A DNA stretch of 64,000 nucleotides from Eubacteriales bacterium (GTDB lineage: Bacteria > Bacillota > Clostridia > Oscillospirales > CAG-272): positions 42,399-106,398 of the forward strand of contig JAZONS010000005.1 in assembly GCA_045654585.1 (NCBI GenBank). Reading direction: 5' to 3'. Position numbers and translations under genes: made by a program. Under the pieces are notes generated by a model. The model was not told where the DNA came from. It saw nothing but the letters and a program-made list of their open reading frames with translations, and searched no databases. Shown piece by piece: positions 1 to 64,000 of this stretch; position 1 is the first letter of the stretch, and each line of letters begins with the position of its first letter.

Positions 1-632
1 TCGAAGAGCTTATAAATATCCATATAGGTTCTGCCTGCTCGCATACCGCCACGGCGCCATTTTGGCATTGAGAAATAAGTTCCCGTGGTCTTGGCAACGT
101 AAACGTCGGTTTTTAGCCACTTAAGGAAGCTATATGTCGCAACCGGAGTCGGAGTAGGAGTTCCGGCGTCGGACATAAGTCCCGCAGGGTAAATAACGAG
201 AATTCTGCCGTCCTCTATTGCGGTCTTCATTTTATGAATATCCTTAAGCGAGGTCTGGAACTGCTGCTTCGGAATCATACCGAGCCTTGAAACGATAGGC
301 TTGCAGGGAAGAGTATTATAGAATGAATTGCTGATAACAAAGGTGAGAGGACGCCTTGTCGCTCCGATGAGATTGACAAAGTCGAGCGCCGCCTCGTGAT
401 TTGCGATTATAACAAATGGATCTTTTTTATTCTTTATCTCATTTCTGAGAAGCTTTCTTTTGAACGTGAAAAATGAAACAACTATAGCAAGAAAACGGAT
501 AAAATAATAAACGAGTTTGTTTTGCTTTACCCTATATTCTTTCGGGTCGTGATGGTGTGCGCTTTGCTGTTCGCTTTTATTCTGTTCGGCGCATTTTTTA
601 TTCATATTAAGTTCTTTATTTTCGTGAGTCAT
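1..632 (-). CDS. Lysophospholipid (PlsC-family) acyltransferase; C-terminus cut by window edge
   Basis: Not in the ORF track because it is open to position 1. My own translation from ATG 632 (GGAGA 6-7 nt upstream) reads MTHENKELNMNKK...FVIIANHEAALDFVNLIG...RILVIYPAGLMSD. It has the HX4D (HEAALD) and PAG acyltransferase blocks and an N-terminal TM segment. Confidence 0.6.
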   Translation of the reverse strand, partial: MTHENKELNMNKKCAEQNKSEQQSAHHHDPKEYRVKQNKLVYYFIRFLAIVVSFFTFKRKLLRNEIKNKKDPFVIIANHEAALDFVNLIGATRRPLTFVISNSFYNTLPCKPIVSRLGMIPKQQFQTSLKDIHKMKTAIEDGRILVIYPAGLMSDAGTPTPTPVATYSFLKWLKTDVYVAKTTGTYFSMPKWRRGGMRAGRTYMDIYKLF

Positions 633-786
633 ACGCTTTCTCCAAATAAAAGATATTTGTGTGTTATATAGGATTATAGCACAAATGGCAACAAAAATCA
701 ACGTTTGTTCATTATTTTGATAAAATTAGATAACAATTTGATAATAAAAACAAAATGAGTTGTCCTCTTTGTATATCAATACGCTG

Positions 787-864
787 AAAAGAAAAAGTTG
801 AGCCAATTAAAACGGGGTGTAATAAAACAGCTGGTTTTACAACTGTTTTTCGTTTTGGCTCAAC
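787..864 (-). terminator. Compound intrinsic terminator after the ThrE-type pair
   Basis: GTTGAGCCAA (797-806) pairs with TTGGCTCAAC (855-864). An inner AAAACAG/CTGTTTT hairpin lies inside. A T-run follows on the minus strand (rc of 787-796). Confidence 0.5.
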
Positions 865-879
865 CTTTATAAATACAAA

Positions 880-1356
880 TTAACTTTTGTTTTGAGATGC
901 TTTGTTTTTTTGTTTTGATAGACGGTCTGCAATGATACCGAAAAGAATCGAAACGGTAACTATACCGCCCGCAATACCGCTTCCGACCTCGAGGGTTGCA
1001 GCAAAGTTGTCTATAGCTCCGTCAATATTTTTGAGGAGCAGATCTCGCATACCGCGATATAGGCTTCCGCCGGGAACGGTCGGTACTATTCCCGGAAGCA
1101 CGAAGACTATAGTCGGTGCGCGCTTTAGTCTTGCAAAAAACTCGGCGTAAAGAGCCGTTACCATAGATGAGATAAATCCTGCGGCGAACGGTGATCCGAA
1201 GAAGAAGAGAACCGTATAATATACCGCAAAGGTAAGAGTACCGCATATACCGACGTTGATAAGGTGGCGTCTGTTTATTCTGAAGATTATTGCAAATGCT
1301 ACCGACGTTATAAACGAGGTCACGATCTGAATAAGAAAATCCCAAGTAAAGAACAT
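880..1356 (-). CDS. Threonine/serine exporter family protein, small subunit (ThrE C-terminal-like, DUF3815-type)
   Basis: ORF track 880..1425. Likely start is MFFTWDFLIQ at 1356, which overlaps the upstream stop as TGATG. Polytopic membrane protein paired with a DUF1212-type partner. Confidence 0.6.
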   Translation of the reverse strand: MFFTWDFLIQIVTSFITSVAFAIIFRINRRHLINVGICGTLTFAVYYTVLFFFGSPFAAGFISSMVTALYAEFFARLKRAPTIVFVLPGIVPTVPGGSLYRGMRDLLLKNIDGAIDNFAATLEVGSGIAGGIVTVSILFGIIADRLSKQKNKASQNKS

Positions 1357-2144
1357 CAGACTGCACCTCCGAGAACCGCAGAGCCGAGCATATATCCAAA
1401 CGCGATCATAAGAGCGCCAAGGCACGCCTGCAGTGTTTTAAGTGAGCCCGCGAGAAGGTCACCGCATAGAAGATCACGCAGAGCGGTACCGAATGCGAGT
1501 CCGGGGACGAGTATCATTATTGAGCCTATTATTATAAAATCGGGATTGCTGTTTATACCTATCCTCATGGAAAGACCTGCTATCACCGTCGCTAAAAACG
1601 ATGAGATAACTGTCTTTGCCATAGTATTAAGCTTTGCCGGCGAATATATATCAACAAAGCAGATTATAGCTCCGATAAACATAGCGATAAGAGCATCGAA
1701 AACGTTTCCGCCGAAGAAGAGCGCAAATCCGCCGACGGCGGCAGAGGATGCGGCAATTCTGACGTATATCGGATATGGGGGTGTTTTCTTCATCTCGTGT
1801 ATCTTGCGGTCGAACTCTTCAAGAGCGGGAGTTGTTTTGCATATTTCTCTCGATAAAGCGTTTAACCTCTCTAGCGTGTTAAGATTTGTACCCGTGCTTT
1901 TGATTCTCCGAAGCTGAGAGGAGTAAGAGCCGTCGGGCATTCTGACAGCGGCACTTATAAATGAAATGATAGAGAATACCTCAATGTGCGCAGCGCCGTA
2001 AGCCTTGCATATTCTCTCAATGGTATCTTCAACTCGGCTGATCTCACCGCCGTTTTTAAGCATACCCTCACCAACGTCAAGCGCGAGGCAGAGCAGGTAT
2101 TCGGCGTAGATATCGGTATCAGCGGTTCTTGGTCTGATTTCCAA
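1356..2144 (-). CDS. Threonine/serine exporter family protein (ThrE/YjjP-like, DUF1212-type)
   Basis: ORF track, 262 aa. Soluble N-terminal part followed by 5 TM segments. The translationally coupled small partner downstream is the typical ThrE split arrangement. Confidence 0.65.
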   Translation of the reverse strand: MEIRPRTADTDIYAEYLLCLALDVGEGMLKNGGEISRVEDTIERICKAYGAAHIEVFSIISFISAAVRMPDGSYSSQLRRIKSTGTNLNTLERLNALSREICKTTPALEEFDRKIHEMKKTPPYPIYVRIAASSAAVGGFALFFGGNVFDALIAMFIGAIICFVDIYSPAKLNTMAKTVISSFLATVIAGLSMRIGINSNPDFIIIGSIMILVPGLAFGTALRDLLCGDLLAGSLKTLQACLGALMIAFGYMLGSAVLGGAV

Positions 2145-2289
2145 TTTATATCTCCTGTTTTTTGAATGATGTTATATCTTGCAATTCTGTATTATATCAC
2201 AAGACCCGCTTTCAGTCAATACTGAAAAAAACAAAAAATTAAGTATAAAAATCAAATGTAAAAATGAAAAAACGAAAAGAGACCTTTTT

Positions 2290-2329
2290 ATAAAAAGAGC
2301 CGCCGCGAGCTGCGAAAACTCGTGGCGGC
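2290..2329 (-). terminator. Intrinsic terminator after mscS-like gene
   Basis: GCCGCCGCGAG (2299-2309) pairs with CTCGTGGCGGC (2319-2329). A T-run follows on the minus strand. Confidence 0.6.
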
Positions 2330-2372
2330 ATATACTTTTCTTGGATAAGTGCTAAAAACTGCTGTTTTCGGA

Positions 2373-3230
2373 TCAGTCCTGCTTAACGTGTACGTCGAGC
2401 TGATTGAAGGGAATTTCAATTCCGTTCTTGTCAAACTCTGCCTTAACAGCCTCGATCACGTCGAAATTAACCGTCCAATAGTCTGCGCTCTTAACCCAGG
2501 CGCGCGCAGTGATATCAATACTGCTCGCACCGTGCGCGCTCATTCTTATCATAGGAGCGGGATCGTCGAGCGTGAGCTCGTGAGAGGTGAGAATGTTCGT
2601 CACAATTTCTTTAGCCTTTTCGAAATCGCTCGTATAACCGATAGAGAAGGTGAAATCAACTCTTCTCGTATCCTTCTCGGAATAATTGGTTATGTTTCCG
2701 TTTGCAAGAGCGCCGTTAGGAACGTATACCACCTTGTTATCGGGAGTACGGAGCTTTGTGCATACCATGTGGATATCTTCAACCGTACCGCTGATACCCT
2801 GAGCCTCGATGAAGTCGTCGATCTTGAAGGGGCGAGTTACGATAATAAGCACACCGCCTGCAACGTTGGAAAGAGCTCCGTTGACGGCAAGACCTATACA
2901 AACACCGAAGGATGCTACAAGTGCGGTAAGACCACTCGTGTCGATACCGAGATAACCGATAAGGCAAATTGCGATAACTACCTTCATACCTATATTGAAA
3001 ATATAAGCGAGGGTTTTCATTACGGTCTTATCAAGCTTGTTGCTGTCTCCTTTTTTAGCGATCTTTCTCGAGATGAGCGTAATTATGCGGAAGCTCACCA
3101 GAAGAAGTACTAAAGCAATAAGAACCCTGATTCCCGTATTAAGACACCAGGAAACTGCGGTGTCGATAATTTTACTGACAATGCTTTGAGACTCTGAGGT
3201 CGTTGATTCTGCGTTAAGTAAAAAATTCAT
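2373..3230 (-). CDS. Small-conductance mechanosensitive channel (MscS family)
   Basis: ORF track 2373..3269. Start moved to MNFLLNAE at 3230, preceded by AAGGAGG. Three N-terminal TM segments plus the MscS beta-domain block GISGTVEDIHMVCTKLRTPDNKVVYVPNGALANGNITNYS. Confidence 0.8.
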   Translation of the reverse strand: MNFLLNAESTTSESQSIVSKIIDTAVSWCLNTGIRVLIALVLLLVSFRIITLISRKIAKKGDSNKLDKTVMKTLAYIFNIGMKVVIAICLIGYLGIDTSGLTALVASFGVCIGLAVNGALSNVAGGVLIIVTRPFKIDDFIEAQGISGTVEDIHMVCTKLRTPDNKVVYVPNGALANGNITNYSEKDTRRVDFTFSIGYTSDFEKAKEIVTNILTSHELTLDDPAPMIRMSAHGASSIDITARAWVKSADYWTVNFDVIEAVKAEFDKNGIEIPFNQLDVHVKQD

Positions 3231-3363
3231 TTTTGTACCTCCTTTTTTATGATGAGATAATTTTATCACTACTTTAAGTATATGTCAAGACAAATAAAAA
3301 TGAAAATGTAAGAAACCGGACAAAAGGTAAAAACATTTAAAGCTTTAAAGAGGACTTTTGCAT

Positions 3364-3396
3364 ATAAAAAAGGACCGCGCAGAAGGCTGCGCGGTC
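3364..3396 (-). terminator. Intrinsic terminator closing the O2/ROS cluster
   Basis: GACCGCGCAG-AAGG-CTGCGCGGTC (3373-3396) followed by a T-run on the minus strand. Confidence 0.65.
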
Positions 3397-3417
3397 AAGG
3401 ATATAAATATTGCTTGA

Positions 3418-3576
3418 TTATTCCTCGCTGAAGTTTTCCTTGCCGACTCCGCAAAGAGGGCATACGAAATCCTCGGGGAGGTCCTCGAACTTGGTGCCGG
3501 GAGCTATGCCAACTTCAGCATCGCCGAGCTCTTCGTCATAAGTCCATCCGCAAACATCGCAAACATATTTTTTCAT
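3418..3576 (-). CDS. Rubredoxin
   Basis: Below the ORF-track size cut-off. My own translation is [52 protein letters not shown] (52 aa), with two CxxC knuckles and the canonical rubredoxin consensus. Confidence 0.9.
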
Positions 3577-3619
3577 ATCAAAAATTCCTTTATTTATAAC
3601 AATTATTTACAATTTGTGA

Positions 3620-4132
3620 TTAAAGAACGAGTGAAGGAGCTGTATAAACTCTTCCTGCGAGCTCCTGGTTGAGCATATAAAGGCTCTTGGGATCGGAGCC
3701 GAAAAGCTCCATTTTCGATATCATATCGTTAGCGTTCGTTTCCTCTTCGCCCTGCTCCTTGACGAACCAGTCGAGGAACTGCATGGTTCTGAAATCTCTT
3801 ACGTCGTACGCCGCACCGTAGATATCATTGATAAGAGAGGTTACGTACTGCTCGTGCTCAAGACCCGCGAGGAGAACGTCCATATGAGAGGTGAAGGTCT
3901 TATCGGGCTTTGCGATAGCCTCGAGAGTTACGGGCATATTCTCGTTCTGAAGGTAGGTATAGAAGAGCATTGCGTGATCTCTCTCCTCTTGCGCCTGGAT
4001 CATATACCAGTTAGCGAAGCCGTCAAGTCCCTTTGCCTTGAAGTAGTTTGAAAAATCGAGATAAAGATAAGCCGAATAGAATTCCTTGTTTATCTGCTGG
4101 TTGAGCAGCTCGTGTACTTTAGCGTTTAACAT
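3620..4132 (-). CDS. Non-haem ferritin (Ftn type)
   Basis: ORF track, 170 aa. LNQQINKEFYSAYLYL...QAQEERDHAM ferroxidase-centre pattern. Confidence 0.85.
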   Translation of the reverse strand: MLNAKVHELLNQQINKEFYSAYLYLDFSNYFKAKGLDGFANWYMIQAQEERDHAMLFYTYLQNENMPVTLEAIAKPDKTFTSHMDVLLAGLEHEQYVTSLINDIYGAAYDVRDFRTMQFLDWFVKEQGEEETNANDMISKMELFGSDPKSLYMLNQELAGRVYTAPSLVL

Positions 4133-4164
4133 TCTTGTTCTCCTTATTTTTAGACTTTTTATAA

Positions 4165-4548
4165 TTAAAGCTCAGCCTTCCAGAGTCCGTGAAGGTTGCA
4201 ATATGCGTAAACAGCCTTAGTCTCTTCGCCTTCCGCGAGAGCGAATATTACCTCAGGTGCGCTACCGGGAGTAAGAGCCTTTCGCTGACCGCCAAGGTTT
4301 GTTTCAAGGTATACCCAGGTGATGCTGTGCTCCTCTGTCATGGGGTGAAGAACAGAGCCGACAATCACCTTAACAGTATTGCCGTTTACCTCTGCTACGG
4401 GGATGTGCTTTTCACGGCTTGCCTCAACCGTGCCTGCCTCAAGCGCTGTCATTTTCTGACCGCAGCAAACGAGCGGAACGCCCGATGGGTTTATCACTTC
4501 TACGATATTTCCGCATTTTTCGCAAATATAAAATCTGGTGTCTTTCAT
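4165..4548 (-). CDS. Desulfoferrodoxin (2Fe superoxide reductase)
   Basis: ORF track, 127 aa. N-terminal desulforedoxin CxxC...CC (CEKCGN...VCCG). C-terminal SOR centre with H/H/C/H residues (EKHIPV, HPMTEEH, YCNLHG). Confidence 0.85.
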   Translation of the reverse strand: MKDTRFYICEKCGNIVEVINPSGVPLVCCGQKMTALEAGTVEASREKHIPVAEVNGNTVKVIVGSVLHPMTEEHSITWVYLETNLGGQRKALTPGSAPEVIFALAEGEETKAVYAYCNLHGLWKAEL

Positions 4549-4591
4549 TTTGATTTTCTCCTTTGTGTGGTGTTTTATTTATCCTTTAGAA

Positions 4592-6382
4592 TTATTTAAT
4601 TTCTTCAAAATCCGAAGCGCCGTGCTTGCAGAGCGGGCAGATGAAGTCCTCGGGGAGCTCATCTCCCTCGTAAACGTATCCGCATATCTTGCAGACGTAG
4701 CCCTTCTTGCCGTCGGTTTTTGGCTTTGGTTTAACGTTGTTCTGATAGTATGTGTATGTCATCGTTTCCTTATCCGAGAGAACTCTTGCTTCGGTTATCG
4801 AGCAGATAAACATACCGTGCGTGTCAAGATCGATATATTGCTCAACCTTGAGAGATATGAAGGAGTTTATATATCTCGGGAGGAAAACGAGTCCGTTGTC
4901 CGAGCGGTTAGGCTCGCAGTTTTTGAATTTATCCACGTTACGTCCTGAAACGAAACCGAATGCCTCGAATACCTTGAAGGGCGCTTCGGTCGTCAAGCAG
5001 TTGAGGTTCATAATACCCGTCTGCTTTATCACGTGGTGAGAGTAGTTTTCCTTATTTATCGTAACGGCAATTCTGTTCGGCGAGTTTGTCACCTGAGATA
5101 CGCTATTGAGGATAAGTCCGTTATCCCTCTTACCGTCGTTTGAGGTAACTACGTAGAGTCCGTAGCCGATATTGAAGAGAGCCGTCATATCATTCTTGTC
5201 AGCAAGGCTGGCGTTCGTTGCTATATACTCTCTGCAAAGCTCGTCGGAGAGCTGCTCGAGCTGCGCGGCACTTTCTTCGTTCAGTGCCGAAAGAATTCTT
5301 ACCGTAGTGTCTGTGAAGGTTATATTTGCCGATCCGTCAAGCATACCGCGCATTACCTTTGCCGCCATAGGCGCCCAGCTTCCGTTCTCGATGAGAGCAA
5401 CGGTTCTGTTTCGGAATCCGCGCTCGGTGAGATGCTCAATAAAGCTTCTCATATGAGGGAAGATATCCGCATTGTAGGTAGTGGTAGCGAGAACGAGCTT
5501 CGAGTATTTGAACGCATCCGATACAGCTTCGGCTACGTCGCATCTTGCCAGGTCGTGAACTACTATCTTTGGGCAACCCTTCTTCTCGAGCTTTTCTATA
5601 AGAGAAGAAACCGCTTTTTTCGTATTTCCGTAAACCGAGGTGTAAGCAATTACTATACCCTCGCTCTCGGGCTGATAGCTTGACCAGGTGTTATAAAGAT
5701 CGAGATAATATCCGAGATTTTCGGTGAGCACAGGGCCGTGAAGGGGGCATATCTTCTCAATATTGAGAGTCGACGCCTTCTTTAAAAGATTCTGCACTTG
5801 CGCTCCGTATTTTCCTACGATACCGATATAATATCTTCTTGCCTCGTCTGCCCAGGGCTCGTCGGTATCTACAGCACCGAACTTTCCGAATCCGTCAGCG
5901 GAGAAGAGAACTTTATCGTAGCTGTCATAAGTGACTATAACCTCGGGCCAGTGAACCATAGGCGCTGTAAGGAATGTAAGAGTATGCTTACCGAGCGAGA
6001 GCGTCGAACCCTCACCGACGATTATCTGCTTATCCTCAAAGTCCGTGCCGAAGAAGTTTTTCATCATACCGAAAGCCTTTGCGGACGAAACGATCATTGC
6101 GTTTGGGAATGTCTTTATGAAGCTCGTGATGTTTGCCGAGTGATCGGGCTCCATATGCTGAACTATGAGATAATCGGGAGATCTCTTTCCGAGCGTGTTC
6201 TGAAGGTTGTCGAGCCACTCATGAGTAAATCCTGCGTCAACGCTATCCATAACCGCAATCTTTTCATCCATTATAACGTACGAGTTGTACGCCATACCGT
6301 TCGGTACCTTATACTGACCCTCGAAAAGGTCTATTTTTCTGTCATTGACACCGACGTATTTTATATCATTTGTAATAAACAT
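4592..6382 (-). CDS. Multidomain flavodiiron protein: MBL-like diiron + flavodoxin + flavin-reductase-like + rubredoxin
   Basis: ORF track, 596 aa. HMEPDH diiron motif; AYTSVYGNTKK flavodoxin block; LYVVTSNDGKRDNGLILNSVSQV split-barrel block; C-terminal YVCKICGYVYEG...FICPLCKHG rubredoxin. Confidence 0.85.
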   Translation of the reverse strand: MFITNDIKYVGVNDRKIDLFEGQYKVPNGMAYNSYVIMDEKIAVMDSVDAGFTHEWLDNLQNTLGKRSPDYLIVQHMEPDHSANITSFIKTFPNAMIVSSAKAFGMMKNFFGTDFEDKQIIVGEGSTLSLGKHTLTFLTAPMVHWPEVIVTYDSYDKVLFSADGFGKFGAVDTDEPWADEARRYYIGIVGKYGAQVQNLLKKASTLNIEKICPLHGPVLTENLGYYLDLYNTWSSYQPESEGIVIAYTSVYGNTKKAVSSLIEKLEKKGCPKIVVHDLARCDVAEAVSDAFKYSKLVLATTTYNADIFPHMRSFIEHLTERGFRNRTVALIENGSWAPMAAKVMRGMLDGSANITFTDTTVRILSALNEESAAQLEQLSDELCREYIATNASLADKNDMTALFNIGYGLYVVTSNDGKRDNGLILNSVSQVTNSPNRIAVTINKENYSHHVIKQTGIMNLNCLTTEAPFKVFEAFGFVSGRNVDKFKNCEPNRSDNGLVFLPRYINSFISLKVEQYIDLDTHGMFICSITEARVLSDKETMTYTYYQNNVKPKPKTDGKKGYVCKICGYVYEGDELPEDFICPLCKHGASDFEEIK

Positions 6383-6468
6383 TGAACTAACCTCTATTTT
6401 TATTATCCAAAACTATTTTAGCACTTTGATTTTTGAATTTCAAGATTATGAAATGAATAATTATTAAA

Positions 6469-7164
6469 TTACTCAAGGATTTTTCCGTCGGTGGAGATCG
6501 TGATGACCTGCCACGGAATAAACTTACCGCTCTGCATTAAGGCTCTTTTAACCGCATTTTCTATTCCGCCGCAGCAGGGGACTTCCATACGCACCACCTT
6601 AACGCTCTTTATATTATTATTCTTTATTATTGCCGTGAGCTTTTCAGCGTAATCACCCTCGTCGAGCTTCGGACAGCCTATGAGAGTTATGTGATTTCTC
6701 ATAAAGTCGTTATGGAAGCTTCCGTAAGCGTAGGCGGTGCAGTCTGCCGCGATAAGCAAATTTGCTCCGTCGAAGTACGGTGCGTTGGTGGGAACGAGCT
6801 TTATCTGGCAGGGCCATTGCATAAGCTGGCTTGAAGCACTGACCTTAGCTGAGGGCGAGTTGCTTTCTCTTTTGAACGCCTTTGATTGAGTGCCGGGGCA
6901 TCCGCAGGGAAGCTTCATTCCTTCTTTTTTTATTTTAGCTTGCTTAACGGCAACCTCGTCATATGCGGGAGCCTCTCGCTCCTCAAAGCTTATCGCGTTC
7001 GTCGGGCAAGCGGGTAGGCAATCTCCGAGCCCGTCGCAATAGTCCTCGCGGGTGAGCTTTGCTTTTCCGTTTATCATTTCAATAGCGCCCTCGTGGCACG
7101 CCGCAGCGCACGCGCCGCAGCCGTTGCATTTATCTTCTTCTATTTTAATAATCTTTCTTTTCAT
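6469..7164 (-). CDS. 4Fe-4S dicluster domain protein with Cys-rich C-terminal domain
   Basis: ORF track, 231 aa. CNGCGACAAACHEG and CDGLGDCLPACP ferredoxin motifs, plus further CGCPG and CCGG cysteines. Confidence 0.7.
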   Translation of the reverse strand: MKRKIIKIEEDKCNGCGACAAACHEGAIEMINGKAKLTREDYCDGLGDCLPACPTNAISFEEREAPAYDEVAVKQAKIKKEGMKLPCGCPGTQSKAFKRESNSPSAKVSASSQLMQWPCQIKLVPTNAPYFDGANLLIAADCTAYAYGSFHNDFMRNHITLIGCPKLDEGDYAEKLTAIIKNNNIKSVKVVRMEVPCCGGIENAVKRALMQSGKFIPWQVITISTDGKILE

Positions 7165-7177
7165 ATATTTCTCCTTT

Positions 7178-8212
7178 TCAGAAGCATTTTCCGCTTTTGC
7201 AGTCCTCTGTGTTACCGCGTCTGTAGCAAAGCTCGTTTGGGCACTCGCCCGACTCGAAGAATTCCGCTATATTTCCGACCGTCGTTTCCGCTATATTGGA
7301 GAGAGCCTCTTCTGTGAGAAACGCCTGGTGTGAGGTGACTATGACGTTGGGCATTGAAATAAGCCTTGCGAGCGTATCGTCTTCAAGTATGTGTCCCGAT
7401 TTGTCCTCGAAGAAGAAGTCCGACTCCTCCTCGTAAACGTCAAGGCAAGCCGCGCCGACCTTGCGAGATTTGATTCCGGAGAGCAGAGCCTCCGCGTCTA
7501 CGAGAGCGCCTCTTGAGGTGTTTAGGATAACTACTCCCTTTTTGCATTTTGCTAAAGAGTATTCGTCTATGAGATGGTAGGTTTCATCCGTGAGAGGGCA
7601 GTGAAGAGAAATAATGTCGCTTTTCTCGAAAAGCTCGTCGAGTCCGACGTATCTTATTCTGTCGCCGTCGGCAAGATTCGGAGCTTCAAATTTATCGTAA
7701 GCTAATACCTTCATTCCAAAGCCGCGGCAGATATCTATAAACGCTCTGCCTATTCTGCCCGTACCAACGACTCCTACGGTCTTTCCGTGGAGGTCGAATC
7801 CGGTCATTCCCGAAAGGCTGAAGTTGAAGTCGCGCGTTCTGATATACGCTTTGTGTATTCTTCGTATCGAGGTAAGCAAAAGCGCCATAGTATGTTCCGC
7901 TACGGCATAAGGTGAGTAAGCGGGAACTCTCAGCACGTGTATTTTACCGTGAGCGTGTTTCATATCCACGTTGTTGAATCCGGCGCATCTTAGCGCTACA
8001 ACTTTAACGCCGAGCTCTGCGAGTCTGTCTATAACCGTGGCATTGACCGTATCGTTTACGAATACGCAAACACCGTCGAATCCTGCCGCGAGCTCTACCG
8101 TATCCTCGTTGAGCTTAGTTTCATAATATTTAAACGTTACGCCCCTATCTGCACCGAATTTTTCAAAGGACGGCTTGTCATATGGCTTCGTATCAAAGAA
8201 TGCAATTTTCAT
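7178..8212 (-). CDS. D-isomer-specific 2-hydroxyacid (D-lactate-type) dehydrogenase
   Basis: ORF track, 344 aa. GVVGTGRIGRAF NAD fold, LNTSRGALVD, and TSHQAF catalytic His. The last ~22 aa form an extra Cys-rich tail. Confidence 0.8.
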   Translation of the reverse strand: MKIAFFDTKPYDKPSFEKFGADRGVTFKYYETKLNEDTVELAAGFDGVCVFVNDTVNATVIDRLAELGVKVVALRCAGFNNVDMKHAHGKIHVLRVPAYSPYAVAEHTMALLLTSIRRIHKAYIRTRDFNFSLSGMTGFDLHGKTVGVVGTGRIGRAFIDICRGFGMKVLAYDKFEAPNLADGDRIRYVGLDELFEKSDIISLHCPLTDETYHLIDEYSLAKCKKGVVILNTSRGALVDAEALLSGIKSRKVGAACLDVYEEESDFFFEDKSGHILEDDTLARLISMPNVIVTSHQAFLTEEALSNIAETTVGNIAEFFESGECPNELCYRRGNTEDCKSGKCF

Positions 8213-8300
8213 TTTTTTGTTTTTCTCCTTGCTTTTCTGATAACATTATAGTATAATAAAAGCGCGAAGTATGTTGAATTTTCAACAAAATGGAGAAAAA

Positions 8301-8963
8301 ATGAAAAAATATTTTGAAATTTTAGAAAAATGCCCACTTTTCTCGGGCATAGATATGAGTGATCTTTCAAAAATGCTCGGATGTCTTGGCGCGAGAGTTG
8401 AGAGCTTTGACAAAAAATATACTATATTCGCAGAGGGCAAGCCTGCAAAATATATAGGAATTGTGCTCTCCGGCTCGGCTCAGGTAATATCAAACGATTA
8501 TTACGGAAACAGGAGCATACTGTCGAGCGCTGATCCGTCCGACCTCATTGGTGAGTCATTTGCCTGCGCTGACGTAAACGCAATACCGGTATCGGTTATA
8601 GCAAACGAGCCCTGCGAGGTTATGTTTATCGAATGCAGAAGGATACTTCATTCCTGCTCTAATGCCTGCGGATTCCATGCTCAGATGATATTTAATCTCA
8701 TGAAGGACCTCGCGAAAAAGAATATAATGTTCCACGATAGGATAGAGATAACCTCGAAGCGCTCAACGAGAGAAAAGCTTCTTGCGTATCTTATGAGCCG
8801 TGCCAGAATAATGAACAGTTCAAGCTTCGATATCCCCTTTGACAGGCAGGAGCTTGCCGACTATCTTGAGGTGGACAGAAGCGGTCTTTCAGCTGAGATT
8901 GGAAAAATGAAAAAAGAGGGAATTATCGATTGCCGCAAAAATCATTTTGAGCTTTTGATATAA
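8301..8963 (+). CDS. Crp/Fnr family transcriptional regulator
   Basis: ORF track 8271..8963. Start moved to MKKYFEIL at 8301 (GGAGAAAAA upstream). cNMP-binding-like N-domain and C-terminal HTH RQELADYLEVDRSGLSAEIGKMKKEGII. Confidence 0.8.
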   Translation: MKKYFEILEKCPLFSGIDMSDLSKMLGCLGARVESFDKKYTIFAEGKPAKYIGIVLSGSAQVISNDYYGNRSILSSADPSDLIGESFACADVNAIPVSVIANEPCEVMFIECRRILHSCSNACGFHAQMIFNLMKDLAKKNIMFHDRIEITSKRSTREKLLAYLMSRARIMNSSSFDIPFDRQELADYLEVDRSGLSAEIGKMKKEGIIDCRKNHFELLI

Positions 8964-9125
8964 GTCAAAGATCCAGCTTCGCGGGCAAGTAAATAAAGAA
9001 GTATTGTAAAATATGATAAATAACATAATAAGAATACTTTAATAATGCATTGAACAACAAATTATTTATATTAAAAGAGCTATCCTTTACTTTTGTGTTT
9101 AGGATAGCTCTTCATTGTTATTTGA

Positions 9126-9860
9126 TTATTTATTTCTGTAAATCTCGCAGATCTCGGTCACGATCTTCTTTGCGATCTCGATTTCATCTTCGGGAACAGG
9201 TACGTCAAAGTCGGAGAAATCGTTATCAAGAACATCCTTACCCGTGAGCATTTTGAACCATGTAAGACCTGCCGCGTAGCGACCTATACCGAGGCTGAGG
9301 TGGAAGGTGTCGCGGTGAACCTTTATACCCTCTGCGATGAGTCCTGCGAGTACTTCGCCCGAGGGGATTATAAGCTCTATATCCGAATCTTTTGCCGCGC
9401 GTTCGTATGAGGCTCTTATATCCGAGAGCATCGCGCCAAAGCTTTCGTATTTCATCTCCTCGGTAAGGCGGTACGAGCCGTCCTCGTAGCCCCACGTTTC
9501 GTGAATAAGGAGCTTTGCTTTAGGCGCAAGCTTTCGTATATACGTAACGAGATCTTCAAGATATGGCTGATACGTGTCGTATTTTGGTGACTTATTGCTT
9601 ACCTGCTGAAGCGTGATATAATCCCAATCGCGTGAGAGAAGCGCTTCCTTCATTGACGTCTGGAAGCCCGTGCTTATTCCGTTCATCTCGAGCGTATAAG
9701 CCTTCTCCTCGCTCAGCATGTTTCTGTGATGCCTCGAAAGCGGGCATCCGCCGATAAAAAGATTGAAGGTGTGGAGCGTAACTTTCGCAGCTCTCGCTAT
9801 ACCGTAAAGATAGCGCTGAGCATCCTGCGAAAAGCTGTTACCGATAGATAAAACGTTCAT
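9126..9860 (-). CDS. SGNH-like hydrolase, DUF4886-type
   Basis: ORF track, 244 aa. Starts MNVLSIGNSFSQDAQRYL (GNSF block). The family name is from memory. Confidence 0.5.
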   Translation of the reverse strand: MNVLSIGNSFSQDAQRYLYGIARAAKVTLHTFNLFIGGCPLSRHHRNMLSEEKAYTLEMNGISTGFQTSMKEALLSRDWDYITLQQVSNKSPKYDTYQPYLEDLVTYIRKLAPKAKLLIHETWGYEDGSYRLTEEMKYESFGAMLSDIRASYERAAKDSDIELIIPSGEVLAGLIAEGIKVHRDTFHLSLGIGRYAAGLTWFKMLTGKDVLDNDFSDFDVPVPEDEIEIAKKIVTEICEIYRNK

Positions 9861-9875
9861 TTCAGTACCTCTTAT

Positions 9876-10661
9876 TTATAGCTTGTGGAATATTGGTTGT
9901 CTCTTTTCAAACGTGCAGACGTACCCGAATGTATCTTTGAGAATTTCTAGCATCTCGGGGATGTACTGTCCTACCCGTGCTAAGTTGTGCGCATCAGAGC
10001 CAACCGTAACGATTTCTCCGCCAAGCTCGCGGAAGCGACGCAGGAATTCTACGTCGGGAAGCGGAGCTCCAACCCTGTCAATACCGCTCGTGTTTATCTC
10101 CATGCCGCGTCCTCTCACCGCGAGCTCACGCATGATTTCATCGCATATATCACGGTAATCTTTGTAAAAGAGTGGGGAACGTGTGGGATTGTGCGCGGAT
10201 TTGCATACGTAATTTAAGTGACCGAGAACGTCGAACTCGTTATGAGCTTTGACGCACTCGAGAGTGCGCTCAAGATATTTGATAAAAGCTTCCTCTTGCG
10301 TTTTACCTACCCAATATTCCTTGACGTACGGATCGAGACCTTCAACGAAGTGAATTGAACCGATTATAAAATCGAAGTTATATTCCGCGTTGAGTGCGTG
10401 AAGCTCGGGGGCGTTCCAGGTGGTAAGACTAAACTCAACTCCACGTTTAATCGCGATATCCTTTAAGCAAAGACTACCGTAAGCTTTATCGTATACCTCT
10501 TTTGTAAAAAGTCTGTGCAGGCCGTCACGCTCTGAATTGTAATCGTAATGATCTGTGAAGCAGATTTCTTTAAGACCCGCTTCTTTTGCCGCATTTACAA
10601 TGTCTATTGCTTTCTCGTTCGAATCGAATGAAACGTTACTATGTATATGATAATCAAACAT
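9876..10661 (-). CDS. PHP-domain phosphatase (HisJ/histidinol-phosphatase family)
   Basis: ORF track 9876..10673, where the first codon is TTG. Start moved to MFDYHIHS (10661), with GGAG 7 nt upstream. PHP His motifs are present. Confidence 0.75.
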   Translation of the reverse strand: MFDYHIHSNVSFDSNEKAIDIVNAAKEAGLKEICFTDHYDYNSERDGLHRLFTKEVYDKAYGSLCLKDIAIKRGVEFSLTTWNAPELHALNAEYNFDFIIGSIHFVEGLDPYVKEYWVGKTQEEAFIKYLERTLECVKAHNEFDVLGHLNYVCKSAHNPTRSPLFYKDYRDICDEIMRELAVRGRGMEINTSGIDRVGAPLPDVEFLRRFRELGGEIVTVGSDAHNLARVGQYIPEMLEILKDTFGYVCTFEKRQPIFHKL

Positions 10662-10701
10662 TTTTAACTCCAATTTGTCAATAAATATTTACAAAACAAT
10701 G

Positions 10702-11496
10702 TTAATATTCTTCTGTCATTCCGTCGTACGCAAGTTTTATTGATATACCGTATCTCTTGGCATATCCTGCTGTGAGTTCTTCGGCGGCGGCTCTGTTTCC
10801 GAGTATCTCTCTGCCGTGGTGATTAAATCTGAGAGCCTTGACGTTATGGCTTACGGCGTACTCGCAAACGTCGGATACCTTATGGTGTCCCGTTTCCATA
10901 ACCAAAAGATCTACTCCGTCTGTAATAAGATAGTCTAGCTCGCTTGGTGATTTAACGTCGCCCGAAAGGAGTATTCTTTTGCCCTCCGCTTCAACAAGGT
11001 AGGAGAAGGCGTGGAAAATTCCGTCAGCTCCGTCACCTTTGATGTGGTGGTTGCTTTTCGCGCTGACGCGTATTTTACCGTCATCAAATAGTACTCCGTC
11101 GGAAACGCCGTGCTCGTTTATCGCGAATTTGAAATTTTCCATTCCGACTCTTCCGCTGAGAGCCACAGTCTTTATAGCCTCGAAAGTTTTGTGATCGGGG
11201 AAGAACACTTCGAGCGTATTGTCGTTCGGGAGCGACTTTTTATGCATTCTTATCATTTTCTCAAAAACGTAGATAAGATTTGCCAAACCGCCGATATGGT
11301 CGATATGAGGGTGGGTGACGAATATCGCTTCGGTTTTCATTACGTCGATACCCGATGTGAATGCGGTATATACACAGCATTCTCCCGCATCAAACCAGTA
11401 AAGCGAGCCGCCGATATCAAGCAGCGTTGACGTGTGATGCATATCTTTCATAGGCTCTGTACCCGAGCAGGTGCCGAGAAAATGTATCCTCATCAT
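10702..11496 (-). CDS. MBL-fold metallo-hydrolase
   Basis: ORF track, 264 aa. HPHIDHIGG (HxHxDH) motif. Confidence 0.75.
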   Translation of the reverse strand: MMRIHFLGTCSGTEPMKDMHHTSTLLDIGGSLYWFDAGECCVYTAFTSGIDVMKTEAIFVTHPHIDHIGGLANLIYVFEKMIRMHKKSLPNDNTLEVFFPDHKTFEAIKTVALSGRVGMENFKFAINEHGVSDGVLFDDGKIRVSAKSNHHIKGDGADGIFHAFSYLVEAEGKRILLSGDVKSPSELDYLITDGVDLLVMETGHHKVSDVCEYAVSHNVKALRFNHHGREILGNRAAAEELTAGYAKRYGISIKLAYDGMTEEY

Positions 11497-11589
11497 TTTA
11501 TACCTTTCTGAATTAAGTAATTAAATACCGTTACAGCTCATTATACCACATATTGACGTGTATTTCAACTTTATTCACAAAAAAATTAA

Positions 11590-11618
11590 TTGACATTTGT
11601 TTTCCCATATGCTATATT
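11590..11618 (+). promoter_or_regulatory. Sigma-A-type promoter
   Basis: TTGACA (11590-11595), 17-nt spacer, TATATT (11613-11618). It is followed at the predicted +1 by the 20-bp perfect palindrome GGAAGATATTAATATCTTCC (11627-11646). Confidence 0.45.
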
Positions 11619-11929
11619 TAAAGTGAGGAAGATATTAATATCTTCCGCGAAAAGAGCGTCAGTTTTTGTATTGCTTTTATTCGTGCTTCTGTTTTCGCTC
11701 CTTCAGCTTTCGTACTGCTATACTATTACAAAGCGGAAAGACGAAGGGGGCGCTTATGAATTTCATATTGCAATAGAATTGACGGAAAAAGATATTCCCT
11801 TGAATATAGAAGCGAAGAAAAATTCCTACGGGTTGGAAAAGAATTCTACCGTAACATAATGTTTGAATGTAAAAAGCAAGAGAGAGGCGGATATTCCGCC
11901 TCTCTGAATTGAAAGAAAAGGAAAGAGAA

Positions 11930-12166
11930 ATGGAAGAAAACGTAAAAGTTCCGATCGAATCGGCGGTATCAGACTTTTTATCTGTAGCCCGTCTTGCCGA
12001 TGAGAATGGGGAAGTGTATATCGTTGCCGACGGAAAGACAAAATATAAGCTTGTGAACCTCGAGCGCGACGGTGTTATCGAGCTTACCCACGAGGAGAGA
12101 GTAGATATCATCGCAAAGCGCGTACTCAAAAAATATGAGGGCGCATTCCGGGAGCTTGCAAAATGA
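11930..12166 (+). CDS. Putative antitoxin of the Doc module (Phd-like by position)
   Basis: ORF track 11909..12166. Start moved to MEENVKV (11930; AAGGAAAGAG upstream). Stop overlaps the doc ATG (ATGA). Small acidic protein. Confidence 0.55.
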   Translation: MEENVKVPIESAVSDFLSVARLADENGEVYIVADGKTKYKLVNLERDGVIELTHEERVDIIAKRVLKKYEGAFRELAK

Positions 12167-12546
12167 TAAGAATAGGTATAGAGCAGGCTATATTGCTTCA
12201 CGAGGTTATGGCGGAAAGGACGGGGGGAGATCCCGGCATCAGAGATATCGCTCTTCTTGATAGCGCATTATCATCCGCATACCAGACCTTCGGCGGCGAG
12301 GAGCTTTATCCTACCCTTGAAGAAAAAGCGGCTCGCCTTGGTTTTTCGCTTATATCAAATCACCCATTTGTTGACGGTAACAAGAGAATAGGTATGTATG
12401 TTATGCTTGTATTTCTTGAGGTCAACGGAGTAAAAATGAATCCAAGTGAGGCTGAGGTCATACGTGCGGGGCTTTCGGTAGCTGCGTCTAAAATGACCTT
12501 TGACGAGCTTCTTTTATGGATAAACGAAAACAGAATAGATGATTAA
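12163..12546 (+). CDS. doc: Doc (death-on-curing) Fic-fold toxin
   Basis: ORF track, 127 aa. Fic/Doc motif HPFVDGNKRIG. Confidence 0.85.
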   Translation: MIRIGIEQAILLHEVMAERTGGDPGIRDIALLDSALSSAYQTFGGEELYPTLEEKAARLGFSLISNHPFVDGNKRIGMYVMLVFLEVNGVKMNPSEAEVIRAGLSVAASKMTFDELLLWINENRIDD

Positions 12547-12752
12547 AAACTCACACGGATAGCGGTATTTGTTCAAAATCAGGGTTGCATACCGCAAAGA
12601 ACGATATTTATTTTGCCGATGCTTGCATTTTTGCGGTATCGGCTTTTTTTATGAGAATATCCGCGGTGCGCATCGGCGGAAGGGGCGATAGTACCTCAAA
12701 TTTCACTCGAATTTTACTAAATTTTAATTGTGAATATTTTCCTCTTTTGGTA

Positions 12753-12781
12753 TTGACAATCAGAATATTAGATGTTATAAT
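12753..12781 (+). promoter_or_regulatory. Sigma-A-type promoter of the surface-protein gene
   Basis: TTGACA (12753-12758), 17-nt spacer, TATAAT (12776-12781). Confidence 0.5.
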
Positions 12782-12840
12782 TATAATTATTAAACAGTGT
12801 ATTATTTTTATTACGCGTGTGTTTTATTTGGGAGGTATAT

Positions 12841-15800
12841 ATGAGCAGGATAATAAGTAGGGTTATTGCCCTGATTGCGGTTGTCGCAGCTTTGGTCGGC
12901 GGTATTTATTACGCGCTGGTTACAACGGTTGCTGACATCAGAATCGAAGGTGCCGATGAATGCGCCATCGATAAATTTTCTCTCGATGACTATAGTCTTG
13001 TGGTCACGAGCAAGGCGGGAACGGAGAAATCCTATCCGCTTGCAACTCTTGAGGAGGAGCTTGAGGGCGCTAAGGTAACTATGCCCGATGAACTTTCTCT
13101 TGAAGAGGATGAGGAAGAGAAGACCTTTAAGATCATAGTTGAATACGAGGGTATAACGCATAGATTCCCTCTTACTCTTACGAGAGGTACGTTTGATGAC
13201 GTCGGTATCGTCTTTAACGGCGAGACCGTTGCCAACGGTGCTGTTGTAAACGCTACGTACAGCGGTAAGGGATACGGCGTTGGTTTTGCCGATCTTCCCG
13301 AAGGAACCGTTGTTAATGCTTATAGGGTATTAACCGATGCGGAAGGTAACGTTACCACCGAGCTTATTGAGGATTATGAAAACGCTTTCGTTGATGCGGG
13401 CGTTTATCAGATCATGCTTAACTTTGAGCGTGACTCCTTCGTGGATGCCACCAAGACTCTTACCATTAAAATTGATAAGAAGACGATCAAGCCGAAGCTT
13501 AAAGAAAACGTCTTTGAGTTTAACGGTAACCCTGCGGAGATCAGAGAAAACTTCGTATTTATGGACGGCAGCAAGCAGTTTGACTACGATCCCGCAAACT
13601 ATAATTTCAATCTTTACAGAGTCGAAGATGACGGCAGCGAAACTCTTGTTGATGCCGCTATTGAAATAGGAAACTATAAACTCTACGTATCCGATAAGGG
13701 CAAAACGAACTACACCTTTGCCGCATACGAGATGTCGATAAACATCTTCAAGGAATATCGCGTAACCTTCCGTCAGAAGGGTGTTGAGGACGTTGTAGTT
13801 ACCGTAAAGCACGGTGATACAGTAGAGGCTCCCAATCCTCAGACCATCAAGGGCTATAAGTTCAACGGTTGGAATTGGGGCGATAAGAAGGCTTCCGACC
13901 CCGTAACCTGCGACTTTATAGTTGAAGCAAACGTAGAGGTTATAAGCTATACTATCACGTTCGTTATAACCGACGCTGAAAAATACATAAATACCACCGC
14001 ATGGGCAGACGTTGTAAAGCCTGAGACTTATACTGTTGAGAACGCGAGTGAAATAACCCTTCCCGTACCTCCCATGAACGATCCCGAGGGTGAGATTTCT
14101 TACTACTTCGACGGTTGGTACCTTAACGGTAAGGCTGTAACCGTTATTCCCGAGGGCTCTGCCGCAAATATCACTCTTACTGCTAAAGCATACGAGATCT
14201 ATACCTACAAGTACACGGTAGACGGCGTAGAAAAGACAGTTTCGGGCCGTCAGCCTACAATATATAACCTCGAGCATGAGGACAAGACTAAGTCCGGCTA
14301 TAAGTTCATCGGCTGGACTGTTAAGAATGCTGCGGGAGAGGTGAAGTCCGAAAAGGCTCAGTTCCCCTACAACGTAACCGAGGAAGGTCTTCAGTTTGTA
14401 TCAAACTACGAGCTTATCGACTATAAGATCTACTTCCGCGGAAACAAGCAGACTTATATGCCTACTCATCCTACCGTAAACGTTCCTACTGTTACCTATA
14501 CGGTTAAGGATACGATAGATCTTGCGGAATACGTAGCAACCTACGCTCACTGCGACTTTGAGGGCTGGTATTTCGAGAACGGCACCGAAGCCGTAACCTC
14601 TATCACCGAGGGCTCTACCGGTGATATCCACCTTTACGCTCATTGGACGGCTCACGACGTTAAACTCGTTTATTCGAGCGAGGGCGAGGGCGTTGAAGGC
14701 TTGCCTGCCGAAAGCGTGATCAAGTATTACAGCACGATAGATCTTTCCAAGATACCCACCCGTTACGGATACGATTTCCTCGGTTGGTCGCTTTCCTCCG
14801 CTGAGGGCTCGGCAGTAATCGACGATAACTCTATCAAGGCTACGGAAGGTGTCGTAGTTACCGACGGTGAAGGCAACAATACCGCTACTATCTACGCTGT
14901 TTGGAGCGAGCAGGAATTCGAGTATCACTATTCGGACAGACAGGACGGATTCACAAAGATTCATGCAGATGAGGTTAAGATCGGTACTGTAATTACCGTT
15001 GTAGATTTCGGTGATCTTGGATTTACCGTAAAATATACCGACCCCGAGACCGGTAAGGTTGAGTACCTTGGTCACGAGGGCAAATTCTTCCTCGGCTGGA
15101 AGAACATTAAGGACACAGACGGTAAGGTATATCTTCCCGGAGATACGTTCACGATAGAAAGTGAAGCGGTATTCGTTCCTGTTTGGGAATACAGAATTTA
15201 TAACATCACGTTCAATGCTAACACCACCGATCCTACACTTGCAGGAAGCCTTCCCGTATGGCCGGAGGGCGTTGAGACCCGCTTTGAGTCAAAGCTTCCT
15301 ATCCCCGCATCTACCCTTACGCGCGAGCACTACGAGATCGTTGGTTGGTCCACGTCTCCCAATCCTCAGGCCGGCGACGCAATATATCCCGAGAATCCCA
15401 CGAGTGATAGATATTACTACACTGTTCCTAATAAGGATATAACTCTCTACGCCGTATGGGAGGTCAAGGAATATACCGTTACCTTCAATTATAATAATCT
15501 CGCGGGCACGACTTTAACCCTTGATTTTGATTATAATACTACGATAACGATTTCCGACGTTCTTTCTGCGCCTAAGAAAACGGGATATACTCTTGACGGT
15601 TGGTTTGAGGTTGGCGGAAGCGAGTCTTATACCGATTACACCGTAGAAGGCGACGTAACCCTTGAGTGCAGATGGACTCCTATAGTAAACAAGCTTGTTT
15701 ATAAGACGGGCTACGGCGAGAATATTGAGATAACATTTGGTGACCACGCATCCGATAGTGTGATAACGATTCCCGAGTGTACTCATAAGAGATCGTTCTA

Positions 15801-16605
15801 CCTGTTCAAAGGCTGGAAGGATACGGTTACCGGGGAAGATAAACAGCCAGGCGATGAGTACAAGATGCCTGCTATGAATGCGGGAAGCGAGAGAGTTCTT
15901 GAAGCTCAGTGGGAGCTTATTACCTATACCATCGAGTTTGATATCCCCGGCTTCACCGATCCTAAGACTCACACGTTCAACTATGAGATGTTCGTTGAGA
16001 ACAAGGTAACAGGTAAGCTCGAGTATCCTCTTACCTATGCAATGATGGGACTTACGGGTGATGACTCCGCGTATATCTTCCGCGGTTGGTATAATAACGG
16101 AGAAGAGATAACCTCTGTTACGGAAGAAGCGCTTTCCGAGCTTTATAATGCTAATCCTAACGCTACCGCAGAGAATACGATCTACTACGTAGACGTTGAT
16201 GTTGAGCGCGTCACAGGATATAGCTTTGAGAGCGTTGTCGGCGGTTATTCGATCATAGGATACAATGGTGCTAACGACGTTAAGCTTCCTACTCATTATA
16301 ACGGACTTTCCGTTGTTGAGATCGGTACGTTTGTATTCAACGATACGATCACCTCTGTAACCTTCGCAGAGAAGAATAATATTACTGCTATCGGCATTCT
16401 TGCATTCTTCAATTGTGAAAAACTCACTCAGATTATAATTCCCGAAGAGGTTGTATCGATTGGAAAATCTGCATTCCAGGGCTGCGCGCTTACACTTAAG
16501 ATCTATGTTGAGGCAACTGAGAAGCCTGTAGGATTTGTAAATAGCTGGAATGCTACCGGTGATGCGACAAAGCCTAATTACGACGTTATTTACGGCGTAG
16601 AATAA
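12841..16605 (+). CDS. Membrane-anchored cell-surface protein: ~10 Listeria-Bacteroides (Flg_new/InlB-B-type) repeats + C-terminal BspA-type LRR
   Basis: ORF track 12817..16605. Start moved to MSRIISRV (12841, GGGAGG upstream). N-terminal TM anchor. Recurring GY.F.GW....G...Y.A.W repeat blocks. C-terminal VVEIGTFVFND..ITAIGILAFFNCEKL..VVSIGKSAFQGC. Confidence 0.8.
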   Translation: MSRIISRVIALIAVVAALVGGIYYALVTTVADIRIEGADECAIDKFSLDDYSLVVTSKAGTEKSYPLATLEEELEGAKVTMPDELSLEEDEEEKTFKIIVEYEGITHRFPLTLTRGTFDDVGIVFNGETVANGAVVNATYSGKGYGVGFADLPEGTVVNAYRVLTDAEGNVTTELIEDYENAFVDAGVYQIMLNFERDSFVDATKTLTIKIDKKTIKPKLKENVFEFNGNPAEIRENFVFMDGSKQFDYDPANYNFNLYRVEDDGSETLVDAAIEIGNYKLYVSDKGKTNYTFAAYEMSINIFKEYRVTFRQKGVEDVVVTVKHGDTVEAPNPQTIKGYKFNGWNWGDKKASDPVTCDFIVEANVEVISYTITFVITDAEKYINTTAWADVVKPETYTVENASEITLPVPPMNDPEGEISYYFDGWYLNGKAVTVIPEGSAANITLTAKAYEIYTYKYTVDGVEKTVSGRQPTIYNLEHEDKTKSGYKFIGWTVKNAAGEVKSEKAQFPYNVTEEGLQFVSNYELIDYKIYFRGNKQTYMPTHPTVNVPTVTYTVKDTIDLAEYVATYAHCDFEGWYFENGTEAVTSITEGSTGDIHLYAHWTAHDVKLVYSSEGEGVEGLPAESVIKYYSTIDLSKIPTRYGYDFLGWSLSSAEGSAVIDDNSIKATEGVVVTDGEGNNTATIYAVWSEQEFEYHYSDRQDGFTKIHADEVKIGTVITVVDFGDLGFTVKYTDPETGKVEYLGHEGKFFLGWKNIKDTDGKVYLPGDTFTIESEAVFVPVWEYRIYNITFNANTTDPTLAGSLPVWPEGVETRFESKLPIPASTLTREHYEIVGWSTSPNPQAGDAIYPENPTSDRYYYTVPNKDITLYAVWEVKEYTVTFNYNNLAGTTLTLDFDYNTTITISDVLSAPKKTGYTLDGWFEVGGSESYTDYTVEGDVTLECRWTPIVNKLVYKTGYGENIEITFGDHASDSVITIPECTHKRSFYLFKGWKDTVTGEDKQPGDEYKMPAMNAGSERVLEAQWELITYTIEFDIPGFTDPKTHTFNYEMFVENKVTGKLEYPLTYAMMGLTGDDSAYIFRGWYNNGEEITSVTEEALSELYNANPNATAENTIYYVDVDVERVTGYSFESVVGGYSIIGYNGANDVKLPTHYNGLSVVEIGTFVFNDTITSVTFAEKNNITAIGILAFFNCEKLTQIIIPEEVVSIGKSAFQGCALTLKIYVEATEKPVGFVNSWNATGDATKPNYDVIYGVE

Positions 16606-16645
16606 AATTTCAATAGGTGCTGACTTCAGCGCCTTGCAAACAGAA

Positions 16646-16685
16646 GCAGAGGAGTGGGTAAAACCGCTCCTCTGTAAGTTTTTCA
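16646..16685 (+). terminator. Intrinsic terminator
   Basis: CAGAGGAG (16647-16654) pairs with CTCCTCTG (16667-16674), followed by TAAGTTTTTC. Confidence 0.55.
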
Positions 16686-16834
16686 TTTATAAGCCGTGCG
16701 ATGAAAAAACTATATGTCCTCAAGCATCCACCGCGGAGTTTATTATTGAACAAAGAACAAACAAATAATTTTAGTTAAAAATTTAGGGTAACTCGTTTTT
16801 CATTCGAGTTACCCCTTTTTACACTTGTTCATTT

Positions 16835-17434
16835 TTACGCGGATCGATCGTCGGGCTTGTCTTCTCTAATGCTTTCCTCTTGAAGCTGATTTACCTTTTT
16901 CTCTCTGTATCTGAAAAGCGCAATTAAGATGGAGATAATGGTAAATGTTTCCGCAACGATACCCGCGATAGAGCCGGTATGCACGTTATATACGAGCCAT
17001 AAGGGAGAAACGATAAGCGAGAGCTTGCGTAAAATTTCTTCCTTGTCCATAAACAGAGCAACGCTTGATGCAATGCTCGCGCCTATAGGCAAAAGAGCCC
17101 ACGCGCCTTCAAGGCCGACGGTGATAAAGCCCGATGCGGCAAAGCAAGAGATTATTGCTGCCAAGGTGTAATACGAGTCCGCCCATTTGCGCTTGCCTTT
17201 TTGCATGAGAACAAAACCTCTGGTGATGCAAAGCACGTTCTGTATAGTACCCGAGAAACCGCCGAGCAAAAGAAACTGTATAGACCAAAGAGTGCTTGCC
17301 GTCATCTGGAATCCGATTATAGCGGTGCGCTTCTTTCTTTGAAATGAGAGAATACCTATTGTCATCGCAAAAAATCCAATAGACTGAATAAGTATTTTTC
17401 CGGTGATGCTATTTAAAAATTCGGAGAAAGTCAT
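16835..17434 (-). CDS. YgjV-family inner-membrane protein
   Basis: ORF track, 199 aa, about 5 TM segments. The family call is from memory of the N-terminal GFFAM..GILSFQ pattern. Confidence 0.45.
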   Translation of the reverse strand: MTFSEFLNSITGKILIQSIGFFAMTIGILSFQRKKRTAIIGFQMTASTLWSIQFLLLGGFSGTIQNVLCITRGFVLMQKGKRKWADSYYTLAAIISCFAASGFITVGLEGAWALLPIGASIASSVALFMDKEEILRKLSLIVSPLWLVYNVHTGSIAGIVAETFTIISILIALFRYREKKVNQLQEESIREDKPDDRSA

Positions 17435-17791
17435 TTTCGCCTCCGTGAGAATAAAAAATCTTCATTATTATATTATTATAGGTATACGAAAACCGAGTAA
17501 AATGGATGAGTTTGAATAAGAGCAAAAGATTGACCCTTGCTTACCCGAAAGTTGCGGTACAAAAATAATTGTTTTTTGACTTATGTCATTTATTTATAAC
17601 ATATAAAAAAATTAATGTCAAGAGAATAATATAGAAAAAACAGACGCAGTTTTGTGTGATTTAACGAACGAGAAAAAACTCTGCCCCAAAATAACTTCGA
17701 GTAAAAAAAGTCAAGAGTAATCTTCAACAAAAATAAACTTTTTTTTAGTGCATTTTATGTTTTTTTCACAAAAATAAAAATGCGAAAAAAG

Positions 17792-17839
17792 CACAATATC
17801 TAGTACTTGGGTATTGACAAAATCACAAGATGTGGTATA
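17792..17839. promoter_or_regulatory. Two candidate NrdR boxes
   Basis: GCACAATATCTAGTAC (17792-17807, 12/16 to acaCwAtATaTwGtgt) and TCACAAGATGTGGTAT (17824-17839, 10/16). Centres are 32 bp apart. The second box sits between -35 and -10. Confidence 0.4.
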
Positions 17840-17842
17840 ATA
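17815..17842 (+). promoter_or_regulatory. nrdD promoter (extended -10)
   Basis: TTGACA (17815-17820), 16-nt spacer, TGgTATAAT (17834-17842). Confidence 0.6.
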
Positions 17843-18151
17843 TTAGCACAGAGATTTTTTGAGTAAAAAATCTCTACGAATTCACAAGGGAATTCGTCAA
17901 GAAATCGGAGATTTCTTGGTGCAACCTTGTTGTCCGGCGCAAAAATGCATGAAAATGCCCCTACGGGTCGCTTTCGCAATTTTGCTTGTCGAATAATATT
18001 ATCACAGAGATTTTTTGAGTAAAAAATCTCTACGAATTCACAAGGGAATTCGTCAAGAAATCGGAGATTTCTTGGTGCAACCTTGTTGTCCGGCGCAAAA
18101 TGGAGCGAAAATGCCCCACCGGGTCGCTTTCGCAATTTTGCTTGTCGAAAA
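17840..18151 (+). repeat. Tandem duplication of a 156-nt multi-hairpin module in the nrdD leader
   Basis: 17840-17995 versus 17996-18151 differ at 8 positions (17847; 17946-17951; 17963-17964). Each copy has three abutting perfect hairpins plus a longer helix. Confidence 0.9.
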
Positions 18152-18218
18152 GAGAAAACACTTATTTTCGACCGTATTTGTACGTATAGTACAACGATTA
18201 AATTGATAAATAGAGAAG

Positions 18219-18256
18219 CTTCTACCCCGATTTTTGGGGGTAGGAACTTTTTATTC
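18219..18256 (+). terminator. Leader terminator/attenuator 40 nt before the nrdD ATG
   Basis: CTACCCC (18222-18228) pairs with GGGGTAG (18237-18243), followed by GAACTTTTTATT. Confidence 0.6.
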
Positions 18257-18296
18257 ACGAAAAAATAGGATTTAAAAGAAAAGAAAGGAAAAAACT

Positions 18297-20471
18297 ATGA
18301 AGCTTATCAAGCGTAACGGTTCGGAAGAGATCTTCGACCGTGAAAAAATTGCTTCTGCCATTATGAAGGCAAACGAAGCAGTTGATGAAGATGAACAAAT
18401 TACCAAAGGTAAAATAAATAAAATAGCGGCTCACGTTGAATCAAAATGCGAAAAGCTCGGAAGAGCAGTAAGCGTTGAAGAGGTTCAGGATATGGTTGAG
18501 AACGAGCTTATGCGCTCGGGAGCCTTTATCCTCGCAAGAGCTTACATTACCTACAGATATAAAAGAGCTCTCGTCCGCCGTACGAACACTACCGATGACC
18601 AGATACTTTCTCTTATCGAGTGCAATAACGAGGAAGTAAAGCAGGAGAACTCCAATAAGAACCCGACTGTTAACAGTGTTCAGCGTGACTATATGGCAGG
18701 CGAGATATCCAAGGATATCACGAGAAGAATACTTCTTCCTCAAGATATAGTAAAGGCTCACGAGGAAGGACTTATCCACTTCCACGATTCGGACTATTTC
18801 GCTCAGCATATGCATAACTGCGACCTCGTAAACCTCGAGGATATGCTTCAGAACGGTACGGTTATCAGCGGCACGATGATAGAAAAGCCCCATAGCTTCT
18901 CGACCGCGTGCAATATCGCAACTCAGATCATCGCTCAGGTTGCATCCAACCAGTACGGCGGTCAGTCTATAAGCCTTGCGCACCTTGCGCCCTTCGTTCA
19001 GATCAGCCGCGAGAAGATCAGAGCTACCGTAACGGGCGAGCTTGCTGAGATAGGTGTTAACGACGAGTCGGCTATCAATAAGATCACCGAAGCAAGACTC
19101 CGCGATGAGGTCCGCCGCGGCGTTCAGTGCATTCAGTTTCAGGTAGTAACTCTTCTTACCACGAACGGACAGGCTCCCTTCATCACGATATTTATGTATC
19201 TTGGCGAAGCAAAGAACGAGCAGGAAAAGGCAGACCTTGCGGTCATTATCGAGGAAACTCTTCTTCAGCGCTGCCAAGGCGTTAAGAACGAGAAGGGAAT
19301 TTGGATAACTCCCGCCTTCCCGAAGCTCATCTACGTTCTTGAGGAGCAGAATATACATAACGATTCTCCTTACTATTATCTTACCGAGCTTGCGGCTAAA
19401 TGTACCGCGAAGAGAATGGTACCCGACTATATCTCCGAGAAGATAATGCTTCAGAATAAGGTGGACAGCAACGGCGAGGGTCATTGCTACACCTGTATGG
19501 GTTGCCGCAGCTTCCTCACTCCCTACGTTGACGAGGAGGGAAAACCCAAGTATTACGGACGCTTCAATCAGGGCGTTGTTACGGTTAACCTTGTTGATAT
19601 CGGACTTTCCGCTAAGGGTGATATGGATAAGTTCTGGGAGATCTTTGACGAGCGTATGGAGCTTTGCCACAGAGCGCTTCAGGCACGTCACGAAAGACTT
19701 ACCGGAACGCTCTCCGATGCCGCTCCTATCCTTTGGCAGTACGGCGCACTGACCCGTCTTCCCAAGGGCGAGCCTATCGATAAGTACCTTCACGGCGGTT
19801 ATTCCACTATCTCCCTTGGCTATGCAGGTCTTTGGGAATGCGTAATGTCTCTCTGCGGCAAGAAGCTCACTGAGCCTGAGGGCGAGGAGCTTGGTCTTGT
19901 AATAATGAAGAAGCTTAACGAGTATACCGCAAAGTGGAAGAAGGCGGAGAATATCGACTATTCTCTTTACGGAACGCCCCTTGAGTCCACCACTTATAAG
20001 TTTGCTAAGTGCCTTCAGAAGAGATTCGGTATCGTTCCCGGTGTTACCGACAGAATGTATATCACGAACTCCTATCACGTTCACGTAACAGAGCCTATCG
20101 ACGCGTTTGATAAGCTTACCCTCGAAGCTAAATTCCAGGCTCTCTCGCCCGGAGGAGCTATCAGCTACGTAGAAGTTCCCGATATGCAGAATAATATCGA
20201 GGCTGTTCTTTCGGTTATGAAGTTCATATACGATAATATTATGTATGCTGAGCTCAATACCAAGAGCGACTTCTGCCAGGTCTGCGGCTATGACGGAGAG
20301 ATACAGATAGTTGAGGATGAGGACGGAAAGCTCGTTTGGGAATGCCCGAACTGCAAGAACCGCGATCAGTCCAAGATGAACGTAGCAAGACGTACCTGCG
20401 GTTATATTGGTACTCAGTATTGGAACCAGGGAAGAACGAGCGAAATTCAGGACAGAGTTCTTCATCTTTAA
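18297..20471 (+). CDS. nrdD: Anaerobic ribonucleoside-triphosphate reductase
   Basis: ORF track, 724 aa. N-terminal ATP-cone (MKLIKRNGSEEIFDREKI). C-terminal Zn ribbon CQVCGY...CPNCKN and glycyl-radical RTCGYIG. Confidence 0.95.
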   Translation: MKLIKRNGSEEIFDREKIASAIMKANEAVDEDEQITKGKINKIAAHVESKCEKLGRAVSVEEVQDMVENELMRSGAFILARAYITYRYKRALVRRTNTTDDQILSLIECNNEEVKQENSNKNPTVNSVQRDYMAGEISKDITRRILLPQDIVKAHEEGLIHFHDSDYFAQHMHNCDLVNLEDMLQNGTVISGTMIEKPHSFSTACNIATQIIAQVASNQYGGQSISLAHLAPFVQISREKIRATVTGELAEIGVNDESAINKITEARLRDEVRRGVQCIQFQVVTLLTTNGQAPFITIFMYLGEAKNEQEKADLAVIIEETLLQRCQGVKNEKGIWITPAFPKLIYVLEEQNIHNDSPYYYLTELAAKCTAKRMVPDYISEKIMLQNKVDSNGEGHCYTCMGCRSFLTPYVDEEGKPKYYGRFNQGVVTVNLVDIGLSAKGDMDKFWEIFDERMELCHRALQARHERLTGTLSDAAPILWQYGALTRLPKGEPIDKYLHGGYSTISLGYAGLWECVMSLCGKKLTEPEGEELGLVIMKKLNEYTAKWKKAENIDYSLYGTPLESTTYKFAKCLQKRFGIVPGVTDRMYITNSYHVHVTEPIDAFDKLTLEAKFQALSPGGAISYVEVPDMQNNIEAVLSVMKFIYDNIMYAELNTKSDFCQVCGYDGEIQIVEDEDGKLVWECPNCKNRDQSKMNVARRTCGYIGTQYWNQGRTSEIQDRVLHL

Positions 20472-20484
20472 TCAAAAATAAAAA

Positions 20485-20527
20485 ACGGTTGGCTCAGGTT
20501 AAAGACCTCGGCTGACCGTTTTTATTT
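20485..20527 (+). terminator. Intrinsic terminator after nrdD
   Basis: 15-bp stem, 20485-20499 pairing with 20505-20519 (1 mismatch, 3 G-U), followed by TTTTATTTG. Confidence 0.6.
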
Positions 20528-20642
20528 GCGATTTGTCAATTATATGCTTAAAAATATCGATATTTTTATCTATCAAGACGTCAGCCTTGACTAAAAAAAC
20601 TATTAATGCTATACTTATAAAAAACAATTATGGAGAAATATT

Positions 20643-23102
20643 ATGCTCGAAAAGCACTTGATAGTAAAAACATATCCAAAAGCAAACGAAAAGAATATCG
20701 TTCTTTTCGGAGAATATAGAGTAACGGTCTTGTTCGATCGTCTTTTTAGAATAGAGAAGAATAAAAAGGGAGACTTCCTTGACGATGCCACTCAAAGCAT
20801 TTGGTACAGAAATATGCCGGAGGTCGAATTTGAGATTAAAACCGCTTCGTCTTATATCGAGATATCAACTGCGGCAGTCACTCTTCACCTTGCAAAAGCG
20901 TTTGAGAAAAGCTATATTCTTATTGACGGCAGACGTCAGCCTATAAATAACGACGGCAACCTTCTCGGTACGACGAGAACTCTTGACTGCTATGACGGAG
21001 AAGTGTGCATAAGAGATAACTCGAAAATCAAGCTTGGTACGGGTGTTTGTTCGCGTACGGGAGTGGCTGTGGTTGATGATACCGAGTCGCTTCGCCTGCT
21101 TGAGTCGGGAAAGCTTGAAACAAAGTCCTCCAACGAGTTTGATATCTACGTTTTCGCGTTTGGAAATAAGTACAGAGAAGCAGTAAAGGCGCTCTTTGCC
21201 ATTACGGGAAACGCTCCGCTTCTGCCGAGATTTGCATTCGGTAACTGGTGGTCGAGATACCATGCGTATACCGATGAAGAGTATATTCACGTAATGGATG
21301 AATTTGAAAAATACGGTATTCCTCTGACCGTTGCTACGGTTGATATGGATTGGCACTACTCGAACGACCTTGACGAGCAGAAGGGAATTACTGCCTCGGG
21401 CAAAATCGGAGATGCCGAGCGAGGCACTTTTGCTGATAAAAACTGGAAAATAGGCTGGACGGGATACTCCTGGAATCAGAAGCTTTTCCCCGATTATAAA
21501 GCATTCTTAAAGGCTCTTCAGGATAGAAACCTTAAGGTAACTCTTAATCTTCATCCTGCTGACGGCGTGCGCTATTTCGAGGATATGTACGACGAGATGG
21601 CAAAGGCTATGGGTGTTGACCCGAAGAGCGAGAAGCAGATAAAGTTCGATATTGCCGACGATAATTTCGTAAATAATTACTTCAAAATACTTCATCACCC
21701 CTATGAGCGTGACGGCGTTGATTTCTGGTGGATAGATTGGCAGCAGGGAACGAACTCCGCGCTTGCGGGACTTGATCCTCTCTGGGCGCTTAACCATTAT
21801 CACTTCCTTGATAACGGACGCGACGGAAAGCACGCGCTTCTTATGTCCAGATATGCGGGTATCGGCTCGCATAGATATCCTATGGGCTTCTCGGGAGATA
21901 CTGTTATCTCCTGGGCGACGCTCTCATACCTTCCTTACTTCACCGCAACCTCAAGCAATATAGGCTATACGTGGTGGGGTCACGATTTCGGCGGTCATTT
22001 TAAGGGCGTTAAGGATAACGAGCTTTACTTAAGATTTATGCAGTTTGCAGTATTCAACCCTATAATGAGAATGCATTGCACGGATAGCCTGGTTCTTACC
22101 CAGGAGCCTTGGGCATATGAAAACGGTACCGCAGAGCTTGTAAGAGAAGCGCTTAGACTCCGTCACAGAATGATACCCTTCCTGCATAGCGCAAACAACC
22201 GTACTCACTCCGACGGTTTTGGACTTATGGAGCCTATGTATTATGAGTATCCCGAGTATGAGGATAGCTATCGTGCTAAGGATCAGTATATCTTCGGCGG
22301 CGAGCTTATCTCAGCTCCCATTACCGAGCATAGCGAGCATCTCGGGCTTACGAGAAAGCAGGTATGGCTTCCCGAGGGCAGCTTCACCGATATCTTCACC
22401 GGCGACGTATATAACGTCTGTGAGGGTGATAGGTGGATAACCATGGTAAGACCGTTAAACAGCATTCCCGTTCTCGCAAAGTCGGGCGCTGTCATTCCGC
22501 TTTCCAATGACAGTTCAAACAGCACGGAAAACCCGAAATCGCTTGAGGCTCTTGTATTCTCGGGTAATAACACCTATAAGCTCTACGAGGATAACGAGAT
22601 TGGAGTCTCGGCTTATACTGTTTTTGAAAATGCAACGCAGGACGGTAAGCAGACTGTGAAGCTTAGTTTTGAAGGAAAAACCGAGGTTCTTCCCGAGGGG
22701 CGCGACATAACTCTGACCTTTAAAAACATAGTTGTAAACACTGCGGTGGATGCAAATATAGGGCTTGAGGATAAGCCGTATGCAAATATCAGCGTTATGA
22801 AAAACGGTGAACCCATAGACTTCAAGGCATCAAAATATGGCACTGTCAGCGTAACTGTATCAAATATAGATTATACTGCCGAGTACGAGATATCGGTAAA
22901 GCATAGCGTCTTATCCGAGCTTTCGCAAAGAAAGCGTGAGGTGCTTCTGAAGCTTCAGCGCGCTGAGGGAGCATTCTCGGTAAGAAGTGCGCTCTGCAAA
23001 AAGATAAAGGATGCGCCAAGCATCGAAAAGCTCAGAGGTGCGATTATGACGTCGGATCTTTCGGTAATAGACAGAATAAGACTTTCAGAAACGCTTCTTT
23101 AA
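20643..23102 (+). CDS. Glycoside hydrolase family 31 protein
   Basis: ORF track, 819 aa. GNWWSRY, VATVDMDWHY, FWWIDWQQG and GHDFGGH blocks typical of GH31. Confidence 0.75.
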   Translation: MLEKHLIVKTYPKANEKNIVLFGEYRVTVLFDRLFRIEKNKKGDFLDDATQSIWYRNMPEVEFEIKTASSYIEISTAAVTLHLAKAFEKSYILIDGRRQPINNDGNLLGTTRTLDCYDGEVCIRDNSKIKLGTGVCSRTGVAVVDDTESLRLLESGKLETKSSNEFDIYVFAFGNKYREAVKALFAITGNAPLLPRFAFGNWWSRYHAYTDEEYIHVMDEFEKYGIPLTVATVDMDWHYSNDLDEQKGITASGKIGDAERGTFADKNWKIGWTGYSWNQKLFPDYKAFLKALQDRNLKVTLNLHPADGVRYFEDMYDEMAKAMGVDPKSEKQIKFDIADDNFVNNYFKILHHPYERDGVDFWWIDWQQGTNSALAGLDPLWALNHYHFLDNGRDGKHALLMSRYAGIGSHRYPMGFSGDTVISWATLSYLPYFTATSSNIGYTWWGHDFGGHFKGVKDNELYLRFMQFAVFNPIMRMHCTDSLVLTQEPWAYENGTAELVREALRLRHRMIPFLHSANNRTHSDGFGLMEPMYYEYPEYEDSYRAKDQYIFGGELISAPITEHSEHLGLTRKQVWLPEGSFTDIFTGDVYNVCEGDRWITMVRPLNSIPVLAKSGAVIPLSNDSSNSTENPKSLEALVFSGNNTYKLYEDNEIGVSAYTVFENATQDGKQTVKLSFEGKTEVLPEGRDITLTFKNIVVNTAVDANIGLEDKPYANISVMKNGEPIDFKASKYGTVSVTVSNIDYTAEYEISVKHSVLSELSQRKREVLLKLQRAEGAFSVRSALCKKIKDAPSIEKLRGAIMTSDLSVIDRIRLSETLL

Positions 23103-23141
23103 TTAATAATCGACGTTGTGTCGCTTGAAAATAAATATCAT

Positions 23142-23180
23142 GGGGCTGTCGGCTAAACCGTAAAACAGCCCCTTTTTTGT
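23142..23180 (+). terminator. Intrinsic terminator
   Basis: GGGGCTGT (23142-23149) pairs with ACAGCCCC (23165-23172), followed by TTTTTT. Confidence 0.65.
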
Positions 23181-23220
23181 TTAAACGCCTGATTTTTATA
23201 AAAATAAATCATATAATATG

Positions 23221-23249
23221 TTGACAAAAAAGACATAAAGTGTTATAAC
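23221..23249 (+). promoter_or_regulatory. Promoter of MATE gene 1
   Basis: TTGACA, 17-nt spacer, TGtTATAAC. Same layout as 24781-24809. Confidence 0.5.
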
Positions 23250-23285
23250 TTACATAGCGGCAAATTACCGCTACGGAGAAATAAC

Positions 23286-24686
23286 ATGAATTCGAAGTTG
23301 AAAGTGAAAAAGAACTTCACTGAGGGACCGATATTCTTCAGGATAACCCTTTTTGCCCTTCCGATAATGCTCACCGGTATACTGCAGGTATGCTACGGTA
23401 TGGCAGATAACATAGTGGTAGGACGCTTTTCGGGAGATCCGATGGCGCTCCCCGCAGTAGGAAGTACAGGAACTCTCGTAAATTTAATACTTAATCTTTT
23501 GCTGGGCTGCGCCGCGGGAACGAGCGTAGTTGTTGCTCAACTTTACGGAGCGGGGCAGAATAAGCGGGTTGAGCGGACGGTGCATACCGCGCTGACGTTC
23601 TCCTTATTTTCAGGACTCTTTATGGCGCTCCTCGGACTTCTTATCTCAAGACCGATGCTTACTCTTATGGGAACAAAGCTCGAGATACTCGATAAGGCGG
23701 TTCTTTATTTCCGTATAATCTGCGCAGGCATTCCCGCATCTGCCGTATATAATTTCGGCGCGGCAGTTCTTAGATCGGTGGGAGATTCGAAGAAGCCTCT
23801 TATAATCCTCTCATCAACGGGAATTATAAACGTAGCGCTGAACCTCTTCTTCGTTATATTCTGTCATATGACGGTCGAGGGCGTTGCGCTTGCTACCATA
23901 ATTTCTCAGTATGCTTCGGCTGCTTGGGTAATTCTTGCGCTCGCAAGATATGATGGGCGCGGCGAGTGCTACGGATTTTCATTCCGCAAGCTCTGCTTTG
24001 ATTTCGCTCTTATCAAGCGTATACTCAGATACGGTATTCCTACGGGACTTCAGTCGGCGATGTTCAGCGTGTCGAATATGCTACTCCAGAGCGCGGTAAA
24101 CACCTTCCCGACGACGACCGTTGCGGCAAATACCATAGCGGGAAATATCGATTCGCTGACGTATACGGCTATCAATAGCTTCTCGCAGGCTGCAATGACC
24201 TTCACGGGTCAGAACTACGGCGCGGGAAAGGTAGAGAGAATAAAAAAGGTAATGTTATTTACCGTATTGCAGACCGTTATCGTAGGTGTGCTTATCGGGC
24301 AGATAGAGCTTATTTTCGGTGAGCCGCTCGCGATGCTTTATATAGACCCATCAGATCCGAATAAATCTATTATTCTTGATACGACTATAGAAATAATAAC
24401 TCTCCTTCTTTCCACGTATTTCATATGCGGAGTAATGGACTGTATGTCGGGTGCGCTTCGCGGTATGGGATACTCGATACTTCCGATGCTCATAAGCCTC
24501 AGCAGCATATGCGGACTCAGAATATTGTGGGTATTCCTCATATTCCCGCTTGAGAAGATGAACAACGTTGTAGGCCTTTTCACCTGCTATCCGGTAACGT
24601 GGGGCACGGCGTCGGTGTTCTTTATTCTGTTTGCTGTATTTGCATACAGAAAGCTTAAGAAAAATTTAAGAAAGAGCACGGATTAA
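23286..24686 (+). CDS. MATE family efflux transporter
   Basis: ORF track, 466 aa, 12 TM segments. N-terminal FTEGPIFFRITLFALPIMLTGILQ MATE pattern. Confidence 0.85.
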   Translation: MNSKLKVKKNFTEGPIFFRITLFALPIMLTGILQVCYGMADNIVVGRFSGDPMALPAVGSTGTLVNLILNLLLGCAAGTSVVVAQLYGAGQNKRVERTVHTALTFSLFSGLFMALLGLLISRPMLTLMGTKLEILDKAVLYFRIICAGIPASAVYNFGAAVLRSVGDSKKPLIILSSTGIINVALNLFFVIFCHMTVEGVALATIISQYASAAWVILALARYDGRGECYGFSFRKLCFDFALIKRILRYGIPTGLQSAMFSVSNMLLQSAVNTFPTTTVAANTIAGNIDSLTYTAINSFSQAAMTFTGQNYGAGKVERIKKVMLFTVLQTVIVGVLIGQIELIFGEPLAMLYIDPSDPNKSIILDTTIEIITLLLSTYFICGVMDCMSGALRGMGYSILPMLISLSSICGLRILWVFLIFPLEKMNNVVGLFTCYPVTWGTASVFFILFAVFAYRKLKKNLRKSTD

Positions 24687-24780
24687 AATTAAATATAAAA
24701 AGCCATATACAAAGAGGATTATCTATATACCTTGATGATTATGGCTTTTTATTTTTTTGGGAATAAGGGAGTTCAAAAGG

Positions 24781-24809
24781 TTGACAAAACGCCCCAAAAA
24801 TGGTATAAC
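24781..24809 (+). promoter_or_regulatory. Promoter of MATE gene 2
   Basis: TTGACA, 17-nt spacer, TGgTATAAC, then ATACATAGCG as in the paralogue. Confidence 0.5.
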
Positions 24810-24846
24810 ATACATAGCGCAGAAATTCGGCGCAAGGGAGAGAAAA

Positions 24847-26256
24847 ATGAATCATAAATTAAAGTTTTCAAAAAACTTTACCGAAGGACCTCTGTTCTTC
24901 AGAATAACGATTTTTGCTCTTCCGATAATGCTCACGGGCATATTGCAGATAGCGTACAATATGGCGGATAATATCGTTGTCGGTCAGTTTTCGGGAGATC
25001 CAACGGCGCTCGCTGCAGTCGGAAGTACGGGAAGTCTTAATAATCTTATTATTAACCTGCTTTTAGGTATAGGCGCGGGAACGGGTGTGGTCGTCTCGCA
25101 GTTTTACGGCGCGGGGGATGCGGAAAAGGTCTCGCGAAGCGTTCATACCGCGATGCTTTTCTCGCTTATCGGCGGTTTTATGATGGGAAGTATCGGCTTT
25201 GCTATATCAAGACCTGCACTTGCCCTTCTCGGAACAAAGCCCGAGGTCATCGATTCCGCAACCCTTTACCTCAGAATAATCTGTGTCGGTATTCCCGCAA
25301 ACTCGGTATATAATTTCGGTGCCGCTATAATGCGCGGAACGGGAAATTCAAAGATACCGCTTTTCATTCTCGGCAGTGCGGGAATTTGCAACGTTTTACT
25401 TAATCTTTTCTTAGTTATAGTATGCGGTATGTCCGTTGCGGGCGTTGCTATCGCAACGGTCGTTTCTCAGTATCTCTCCGCCGCGGCGATCATAATTATC
25501 CTGATTTTGAAAAAGGATCAGCCGTACGGTCTTTTATTGTCAAAGCTTCGTATCACAAAGCCGTATCTGTTGAGAATACTTCGCTTTGGAATTCCCGCAG
25601 GTCTGTCAAGCTCGATGTTTGCCGTAGCAAACGTTATAATGACGGGCGCGGTGAACAGCTTCCCGACAACGACGGTAACGGCAAACACCATAGCGAGCAA
25701 TATCGACGCTCTTACTCTTACCTCTATGAGCTGCTTCGGTCAGGCATCAATGACCTTCAGCGGTCAGAACTGCGGCGCGAAGAAGCCCGAGCGTATCAAA
25801 AAATCTGTTTTTTACTGCGGTATTCAGGTATTTACCGTGGGCGTTGTCGTTTCAATGCTTGAGCTCATATTTGCCCGAAATCTTATCGGGCTCTACCTTG
25901 ATAAGTCGATGGAGAATGCCGCTACGGTTGAGGATACTGCCGTAACTATTATGACATTAATGCTCTCGACCTACGTGCTTTGCGGTCTGCTCGACGTTGT
26001 ATCGGGCGGTATCAAGGGACTCGGCTATACTATGACGGCAATGGTCATAAATATGGTATTTATATGTATTTTCCGTATGATATGGATACTTGGTATATTC
26101 CCGAGTATCGGAACGGTCGTCGGTCTTTTCCTTGCGTATCCGATAAGCTGGATGCTCGCGTTCACAACGGCTATCATATCACTTATTGTAGTCTACCGTA
26201 AATTCAAGCGCAACCTTGACACGGTGGAGCTGCCAATTGAGGAAAATAAAGTTTAA
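24847..26256 (+). CDS. MATE family efflux transporter (tandem paralogue)
   Basis: ORF track 24757..26256. Start moved to MNHKLKF (24847, GGGAGAG upstream). Collinear with the preceding protein. Confidence 0.85.
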   Translation: MNHKLKFSKNFTEGPLFFRITIFALPIMLTGILQIAYNMADNIVVGQFSGDPTALAAVGSTGSLNNLIINLLLGIGAGTGVVVSQFYGAGDAEKVSRSVHTAMLFSLIGGFMMGSIGFAISRPALALLGTKPEVIDSATLYLRIICVGIPANSVYNFGAAIMRGTGNSKIPLFILGSAGICNVLLNLFLVIVCGMSVAGVAIATVVSQYLSAAAIIIILILKKDQPYGLLLSKLRITKPYLLRILRFGIPAGLSSSMFAVANVIMTGAVNSFPTTTVTANTIASNIDALTLTSMSCFGQASMTFSGQNCGAKKPERIKKSVFYCGIQVFTVGVVVSMLELIFARNLIGLYLDKSMENAATVEDTAVTIMTLMLSTYVLCGLLDVVSGGIKGLGYTMTAMVINMVFICIFRMIWILGIFPSIGTVVGLFLAYPISWMLAFTTAIISLIVVYRKFKRNLDTVELPIEENKV

Positions 26257-26280
26257 AATAAATTCATGGGGAGGTCCTTT

Positions 26281-27276
26281 GTGGGACTTAAAATAGGAAA
26301 TGTGGCTCTGCGCCACGGGCTTTTTCTCGCGCCTATGGCAGGATATACCGATAGGGCGATGAGGGTAGTATCGCGTGTGTGCGGCGCAGAATTTTCAACT
26401 ACCGAGATGGTCAGCGCAAAGGCTGTCGTTTACGGTGATAAAAAGACGCAAAAGCTCGCACGGATAGCATCAGACGAAGGCTTTGCGGCGCTTCAGATAT
26501 TCGGCTCCGAGCCCGCAATTATGGCAGAGGCGGCAGCCTCGCTTCAAACGGGGTACGCGGAGGACGGCTACGTCCCGCCACTTGCGATAGATATAAATAT
26601 GGGCTGCCCCGTAAATAAGGTCTTCGGTAACGGAGAGGGCAGCGCCCTTATGAAAAATCCAAACCTTATCTACGATATCGTAGCTGCGGTGAGAAGAGCT
26701 ATCTCTATTCCCGTAACCGTTAAAATTCGCTCCGGCGTTGACTCGGCGCATATAAATGCCGTTGAGTGCGCGCTTGCGGCAGAGGAGGCGGGAGCGAGCC
26801 TTGTATGCGTTCACGGAAGAACGAGAGCCCAGCTCTATGGCGGTATAGCGGATAGGGAAATTATTAAAAATGTAAAGTCAGCTTTGCATATACCCGTTAT
26901 TGCCAATGGAGATATAGTAGATTCGGAATCAGCGCTCGCTATGCTCAGGGATACGGGAGCGGACGGAATTTCAATCGGCAGAGGCGCTGTTGGCAATCCG
27001 TTTATTTTCGGTGAGATAACGGCGGCGCTCGAGGGGAAGGAATACACCGCGCCGACTCTTGAGGAGAAAAAGCATATGGCGCTCGAGGAGCTGCGACTTG
27101 CCGTTCTCGATAAGGGAGAGGCGTTTGCCATTCCCGAGGCAAGAAAGAAGATAGCTCTCTACTTCAAGGGCTTCAGAGGCTCGGCGGCGCTTAGGGGCGG
27201 AATAAATACTGCCGTGACATATTCCGAGGTCGAGAGGCTTATTTCATCAATTTCGGACAGTAACTGTGAAGAATAG
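26281..27276 (+). CDS. dusB: tRNA-dihydrouridine synthase
   Basis: ORF track 26266..27276. GTG 26281 has GGGAGG 6 nt upstream; ATG 26266 is the alternative start. LAPMAGYTD and IDINMGCP motifs. Confidence 0.8.
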   Translation: MGLKIGNVALRHGLFLAPMAGYTDRAMRVVSRVCGAEFSTTEMVSAKAVVYGDKKTQKLARIASDEGFAALQIFGSEPAIMAEAAASLQTGYAEDGYVPPLAIDINMGCPVNKVFGNGEGSALMKNPNLIYDIVAAVRRAISIPVTVKIRSGVDSAHINAVECALAAEEAGASLVCVHGRTRAQLYGGIADREIIKNVKSALHIPVIANGDIVDSESALAMLRDTGADGISIGRGAVGNPFIFGEITAALEGKEYTAPTLEEKKHMALEELRLAVLDKGEAFAIPEARKKIALYFKGFRGSAALRGGINTAVTYSEVERLISSISDSNCEE

Positions 27277-27375
27277 TATAATATAATGGGGCTGGCGCAT
27301 TTAGGCGCAACCGAAAATGACAAAAAAACGACATAAAGAAGCTCTAAAATCAACAAATGAGCTAAGAATATGTGT

Positions 27376-27510
27376 TATAAGGTTGAAATTCTACGAATTT
27401 CTCCATCAAATTAAAGTCATTTTCTATTCGCGTTTCCCTCCCTCGACGTATTTATATACGCCTCACAGGTGGGAGAACGCAAATTTTCGCTCTAAATCCC
27501 CCTAGCCCCT
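27376..27510 (+). repeat. Copy of the modular intergenic repeat family
   Basis: Shares CTACGAATT (27391-27399), an AAATTAAAGTC block and GCGTTTCC (27430-27437) with the 17.8-kb and 57.8-kb loci. Internally an imperfect palindrome. Confidence 0.5.
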
Positions 27511-27520
27511 TAGCGCATTC

Positions 27521-27558
27521 GAGGGTAGCTAAAGTTTTGTACAACTTGAGCTACCCTC
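27521..27558 (+). promoter_or_regulatory. Long hairpin abutting the RBS of MATE gene 3
   Basis: GAGGGTAGCT (27521-27530) pairs with AGCTACCCTC (27549-27558), plus an inner AAGTT/AACTT pairing. It ends 3 nt before AGGAG. No U-tract on either strand. Confidence 0.35.
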
Positions 27559-27575
27559 ATTAGGAGTAAAAATAA

Positions 27576-28943
27576 ATGAAAAAAAGCTTATCACGAAACT
27601 TTACCGAGGGCAATATATGGCGGCAGCTTATTTTATTCGCGCTGCCGTTCATGGCGTCGAATGCCCTGCAGGTATTTTACAGCACTATAGATATGATAAT
27701 AGTGGGCAATTTCGTTGGCACGCCGGGACTCTCCGCGGTATCTCAGAGCAGTCAGATAGTCAACTTTGCCACGATGCTTTGTTTTGGATTTTCGAATGCG
27801 GGGCAGGTGCTTGTCGCGCAGGCGTTCGGAGCTAAAAAGCATAGGGAAGTGAATGAGATAATCGGAACGCTTACCGTATTCGTTCTCTCGTTCTCACTCG
27901 TAGTATCCGCAATCATACTCTCGTTTAACAGTCAGATACTCGATGCGATAAATATCCCCGACGAGTCACGCGATATGGCGATAGAGTATCTTATAATCTG
28001 CACGTCGGGACTTATATTCACCGCAGGCTATAACCTCGTATCGGCGGTGCTCCGAGGCATGGGAGATGCTCGCAGCCCTCTTCTTTTTATAGGTATAGCA
28101 TCGGTATTAAACCTCATTCTCGACCTTCTATTCACAGGAATTTTCGGCTGGGGAGTTGTCGGTGCGGCGTGGGCAACCATTATAGGCCAGGCGGTGTCCT
28201 TTATCTTCTCTCTCTTCTACTTGTATAAGAAGAGAGAATTCTTCGGATTCGAGTTTAATCGCGAGATATTTATCCCGAAGAGAAAATACGTCGGTATGAT
28301 AGCGAGCCTCGGCACGCCAATGGCTATTCAGTCGGGCTTTATAAATATTTCAATGCTCTTCGTCAACGCGATGATAAACGATGTCGGCGTAGTTGAGTCC
28401 GCAACCTTCGGTGTAGGCGTACGTATTGACGATATCGTCAATAAGATTTCAATGGGTATCCAGTATGCGGCAGTACCTATGATAAGTCAGAATATGGGAG
28501 CGGGGAACCGCGAGCGCGCAAAGCAGGTAGTTCATCTCACGTGGGTGTATTCCATAGGCTTGACTGCGATATTTATGCTCCTTTACGTTGGCTTTGGACG
28601 CGAACTCTTTATGCTCTTCTCGGACGATCTTCTCGTGCACGAAAAATCCTCGGAATTTATCCGCGCTATCCTATGGATGTTTCCCGCATTTGCGCTTATG
28701 CGCGGCACGGGTGCGTTTATCCAGGGAGTCGGAAACGCAAAGCTCGGTATGGTGCTGGCGATACTCGACGGTGTTGCGCTCCGTATAGGACTCAGCTATC
28801 TTTTCGGCATAGTTATGGGGCACGGCTTCTATGGCTTCGTTCTCGGCTACGGCCTTGCGCCGTACGGCTATGCTATCCCGAGCCTTATCTACTTCCTCTC
28901 GGGAGTATGGAAAAAGAAAAAAGCGCTTGCGGAAAGGCTGTAA
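27576..28943 (+). CDS. MATE family efflux transporter
   Basis: ORF track, 455 aa, 12 TM segments, MATE N-terminal pattern. Confidence 0.85.
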   Translation: MKKSLSRNFTEGNIWRQLILFALPFMASNALQVFYSTIDMIIVGNFVGTPGLSAVSQSSQIVNFATMLCFGFSNAGQVLVAQAFGAKKHREVNEIIGTLTVFVLSFSLVVSAIILSFNSQILDAINIPDESRDMAIEYLIICTSGLIFTAGYNLVSAVLRGMGDARSPLLFIGIASVLNLILDLLFTGIFGWGVVGAAWATIIGQAVSFIFSLFYLYKKREFFGFEFNREIFIPKRKYVGMIASLGTPMAIQSGFINISMLFVNAMINDVGVVESATFGVGVRIDDIVNKISMGIQYAAVPMISQNMGAGNRERAKQVVHLTWVYSIGLTAIFMLLYVGFGRELFMLFSDDLLVHEKSSEFIRAILWMFPAFALMRGTGAFIQGVGNAKLGMVLAILDGVALRIGLSYLFGIVMGHGFYGFVLGYGLAPYGYAIPSLIYFLSGVWKKKKALAERL

Positions 28944-29038
28944 AAATCAGCACAATCTTGTTGCTTGCGTTAAGATGTTTGAAAAATATACTGTTATCGA
29001 ATAACAGAATTCATCAGATTGTATTAAATAAAAGAAGG

Positions 29039-29078
29039 TTGCCTCAAATAAAAGCGCATTTGAGGCAGCTGTTTTTAT
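29039..29078. terminator. Bidirectional terminator between convergent MATE and araB genes
   Basis: TTGCCTCAAAT (29039-29049) pairs with ATTTGAGGCAG (29058-29068), followed by CTGTTTTTA. Confidence 0.5.
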
Positions 29079-29089
29079 TATATGAATGA

Positions 29090-30730
29090 TTATTTATCCA
29101 TAAGCCTTTTCATAACGTCGTTTCCGCCTTTTGCAAAGTAATTTTGCAAAATAACGTACTCGTTGTAAAGCTTTGTATACTTTTTGTGGTTTTCAGGGAT
29201 AGGATTGTAGGTTTTATGAATAGGCATAGCGAATGCTTTTGCCGCGGACCTTACGTCAGGATAAACCCCTGAAGCAACCGCTGCAAGAGCCGCAGAGCCG
29301 TGCGCTGCCGCCTGTGTCGATGAGGATACCTCAACGGCTTTGCCTGATACGTCGGCGATTATTTGCATAAACAGCTCGTCCTTTAGAGCTATTCCACCCG
29401 ATGCGATAATGCGACGGACGGGTATATCGTTTTCCTCAAGGTTTTCGATTATTGAACGAGTTCCGTATGCGGATGCCTCGAGCCACGCGCGATACATTTC
29501 CTCGGGACGTGTTCCGAGGTTCATACCGAGCATCACGGAGGATAGCTTCGGATCGGCAAGAGGACTTCTGTTTCCGTTATGCCAGTCGAGAGCAACAAGA
29601 CCGCTCTCTCCGATATCAAGCGCCTTTGCACGCTCGCGCAAAAGCTTGTGTATACTGATGCCGAGATCTGCCGCCTCTCGCTCGTAGGATGCGGGAACAC
29701 AGTTTTTCACAAACCAGTTAAAAATATCTCCGACCGCCGCCTGACCTGATTCATAGGTATACATACCGGGAAGATATGCGTTTTTAACGCAGCCGAGGCA
29801 ACCCTCAAATCCATTCTTATTTGGGGAATTTATGACCTGAATTCCGGACGTACCGACTATCAGCAGAAGCTCGCCTTCATCGGAAAGACCAACGGCAGGC
29901 AATGCCGCGTGAGCATCTATAAACGCAGAGGCAACCGCAGTGCCCTCGTTAAGACCGAGAAGCTCAGCGCCGCGCTTCGTTACGTATCCCGCGCACTCTG
30001 CGGTATTTATGATTTTTTCCGATATCTTAGTTCCCACGATGCCGGAGAGCTTTGGGGAAATTGCCGTCATAAATTCATCGGAGGGGTATCCGCTCTCCTC
30101 GTTCCAAAGACTTTTGAAGCCTGCAAAGGCAACACCGTGACTCTCGTTTTCGGTTATAAGCCAGGTGAGCCAGTCACCCGCCTCGACAAAGCGGTAGGTC
30201 GCGTCGTAAACCTCCGGCGCGTGCCTTAATGTTTCGTAGATCTTCGGGAGCATCCATTCGGGAGAAACGTATCCACCGTAAGTTTTTAGCCAGCTCTCAC
30301 CTCTATCCTTTGCGAGCTTGTTTATAATGGCAGCCTCTTCGGTTGCGCCGTAGTGCTTCCAGAGCTTGCAGTATGCGTGGGGCTCGTCGCGGAATTTTTT
30401 CGTGTGGCATAGGGGAGTTAAATTCTCATCCACGGCAAGTACGGTGCAGGTGGTAAAATCTATGCCCATACCTACGATATCCGACTTTGATACTCCCGAT
30501 GCGGCAAGAGCCTCTTTAATGGCGGCTTTTGCCGAGATAATATAATCCTCCGGATATTGAAGCGCAAATCTCGGCGGAAGCTTAACTCCCGAGGGAAGAG
30601 CGGTATCCATTACCCCGTGCGGATAATCGAACGAAGCCTCGCCTATATCGTTACCGTGCTCGTCAGCGATAACGCACCTTACGGAAAGCGTTCCGAAGTC
30701 AAGACCAAGAGTGTATCTTTTTTTATCCAT
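29090..30730 (-). CDS. araB: Ribulokinase (FGGY family)
   Basis: ORF track, 546 aa. LGLDFGT, YGGYVSPEWMLPK, GESGLVALDWHNGNRS and a C-terminal KTYNPIPEN...VMKRL tail, as in Bacillus AraB. Confidence 0.85.
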   Translation of the reverse strand: MDKKRYTLGLDFGTLSVRCVIADEHGNDIGEASFDYPHGVMDTALPSGVKLPPRFALQYPEDYIISAKAAIKEALAASGVSKSDIVGMGIDFTTCTVLAVDENLTPLCHTKKFRDEPHAYCKLWKHYGATEEAAIINKLAKDRGESWLKTYGGYVSPEWMLPKIYETLRHAPEVYDATYRFVEAGDWLTWLITENESHGVAFAGFKSLWNEESGYPSDEFMTAISPKLSGIVGTKISEKIINTAECAGYVTKRGAELLGLNEGTAVASAFIDAHAALPAVGLSDEGELLLIVGTSGIQVINSPNKNGFEGCLGCVKNAYLPGMYTYESGQAAVGDIFNWFVKNCVPASYEREAADLGISIHKLLRERAKALDIGESGLVALDWHNGNRSPLADPKLSSVMLGMNLGTRPEEMYRAWLEASAYGTRSIIENLEENDIPVRRIIASGGIALKDELFMQIIADVSGKAVEVSSSTQAAAHGSAALAAVASGVYPDVRSAAKAFAMPIHKTYNPIPENHKKYTKLYNEYVILQNYFAKGGNDVMKRLMDK

Positions 30731-30749
30731 AGTATATCTCCAATACCTC

Positions 30750-32300
30750 TTATTGAGCAGCTTCGCCGTTTTCTATTATATAAACCTTTGCGCTCTTGTC
30801 GCGGAAAACGTTACGTATCTTATCCTCTGCCGAACTGTCGAATATTTCAACGTCGGGCTCGCCGTTCTCGTTGCCGCCCCACTGACCTATCATACCACCC
30901 GTGTGCTGAATATAGGTGTTGCCCTCAAGAGTCGGGCAGTACTTTTCCTTCTTTGCGACGAGATGGAGCATTCTGTATGCCGAGCGGTCGAAAATATTAT
31001 TGCTGATGATCTGATTTCTTGCTCTGTTATAAAAGCTCCAGCCCTTGATGAGCGCGGGGGTGTGCTTGTTGTGTCTTTGCTGTCCCCAGCCCTCTCCGCC
31101 GTGGCGGATGATATTACCCGAGATCTCAACGTTTTCCATAAAGCTCTCGGTGTCACCGCAGTTCATATCGAGAAAATATTCTATTCCGTAAACGCAGTAT
31201 TCAATAAGATTGTTACGGTAGAGAATATTCTTCATCTCGTAGTGCTTGCCGTTCGTGGTTATCTGATGCGTGATGCCGCAGTCGTATATCTCGTAGATAT
31301 AGCAGTTTTCGACCGTATAATCCTCGCAGCCGCCGTATATTTCAACGCCGTTTCCAAGTCTTGCAATAGTGCCCCTGCCGCCCTCGGGATAGTTTGGATC
31401 ATTTCCGAAATAATTGTGAATAACTCCGCCTATCCAGCCTATTTCGCAGTTCGTTACGCGAAGTCCCTTTATGTGCTTGCAGGCGCCGCCCTTGATAGCG
31501 TGCCAGCCGATATATTTGAAACATAGGTTATCAACTCTAACGTAATTCTTATCGCCGAAGTTGAGTCCGATACGCCTTGCAAGCGCTTCAATGCTGTAAA
31601 AGACCTCGCCGGGATTACCGCTGTCGCAGCGGAGATAAAGGTCGCCGAGGACCTCGCCGTTATCCAGCGTTGGAACGGGGAAGTCGTCTACCACGACTCC
31701 TTCTCTCGTCGTCGGGTACTTTGAAAGTCTGTTCATATCAATACAGTGAGGGAAGCAGTCGAGGTCCCCCGTCAGCTGCTCGGACACGATAAACTCACGG
31801 CTCTCGTCGTCACGGCAAACGAGCCGCCCGTACTTGTAGGTGGGAATATGGCGCAGTGAATGGCGCTCACCCTCGTTGAAAACGAGCGTACCGCAGTCGA
31901 TTATTTTCTCACGCAGCCGCCAGATATTATGCTCCGCATCGTATAGCTCCCAGAGCTCGGGATCTGCGAGATTTTTATCCCAGGAGCGTATCTCGGGCTT
32001 TGCTCCCTCGCCAAAGGCGCAGTAGGTAACGCCTTCTTTCGCGGTGATCGAGCCACGGAATATATCGCCCCTTCTGAATCTTACGCAGTCACCGAAAGAT
32101 AAATCAGCCGAGGAAACCTTTAATAAGCTCTTCCAAGCGCTCTCGGGAGTAAGTCCGTCGTTTCCGTCATCTCCGGAATTGCTTACGTAATATGTAACTC
32201 CCGTAGTAACTATATCATCTTTTGTGTTTCTTATTTGGCTCTTTCTCTCGTCGGAAAGAGCATCTATTTTGTCGAGAAAATACTTTGTTGCAATTTTCAT
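30750..32300 (-). CDS. Right-handed parallel beta-helix repeat protein (pectate-lyase fold), no signal peptide
   Basis: ORF track, 516 aa. YYVSNSGDDGNDGLTPESAWKSL start and repeated N..I....G.. turns. Confidence 0.55.
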   Translation of the reverse strand: MKIATKYFLDKIDALSDERKSQIRNTKDDIVTTGVTYYVSNSGDDGNDGLTPESAWKSLLKVSSADLSFGDCVRFRRGDIFRGSITAKEGVTYCAFGEGAKPEIRSWDKNLADPELWELYDAEHNIWRLREKIIDCGTLVFNEGERHSLRHIPTYKYGRLVCRDDESREFIVSEQLTGDLDCFPHCIDMNRLSKYPTTREGVVVDDFPVPTLDNGEVLGDLYLRCDSGNPGEVFYSIEALARRIGLNFGDKNYVRVDNLCFKYIGWHAIKGGACKHIKGLRVTNCEIGWIGGVIHNYFGNDPNYPEGGRGTIARLGNGVEIYGGCEDYTVENCYIYEIYDCGITHQITTNGKHYEMKNILYRNNLIEYCVYGIEYFLDMNCGDTESFMENVEISGNIIRHGGEGWGQQRHNKHTPALIKGWSFYNRARNQIISNNIFDRSAYRMLHLVAKKEKYCPTLEGNTYIQHTGGMIGQWGGNENGEPDVEIFDSSAEDKIRNVFRDKSAKVYIIENGEAAQ

Positions 32301-32546
32301 ATAAACCTCACTTAGTTAAACAAATTTTAAATCAATATCAGACGTTTTCATCACCGAGAGTGTTTTTGCCTTGTGCTTGAACAAAGCGCTTGATCTTCGG
32401 GTGAAAGCACATAAATATCATAAGAGGAAGGGACAAGGCGCTTCCGATTGTAAAGACAATATACAATGGAAATACTTCTCCGAGGAAGCCGTAAACGACA
32501 GCGGAAAGAGCCGAGCCGCAAAAACGGCTCGCTGAATTTTTAATAA

Positions 32547-32840
32547 TTATTCTTCGGGAACATAGTTGTAGTGTATATTAACAACTTGTTCCCATTCTTC
32601 CTCGCCGCCTGCGTAATAAACGTCGTTAAGCGAAGAACAAACAGAGAACGCATAATCGCTTATTCTAGTGTTTGTATTGGAAAGGATAATCTTTTTCAAA
32701 GCTTCGCCATTGCCAAAATATCCGATTTCTGTTACGGGAGATCCTTGGTATATTTCAGGAATTTGAATTTCTGAAAAGTATTTTGCTTTACCTATTGCAA
32801 TATAATAAGTTCCATCCGGTTTAAGATAAAACTCAATGCC
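32547..32840 (-). pseudogene. BspA-type LRR module (97 codons) in frame with the upstream VWA gene, after a single TAG
   Basis: Own translation: GIEFYLKPDGTYYIAIGKAKYFSEIQIPEIYQGSPVTEIGYFGNGEALKKIILSNTNTRISDYAFSVCSSLNDVYYAGGEEEWEQVVNIHYNYVPEE, ending at TAA 32547-32549. It has no start codon of its own. Architecture matches the C-terminus of the 12841..16605 protein. Confidence 0.6.
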
Positions 32841-34685
32841 CTAAGGTTTTTCATCTGTATATGACGAGTTGTTTTCACCTGTTTCAAATCGGTTGCAGGC
32901 TATTGAGCGAACGATATTGTTGATAATTTTTTGTCCGCAATCCGATGATAAAAATTCATCAGACCATGTTCCGTTAAGATCGCACATAAAACTGCCAACA
33001 GTACCTAATCCGTAATTCCACTGAGCGTAAATTGGAACGAATTCACCGTTTAAAACGGCAGTTGCATCTTCCTTTAACTTTGAACCGTAGAAACCGTTCA
33101 GCGGAGGAATATCTGATACATTGATATTTTCCAGCACGCTAGTGTAGGTTGCAACCGAAGGGGTAAAGGGTTCATAGTTAACTTCCTTGATTGAGGGGTG
33201 ACATAGATCTTCACGCATAATAGTTGGTGTATTGTGTACGTCAGAAACATATAGGTTTGTTGATGGCATATTTGCATACTCTATAAGAGCGCGTGCTAAA
33301 TCGCTTTTGGTAGTATCAAAATATGGGTCAATACAAACTATGGACATTGTGATGCCGAGTTCGGAATTTTTCTTCATAGCCGCGCCATATGTTTCGATAC
33401 TATCCACCGGTTCACCGTCGGTGACGAGAATTATGTGACGTTTTTCAACCTTGTCACAAGAAGTTAGAGCTTCGCCGGCATCTGTAAGTGCTTCAGCGAA
33501 CAAGGTGGAACCACCAAGAATACCATCTATTGCATCTTGCTCTATTTCATCAATGGCACAAAGGATTTTTTCTCTTTCAACCCGAGGCGTAATATCCAGA
33601 TAATACTCCGACGTTTCAGCAAATCCCATTATGCCAACGTAATCCCTCTCGGTAAGAGCATCAATACAAGCCTCAGCGCCGGATAATGCCGAAGAGAGTC
33701 TGTTAAACTGGCTATAATTATAATCGCTTACCATTGAGCCGGATGTATCTATAAGAATCATAACCGCTGTTGGTGGTGTGTAGTTGATAATTTGGACAGG
33801 AAGCATATCTTGGTATATTGTTCCATACATATCAGTACGTGTATAAGCGTGGGCTGTCCATTTTCCCGAGTCATCTAATTCTTGCCCACATACGGTAAGC
33901 ATACCTCCTTTAAAATCGTAAACGTATGATTGCAGAACCTCATCTAACCCATCCGGCATGTCGTTATTTGCTACGTTAAATAAAACAACCATACCGTATT
34001 CGATCATACTTTCTGCAGTATTTGGTAAACGAGTTGTATCTTCTATGTGAACAACATCGGATTGAAAAATCGGATCAAGCACTTGAACAAATCTTTCGGA
34101 TTCGTTTTTTACACTTTCAATTATGAGGAGCTTGGTGGAGTCAAGTGGAACGCGGTCATTGTCCACCGAGGCTTTGTAATCTGTTCTTATTCCATTAACT
34201 ACAATATAACCGTTACTATCTATGGTTATTTCGTCCTCTTTATCAGCAATGATTTCGGTAGTAACACCGTTTACTACTACGTACCCGTCTGCATTTACCA
34301 AGATTTCGTCGGTTGTATGTATTTTATGTTCGGTTTTTGTTCCGTTGACAACGACAAAGCCGTCACCGTCAACAGTAATAACGTCATCCTTATCCGCGAC
34401 AATTTCTGTAACAACTCCATTTACAACAACGTATCCGTCAGCATTTACCGAGATTTCGTCCGTGGTATGAATTTTATGCTCGGTTTTTGTTCCGTTGACT
34501 ACTACATAACCATCACCGTCAACAGTAATAACGTCATCTTTGTCTGCAAGGATTTCAGTAGTAACGCCGTTTACAACAATATATCCGTCGTCGTTCACAG
34601 TAACCGTTAGCTCATTATCTTTACAGGACGCAAGCGTGCAAACAAGCGCAAGCATTAAAGCAATAATACATAAAAGTCTTTTCAT
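32841..34685 (-). CDS. VWA-domain lipoprotein with N-terminal 50-aa tandem repeats
   Basis: ORF track 32841..34712. Start moved to MKRLLCIIALMLALVCTLASC (lipobox; GGAG upstream). Three DGYVVVNG repeats. MIDAS motif VMILIDTSGSM and ILVTDGEP. Ends at TAG. Confidence 0.75.
   Translation of the reverse strand: MKRLLCIIALMLALVCTLASCKDNELTVTVNDDGYIVVNGVTTEILADKDDVITVDGDGYVVVNGTKTEHKIHTTDEISVNADGYVVVNGVVTEIVADKDDVITVDGDGFVVVNGTKTEHKIHTTDEILVNADGYVVVNGVTTEIIADKEDEITIDSNGYIVVNGIRTDYKASVDNDRVPLDSTKLLIIESVKNESERFVQVLDPIFQSDVVHIEDTTRLPNTAESMIEYGMVVLFNVANNDMPDGLDEVLQSYVYDFKGGMLTVCGQELDDSGKWTAHAYTRTDMYGTIYQDMLPVQIINYTPPTAVMILIDTSGSMVSDYNYSQFNRLSSALSGAEACIDALTERDYVGIMGFAETSEYYLDITPRVEREKILCAIDEIEQDAIDGILGGSTLFAEALTDAGEALTSCDKVEKRHIILVTDGEPVDSIETYGAAMKKNSELGITMSIVCIDPYFDTTKSDLARALIEYANMPSTNLYVSDVHNTPTIMREDLCHPSIKEVNYEPFTPSVATYTSVLENINVSDIPPLNGFYGSKLKEDATAVLNGEFVPIYAQWNYGLGTVGSFMCDLNGTWSDEFLSSDCGQKIINNIVRSIACNRFETGENNSSYTDEKP
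34150..34600 (-). repeat. Intragenic tandem repeat, 3 x ~150 bp
   Basis: Protein units VN(D/A)DGY(I/V)VVNGV.TEI.ADK(D/E)D.IT(V/I)D..G(Y/F).VVNG(T/I).T(E/D). occur three times. The 150-nt DNA period is visible at 34266, 34416 and 34566. Confidence 0.8.
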
Positions 34686-34724
34686 TTTTATTCTCCTTTT
34701 GCGTGGATTCAACTCTAAAAATAT

Positions 34725-35378
34725 TTATTTTGCTATAAAATACTTTGCGATCTCTTCTGCAACAAGCTCGTGACCAGCCTGCGTCGGATGGTTTGTGTGA
34801 GAGAGATATTTTGGCAGATCGTTCTCGTCGAGAATATGGCGTTCATACGCTTTGAAGCTATCCGCCAATCCGACCTCGTATTTGTTCGAGAGATCTCTTA
34901 CTTGCTCGGCGTGCATCTTAAGGAGTTCCCACTGCTCGTTCTTTTTGTAATAGCTGTTATCCCAAGTCGGGGTGCAGAGAATTACCTTTATATTTCTCTG
35001 AAGCGCTTGGCAGATCATCTTCTCCCAAGCTTCTCGTGCCGCTTTTAAGCCGATCCCTCGATCATTTAGCGAGTAGTCGATGGAGATAACGTCGGGGCGG
35101 TGTGTCAGTACGTCGACTTCAAAGCGTTCAGCGCCACTGACCGAATGTTCGCCGCCAATCGAGGTTACGATGACGTTGGTTACCGCATAGGGAAATCTCT
35201 CCTTGATCATTTTATGAAGAAGGTGAGGATACGCGGCAAAGGTGTTTACAAAGGGGGTTGCAAAGTAACCTGAGGGAACACTGTGTCCGTGGCAGACGAT
35301 ATTGATAGTTCTGTTATCGGGCCAGCGAAGTGCCAGCTCATCGAGTACCGGTGATAAATATTCGGTCAATTTAACCAT
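34725..35378 (-). CDS. SGNH/GDSL-type hydrolase
   Basis: ORF track, 217 aa. Blocks CHGHSV, IDYSLND and HPTQAGH. Confidence 0.6.
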   Translation of the reverse strand: MVKLTEYLSPVLDELALRWPDNRTINIVCHGHSVPSGYFATPFVNTFAAYPHLLHKMIKERFPYAVTNVIVTSIGGEHSVSGAERFEVDVLTHRPDVISIDYSLNDRGIGLKAAREAWEKMICQALQRNIKVILCTPTWDNSYYKKNEQWELLKMHAEQVRDLSNKYEVGLADSFKAYERHILDENDLPKYLSHTNHPTQAGHELVAEEIAKYFIAK

Positions 35379-35429
35379 TGTGAAATTCTCCTTCTGGAAA
35401 ATGATATAATGTTCTTGGTAAAATAGAAT

Positions 35430-35819
35430 CTATTTTATTCTCATAAAATAAGGACCGCATAAGTCGTTTTCGTGAGTTTTAATATACGTCCACGAATAAT
35501 CTTTTGCTACAACGTAAAGCTCTGTCATTTTTGAATCAATTTCTTTTGAAGAGCTGTACTCGGAGATCATTTTATCGGTTACACCGTTCTGACCGTACAT
35601 ATCACAAAAAATGCAATCGTATTTATCAGCGGTGTCGTATTCCGCCCGCGCGGCATCTCCTACGAGGAATGATCCGTTTTCCAATAACTCGTATGAAAAA
35701 ATATGCCAAATAAAATCGTTAACAAAACAATTTTCAATATCCTTATTATCGATATTTCGAGCAAAATGACGCAACCATTGATTGATAAATTTTTGCTTTG
35801 AAATAATGGCTTTGGGCAT
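35430..35819 (-). CDS. Small cytoplasmic protein, DUF4275-like
   Basis: ORF track, 129 aa. FIWHIFSYE ... WTYIKTHE...CGPYF pattern. Family name is from memory. Confidence 0.4.
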   Translation of the reverse strand: MPKAIISKQKFINQWLRHFARNIDNKDIENCFVNDFIWHIFSYELLENGSFLVGDAARAEYDTADKYDCIFCDMYGQNGVTDKMISEYSSSKEIDSKMTELYVVAKDYSWTYIKTHENDLCGPYFMRIK

Positions 35820-35892
35820 ATTTCCACCGCCTTTCCGATCTTATTATAGCATACTTTTTTTGGGTGGTCAATATCTTTGGGAGAGTTCATTT

Positions 35893-35959
35893 GTGCACCG
35901 AGTTCAAATCGGATGGCATCTCCAAAGAAAAGAAAAACGGAATCCCAATGGGATACGTT
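35893..35959 (+). repeat. Direct repeat A: tRNA-Cys-3'-end-like segment + hairpin
   Basis: AGTTCAAATCGGATGGCA (35901-35918), CCAAAGAAAAGAAAAACGG (35922-35940) and ATCCCAATGGGATAC (35942-35956) are all repeated at 38866-38919. Confidence 0.85.
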
Positions 35960-36124
35960 AAATACGGTTTATAAGGGGTGATAAAATGAATAAATTTTAT
36001 ATTCAATCCGAAGCAAGAAAACTTCTCGAAGCCTTCGAAAACGAATTTCAAGAAGCAACCACGGACAACAAAGTAAAGAAACGGCGCAGACACACCCCAC
36101 GATGAAGCAAGGTGTAGTTCGCGC

Positions 36125-36215
36125 CGTACCTTTATGTAGATATTCTGCGTTCTTGTTTTATGATAAGTGAACTTTTGTGAAAGAGAGTCTGAAAAAGCGA
36201 AGCCAAGTAAAAAGC
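36125..36215 (+). repeat. Copy of the modular intergenic repeat family
   Basis: GTGAACTTTTGTGAAAG (36167-36183) matches 57975-57991 at 16/17 positions. ATTCTGCGTTCTT and AGCGAAG (36196-36202) blocks are collinear with it. Confidence 0.55.
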
Positions 36216-36280
36216 GAGCCGCAAAAACGGCTCGCTGATTTAGCCATACCGATATTTCGGTCTACGGTTTGGTGTATGTA

Positions 36281-45002: not shown

Positions 45003-46766
45003 TTAAATTCTTTCTCTGTTCTCGCGAGTGATCTTCTCGATGAACTCGTCAAGCGTCATAGTGGTTGTCTCAGCGGTGTCGCGGTTACGGATGGAAACAG
45101 TTCCGTTTTCAGCCTCCTGCTGACCGATGATTACCATATAAGGAACTCTGCCGACTACCTGAGCCTCGCGGATCATATAACCGATCTTTTCGTTTCTTTC
45201 GTCGAGCTCAACGCGGATCTTAGCCGCGCGGAGAGCATCGTAAACCTTATGTCCGTGCTCGGAAGCCTTCTCGGAAACGAGAAGAACCTTTGCCTGAGTG
45301 GGAGCGAGCCAGAGCGGGAACTTACCTGCGAAGTGCTCGGTAAGAATACCGATGAAGCGTTCGATAGAGCCGTAGCAAACTCTGTGGATCATAATGGGTC
45401 TCTGCTTCTCGTTATTTTCGTCGGTGTACTCAAGCTCGAAGTTCTGAGGAAGCTGGAAGTCGAGCTGAATAGTACCGCACTGCCAGGTTCTTCCAAGGGT
45501 ATCCTCGAGATGGAAGTCGATCTTAGGACCGTAGAACGCGCCGTCGCCCTCGTTGATGATATAGGGAAGACCGAGCTTATCGAGAGCGGCCTTGAGTCCG
45601 TTTGTTGCTGCCTCCCAATCCTCGTCGCTGCCCATGCTGTTCTCGGGTCTTGTGGAAAGCTCAACGGTATACTTAAATCCGAACTTAGTATAAACCTCGT
45701 TGATAAGATCAACTACTGCGATAATTTCATCTGTGATCTGCTCGCGGCGCATAAATACGTGAGCATCGTCCTGCGTGAAGCAACGAACTCTGAAAAGACC
45801 GTGGAGCGCGCCCTTAAGCTCGTGGCGGTGAACAAGACCGAGCTCGCCGACTCTCATAGGAAGCTCGCGGTAGCTGTGAGGCTGGTTGCGGTAAACGAGA
45901 ACTCCGCCGGGGCAGTTCATAGGCTTAACGCAGTAGGTCTCCTCGTCGATCTCGGTGGAATACATATTATCCTTATAGTGACCCCAGTGACCGCTGGTCT
46001 CCCAGAGCTGACGGTTCATAATAAGGGGAGTTGAAACCTCAACGTAATTTTCTCTTGTGTGTATCTCGCGCCAATACTCGATAAGAGCATTCTTAAGGAG
46101 CATACCCTTGGGAAGGAAGAATGGGAAGCCGGGAGCTTCGTCGCGGAACATAAAGAGTCCCATTTCCTTACCTATCTTACGGTGGTCGCGCTTTTCAGCC
46201 TCTTCGAGAAGCTTAAGGTAGTCGTCAAGCTCCTGCTGAGTCTTGAAAGCAGTACCCTTAACTCTTGTGAGCATCTTGTTGTTCTTGTCGTTCTTCCAGT
46301 AAGCGCCGGAAACGCCCGTGAGCTTGAACGCCTTGAGCGCCTTCGTGTAGGTGAGGTGAGGTCCTGTGCACATATCAACGTACTCACCCTGAGTGAAGAA
46401 GCTTATCTCTGCGTCGGGAGCAAGGTCGCCGATATGCTCAACCTTGTATTTCTCGCCGCGCGACTCCATAAGAGCGATAGCCTCAGCGCGGGGAAGGATA
46501 GAGGGCTTGATAGGAAGGTTTTCTTTGCAGATCTTCTTCATCTCCGCCTCGATCTTGGGAAGATCCTCTTCGGTGAGAGTCTTGTCACCGAGATCTACGT
46601 CGTAGTAGAAGCCCTTCTCGTTTGCGGGGCCGTAAGCAAAGTCTGCCTCGGGCCAGAGTCTTTTGATGGCCTGCGCCATAATGTGTGCCGCGGTGTGGCG
46701 GAGTATGTGGAGCTCCTCCTCGGGAGCGCACTCGCCAACCGTACCGTTTGCGTAAATTACTTTCAT
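45003..46766 (-). CDS. thrS: Threonine--tRNA ligase (form without N-terminal TGS domain)
   Basis: ORF track, 587 aa. HTAAHIMAQA editing-domain motif; class-II motif 2 HRHELKGALHGLFRVRCFTQDDAH; C-terminal anticodon-binding domain. Confidence 0.95.
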   Translation of the reverse strand: MKVIYANGTVGECAPEEELHILRHTAAHIMAQAIKRLWPEADFAYGPANEKGFYYDVDLGDKTLTEEDLPKIEAEMKKICKENLPIKPSILPRAEAIALMESRGEKYKVEHIGDLAPDAEISFFTQGEYVDMCTGPHLTYTKALKAFKLTGVSGAYWKNDKNNKMLTRVKGTAFKTQQELDDYLKLLEEAEKRDHRKIGKEMGLFMFRDEAPGFPFFLPKGMLLKNALIEYWREIHTRENYVEVSTPLIMNRQLWETSGHWGHYKDNMYSTEIDEETYCVKPMNCPGGVLVYRNQPHSYRELPMRVGELGLVHRHELKGALHGLFRVRCFTQDDAHVFMRREQITDEIIAVVDLINEVYTKFGFKYTVELSTRPENSMGSDEDWEAATNGLKAALDKLGLPYIINEGDGAFYGPKIDFHLEDTLGRTWQCGTIQLDFQLPQNFELEYTDENNEKQRPIMIHRVCYGSIERFIGILTEHFAGKFPLWLAPTQAKVLLVSEKASEHGHKVYDALRAAKIRVELDERNEKIGYMIREAQVVGRVPYMVIIGQQEAENGTVSIRNRDTAETTTMTLDEFIEKITRENRERI

Positions 46767-46803
46767 TTTTTATATCTCCTGATAAATTTATTTACAAATC
46801 AAA

Positions 46804-47046
46804 TAAAAAAAGCCCATGGTAGTCTAACGACTGCCAAGGGTGCATAAAAACACGGTTCCACCTTGATTTTAACTCAAAGATACGAAAAACGTACCTACCT
46901 CTTAACGCGAGGAGCACGGCAAGGCTTGCTACCGCCTGCGGCTCGGGAGTGGTCTTCACTCTGATACTCGGTAAAGGAGCTTTCAGCAAACGCCCCTCTC
47001 TCTGATACCTTTTTCAAAAGCTACTCTTTCCGTCAAAGCCTTTATC
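46804..47046 (-). promoter_or_regulatory. T-box leader, Thr (ACC) specifier
   Basis: On the minus strand: AGAGAG box (rc of 46991-47006); GAAGACCAC specifier with ACC at 46951-46953; T-box AAATCAAGGTGGAACCGTG (rc of 46851-46869); terminator with T-run (46804-46843). Confidence 0.8.
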
Positions 47047-47052
47047 GTTAAG

Positions 47053-47081
47053 ATTATATCACTATTTTTTGCGCTTGTCAA
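47053..47081 (-). promoter_or_regulatory. thrS leader promoter
   Basis: On the minus strand: TTGACA (rc of 47076-47081), 17-nt spacer, TATAAT (rc of 47053-47058). Confidence 0.6.
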
Positions 47082-47154
47082 GGATTGATTAAAAAATAAT
47101 GTGAGCGCTTTAAAAAAATAATGCGAGTGCATTGAAGTTTTTTATCTTTCCGTA

Positions 47155-47200
47155 TTGACAATAGAAAACCCTTGTGCTATAATTCTATCGACCGTCGATA
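47155..47200 (+). promoter_or_regulatory. ROK-gene promoter plus 15-bp palindrome (candidate operator)
   Basis: TTGACA (47155-47160), 17-nt spacer, TATAAT (47178-47183), then TATCGAC-C-GTCGATA (47186-47200). Confidence 0.45.
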
Positions 47201-47215
47201 AAATAGGAGGATAGT

Positions 47216-48214
47216 ATGGCTAGTATAAAACAATTTGCTGAACGCAGAGATAATATCGCGTCGATAGTTTCCTTCGTCAGAAGTGTCGGAGCGGCAACGC
47301 GCATCGAGATATCCTCGGCACTGGCATTGAGCTGGGCGTGCGTATCCGACCTTGTTGCTTTGCTTATCGAGGCGGAAATTATTGTGGAAACAAATACCGC
47401 GAAGGAGAGAGCAAGGGGAGAGTCGCGGGGAAGAGTACCGACGTATCTTTCGCTTAACGAAAAAAAGTATTTTCTGGGAATAGATATAAACGACTCGGGT
47501 ATATCGGTAACGAACCTTTCGATAAACGGAGTCGTTACCCAAAAAAGAAGCTGGGAGCCCGAGCGGTTTGCAAATGAGGCTGAGCTTTTAGGCTCTGTAT
47601 GCGATAAGATAAGCGCAATGCTTCGCGATAAGTCCGATTGCTGCGGTATAGGTGTCGCTATGGAAGGAACCCGCGCTTCGGATGGCGGTTGGAATTATCC
47701 GTTCACCCAAGGCTCTATGAGCGTATCTCCTCAAAAAATTATCGGTAACTGCTTTGGTCTTCCTGTATACGTCAGGCACGATCCCGAATGTATGCTGTAT
47801 GCCGCGGCGGACAGTATTGATATTGATGCTATGGCTTTGCGAGTAGATACGGGTATTGGAATTGCGGCTATGAAAAACGGCAGAATACTCGAGCTTCCGC
47901 TTGAGCTTGGATACATACATGTAGGAGATAAAAGGCTCAAGGATATACTCAGCTCGTGCAGAAAAAGCGGGGATTATAACAAAATTGCCGACGAGCTCGG
48001 ACGTGCCACTGCCAATCTCGCAATGCTTCTCGGTGTTAATACCGTGTTTATCGTAGGTAAGATAACGGAATGGTTGGGTTCGGTTACCGACGTATTTGAT
48101 AAGGCATTTAAAAGTGTTAGTAAAAATTTAGAATATCGGGTAAGCGGAGTTATTGATGCCTCCGAGGGCGCGGCAAAAGTCGCAATGGCTGAATATCCGA
48201 TCTTGGAGATATAA
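47216..48214 (+). CDS. ROK family transcriptional regulator
   Basis: ORF track, 332 aa. N-terminal winged-helix region (SIVSFVRSVGAATRIEISSAL) and a sugar-kinase-like body. Confidence 0.75.
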   Translation: MASIKQFAERRDNIASIVSFVRSVGAATRIEISSALALSWACVSDLVALLIEAEIIVETNTAKERARGESRGRVPTYLSLNEKKYFLGIDINDSGISVTNLSINGVVTQKRSWEPERFANEAELLGSVCDKISAMLRDKSDCCGIGVAMEGTRASDGGWNYPFTQGSMSVSPQKIIGNCFGLPVYVRHDPECMLYAAADSIDIDAMALRVDTGIGIAAMKNGRILELPLELGYIHVGDKRLKDILSSCRKSGDYNKIADELGRATANLAMLLGVNTVFIVGKITEWLGSVTDVFDKAFKSVSKNLEYRVSGVIDASEGAAKVAMAEYPILEI

Positions 48215-48267
48215 ATAAATATAGCATACAAAAAGAAAATCAAACTTTACATTTTGGAGGATATAGA

Positions 48268-49113
48268 ATGAGCAAACTAAGAATCATGAGCAACAATCAG
48301 TGGTGGGCAGATAATAATAAGCCCGCTTGGCGTGAAGCAGGACTTGACTGCTCAGCAAATGTAAGAGCACCCGGCTTCATTCGTATGTTCAGGGAAACTG
48401 ATCCTGATATTATCGGACTTCAGGAGTGCTCGATGCTTATGGCTGATCTGGAGATGAGGGGTCTTTCGGGCGCGGGTATGAATTATTCCTTGCTCTGGGG
48501 ACGTGATACACCTATCCTCTATAAGACCGATAAGTTTGAGCTCGTTGACTCGTCATACCTCGTTTACCCCACAGAGGTTCCCGGCTATGAAGGCGAGTTT
48601 AATAATCTGAATACGAAAGGCTACTGCATTGCCGTTCTTCGCTCGAAGGAAAACGGAAAAATGCTCATTTTCGGCTCGACACATCTTTGGTATATGAGCA
48701 GTGACCCCACCTGGAAGTCATATCGGGCGGGCTCGGACGAGGCGAGAGTATATCAAATCGGACTTATGATGGATAAAGCCGAGGAATTCGGCGCTAAGTA
48801 TGGCTGTCCAATCATACTTGTCGGAGATATGAACGCTTGGGGAAATTCTGATTGCGTTAAGAGCGCCTATGAGAGAGGCTATGCGGATGCCCGCGATATT
48901 GCCGTGGAGTATGCCGACGGCGGTCACGGAATGCACAAGTGCGGTGAGGACGGATACGGACCTTACGTTCCCGCTGATCCAATAAGAGCGCTCGACCGAG
49001 TATTTATAAAGAACGCGCCCGAGGGATTTGTACGTCGATTTGATAGATTTGCGGAAGATTATTATATGCCGTTATCCGACCATCTTCCCGTCTATATTGA
49101 CATAGAGTATTAA
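48268..49113 (+). CDS. Endonuclease/exonuclease/phosphatase (EEP) family protein
   Basis: ORF track, 281 aa. PDIIGLQEC and LSDHLPV motifs. Confidence 0.75.
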   Translation: MSKLRIMSNNQWWADNNKPAWREAGLDCSANVRAPGFIRMFRETDPDIIGLQECSMLMADLEMRGLSGAGMNYSLLWGRDTPILYKTDKFELVDSSYLVYPTEVPGYEGEFNNLNTKGYCIAVLRSKENGKMLIFGSTHLWYMSSDPTWKSYRAGSDEARVYQIGLMMDKAEEFGAKYGCPIILVGDMNAWGNSDCVKSAYERGYADARDIAVEYADGGHGMHKCGEDGYGPYVPADPIRALDRVFIKNAPEGFVRRFDRFAEDYYMPLSDHLPVYIDIEY

Positions 49114-49152
49114 GATAGCTTTTTTGGGTGTTTCGCCTCTGAGGTATTAATT

Positions 49153-50514
49153 ATGGATAAATCAAAAATGACCGGAGGGCCGGTCCTTTCAACTCTCGTG
49201 AAGTTCTCACTTCCGCTTATTATCATTAATCTCGTTCAGCTCCTTTTTCACTCTGCGGATATTGCAGTTCTCGGTATTATGGCAAGTGATGCCGACGTTG
49301 CCGCGGTAGGTGCGTGCGGTTCTATTATATCAATGCTTCTCTGCGTTTTTGCGGGATATTCTTCCGCCGCTAACGTAGTTATAGCGAAATGCGTTGGCGC
49401 GGGTGACGTCGAGGGCGCGAGACGCGCAACGGGTGTTGCTCTGGTGATGGGCTTCATCTCGGGAATGATTCTTATGACCGTAACCGAGATCTTTGCCGAA
49501 AAATTCTTGATTATGACAAACTGTCAGCCCGACGTTTTAGATATGGCAACGACGTATATGCGTATTTATTTTGCCGGAATGCCGTTTATTATGCTCTACA
49601 ATTTCGTTGCCGCTATCTTAAGAGCGACAGGCGACAGCGTGCGTCCGATGATATATATGATATCTTCGGGTGTCTTGAACGTAATTCTCAACGTGATATT
49701 CGTCGGATTTTTGAATATGGCGGTAGCGGGTGTTGCGCTTGCGACGGTGCTTGCAAACGTTGCGGCTCTCATTGCGGCTCTTATTGCTCTCGCGAAGAAT
49801 AAGGACTATTGCAAGATAGAGCTTAAGAATATCAGATTCCGCAAACGAGAGCTTTTCGATATGATAAAGATAGGTGTTCCTACCTGCCTTACAGGAGTCT
49901 TCTTTTACTTAGGTGAGATAGTGGTAGTTTCTGCTATGAACTCTATCAGCACGGACGCTATGACGGCAAATTCCATAGCAAGCCAGCTCGATAGATTTAC
50001 ATATAGCGTCGGCTCGTCTATAGCATCTGCAACCGGTGTAATGGTCGCCCAGAACTACGGAGCGAAAAATATTGAAAGAATACCCAAAATAATGCGAACG
50101 GGTACATACTATCTGAGCGCGGTATTAACTGTTATCTCGGTATTTTTAACGGTATTTTCTACCTTTATTCTCGGTATATTTACAGACAACAATGCGGTAA
50201 TTGCTCTTGCAAAAGAGAGATTTATTCTTTTAACGTTCACTAATTTTATAACCTGCTCAATGGAGGTATATTCAAACTCCGTCAGAGCTTTAAAGCATCC
50301 AAGATCACTTCTGGTCGTCGGATTTATCTCCGGCTTATGCATAAGAAGTATATGGCCCATTTTCGTATGGCCGCTTCTGCCGACTGTAACATTCCTGTTT
50401 GTCTGCCTGCCGCTCAGCACCGCTGTCGGCTGCGTCATATACAGATTCGTATATACTAAAGCTATGAGGGAGATTCGCGCGGAGAATTCTCCGTTGGTAA
50501 ACAAGACCGTTTAA
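49153..50514 (+). CDS. MATE family efflux transporter
   Basis: ORF track, 453 aa, 12 TM segments. Confidence 0.85.
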   Translation: MDKSKMTGGPVLSTLVKFSLPLIIINLVQLLFHSADIAVLGIMASDADVAAVGACGSIISMLLCVFAGYSSAANVVIAKCVGAGDVEGARRATGVALVMGFISGMILMTVTEIFAEKFLIMTNCQPDVLDMATTYMRIYFAGMPFIMLYNFVAAILRATGDSVRPMIYMISSGVLNVILNVIFVGFLNMAVAGVALATVLANVAALIAALIALAKNKDYCKIELKNIRFRKRELFDMIKIGVPTCLTGVFFYLGEIVVVSAMNSISTDAMTANSIASQLDRFTYSVGSSIASATGVMVAQNYGAKNIERIPKIMRTGTYYLSAVLTVISVFLTVFSTFILGIFTDNNAVIALAKERFILLTFTNFITCSMEVYSNSVRALKHPRSLLVVGFISGLCIRSIWPIFVWPLLPTVTFLFVCLPLSTAVGCVIYRFVYTKAMREIRAENSPLVNKTV

Positions 50515-50541
50515 CCGCAGATTTCTTAGTAACAAAATAAG

Positions 50542-50596
50542 ACGGGACTTTTTGTCTGTAAAACCGTACGGCAGAGAGTCCCGTTTTTATTTTTTA
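50542..50596 (+). terminator. Intrinsic terminator
   Basis: ACGGGACT (50542-50549) pairs with AGTCCCGT (50577-50584), followed by TTTTTATTTTTT. Confidence 0.6.
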
Positions 50597-50624
50597 ACTT
50601 TTCGTAATTTACGCGCGCTCTCTG

Positions 50625-50653
50625 TTGACAATATTTAAAATATATGATAAAAT
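50625..50653 (+). promoter_or_regulatory. Promoter of the ThyX-like/pth/mfd unit
   Basis: TTGACA (50625-50630), 17-nt spacer, TGaTAAAAT (50645-50653). Confidence 0.5.
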
Positions 50654-50693
50654 ATCTATTTAGAAAATAAAGTGTATCTCATCGGAGGATTTT

Positions 50694-51329
50694 ATGTTAA
50701 AGGTTGAAAGAATTTCGGTAATGAATATGGAGAACGCCATAAGAGGAGCAAGAAATCCTATGAACAGCTGGGCGAGGATGGACAGCTACTACGACGAGAA
50801 TGGAAATTTTGTTCTCGGTGAGAACGATCTTTCGCTCGCGCGCCGTCTTGCAGTCGCAGGCTCGGATCACAGAAAGTTCCTCCGTCAGATAATGGTGTCA
50901 ATGGATATAACAGCGCCGCTCTACTGGTGGAAGGAGTTTGATACCTATAAGGTCGGAACTGTAGCGAATTCCTGCTCGACTATGCATAAGATCCAGGCGA
51001 AGGAGTTTGAGAGAGAGGATTTCTCGTGCGACAGAATGACGACGGATGCGCTCTCTGTTCTCGATGCTCTTATCGTATATCTTGAGGGCGAGAGAGTACG
51101 CTTCAACGAAACCAAGGATAAGTCCGCGTGGCACAATATGATCCAGCTTCTCCCCTCGTCCTTCAATCAGATGAGAACCGTAAGCCTCAACTACGAGGTG
51201 CTTATAAACATCTATTACGCGCGCCGTCACCATAAGCTTGCCGAGTGGCATACTCTTTGCGCTGCAATAGAGTCGTTACCTTATGCAAAGGAGCTTATTC
51301 TTATCAAAGCGGAGAGCAGTGAAGGATAA
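50694..51329 (+). CDS. ThyX-fold-like protein lacking the ThyX signature
   Basis: ORF track, 211 aa, GGAGG upstream. Collinear with ThyX blocks (A.RGARN; GSDHRKFLRQI.V..DITAP; LLPSSF...V.LNY..L.N), but RHR....S..S.RY is replaced by DTYKVGTVANSCSTMH. Confidence 0.45.
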   Translation: MLKVERISVMNMENAIRGARNPMNSWARMDSYYDENGNFVLGENDLSLARRLAVAGSDHRKFLRQIMVSMDITAPLYWWKEFDTYKVGTVANSCSTMHKIQAKEFEREDFSCDRMTTDALSVLDALIVYLEGERVRFNETKDKSAWHNMIQLLPSSFNQMRTVSLNYEVLINIYYARRHHKLAEWHTLCAAIESLPYAKELILIKAESSEG

Positions 51330-51331
51330 AA

Positions 51332-51955
51332 ATGGCGAATATATTTGATCTTTTTAAGAAAATAGAAAATAAGAGCGCAGGTCTTCCCATAACTCATATT
51401 GTCGTAGGATTGGGTAACGTCGGCGCGGATTATGAGAAAACGAGGCATAACGCAGGCTTTATGGCAATCGATGCTCTTGCCGCGAAATATGGCGTGAGGA
51501 TAGACCGTGTTAAGTTTCACGCACTGACAGCCGAGGCAAATATCGCAGGTGTCAGAGTTCTTCTTATGAAGCCCACGACGTTTATGAATAACTCCGGAGT
51601 TGCGATTGCCGAGGCGGCATCCTTCTATAAGATACCCCCCGAGAATATTATCGTTCTTCACGATGAGATAAGCTTTGACGTCGGTGTTTTCCGCATCAGG
51701 CGCAAGGGCTCGGCGGGCGGTCATAACGGCCTTAAGAGCATAATAGCTCACGTAGGCTCGGATAACTTCCCGAGAATAAAAATAGGCGTCGGCAAGAAGC
51801 CGTCGCCCGATTATGATCTCGTCGATTTCGTGCTTGGCAGATTCTCTAAGGAGGATCTCGAAAAGCTTAGCGAAGAGAACTCATCAATAATTCCTTCGGT
51901 TGAGCTGATGCTGGAGGGCAAGATAGACGAGGCAATGAACAAGTATTCGAAATAA
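51332..51955 (+). CDS. pth: Peptidyl-tRNA hydrolase
   Basis: ORF track, 207 aa. VGLGNVGADYEKTRHNAGF motif. Confidence 0.93.
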   Translation: MANIFDLFKKIENKSAGLPITHIVVGLGNVGADYEKTRHNAGFMAIDALAAKYGVRIDRVKFHALTAEANIAGVRVLLMKPTTFMNNSGVAIAEAASFYKIPPENIIVLHDEISFDVGVFRIRRKGSAGGHNGLKSIIAHVGSDNFPRIKIGVGKKPSPDYDLVDFVLGRFSKEDLEKLSEENSSIIPSVELMLEGKIDEAMNKYSK

Positions 51956-51974
51956 AATATAAAAAGGTTTTTTG

Positions 51975-54900
51975 ATGAAGAGAATTACGTCGCTCATCGA
52001 AAAGGATAAGGAGTTTGCGGCATCGCTTGAGGTGGCGTTCGAAACCCTCGCGAAGGAAGAGAAGCTTCCGATCGCGGTAAGCGGACTTTCGGGCGGAGCG
52101 CATTCTGCGTACATTGCCGAGGCAACACGTCGGATTTTAAACAAGACGGCTGCCCCCGTGCTTATTATTGCGGATAGCGAAGGCGAAAGAGATAAGCTTG
52201 CTTCGCTCCTTACGTCCTGCGGTGTTCGCGCTGAAAGATATCTTTCGCGCGAGCTTGTTTTCCATAGCATATCAGCCTCCCACGACAATGAGCGTGAGAG
52301 GCTTTCAGTGCTTCTCGCCCTGCTTTCGGGAGAGCCCTTTGCCGTTGTAACAACGCCGGATGCGCTCGTATCCGCAACCGTGCCGAGAGAACTTCTCGGC
52401 AAAATCGTGACAACTCTTGAGCTCGGTACGGAGATATCTCCCGAGGAGCTGACGGAGCGTCTTGTGACTCTTGGCTTCGCAAGGTGCGATACGGTTGAGT
52501 CGGCAGGTCAGTTCGCGCGCCGCGGCGGTATAGTTGATTTTTACGTCAGCTCGGATGAAGATCCTATCCGTGTTGAGTTTTTCGGTGATGAAATAGATAG
52601 AATAGTGTCTTTTGACGTGCTTACTCAGAGAGCCGTTGAGGCAAAACGCGAGGTAAGGCTCGCGCCCGCTATTGAGGTTATGATAAGAGGCGAGGTAAGA
52701 GAAACGCTCACTTCCGAAGTGCGGAAGCTTATCGCAAAGGCGGAGAGCGAGAGTACGTCGGTGGCGCTCAAGCGCGAGCTTTCGGCGCTGGAAGGCGGTA
52801 TGATACTTGATTCCAGGGATAAGTACCTGGGTATCATATATAATGAGCATGAAACTCTTATGACCTACCTTGATAAGGCGGGGTGCAGGTTTGCATTGAC
52901 AGTCGGAACAAACGAGGGAGCTGACCGCTTGAAAAAGTATTACCGCGAGCTTTCGGATAACACACAGAATCTTGAAACTCACGGACTTATCTCAAAGGGC
53001 AGCGCGTGGTATGCCGCCTCGCAGGATGAATATAACAGATACCTTTCGGGGGTAGTCAATATTCATATAAACAGTTTTTCCGGCGGTGCGGGGCTCGGTA
53101 GGCTCTCGGGGCTTTTCGGCTTCAGAACGAAGAGGAGCGTAGCATACGGAAAGAATCCTAAAATGCTCCTGGAGGATATAGACGGACTCCTTCGTGGAGG
53201 CTACCGCATCATACTCGAGTGCGAGAATAAGGCGAGCCTTACCGCGACGGCAAAGCTTATTACGGAGTCGGGTTACACCCCATCCGTGATAGAAAAAGAC
53301 GATATTATACTCCCGGACAGTTCAGGTATTATCATAACTGTTGGCTCACTTGAAGGATTTGATCTCGTTATGCCGAGGATAGCCGTGCTGTCTATGGCGG
53401 AGGACGAGGGCAGAGCTATAATGCTTGCTAAACGCAGGCAGAGAGTTCTTCGAAAAGCGGGCGGTGCCGGCCAGAGAATAATGAGCTACGCTGAGCTTGA
53501 GGTAGGCGACTACGTCGTCCACGCAAACTACGGTATCGGTCTTTTTGAGGGTATGCAGAGCGTGCGCATCGACGGTGTAACACGAGATTATATCACTATC
53601 CGTTATGCCGGCACGGATAAACTCTTCGTCCCTTGCGATAGACTTGAGATGTTAGGCAAATATATAGGCGCCAGAGAGCAGGACGGAACGGTGAAGCTCT
53701 CGAAAATGGGCGGCACGGAATGGCACAGAACGAAGAGCCGCGCAAAATCTGCGGTTAAGGATATTGCCGCAAAGCTTATAAAGCTTTATGCCGAGAGGCA
53801 GAGGCTCCCCGGATTCGCCTTTCCTGCGGATAGTGAGCTTGAGGAAGAGTTCGCGGCAGACTTCAACTTTATCGAAACCGAATCTCAGGCGCAGGCTATT
53901 GAGGAGATAAAGTCGGATATGATGAAGCCTTCCCCGATGAATAGGCTTCTTTGCGGCGACGTTGGCTTCGGAAAGACCGAGGTTGCGCTGAGGGCGGCAT
54001 TCAAGGCAATAATGGGCGGAAAGCAGGTTGCTATCCTCGTTCCGACGACTATCCTCGCCCTTCAGCACTACGGAACTGCGCTCTCCCGTATGAGAGGCTA
54101 TCCCGTAACCGTTGAGATGCTATCGCGCTTCAAAACTCCAAAGCAGCAGTCAAAGATAATCGCCGATCTTAAGGCAGGAAAAATAGATATAATAATCGGA
54201 ACTCATAAGCTTCTCGGCAAGAATATAGCGTTCCGCGATCTCGGACTCCTTATTGTTGACGAGGAGCAGAGATTTGGCGTTTCTCAAAAGGAAAAACTTA
54301 AAGAAATGTCAACAAATATTGACGTATTGACACTTAGCGCAACTCCGATACCTCGAACTCTCAATATGGCTATCAACGGTATCAGTGATATGTCGGTGCT
54401 TGATGAAGCGCCCGAAAATCGCCGTCCCGTTCAGACCTACGTGCTTGAGCACGACGAGGTGGTGATAGCTGAGGCTGTGCGCCGCGAGATAGCGCGAGGC
54501 GGTCAGGTGCTGTACCTCTTTAACAATATCGAAACGATAGATTTCGTTGCGGATAAAATAATGAAGGCGGTTCCCGAGGCTCGTGTTGCCTATGCTCACG
54601 GAAGAATGGATAAGGATGAGCTTGAGGATATCTGGCAATCTCTTGTTTCGGGCGAGATAGACGTGCTCGTCTGCACGACCATTATCGAAACGGGAGTCGA
54701 TCTGCCTATGGCAAATACTCTTATTATCGAGAATGCTGACAGAATGGGACTTTCCCAGCTTCATCAGATACGAGGACGTGTAGGCAGAAGCGAGCGCCAG
54801 GCGTATGCGTACTTCACATACAGACCGGGTAAAGCGCTCACGGATATAGCGAAGAAGAGATTATCCGCAATCAAGGAATATGCGGAATTCGGCGCCGGCT

Positions 54901-55493
54901 TCAAGGTAGCGCTCCGTGACCTCGAGATAAGAGGCGCGGGAAATCTGCTCGGCGCGGAGCAGCACGGGTATATAGATAGCGTAGGCTATGACTTATATGT
55001 CAAGCTTCTCAATGAAGCCGTTCTTGAGGAGCGCGGAATCTCCGCGCCTACCCTCTTTGAATCTACGATAGACTTCAAGATAGATGCGTATATTCCCGAG
55101 TATTATATAGCCGGCAGCGCTATGCGAATGGAGATATATAAAAAAATATCGCTCATCCGCTCACCGAGTGACAGGTCGGAGGTGCTTGACGAGCTGACAG
55201 ACAGATTCGGAGAGCCTCCGCGCCCCGTGGAGAGATTGCTCTACGTTGCAATGTGCCGCGCGATAGCGGAGCGCGCAAGGATACCGAGAATTGAGCTTAA
55301 AGCCCAGCAAATACTCTTCTATATGGAAAGACCCGACCTCTCGGTATGGTCTATGGTGCTGTCGATGCACAGAGGTCAGCTCATAGGCTCGTCGGGGGCA
55401 GCTCCGATAGTGTATAGACTCAAGCCGGGCGAGGAGCCTATCCGCGCTTTGGCATCGGTTCTTGAGGATTATTTTAAAGAGATAAATTCATAA
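51975..55493 (+). CDS. mfd: Transcription-repair coupling factor
   Basis: ORF track 51972..55493, where the first codon is TTG; ATG is at 51975. GDVGFGKTEVALRA Walker A, DEEQRFG, and a CarD-like block YVVHANYGIG. Confidence 0.95.
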   Translation: MKRITSLIEKDKEFAASLEVAFETLAKEEKLPIAVSGLSGGAHSAYIAEATRRILNKTAAPVLIIADSEGERDKLASLLTSCGVRAERYLSRELVFHSISASHDNERERLSVLLALLSGEPFAVVTTPDALVSATVPRELLGKIVTTLELGTEISPEELTERLVTLGFARCDTVESAGQFARRGGIVDFYVSSDEDPIRVEFFGDEIDRIVSFDVLTQRAVEAKREVRLAPAIEVMIRGEVRETLTSEVRKLIAKAESESTSVALKRELSALEGGMILDSRDKYLGIIYNEHETLMTYLDKAGCRFALTVGTNEGADRLKKYYRELSDNTQNLETHGLISKGSAWYAASQDEYNRYLSGVVNIHINSFSGGAGLGRLSGLFGFRTKRSVAYGKNPKMLLEDIDGLLRGGYRIILECENKASLTATAKLITESGYTPSVIEKDDIILPDSSGIIITVGSLEGFDLVMPRIAVLSMAEDEGRAIMLAKRRQRVLRKAGGAGQRIMSYAELEVGDYVVHANYGIGLFEGMQSVRIDGVTRDYITIRYAGTDKLFVPCDRLEMLGKYIGAREQDGTVKLSKMGGTEWHRTKSRAKSAVKDIAAKLIKLYAERQRLPGFAFPADSELEEEFAADFNFIETESQAQAIEEIKSDMMKPSPMNRLLCGDVGFGKTEVALRAAFKAIMGGKQVAILVPTTILALQHYGTALSRMRGYPVTVEMLSRFKTPKQQSKIIADLKAGKIDIIIGTHKLLGKNIAFRDLGLLIVDEEQRFGVSQKEKLKEMSTNIDVLTLSATPIPRTLNMAINGISDMSVLDEAPENRRPVQTYVLEHDEVVIAEAVRREIARGGQVLYLFNNIETIDFVADKIMKAVPEARVAYAHGRMDKDELEDIWQSLVSGEIDVLVCTTIIETGVDLPMANTLIIENADRMGLSQLHQIRGRVGRSERQAYAYFTYRPGKALTDIAKKRLSAIKEYAEFGAGFKVALRDLEIRGAGNLLGAEQHGYIDSVGYDLYVKLLNEAVLEERGISAPTLFESTIDFKIDAYIPEYYIAGSAMRMEIYKKISLIRSPSDRSEVLDELTDRFGEPPRPVERLLYVAMCRAIAERARIPRIELKAQQILFYMERPDLSVWSMVLSMHRGQLIGSSGAAPIVYRLKPGEEPIRALASVLEDYFKEINS

Positions 55494-55533
55494 AAACTCG
55501 TGTCGGACTTACCGTACGGGAAAGAAGGAAAAA

Positions 55534-56871
55534 ATGGGAAACAAGAAAACACAGAAAAAATCATATGATGCGGCATTTAACAAAGCGCCCACGCGTGCGG
55601 CTGTATTACCCGAGGAATCGGCTAAGAGAACTAAGAAAATTATTATAATTTTCGTCAGCGCGTTTCTTTCGGCAGTTCTTCTGCTTGGCATAATTCTCGG
55701 TACTGTTGCAATAGCAAGAAATGCGTCCTATGCCGTAAAGCTTGAGAGCGTCGGTATGACCGAGGGCGTAGTAAACTACTTTGTCACCGAGTTTAAGGCG
55801 GAGTATATCAAAACTCTTAATCAGTCGGGCACCTTAGTGACCGATAACGAAGCCTTCTGGGCAACTCCTTATCTGGGTGGCAACGTTAGCACGTCAACAA
55901 AGGGAGATTACCTTAAGCTCTACGTTGAGAACAGTATAAAATCTCTCATCTCCGCAAATCTCATTTTCGATAAATACAGCAAGCTCTCGAAGGACGATAA
56001 AAATAATATTGCTATTGCCGTGAACGAGATACTGACCTACAGAGCGGGCGGCTCAAAGGAGCAGTTCGACGCAAACGTGGAGCAGTACGGCTTTGATTAT
56101 AAGGATTTCAAAAAGGGCATCGAAATGCTCTATAAGGCAAACGTCGTTGCGTCAAGAGTTTTCGGCTCCGACGGCGCGAACGTCAGAAGCTTCCCTGAGT
56201 TCTGTGATGAATTCTTTATGGGAAGCGATAAGCTCTCGGGTTATACTAGAGCGAAGATAGTCTTCGTCAGAACGCAGGATACCTTCGTATATAACGATAA
56301 GGGCGAGCGCGAGAAGGACGAAAAGGGAAATGACAAGCTTCGTGACCTTACCGCAGATGAGCGCGCAGAGCGTGAGGGCTATATTCAGCTTCTCGAGTCC
56401 TGTATCAAGGGCTATGAGGACGGCTCGGTATCGAAGGAGCTGTTTGACGAGGTGGCGGAGAAGGTATATAAGTATAAAGACAATTTGACCGAAGAATACA
56501 TTGATTATTACCTCTGCGCGGGCAGCTCGTTTACGGAAGAATTCGGCAAAGAATTCCCCGATGTTATCGAAAAAGCATTATCCCTCAAAGTAGGAGAGGT
56601 GGATGCCTTGGAATACGGCTCGACTATGGCTGATGATGACGCTGAAGGTAACTCATTCGTCGGAAGAGTGTATATTTACAAAGTGGCAACCGATGAGGGC
56701 GCGTATAAGAGAACCGACAAGGTAGGCTTCTTTGAGGACTTCAACGTTCTTTGTGCATCGGCTCTTTACTCACGTATGCTCAGCGAGAGCACCGTCGACG
56801 TTGAGCTTCGCAAAAAGTGGGAAAAGATAGATATTATCAATCATAAATATACGAACGATTACGGAGTATAA
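55534..56871 (+). CDS. Membrane-anchored extracytoplasmic protein of unknown function (possibly SurA/PrsA-N-like chaperone)
   Basis: ORF track, 445 aa. Basic N-terminus and one TM segment. Position after mfd. No PPIase motif recognised. Confidence 0.35.
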   Translation: MGNKKTQKKSYDAAFNKAPTRAAVLPEESAKRTKKIIIIFVSAFLSAVLLLGIILGTVAIARNASYAVKLESVGMTEGVVNYFVTEFKAEYIKTLNQSGTLVTDNEAFWATPYLGGNVSTSTKGDYLKLYVENSIKSLISANLIFDKYSKLSKDDKNNIAIAVNEILTYRAGGSKEQFDANVEQYGFDYKDFKKGIEMLYKANVVASRVFGSDGANVRSFPEFCDEFFMGSDKLSGYTRAKIVFVRTQDTFVYNDKGEREKDEKGNDKLRDLTADERAEREGYIQLLESCIKGYEDGSVSKELFDEVAEKVYKYKDNLTEEYIDYYLCAGSSFTEEFGKEFPDVIEKALSLKVGEVDALEYGSTMADDDAEGNSFVGRVYIYKVATDEGAYKRTDKVGFFEDFNVLCASALYSRMLSESTVDVELRKKWEKIDIINHKYTNDYGV

Positions 56872-56880
56872 ATATTAAAT

Positions 56881-57819
56881 ATGGCTACGTTTTTTGTTGC
56901 GCTTTTGGCGGTAAGCGTCCTTTTGATTATCGCTCTTCCCGGATATATACTTATGAAAAGAAAAATGCTCTCCGAGGAGTGCATTCCTGGTATTTCTAAA
57001 ATACTTCTTTTCGTATGTCAGCCTTGCCTTGCGGTATTTACGTTCGGTAAGCTTGAATATTCCGCTTCGCTTCTCCTTGACCTTGGAATATTTGCGGCGC
57101 TCATCATCCTTGTTCACGCGCTGATGCTCGGCGGATCGTTCCTCGTTTTGAAGAAAAAATCGGAAGAGTCGATATACAGAATAATAACGATAGGAACGAC
57201 CTTCGGTAACTGCGCCTTCTTTGGTATTCCCGTAATAGAAGCGCTTCTTCCCGATATAGCGTCATCATTGATAGCGTATACCACAGTCTATGCCGCAGTA
57301 ATGAACGTCCTCGGCTGGACGGTCGGCTCGGCAATAATCTCTCACGATACTAAATACATATCACTCAAAAAGATATTCTTAAACCCCGCCATGATAGGTA
57401 CGGCGGCAGCGCTCTTAATATTCATCATGGGCATAGATTTCTCGAAGGAGATCGCGAATATGATAGAGTATACAGCGAGATCGGCGACGCCGCTTTCTAT
57501 GATAGTTATGGGAATGCGCCTTGGCACGATGAATATGAAAAAGGTATTCACCGACTATCGCGTATACCTTACGATAGCTGTAAAGCAGTTTTTAATGCCG
57601 CTTATAGCGTTCGGTGTCGTAATGCTTCTCCCGAGTCTTGACGTGGGACTTCGCCAGGCGTTCTTTATCACCTGCGCGTGCCCGATAGCATCGATAGTCC
57701 TGAACTTCTCGGAGATAGTCGGAGAAGGTCAGGAGGCAGGCGCGAATCTCGTTCTTGTAAGCACTATGTGCAGTATCATAACGCTGCCGGTGATGATGTT
57801 GCTTCTTCCGCTTATATAA
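56881..57819 (+). CDS. AEC (auxin efflux carrier) family transporter
   Basis: ORF track, 312 aa, 10 TM segments, two-fold internal layout. Confidence 0.75.
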   Translation: MATFFVALLAVSVLLIIALPGYILMKRKMLSEECIPGISKILLFVCQPCLAVFTFGKLEYSASLLLDLGIFAALIILVHALMLGGSFLVLKKKSEESIYRIITIGTTFGNCAFFGIPVIEALLPDIASSLIAYTTVYAAVMNVLGWTVGSAIISHDTKYISLKKIFLNPAMIGTAAALLIFIMGIDFSKEIANMIEYTARSATPLSMIVMGMRLGTMNMKKVFTDYRVYLTIAVKQFLMPLIAFGVVMLLPSLDVGLRQAFFITCACPIASIVLNFSEIVGEGQEAGANLVLVSTMCSIITLPVMMLLLPLI

Positions 57820-57924
57820 CGGACTTTGATATTTTGGCATATTCCTGCGTTTCCTCACTCGCTGTAGGTTTACGGACTTTGATATTTTGGCATCTTTCCG
57901 CGTTTCCTTACTCGCTGTAGGTAA
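57819..57924 (-). repeat. Two direct 53-nt units (inverted relative to the following array)
   Basis: 57819-57871 and 57872-57924: ACGGACTTTGATATTTTGGCAT..GCGTTTCCT.ACTCGCTGTAGG. Confidence 0.85.
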
Positions 57925-57930
57925 CTACAG

Positions 57931-58211
57931 CTTCGCTCGTCAGCCACGAAAATCTATCCAAAATCTCTTCGTCCGTGAATTTTTGTGAAAGTTAAAGATT
58001 CTCGGTTTGGAGCGAAGAATAAACTTCGCTTGTCAGCCACGGAAATCTGCACAAAATCTCTTCGTGCGTGAGCTCTTGCCGAAAGTTAAAGATTCTCGGT
58101 TTGGAGCGAAGAATAAACTTCGCTTGTCAGCCACGGAAATCTATCCAAAATCTCTTCGTCCGTGTACTCTTACCGAAAGTTAAAGATTCTCGATTTGAAA
58201 CGAAAGATTAA
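57931..58211 (+). repeat. Three direct 93-94-nt units
   Basis: Units start at 57931, 58024 and 58118. Each contains CACGGA..TCCGTG and AGCGAAG-AATAAA-CTTCGCT hairpins. Confidence 0.9.
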
Positions 58212-58236
58212 TTTTGCTCATATTGAGCCTGACGGT

Positions 58237-58341
58237 GCGCAGTCGAAATTTTTCGTCATCTGTCATCCTGAGCGCAGTCGAAATCCGAGCATAGCGAGGA
58301 TCAAACGGTGCGTAGCAACGTTTGGGATCTATGACGAAAAA
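58237..58341. repeat. Second repeat type: 13-nt direct repeat and 11-bp perfect inverted repeat
   Basis: GCGCAGTCGAAAT occurs at 58237-58249 and 58272-58284. TTTTTCGTCAT (58249-58259) pairs with ATGACGAAAAA (58331-58341). Confidence 0.8.
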
Positions 58342-58399
58342 GCACCATGCGAAGCCGAAGTAGGATCTTTGGCAATAAAAATCATATATTAAATGCAAA

Positions 58400-58429
58400 A
58401 CGCCGAGGCAAATACTACTGCCTCGGCGT
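58400..58429 (-). terminator. Terminator hairpin after the MFS gene
   Basis: ACGCCGAGGCA (58400-58410) pairs with TGCCTCGGCGT (58419-58429). Confidence 0.55.
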
Positions 58430-58454
58430 AAAATATTAATGGCATAAGCCGAAA

Positions 58455-59792
58455 TTATTCCGCGCTATTCTCGTTGTCACACTTGTTCGTAAGCCTTGCG
58501 AGCAGCGGAACGAGAGCGAAGATGATAAGCGAAACTATCGCGCCTGCGAGGAAGATCTCGGGGGCGGGGATATAGCTTGTCGTCATAGCGTCTGCGCCCG
58601 CGTCGGGAAGGGGAATATTCTTTGCGGCGTTTATCGCGTTACCGATAGCGGGACCTGCGAGCATCGGGATAAGTACCGCGAATATCATTCGCACGCCCTG
58701 AAGCTTACCGGCCTGGTTTTCGGGAGTGTGATCTCTGACTATTGCGCCGCTGAGAGCGGAAATAAAGATGTATCCGCATATCATAACGAAGCCCGCGATA
58801 CCGAAGAGCACGAGGTTTGCTGTATGTCCCATATCCTTAGCGAGGTACATTGCAAGAAGTCCTGCGGCAAATATGCCCGCGGCGATATATATCGAGCCAA
58901 CCTTGTCCATTTTGTCGGAAAGCTTTCCGAGGAAGATGTTGACCGCCGCTCCGAGCACGATAGCAAGACCGAAGATCACGCTGTACTCAACGACGGAGAA
59001 TGTGAGATACGTCTTCATATAAATGATGAGGTAGGGCATAAATATCTGGCACGCAATGCCGTATACACCGAGGATAAGAAGTGATACGTAGAACGCCTTG
59101 TTCGACTTTACGGTCGATGGCTTGAAGCCGTATATCATATCGCGGAGCGTGCCCGAGCGAACGAGATTTTTGCTGTCCTTTATAATGAAAAGACCGATAA
59201 CGCCCGAGATGCTGATAACAAGACCGAGTGAGAGGAATAGATACTTATATCCGATTATCTCGACGAGTATTCCGAATCCGCCCGCAACTATGAGCATAGC
59301 GGCGAGAGGGAGAATGGAAAGCACGCTTTCAACCTGACCTCTGTATGAATTTTCGGTGTTGTCGGTCACCCAAGCGGAGAATGCCGCATCGTTTGAGGTA
59401 GAGCCGAAAAGAGTCATAACGCAGTCGCCGATAATAACTGCCGCGAGGCAGAGCTTAACTGCCGAGTCATAGCTCATACCGAAGAGATTTTCTGCCGTCT
59501 CGACCGAGATGAAGCCGAATAGCACGACGGTAAGTCCCCAAATAATATATCCGATAGAAATAAACGAGCGTCTGTTTCCTATCTTGTCCGAAAGTGTACC
59601 CGCAATGAGAGTAACGAACGTTGCGGCAACGCCGCTGAGCTGTACCATAAGAGTAATCGCGCTGAGATTCTGGCTTATCGTATCGAAAACGAAAAGGTTG
59701 AAATACATATTTTCAACCGCCCAGGCGATCTGCCCAATAAGTCCGAAAAGGAGCAGTACGGTCCAGTTTTTTCGTGAAAACTTGCTTTCCAT
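58455..59792 (-). CDS. MFS transporter
   Basis: ORF track 58455..59852. Start moved to MESKFSRKNW (59792, GGAGG 6 nt upstream). 12 TM segments. Confidence 0.8.
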   Translation of the reverse strand: MESKFSRKNWTVLLLFGLIGQIAWAVENMYFNLFVFDTISQNLSAITLMVQLSGVAATFVTLIAGTLSDKIGNRRSFISIGYIIWGLTVVLFGFISVETAENLFGMSYDSAVKLCLAAVIIGDCVMTLFGSTSNDAAFSAWVTDNTENSYRGQVESVLSILPLAAMLIVAGGFGILVEIIGYKYLFLSLGLVISISGVIGLFIIKDSKNLVRSGTLRDMIYGFKPSTVKSNKAFYVSLLILGVYGIACQIFMPYLIIYMKTYLTFSVVEYSVIFGLAIVLGAAVNIFLGKLSDKMDKVGSIYIAAGIFAAGLLAMYLAKDMGHTANLVLFGIAGFVMICGYIFISALSGAIVRDHTPENQAGKLQGVRMIFAVLIPMLAGPAIGNAINAAKNIPLPDAGADAMTTSYIPAPEIFLAGAIVSLIIFALVPLLARLTNKCDNENSAE

Positions 59793-59862
59793 AATAGACC
59801 TCCGAAAAATATTTACCGAAATAAATATACCATATCGCGCCGATAAAGTCAATAATAATTCA

Positions 59863-60711
59863 TCAAGCGATTGCTTTTTTATCCTCGAGGGACTTAAGAA
59901 AGCCCTCGAGGATATTTGCTTTTGTTTCGCACCAGAGCGATAGCGTGTGCTTTGCGTAGGAGTATCCTGCGGAATATCCCTTGAAGCCTATCAATGGCAG
60001 AGCGGAGAGCTTGAGGATGCCGTTGAGTACATCAGCCCCGGTCAACCCATCCTTTGCGGTCAGCATAACGGATACCGTGACAGCCATACAAACCGTAGAG
60101 GGTATGAGCTTCAAAAGAAGCATCGGTATCTTTCGTCTTTCGGGATTTTCAAGCTCGCTTCTTCTGTGCCACCGCTCCTTTCCGAGCAGTACCTTCGGGG
60201 ATATCTCGGCAGGCTTGATTTTTGCAATTCTGCGAAGAATTCTGTCTGTCTTTTTGTCAAACCTCTCGCCCGAAATATAGGAGGCAAGCTCGTTTTCGGT
60301 GAGCCCGTGTGAGATAAGAGCACTCTTTTTTCTGAATTCGAACTCCGATTTCGCATAGTCTATGCAGTATCCGCGCAGCGCGCCTATGCGTTCACCGGTA
60401 ATCGCGGCGCGGAGCTTTTCAAAACGTTCGTTCGCGAGCCGAAATTCCTCGGTCTCTTCACCGCACCTCTCGCCGGCATCTTCAAGAGAAAAATAGATTA
60501 TGTATGCGGACGTGATAAGTAAAAGTAGGGAAGAGGCAAAATCCTTCGTAAAAATTCCCGTGAACGTAACGTCGGTGAAGGTGACGGCAAGCATAAGGAG
60601 TGAAACGAAGAGCGCGATTATCTTACCCATATTCGCAACGAGCGCGCGTCCCGCCCTTTTCATTATCTCACCTGAGTCGAGTATCGTATCCTCAAAATCT
60701 CCGAATTTCAT
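59863..60711 (-). CDS. Membrane protein of unknown function (2+2 TM with cytoplasmic helical middle)
   Basis: ORF track, 282 aa. Last gene of the tail-like operon. Confidence 0.4.
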   Translation of the reverse strand: MKFGDFEDTILDSGEIMKRAGRALVANMGKIIALFVSLLMLAVTFTDVTFTGIFTKDFASSLLLLITSAYIIYFSLEDAGERCGEETEEFRLANERFEKLRAAITGERIGALRGYCIDYAKSEFEFRKKSALISHGLTENELASYISGERFDKKTDRILRRIAKIKPAEISPKVLLGKERWHRRSELENPERRKIPMLLLKLIPSTVCMAVTVSVMLTAKDGLTGADVLNGILKLSALPLIGFKGYSAGYSYAKHTLSLWCETKANILEGFLKSLEDKKAIA

Positions 60712-60717
60712 AGAAAA

Positions 60718-61065
60718 TTACCTGTACCTTTCTGCAAATTTAAATAACAAGGCGGCTGCCGTGTTGGAAATAAGACCGACAAAGGCGATAACCGTCATCT
60801 CGTCCGCTATACTCTTGAGCAGGAAAAACGTAACAAAAACGAACAGCCAGACAAAGAGTATAGAGGGAGAAGCAAGCATACGCCGCACGAGCTTTAAGAC
60901 AGGGCCTATAGCAACAAGCAGCAAAACCAGGGTAAAACCCGAGAGAAAAGCTCCTGTGCCGCGATCTCGCCAGAGTGGGAAGTAGGCAAGCGTGGTAAAT
61001 ATTGCGGGCAGTGTCGAGAGCGCAAGTGCAAATAATGTCACCGCGTAAAATTTGAATTTACTCAT
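60718..61065 (-). CDS. Small 4-TM membrane protein (holin-like by size and position only)
   Basis: ORF track 60718..61083. MSKFKFY start at 61065 overlaps the upstream stop. Confidence 0.4.
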   Translation of the reverse strand: MSKFKFYAVTLFALALSTLPAIFTTLAYFPLWRDRGTGAFLSGFTLVLLLVAIGPVLKLVRRMLASPSILFVWLFVFVTFFLLKSIADEMTVIAFVGLISNTAAALLFKFAERYR

Positions 61066-61753
61066 TTGGCTTACCATCGGCAAGAGCCGCCTTCATTATA
61101 GCGATCCTCTCGCCGACGTTGTCTTTAAGATACTGCGGGAGCGCGGCAGACATAAATATCTCGTAAAGCATATCCACCTCAGCTGAGAGCACGGTGTTGG
61201 TTATCTTGCGCTCGTTGCCCTCGCTCTCAAGCTCTGCGAGCCTGACCTCAAGCCCTGCAAGTATATCGCACGTACCCTTCAGCAGATTTTCTGCGGCATC
61301 GAGCTTCTCGCCGATAGCTTCGCTGAGCTCCTCTGCGCCGAAGGATAATTCACCGGTCTTTTCGTTGATGGTTTTGACTCCCTGCGCAAGCGCGCCGAGC
61401 CCGTCGGTAACAAGAGGGAGAAATCCCTTTTTATAGCATAACATTATAATAAGCGAGCCGATAAAGGTGAGCGCCGAGAGTATCTCGGCTAAGTGCTCTT
61501 CAAAAGCCGCGAAAAGTGACGGAAAAAAACCGGCGTCGGACTTATCGGCAGCATCCGTGTCAGCTTTCTCGGAGCTTATGTCCTCTGTGCTGCCTTCTGT
61601 GACGGTAGCGCTCTCTTCAGCATCTGTCTTCGTCATATCCACTTCGTTTGCGAACGCCGTTACCGGAGTAATAAGTGTGAATAAAACGAGAATGAATAAA
61701 GCTATCGAAACAGTGTATTTGTAAAGTTTTCTTTTCATAGTGTTTCCTTTCAT
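61058..61753 (-). CDS. Secreted/anchored coiled-coil protein of unknown function
   Basis: ORF track, 231 aa. Signal peptide, acidic linker, TM segment, and coiled-coil LAGLEVRLAELESE. Confidence 0.4.
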   Translation of the reverse strand: MKGNTMKRKLYKYTVSIALFILVLFTLITPVTAFANEVDMTKTDAEESATVTEGSTEDISSEKADTDAADKSDAGFFPSLFAAFEEHLAEILSALTFIGSLIIMLCYKKGFLPLVTDGLGALAQGVKTINEKTGELSFGAEELSEAIGEKLDAAENLLKGTCDILAGLEVRLAELESEGNERKITNTVLSAEVDMLYEIFMSAALPQYLKDNVGERIAIMKAALADGKPNE

Positions 61754-62175
61754 GTGAATTTGAACATAGGTTGTGGGTTGATTTTATCCTCGATCTCAGA
61801 TACTCTTTCTTCGAGTTTTGATATTTTACCGGAGAGCTCTAGAAATGCGTTCTTTATCTTCTCGCAAGCAGGGGAGTCTATCGGTAAGCGAAGAATCGTT
61901 CCGTCGGTTTTGAGAAACGGAGTCGCGGTAATCTTTTTTTCGTCCGAAATTATTCCGACCTCGACAATTCCGTCGGGAAGCTTTTCAAAATCTATCTCGC
62001 AGCCACCGCCCTTTATTCTGCATCGCCTGCCTGCGATAATAGCCGTATCTCCGACCCGCAAGGGGATGTCGAGTCTTACCTTGTCAGCTTCTCCCATAAT
62101 TACGTCGCAGAGCATATAAACCTCATCCGTCCCGAGTATGCTCTCCGATATCGGTCTGTATTTTAAAGTAATCAT
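61750..62175 (-). CDS. Hypothetical protein with C-terminal coiled coil
   Basis: ORF track, 141 aa. ATGA overlap with the next gene. Confidence 0.4.
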   Translation of the reverse strand: MITLKYRPISESILGTDEVYMLCDVIMGEADKVRLDIPLRVGDTAIIAGRRCRIKGGGCEIDFEKLPDGIVEVGIISDEKKITATPFLKTDGTILRLPIDSPACEKIKNAFLELSGKISKLEERVSEIEDKINPQPMFKFT

Positions 62176-62188
62176 AGTTAATCCTTTC

Positions 62189-63337
62189 TTAGTAGTATTC
62201 TATATAGCATATCTTCGGATCTACCTCGGTGAGCACGTCTATGACCGCCTTTCCCGTGACGTCGGGCAGGTAAATGTAGGCGTTGGATATTTGTGTGACG
62301 GGGTCTTGCAAGATATATGCCACCTCAAACGGATTGCTGTCGAGATATTCGCATAGCTTTTCTACGCTTTCAAGATTGCCGGGCGGCTTGAAGTAGATAG
62401 CCGAGCCCCCTGCAGACAGCTGAATACCGCTTTCGCACTCATCCGTTAGCATACCGTACGGTGAGATAAGCTCGCTGCCGCCTCTTGCGGGAGTGCCGAG
62501 CTCGATCATAAAAACGCCATCCGTGTCGGTTTCGCTGATGTAGAGGGAAGAGGTCACGTTAAGTATTTTAATCTTACGTGTAAGCTTGCCCGAGAGAAGA
62601 TCGAGCTCGTCTGCCGCAGGACCTATCGAATAAAGCGGCGCGTCAAGGATAATGTCATGCCGCTCTCCGACGTACGGCTCATGAATATCCGCGTGGACCG
62701 TGTGCGTACCCTCGTAAATGCCGAAGTTTGCCAGAATGTAGATAGTTATCTGCCTGTCACCCACGTGAGATGAGATATGCTTTAAAGTCTTTTCGGGGTC
62801 TGTTGAAACGCACTCTGTAAAATTGCTGGCAGACGTATTCATTGAAGGAGTATAAGACGTGCCGTCGGTGTAATTGAAGGTGAGCTTCAGGTCTCGCGGC
62901 TTTGTAGCACTGATATATTTCACCTGGTAGGCAAGCGTATACGCCGTTTTCTCCTTGAACTTAATCGTACTGCTGTCGATTACAGGCACACCAGCTGAGG
63001 TTTTATCCGCAACGAAGATATACTGGGTATCGCTTATGGAAGGCTTCATTTCGCTGGTTATCCCGAGCGATGAGTGTATCTTGCAGAACTCGGTTCCGCC
63101 GAGATAGTTTTTTCCGTGGATATGTAACCTAAGTTTGTACGCATCAAGCTCACTGTCATAATCCCCGACGCCGATAAAAGCGCCGTCGCTCTCGCGTACC
63201 TCGCCGCGTCCCCTGAGAATGAATTTGCTGATACTGTCACTCGTCATATCATCCGAAAGCGGAATGTCGACAGTACCGCGCTTTCTGTGAAGCCAGCGCA
63301 GGGTCTTTCTTATTAGCTTAAAACCGCGTTTACGCAT
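62189..63337 (-). CDS. Putative phage tail-fibre/receptor-binding-type protein
   Basis: ORF track, 382 aa. Call is from operon context and beta-rich composition; no motif recognised. Confidence 0.35.
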   Translation of the reverse strand: MRKRGFKLIRKTLRWLHRKRGTVDIPLSDDMTSDSISKFILRGRGEVRESDGAFIGVGDYDSELDAYKLRLHIHGKNYLGGTEFCKIHSSLGITSEMKPSISDTQYIFVADKTSAGVPVIDSSTIKFKEKTAYTLAYQVKYISATKPRDLKLTFNYTDGTSYTPSMNTSASNFTECVSTDPEKTLKHISSHVGDRQITIYILANFGIYEGTHTVHADIHEPYVGERHDIILDAPLYSIGPAADELDLLSGKLTRKIKILNVTSSLYISETDTDGVFMIELGTPARGGSELISPYGMLTDECESGIQLSAGGSAIYFKPPGNLESVEKLCEYLDSNPFEVAYILQDPVTQISNAYIYLPDVTGKAVIDVLTEVDPKICYIEYY

Positions 63338-63800
63338 TTGGCAGACCTCTCACGATGCCCTGGAGCTCTCCGTCGTACCATACGAAAACGGTGTAATGCG
63401 TTTTAGGTGAGGGTAGAAAGTCCTCGTCGGCAACTCCGTCACCCGTAAGGCGCACCTTTCCCGAAAACTCGAGCTCCGTGGCATCAATGCCAGAGTCGAA
63501 GCTTACCTCCGAATAGTAGTCGTCGTCCATAATATCGGGGAATGAAATAAGGAGAGTGGAGGTATCCCCGAGTCTGTAGCTTCTTCCGTGCTCAAGGGTT
63601 ATGTTTTTTGCGCCCGCATCGGTCACGGCTTCTCCGGTTATCGAAGGAAGCTCGGAGAACCTCTTCTCGCCGTTGCCGACCTTTAATCTGACGCCGCCGC
63701 CCCTCGTCTTAACAATAGCTATCTCTCCGTCGGGAACGACGATATCGTTTCCGCTCCATTCACCCTCGTCCGCGCGAAGGTGTCGAACACTTTTTATCAT
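63330..63800 (-). CDS. Phage tail-fibre N-terminal-domain protein (HylP/Mtd-N-like)
   Basis: ORF track, 156 aa. LRADEGEWSGNDIVVPDGEIAIVKT..GGVRLKVGNGEKRFSELP matches the R.(A)DEW...(d)v.L.eGEI......G..K.GDG...FS.L pattern of phage hyaluronidase/tail-fibre N-termini. Confidence 0.55.
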   Translation of the reverse strand: MIKSVRHLRADEGEWSGNDIVVPDGEIAIVKTRGGGVRLKVGNGEKRFSELPSITGEAVTDAGAKNITLEHGRSYRLGDTSTLLISFPDIMDDDYYSEVSFDSGIDATELEFSGKVRLTGDGVADEDFLPSPKTHYTVFVWYDGELQGIVRGLPNA

Positions 63801-64000
63801 AACCTCACCTCCCCGCTATCGGCAGCTCTCGATGAAGGCGAGGATGCGTCTATTACTTTATCTGCAATATGAGAGAAGCAGATCTCAATATCATCCTCCG
63901 CCATCTCAAGCCGCTCCTTGATACCGTCCATATACTCCTGAAGAGTCACGTCGTCGAACGTGAAATACTCCGCGTACTTACCGCTTATAATATCGGCGAA
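63797..64000 (-). CDS. Hypothetical protein, N-terminus outside window
   Basis: Own translation: ...FADIISGKYAEYFTFDDVTLQEYMDGIKERLEMAEDDIEICFSHIADKVIDASSPSSRAADSGEVRL. TGA overlaps the next ATG (ATGA). Confidence 0.4.
   Translation of the reverse strand, partial: FADIISGKYAEYFTFDDVTLQEYMDGIKERLEMAEDDIEICFSHIADKVIDASSPSSRAADSGEVRL

What the first reader, a model, noticed from the sequence alone, without database searches (positions are those of the whole stretch)
17792..18296. Duplicated 156-nt multi-hairpin module in the nrdD leader, between an NrdR-box promoter and a terminator
A ~450-nt untranslated leader lies between a near-consensus promoter (TTGACA 17815-17820, TGgTATAAT 17834-17842) and the nrdD ATG (18297). 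The promoter is overlapped by two NrdR-like boxes 32 bp apart.

Segments 17840-17995 and 17996-18151 are direct tandem copies. They differ at only 8 positions: one at 17847, and seven clustered in the apical part of the last helix (17946-17951 and 17963-17964 versus 18102-18107 and 18119-18120).

Each copy folds on paper into three perfect hairpins with zero-nt linkers. In copy 1 these are 17851-17876 (11 bp, GAGU loop), 17877-17898 (8 bp, ACGAATTC/GAATTCGT) and 17899-17919 (9 bp, GGA loop). A longer imperfect helix closed by GCAAAAU/AUUUUGC follows.

The leader ends with a CTACCCC/GGGGTAG stem plus U-tract (18219-18256). This is the layout of a tandem-sensor attenuator, either a riboswitch or a protein-dependent antiterminator. 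I do not recognise the fold as cobalamin, purine/2'-dG, c-di-GMP, ZTP, glycine, ydaO or T-box. Sequence divergence is confined to one helix tip, which argues against simple neutral drift of a duplication.
Basis: seen in the sequence. Interest (0 to 1): 0.7.

Follow-up and report, generated by a model that had tools for sequence, protein, structure and literature searches.

The report
Tandem structured RNA repeat in nrdD leader
The long untranslated leader of an anaerobic ribonucleotide reductase gene in an uncultured gut Clostridia bacterium carries two tandem copies of a roughly 155-nt RNA module whose fold has been preserved by selection in a few related species and matches no known RNA family, but what it does, and whether it senses anything, is still unproven.

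Summary
Window 17840-17993 and 17996-18149 are tandem copies with 8 differences. They lie between an NrdR-box promoter and a terminator-like hairpin upstream of nrdD.

The module is a real plus-strand RNA structure: a short closing helix around three hairpins, then a long irregular hairpin. It matches no Rfam family.

Diverged copies occur in nrdD leaders of four other related lineages, always as one or more full copies plus partial copies.
- 17 of 50 modelled pairs show compensatory changes.
- G·U pairs outnumber A·C 42 to 2.
- The 3' hairpin is 75-87% identical between lineages, against 52-57% at nrdD four-fold sites.

Several results count against a classical tandem riboswitch:
- The module is absent from sister lineages and from 80 further species.
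- Copy number varies, apparently even within species.
- The terminator is conserved with or without the module.
- No antiterminator complementarity exceeds shuffled controls.
- The junction has 0-1 unpaired nucleotides.

Best reading: a clade-restricted, selected, cis-acting leader RNA repeat that probably docks a trans-acting factor or affects mRNA fate. It is a new RNA motif of unknown function and moderate interest.

The parts
17791..17806 (+). NrdR box 1 (GCACAATATCTAGTAC)
   Evidence: Carries C4, A6, A8, T9, T11 and G13 (definition from PMC13584703). Conserved in all close relatives.
17814..17819 (+). -35 hexamer TTGACA
   Evidence: Invariant in the 10 aligned relatives.
17823..17838 (+). 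NrdR box 2 (TCACAAGATGTGGTAT). It lies between the -35 and -10 elements, 16 bp after box 1.
17833..17841 (+). Extended -10 element TGgTATAAT. The transcription start is predicted near A17848. That position is an inference, not mapped.
   Evidence: 12/12 match, TG present. A CAC motif 6-8 nt after the -10 is conserved.
17840..17993 (+). Module copy 1. Its elements are: closing helix P1 (17846-17849 with 17919-17922); hairpin 1 (17850-17875); hairpin 2 (17876-17897); hairpin 3 (17898-17918); a linker; and a long irregular 3' hairpin ending at 17993 (3'-domain model match 17919-17997).
   Evidence: Covariance model R1, 165.5 bits. Model R2, 98.9 bits. Perfect stems confirmed. Consensus structure and covariation.
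17992..18005 (+). Junction between copies (AATAATATTATCAC). It is a degenerate copy of the promoter's -10 box and start region. With TTCGCA at 17973-17978 it makes a weak promoter-like site.
   Evidence: TTCGCA-18-TATTAT, 9/12. The homologous junctions read TATAAT in L237, L238, L241 and L244.
17996..18149 (+). Module copy 2. Its elements are: hairpin 1 (18006-18031); hairpin 2 (18032-18053); hairpin 3 (18054-18074); and the 3' hairpin domain ending at 18149 (3'-domain model match 18075-18153).
   Evidence: R1, 157 bits. R2, 89.9 bits. Minimum-free-energy fold..
18144..18172 (+). Tail hairpin GTCGAAAA...TTTTCGAC. It re-uses the last 6 nt of copy 2, so it competes with the base of that copy's 3' hairpin. 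A small hairpin follows at 18179-18193.
   Evidence: In L081 the homologous GTCGAA/TTCGAC pairing closes the last partial copy. The competition is an inference.
18220..18255 (+). Terminator-like hairpin (TTCTACCCC/GGGGGTAGGA, 9 bp) followed by ACTTTTTATT.
   Evidence: It is conserved in sequence and position in relatives with and without the module.
18284..18299 (+). Ribosome-binding site AAAGGA and the nrdD start codon (18297).
   Evidence: Read directly from the sequence. ORF.
18297..20471 (+). nrdD, anaerobic (class III) ribonucleoside-triphosphate reductase, 724 aa.
   Evidence: PF03477 ATP-cone, PF13597 NRDD, PF01228 Gly_radical; relatives are named this by NCBI.

Best explanation
The repeat is a clade-restricted, structured RNA module that forms part of the nrdD mRNA leader. 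It is transcribed from the NrdR-repressed promoter.

**Fold.** Each unit of about 155 nt folds on its own into two domains.
- The first is a four-way junction: a short closing helix around three A/U-rich hairpins. Their sequences drift freely while their pairing is kept.
- The second is an irregular hairpin of about 25 bp. Its sequence is conserved (GCGCAAAAATG..GAAAATGCC-loop-GG.CGCTTTCGCATTTTTGC).

**Array behaviour.** Units are joined head to tail by a short A/U-rich linker that copies the promoter's -10 and start region. The array expands, contracts and homogenises by unequal recombination.

**Proposed mechanism (inferred, not shown).** The conserved 3' hairpin is a docking site for a trans-acting factor, more likely a protein than a metabolite, and the array multiplies these sites. 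Occupancy, or simply the stable 5' structure, would change how much full-length nrdD mRNA survives. This could act through read-through of the conserved leader terminator or through leader stability. It would add an RNA-level layer below NrdR, with copy number as a tuning knob.

**Status of each step.**
- Shown: the structure, the strand, selection on the module, its restriction to nrdD leaders, and the variability of the array.
- Inferred: that a factor binds, and that nrdD expression is affected.
For: **Structure.** RNAalifold on six full copies recovers P1, the three hairpins and the long 3' hairpin. Of 50 predicted pairs, 16 show compensatory changes.

**Covariation on 15 copies.**
- 91.5% of cells are paired.
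- 17 pairs show double changes, against 9.0 +/- 1.9 in shuffles (0 of 500 shuffles reach the observed value).
- Controls with the 3' partner slid by 1-3 columns give 1-5 such pairs.

**Strand.**
- In full copies, G·U/U·G cells number 42 and A·C/C·A cells 2.
- The 3'-domain model scores about 100 bits on the plus strand and 21-25 bits on the minus strand.

**Selection.**
- nrdD four-fold sites are only 52-57% identical between the window and the L237 and L238 lineages, and 76% against L081.
- The 3' domain is 75-87% identical between lineages.
- Hairpins 1 and 2 are 42-54% identical, about the neutral level, yet remain paired.

**Specific location.** Both covariance models hit only nrdD leaders. 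They find nothing elsewhere in the 64-kb window, in the flanks of relatives, or in the leaders of 80 other species. The module also has no match in the plasmid or phage collections and none in Rfam.

**Shared origin.**
- The junction between units lies at the homologous position in all five lineages.
- In an nrdD tree the module-bearing lineages lie within one clade, which also contains two module-less lineages.
- Together these imply an old array with later homogenisation. Copies within a genome are 95-100% alike.

**Context.** NrdR boxes and the promoter lie upstream, and a conserved terminator-like hairpin lies downstream.
Against: - There is no experimental or transcript evidence of any kind. 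The transcription start is only predicted.
- Only five independent lineages carry the module. Counts made on a model-fitted alignment lean towards the model's structure.
- Sister lineages with 97-98% identical NrdD (L084, L086/L235) have unrelated leaders. The module is therefore dispensable.
- Apparent alleles exist with one copy, or only a truncated copy (L251, L240, L082).
- The module shows no complementarity to the terminator or the ribosome-binding region beyond shuffled controls.
- If transcription starts at the predicted A17848, the first copy cannot form its closing helix.
- Perfect hairpins and 'compensatory' changes can also arise by template-switch mutation without selection on RNA (PMC8794818).
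- Whole genomes of the carriers could not be searched, so copies at other loci are not excluded.
Confidence: 0.45

Rival explanations
1. Tandem metabolite riboswitch. Each module would be an aptamer for a small molecule linked to deoxynucleotide supply (dNTP, NTP, cobalamin or another). Ligand binding would switch the downstream terminator on or off.
For: - The fold is conserved and covaries.
- The module sits between the promoter and a terminator-like hairpin.
- It is associated only with nrdD.
- Sequence is conserved in the 3' domain.
- The 3' domain contains two AAAATGCC repeats that could pair with the same 3' strand in alternative registers (seen in the sequence).
- At the end of the array, the tail hairpin competes with the base of the last 3' hairpin.
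Against: - The terminator is conserved with or without the module.
- No antiterminator pairing exceeds shuffled controls.
- The junction has 0-1 unpaired nucleotides and the loops vary. Conserved bases are mostly helical.
- Modules lack their own expression platforms.
- The module is absent from sister species and from 80 other species.
- Copy number is variable and truncated copies occur.
Confidence: 0.12
2. Structured 'junk' or a selfish tandem repeat. Under this view, a leader segment duplicated together with the -10 and start region. It persists because the leader tolerates it. Its copies are kept alike by unequal crossing-over, and its perfect hairpins are made and repaired by template-switch replication errors. 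It would have no specific effect on nrdD.
For: - Presence is patchy among close relatives, and copy number differs between samples that share the same NrdD protein.
- Several contigs of relatives (L081, L083, L241-L245) start inside the nrdD leader, five of them within the array itself, as expected where a repeat breaks an assembly.
- Some copies have degenerate hairpins, for example L085b, L237b and L241.
- The differences between the two window copies look like one or two complex mutation events.
- Template switching is documented as a way to create and maintain hairpins (PMC8794818).
- Module-less leaders are also rich in unrelated hairpins.
Against: - The 3' domain is 75-87% identical where silent sites are 52-57% identical. 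This points to purifying selection over a long time.
- The G·U over A·C excess of 42 to 2 is expected for RNA-level selection, not for DNA-level palindrome repair.
- The module was found only at one locus.
- The array state is shared by five diverged lineages, with a homologous junction in each.
Confidence: 0.2
3. Leader-derived small RNAs. The array would be cut at the A/U-rich linkers, or ended at the leader terminator. This would release stable RNAs of about 155 nt that act in trans, for example as a sponge or regulator. They would be co-regulated with nrdD by NrdR, with dosage set by copy number.
For: - Each unit is compact and folds on its own.
- Units are separated by single-stranded A/U-rich linkers.
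- A terminator-like hairpin ends the leader about 50 nt before the start codon.
- The 3' hairpin has a conserved sequence.
Against: - There are no transcript data.
- No target complementarity has been identified.
- Units have no terminators of their own.
- nrdD has no separate promoter after the terminator, so the leader must also serve as mRNA.
Confidence: 0.13
4. Promoter multiplication. Each junction would recreate a -10 box (TATAAT in four lineages) with a weak -35 (TTCGCA or TTCACA) 18 bp upstream. Extra copies would then add NrdR-independent start sites and raise basal nrdD transcription.
For: - The junction hexamer reads TATAAT in L237, L238, L241 and L244, even where the following three bases differ. 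It reads AATAAT or TATTAT in the window and L081.
- The promoter scan lists TTCGCA-18-TATTAT at 17973-18002.
Against: - The match is only 9 of 12. The -35 is poor and there is no TG extension.
- The spacing to the best -10 hexamer is 13 nt in L237 and L238.
- The covariation and the G·U pattern in the same sequence point to RNA-level constraint.
Confidence: 0.07

Closest known systems
Tandem riboswitch arrangements, such as glycine riboswitches and tandem TPP or other aptamers (from general knowledge of the field)
   Same: Both have repeated structured units in one 5' leader upstream of an intrinsic terminator. Both have folds supported by covariation and are associated with a single gene class.
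   Different: - The units here are near-identical and evolve in concert.
- Their number varies, and truncated units occur.
- There is no conserved unpaired ligand pocket.
- There is no per-unit or shared expression platform that pairs with the terminator.
- Distribution is limited to a few related species.
- There is no Rfam match.
Modular structured intergenic repeats, such as pneumococcal BOX elements (a variable number of boxB units) and Bacillus cereus-group bcr1, about 155 bp (from general knowledge)
   Same: Both are units of about 50-160 nt that fold into stable hairpins. Both have a variable number of tandem internal modules, are transcribed within untranslated regions, differ between close strains, and tend to break assemblies.
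   Different: Those families are dispersed at tens to hundreds of loci per genome. This module was found only in the nrdD leader. It has no terminal inverted repeats, and its 3' domain is conserved well beyond the neutral level between species.
5'-terminal stabiliser stem-loops of Gram-positive mRNAs, such as the aprE and ermC leaders (from general knowledge)
   Same: If transcription starts at the predicted A17848, hairpin 1 begins within about 3 nt of the 5' end. That is the position where such stem-loops protect against 5'-end-dependent decay.
   Different: A single hairpin is enough for that role. It does not explain the conserved 3' hairpin, the four-way junction or the repeated units.
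Processive antitermination leader RNAs, such as phage HK022 put and the Bacillus EAR element (from general knowledge)
   Same: Both are structured RNAs placed between a promoter and a downstream terminator that must be read through for the gene to be expressed.
   Different: The module resembles neither in sequence or structure, and Rfam gave no hit. Module-less relatives keep the same terminator, so read-through cannot depend on the module alone.
NrdR operator (two 16-bp boxes), defined in PMC13584703
   Same: The promoter here meets the definition fully. This is the known layer of control of nrdD.
   Different: It is a DNA element upstream of the transcript. The module is a separate, RNA-level feature that has not been described for NrdR-regulated genes.

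Membership tests
Any described RNA family (Rfam 15, 4227 models, including riboswitches, T-box, ribozymes and leader elements) | A covariance-model score at or near the family's gathering threshold | tested here: not met
   Across the whole window, only one tRNA at 38932-39002 passes. In 17500-18400 at E up to 10, only chance-level hits to eukaryotic miRNA and snoRNA models appear, all far below threshold.
Riboswitch (generic) | A conserved secondary structure supported by covariation | tested here: met
   17 of 50 pairs with double changes, 0 of 500 shuffles as high, and 1-5 in the slid controls.
Riboswitch (generic) | Highly conserved unpaired nucleotides in junctions or internal loops that could form a ligand pocket | tested here: inconclusive
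   The four-way junction has 0-1 nt linkers, and the loops of hairpins 1-3 vary. Conserved bases lie mainly within the 3' helix, together with a few conserved mismatches and G·U pairs.
Riboswitch (generic) | An expression platform, meaning aptamer sequence that pairs alternatively with the terminator or the ribosome-binding site | tested here: not met
   In the window, L085, L237, L238, L251 and L252, the best duplexes with either terminator arm or with the translation-initiation region are no better than shuffled controls, the strongest (L085, initiation region) lying about 1.3 sd above the shuffled mean. The terminator is conserved in module-less relatives.
Riboswitch (generic) | Specific ligand binding | not testable with these tools
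   This needs in-line probing, SHAPE or isothermal titration calorimetry.
NrdR operator | Two 16-bp boxes carrying C4, A6, A8, T9, T11 and G13, separated by 15-16 bp, in the promoter of a ribonucleotide reductase gene | tested here: met
   The boxes are at 17791-17806 and 17823-17838, all six positions are present in both, and the linker is 16 bp (definition). They are conserved in relatives.
Intrinsic (factor-independent) terminator or attenuator | A G+C-rich stem-loop directly followed by a U tract, inside the leader | tested here: met
   The stem is at 18220-18245 (9 bp, 5 G-C pairs) and is followed by ACTTTTTATT. It is conserved 40-73 nt before the ATG in the close clade. Its termination activity was not tested.
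Dispersed intergenic repeat or miniature mobile element (BOX, REP or bcr1-like) | Many copies at unrelated loci in one genome | tested here: inconclusive
   No extra copy was found in the 64-kb window or in the flanks of relatives, 1.5-3 kb for module-bearing ones and up to 10 kb for L249 and L250. The plasmid and phage collections also gave nothing. Whole genomes of the carriers were not available.
Dispersed intergenic repeat or miniature mobile element | Terminal inverted repeats and short target-site duplications | tested here: not met
   The units are bounded by a direct repeat of about 14 nt that copies the promoter's -10 and start region. They are not bounded by inverted repeats.
Protein-coding sequence (minus-strand ORF 17800-18258, 152 aa) | Homologous proteins elsewhere, with the reading frame kept in relatives | tested here: not met
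   No homologue was found among 5.8 billion proteins. The frame is open only because the period is 156 = 52 x 3. Relatives carry 1-nt indels in the loop.

The most novel reading that the evidence does not exclude
The module would be a new class of sensing RNA, binding either a protein or a metabolite, that adds a second, RNA-level control to the NrdR-repressed class III ribonucleotide reductase gene. It would be used as a tandem array, and changes in copy number by recombination would tune the dose-response. This would make it a 'variable-number tandem sensor' in a bacterial leader.
Probability: 0.15. Interest if true: 0.75.

Novelty: new variant of a known kind. Interest (0 to 1): 0.55.

Why it matters
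Ribonucleotide reductase genes are textbook examples of control by the NrdR repressor and by allostery. An RNA-level element specific to nrdD leaders has not been described.

This module is a clean, testable candidate:
- Its fold is supported by compensatory changes.
- Its strand is established.
- Its sequence is conserved well beyond the neutral level.
- Natural alleles appear to exist with 0, 1, 2 or more copies, and these already amount to a deletion series.

It is also a useful case study of two evolutionary processes. One is how a structured RNA can evolve in concert as a tandem array that includes a copy of its own promoter's -10 box. The other is how far 'compensatory' hairpin evolution reflects selection rather than template-switch mutation.

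Its narrow distribution in uncultured gut Clostridia limits its general importance unless a ligand or binding partner is found.

Tried and rejected
**Known RNA families.** Rfam gave nothing at gathering thresholds or at E up to 10.

**Exact look-up of the window's NrdD.** It is not on record.

**BLASTN against 80 species representatives.** Only the promoter and NrdR-box part of the leader is conserved. The module is not.

**Metagenome and viral scans.** The viral scan gave the same result. The pattern was too loose, and it would also have missed the L237 core variant.

**Spurious-ORF search.** The 152-aa minus-strand ORF across the repeat was searched as a protein, to find module copies called as genes elsewhere. 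There were no hits.

**Plasmid and phage BLASTN.** No match.

**Separate model of the 3' domain.** It was built to find remnants in module-less leaders and found none at significance. By eye, L250 and L086 retain short similar stretches, namely GGGGATTTCTTCGTGCAC and GGCGCATTTTTGTCCGAAAAGC. This was not tested.

**Antiterminator and anti-ribosome-binding-site pairing.** Nothing exceeded shuffled controls in module-bearing lineages.

**Folding energy as a strand test.** It was uninformative: -51.7 against -51.2 kcal/mol.

**Leader peptide.** I considered ATG CCC CTA CGG ... TAA, 13 codons inside the 3' domain. I rejected it because there is no ribosome-binding site and L081 has a 1-nt insertion that breaks the frame.

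**CsrA-type GGA loops.** I rejected this because loop GGA is not conserved; hairpin 3's triloop is simply three purines.

**Self-cleaving ribozyme or viroid-like multimer.** I rejected this because there is no Rfam ribozyme hit and the hairpins lack internal loops.
Full report
**1. The observation**

The repeat is present as described.
- Tandem Repeats Finder reports one array at 17837-18149, period 156, two copies, 95% matches.
- At offset 156 the copies differ at exactly eight positions: 17846; 17945, 17946, 17948, 17949 and 17950; and 17962 and 17963. A 98-nt stretch is identical.
- The three hairpins are perfect and abut without linkers: 17850-17875, 17876-17897 and 17898-17918.
It turns the three hairpins into a four-way junction.
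- The promoter is TTGACA 17814-17819 with TGgTATAAT 17833-17841, a 12/12 match.
- Two NrdR boxes, at 17791-17806 and 17823-17838, carry all six conserved positions (C4, A6, A8, T9, T11, G13). A 16-bp linker separates them. This matches the published definition (PMC13584703).
- A terminator-like hairpin at 18220-18245 is followed by ACTTTTTATT.
- nrdD starts at 18297.
- No shuffle of the window reproduces the hairpin sequences. One module folds with a z-score of -4.7.

**2. Organism and relatives**

NrdD has hundreds of close relatives in gut and rumen metagenomes, labelled Clostridia, Eubacteriales or Ruminococcaceae MAGs. The protein is so conserved that amino-acid identity misleads. At four-fold degenerate sites the window is 76% identical to L081, but only 52-57% identical to L084, L086, L237 and L238. 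These are therefore different species whose silent sites are close to saturation.

**3. Where the module occurs**

*Absent from more distant species.* In 80 species representatives (NrdD 86% identical or less), only the promoter and NrdR-box region of the leader is conserved.

*Present in closer relatives.* Contigs retrieved by exact protein look-up show diverged copies in four further lineages:
- L081/L082;
- L085;
- L237/L251/L252;
- L238-L245.

*Confirmed by covariance models.* A model of the whole module (R1) and one of the 3' domain (R2) hit only these nrdD leaders. They hit nothing else in the 64-kb window, in the flanks of relatives, or in the other species. There is no match in plasmids or phages and none in Rfam.

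*Absent from some close relatives.* L084, L086/L235, L246, L249 and L250 have unrelated leaders that are also rich in hairpins.

*Phylogeny.* In an nrdD tree the module-bearing lineages lie within one clade, which also contains L084 and L086. This fits one origin followed by loss or replacement.

**4. Anatomy and evidence for an RNA structure**

*Consensus fold.* RNAalifold on six full copies gives P1, hairpins 1-3 and a long 3' hairpin. Of 50 predicted pairs, 16 show compensatory changes.

*Examples visible in the sequences.*
- P1 reads GCAC/GTGC in the window, ATATCAC/GTGATAT in L081, and CTCAC/GTGAG in L085, L237 and L238.
- Hairpin 2 reads ACGAATTC/GAATTCGT in the window and GCAAATTCAT/ATGAATTTGC in L081.
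- The stem of the 3' hairpin reads GCAAAAATG/CATTTTTGC, or GTAAAAATG/CATTTTTAC.
- Its tip reads CCC/GGG, or CGC/GCG.

*Counts on 15 copies.*
- 91.5% of cells are paired.
- 17 pairs show double changes, against 9.0 +/- 1.9 in shuffles (0 of 500 reach the observed value).
- The slid controls give 1-5.

*Strand.* In full copies, G·U/U·G cells number 42 and A·C/C·A cells 2. The 3'-domain model scores about 100 bits on the plus strand and 21-25 bits on the minus strand. The constraint therefore acts on plus-strand RNA, which is the nrdD leader transcript. Folding energy alone does not separate the strands.

*Caveats.* Only five lineages are independent, and the 15-copy alignment was fitted to the model.

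**5. Selection**

Between lineages, hairpins 1 and 2 are 42-54% identical. This is about the level of silent sites, yet they stay paired. The 3' domain is 75-87% identical and hairpin 3 is 52-86% identical (compared). The module is therefore older than these species. Its 3' hairpin is under purifying selection on sequence. Its first two hairpins are constrained on pairing only.

**6. Behaviour of the array**

- *Array state.* Every carrier has an array of one or more full units, usually followed by a truncated unit.
- *Junctions.* Each full unit ends in a copy of the promoter's -10 and start region. The junction reads TATAAT in L237, L238, L241 and L244; AATAAT in the window and L081; and TATAAA in L085. 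It lies at the homologous position in all lineages. The tandem state is therefore probably ancestral.
- *Concerted evolution.* Copies within a genome are 95-100% alike, while lineages differ by 13-25% in the 3' domain alone.
- *Copy-number differences.* Contigs encoding identical NrdD differ in copy number. L251 has one full unit and L252 has two. L238 has one full and one truncated unit, and L240 has only the truncated unit.
- *Assembly caveat.* Several contigs begin inside the repeat. Short-read assemblers can collapse such arrays, so the low-copy alleles need checking.
- *The eight differences in the window.* They fall in the bulge and apical loop, which also vary between lineages. The other loops show none. 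A recent duplication plus one or two complex mutations explains this as well as selection does.

**7. What does not fit a tandem riboswitch**

- The terminator-like hairpin (TTCTACC-loop-GGTAGRA followed by ACTTTTTAT) is conserved in position and sequence in relatives with and without the module.
- No upstream segment pairs with either terminator arm, or with the ribosome-binding region, better than shuffled sequence in any carrier.
- The junction has 0-1 unpaired nucleotides, and the loops are not conserved.
- Individual units have no platforms of their own.
- With the start predicted at A17848 (an inference from the position of the -10 box and the conserved CAC), the first copy cannot form P1. 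Hairpin 1 then sits at the extreme 5' end.

**8. Most likely mechanism**

The module is a selected, cis-located leader RNA of nrdD. The conserved sequence lies inside an irregular helix, with constant G·U pairs and mismatches. This suggests recognition by a trans-acting factor, more likely a protein than a small molecule. The array would multiply the sites. The effect would be on read-through of the conserved leader terminator or on leader stability. This step is inferred.

The rivals, with my estimated probabilities, are:
- structured junk or a selfish tandem repeat, kept alike by recombination and shaped by template switching (PMC8794818): 0.20;
- small RNAs released from the leader: 0.13;
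- a true metabolite riboswitch: 0.12;
- multiplied weak promoters: 0.07.

**9. Comparison with known systems**

It works most like a leader regulatory RNA, and it behaves most like modular structured repeats such as BOX elements. It fails or leaves open the defining tests of both (see the membership table). It is not a member of any Rfam family. The NrdR operator upstream is a standard, fully qualifying example.

**10. Verdict**

The feature is real and matches no RNA family in Rfam. Its structure is supported and its function is unknown. Interest is moderate (0.55). The motif is new and experimentally tractable, with natural copy-number alleles, but it is confined to a few uncultured species and no sensor role is shown.

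Noticed in passing
window 17610-17790 (aligned with L084, L086, L238, L246, L249, L250, L251 and L085): A block of about 190 nt upstream of the NrdR boxes is conserved in all close relatives, whatever gene lies upstream. Its motifs include TATAGAAAAAAA, ATTTTGTAGATTTTGACGAA, CTCTGCC, GTCAAGAGTAA and TTTTTTAGTGCA. It may be a second regulatory region or promoter for nrdD. It remains unexplained.
   Followed up: partly
window 18220-18255, and the homologous sites in L084-L086, L237-L252, L001, L003 and L004: The leader terminator-like hairpin is conserved in sequence (TTCTACC...GGTAGRA, then ACTTTTTAT), not only in structure. It is present in relatives that lack the module. This suggests a general attenuation step for nrdD in this clade that is independent of the repeat.
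   Followed up: partly
L084, about 40 nt after the predicted start: In this module-less relative, the segment ATCGGGAGATTTTTTAA pairs with the 5' arm of the terminator far better than shuffled sequence (-13.3 against -7.0 +/- 1.8 kcal/mol). It is a candidate antiterminator, seen only in this lineage.
   Followed up: no
L085 2004-4550 (protein P0001, 848 aa): This NrdD carries an in-frame internal tandem duplication of 124 residues (NGQAPFITIFMYLGEAK...DENG twice). It may be real or an assembly artefact.
   Followed up: no
window 17800-18258, minus strand: A 152-aa ORF spans the whole repeat. It stays open only because the period is 156 = 52 codons. It has no homologue among 5.8 billion proteins and is very likely not a gene.
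   Followed up: yes
L081, L083 and L241-L245 (contig ends): Many metagenomic contigs of relatives start or stop inside the nrdD leader repeat. L082 and L240 look like possible collapsed versions. Copy numbers taken from short-read assemblies should be treated with caution.
   Followed up: partly
L249 8255-10000: This relative has a 1.7-kb gap before nrdD. It contains what looks like a tRNA gene on the minus strand (about 8536-8612) and a 21-nt direct repeat (GCGCATAAAGCGCGAGCCATG, twice, about 9320-9370). It contains no module.
   Followed up: no
L237 1036-1227, L252 621-812, and the tails of L251 and L252: In this lineage the second unit and the tail begin with the same CTCAC strand but enclose different hairpins. 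They close again on a downstream GTGAG. The leader therefore seems to be built from several diverged 'closing helix plus hairpins' domains, not just one repeated module.
   Followed up: partly
window 18739-18752: A single NrdR-box-like sequence with one mismatch (CTCAAGATATAGTA) lies inside the nrdD coding region. It has no partner box and is probably a chance match (3 of 100 shuffles gave at least as many matches as the 3 found in the window).
   Followed up: no
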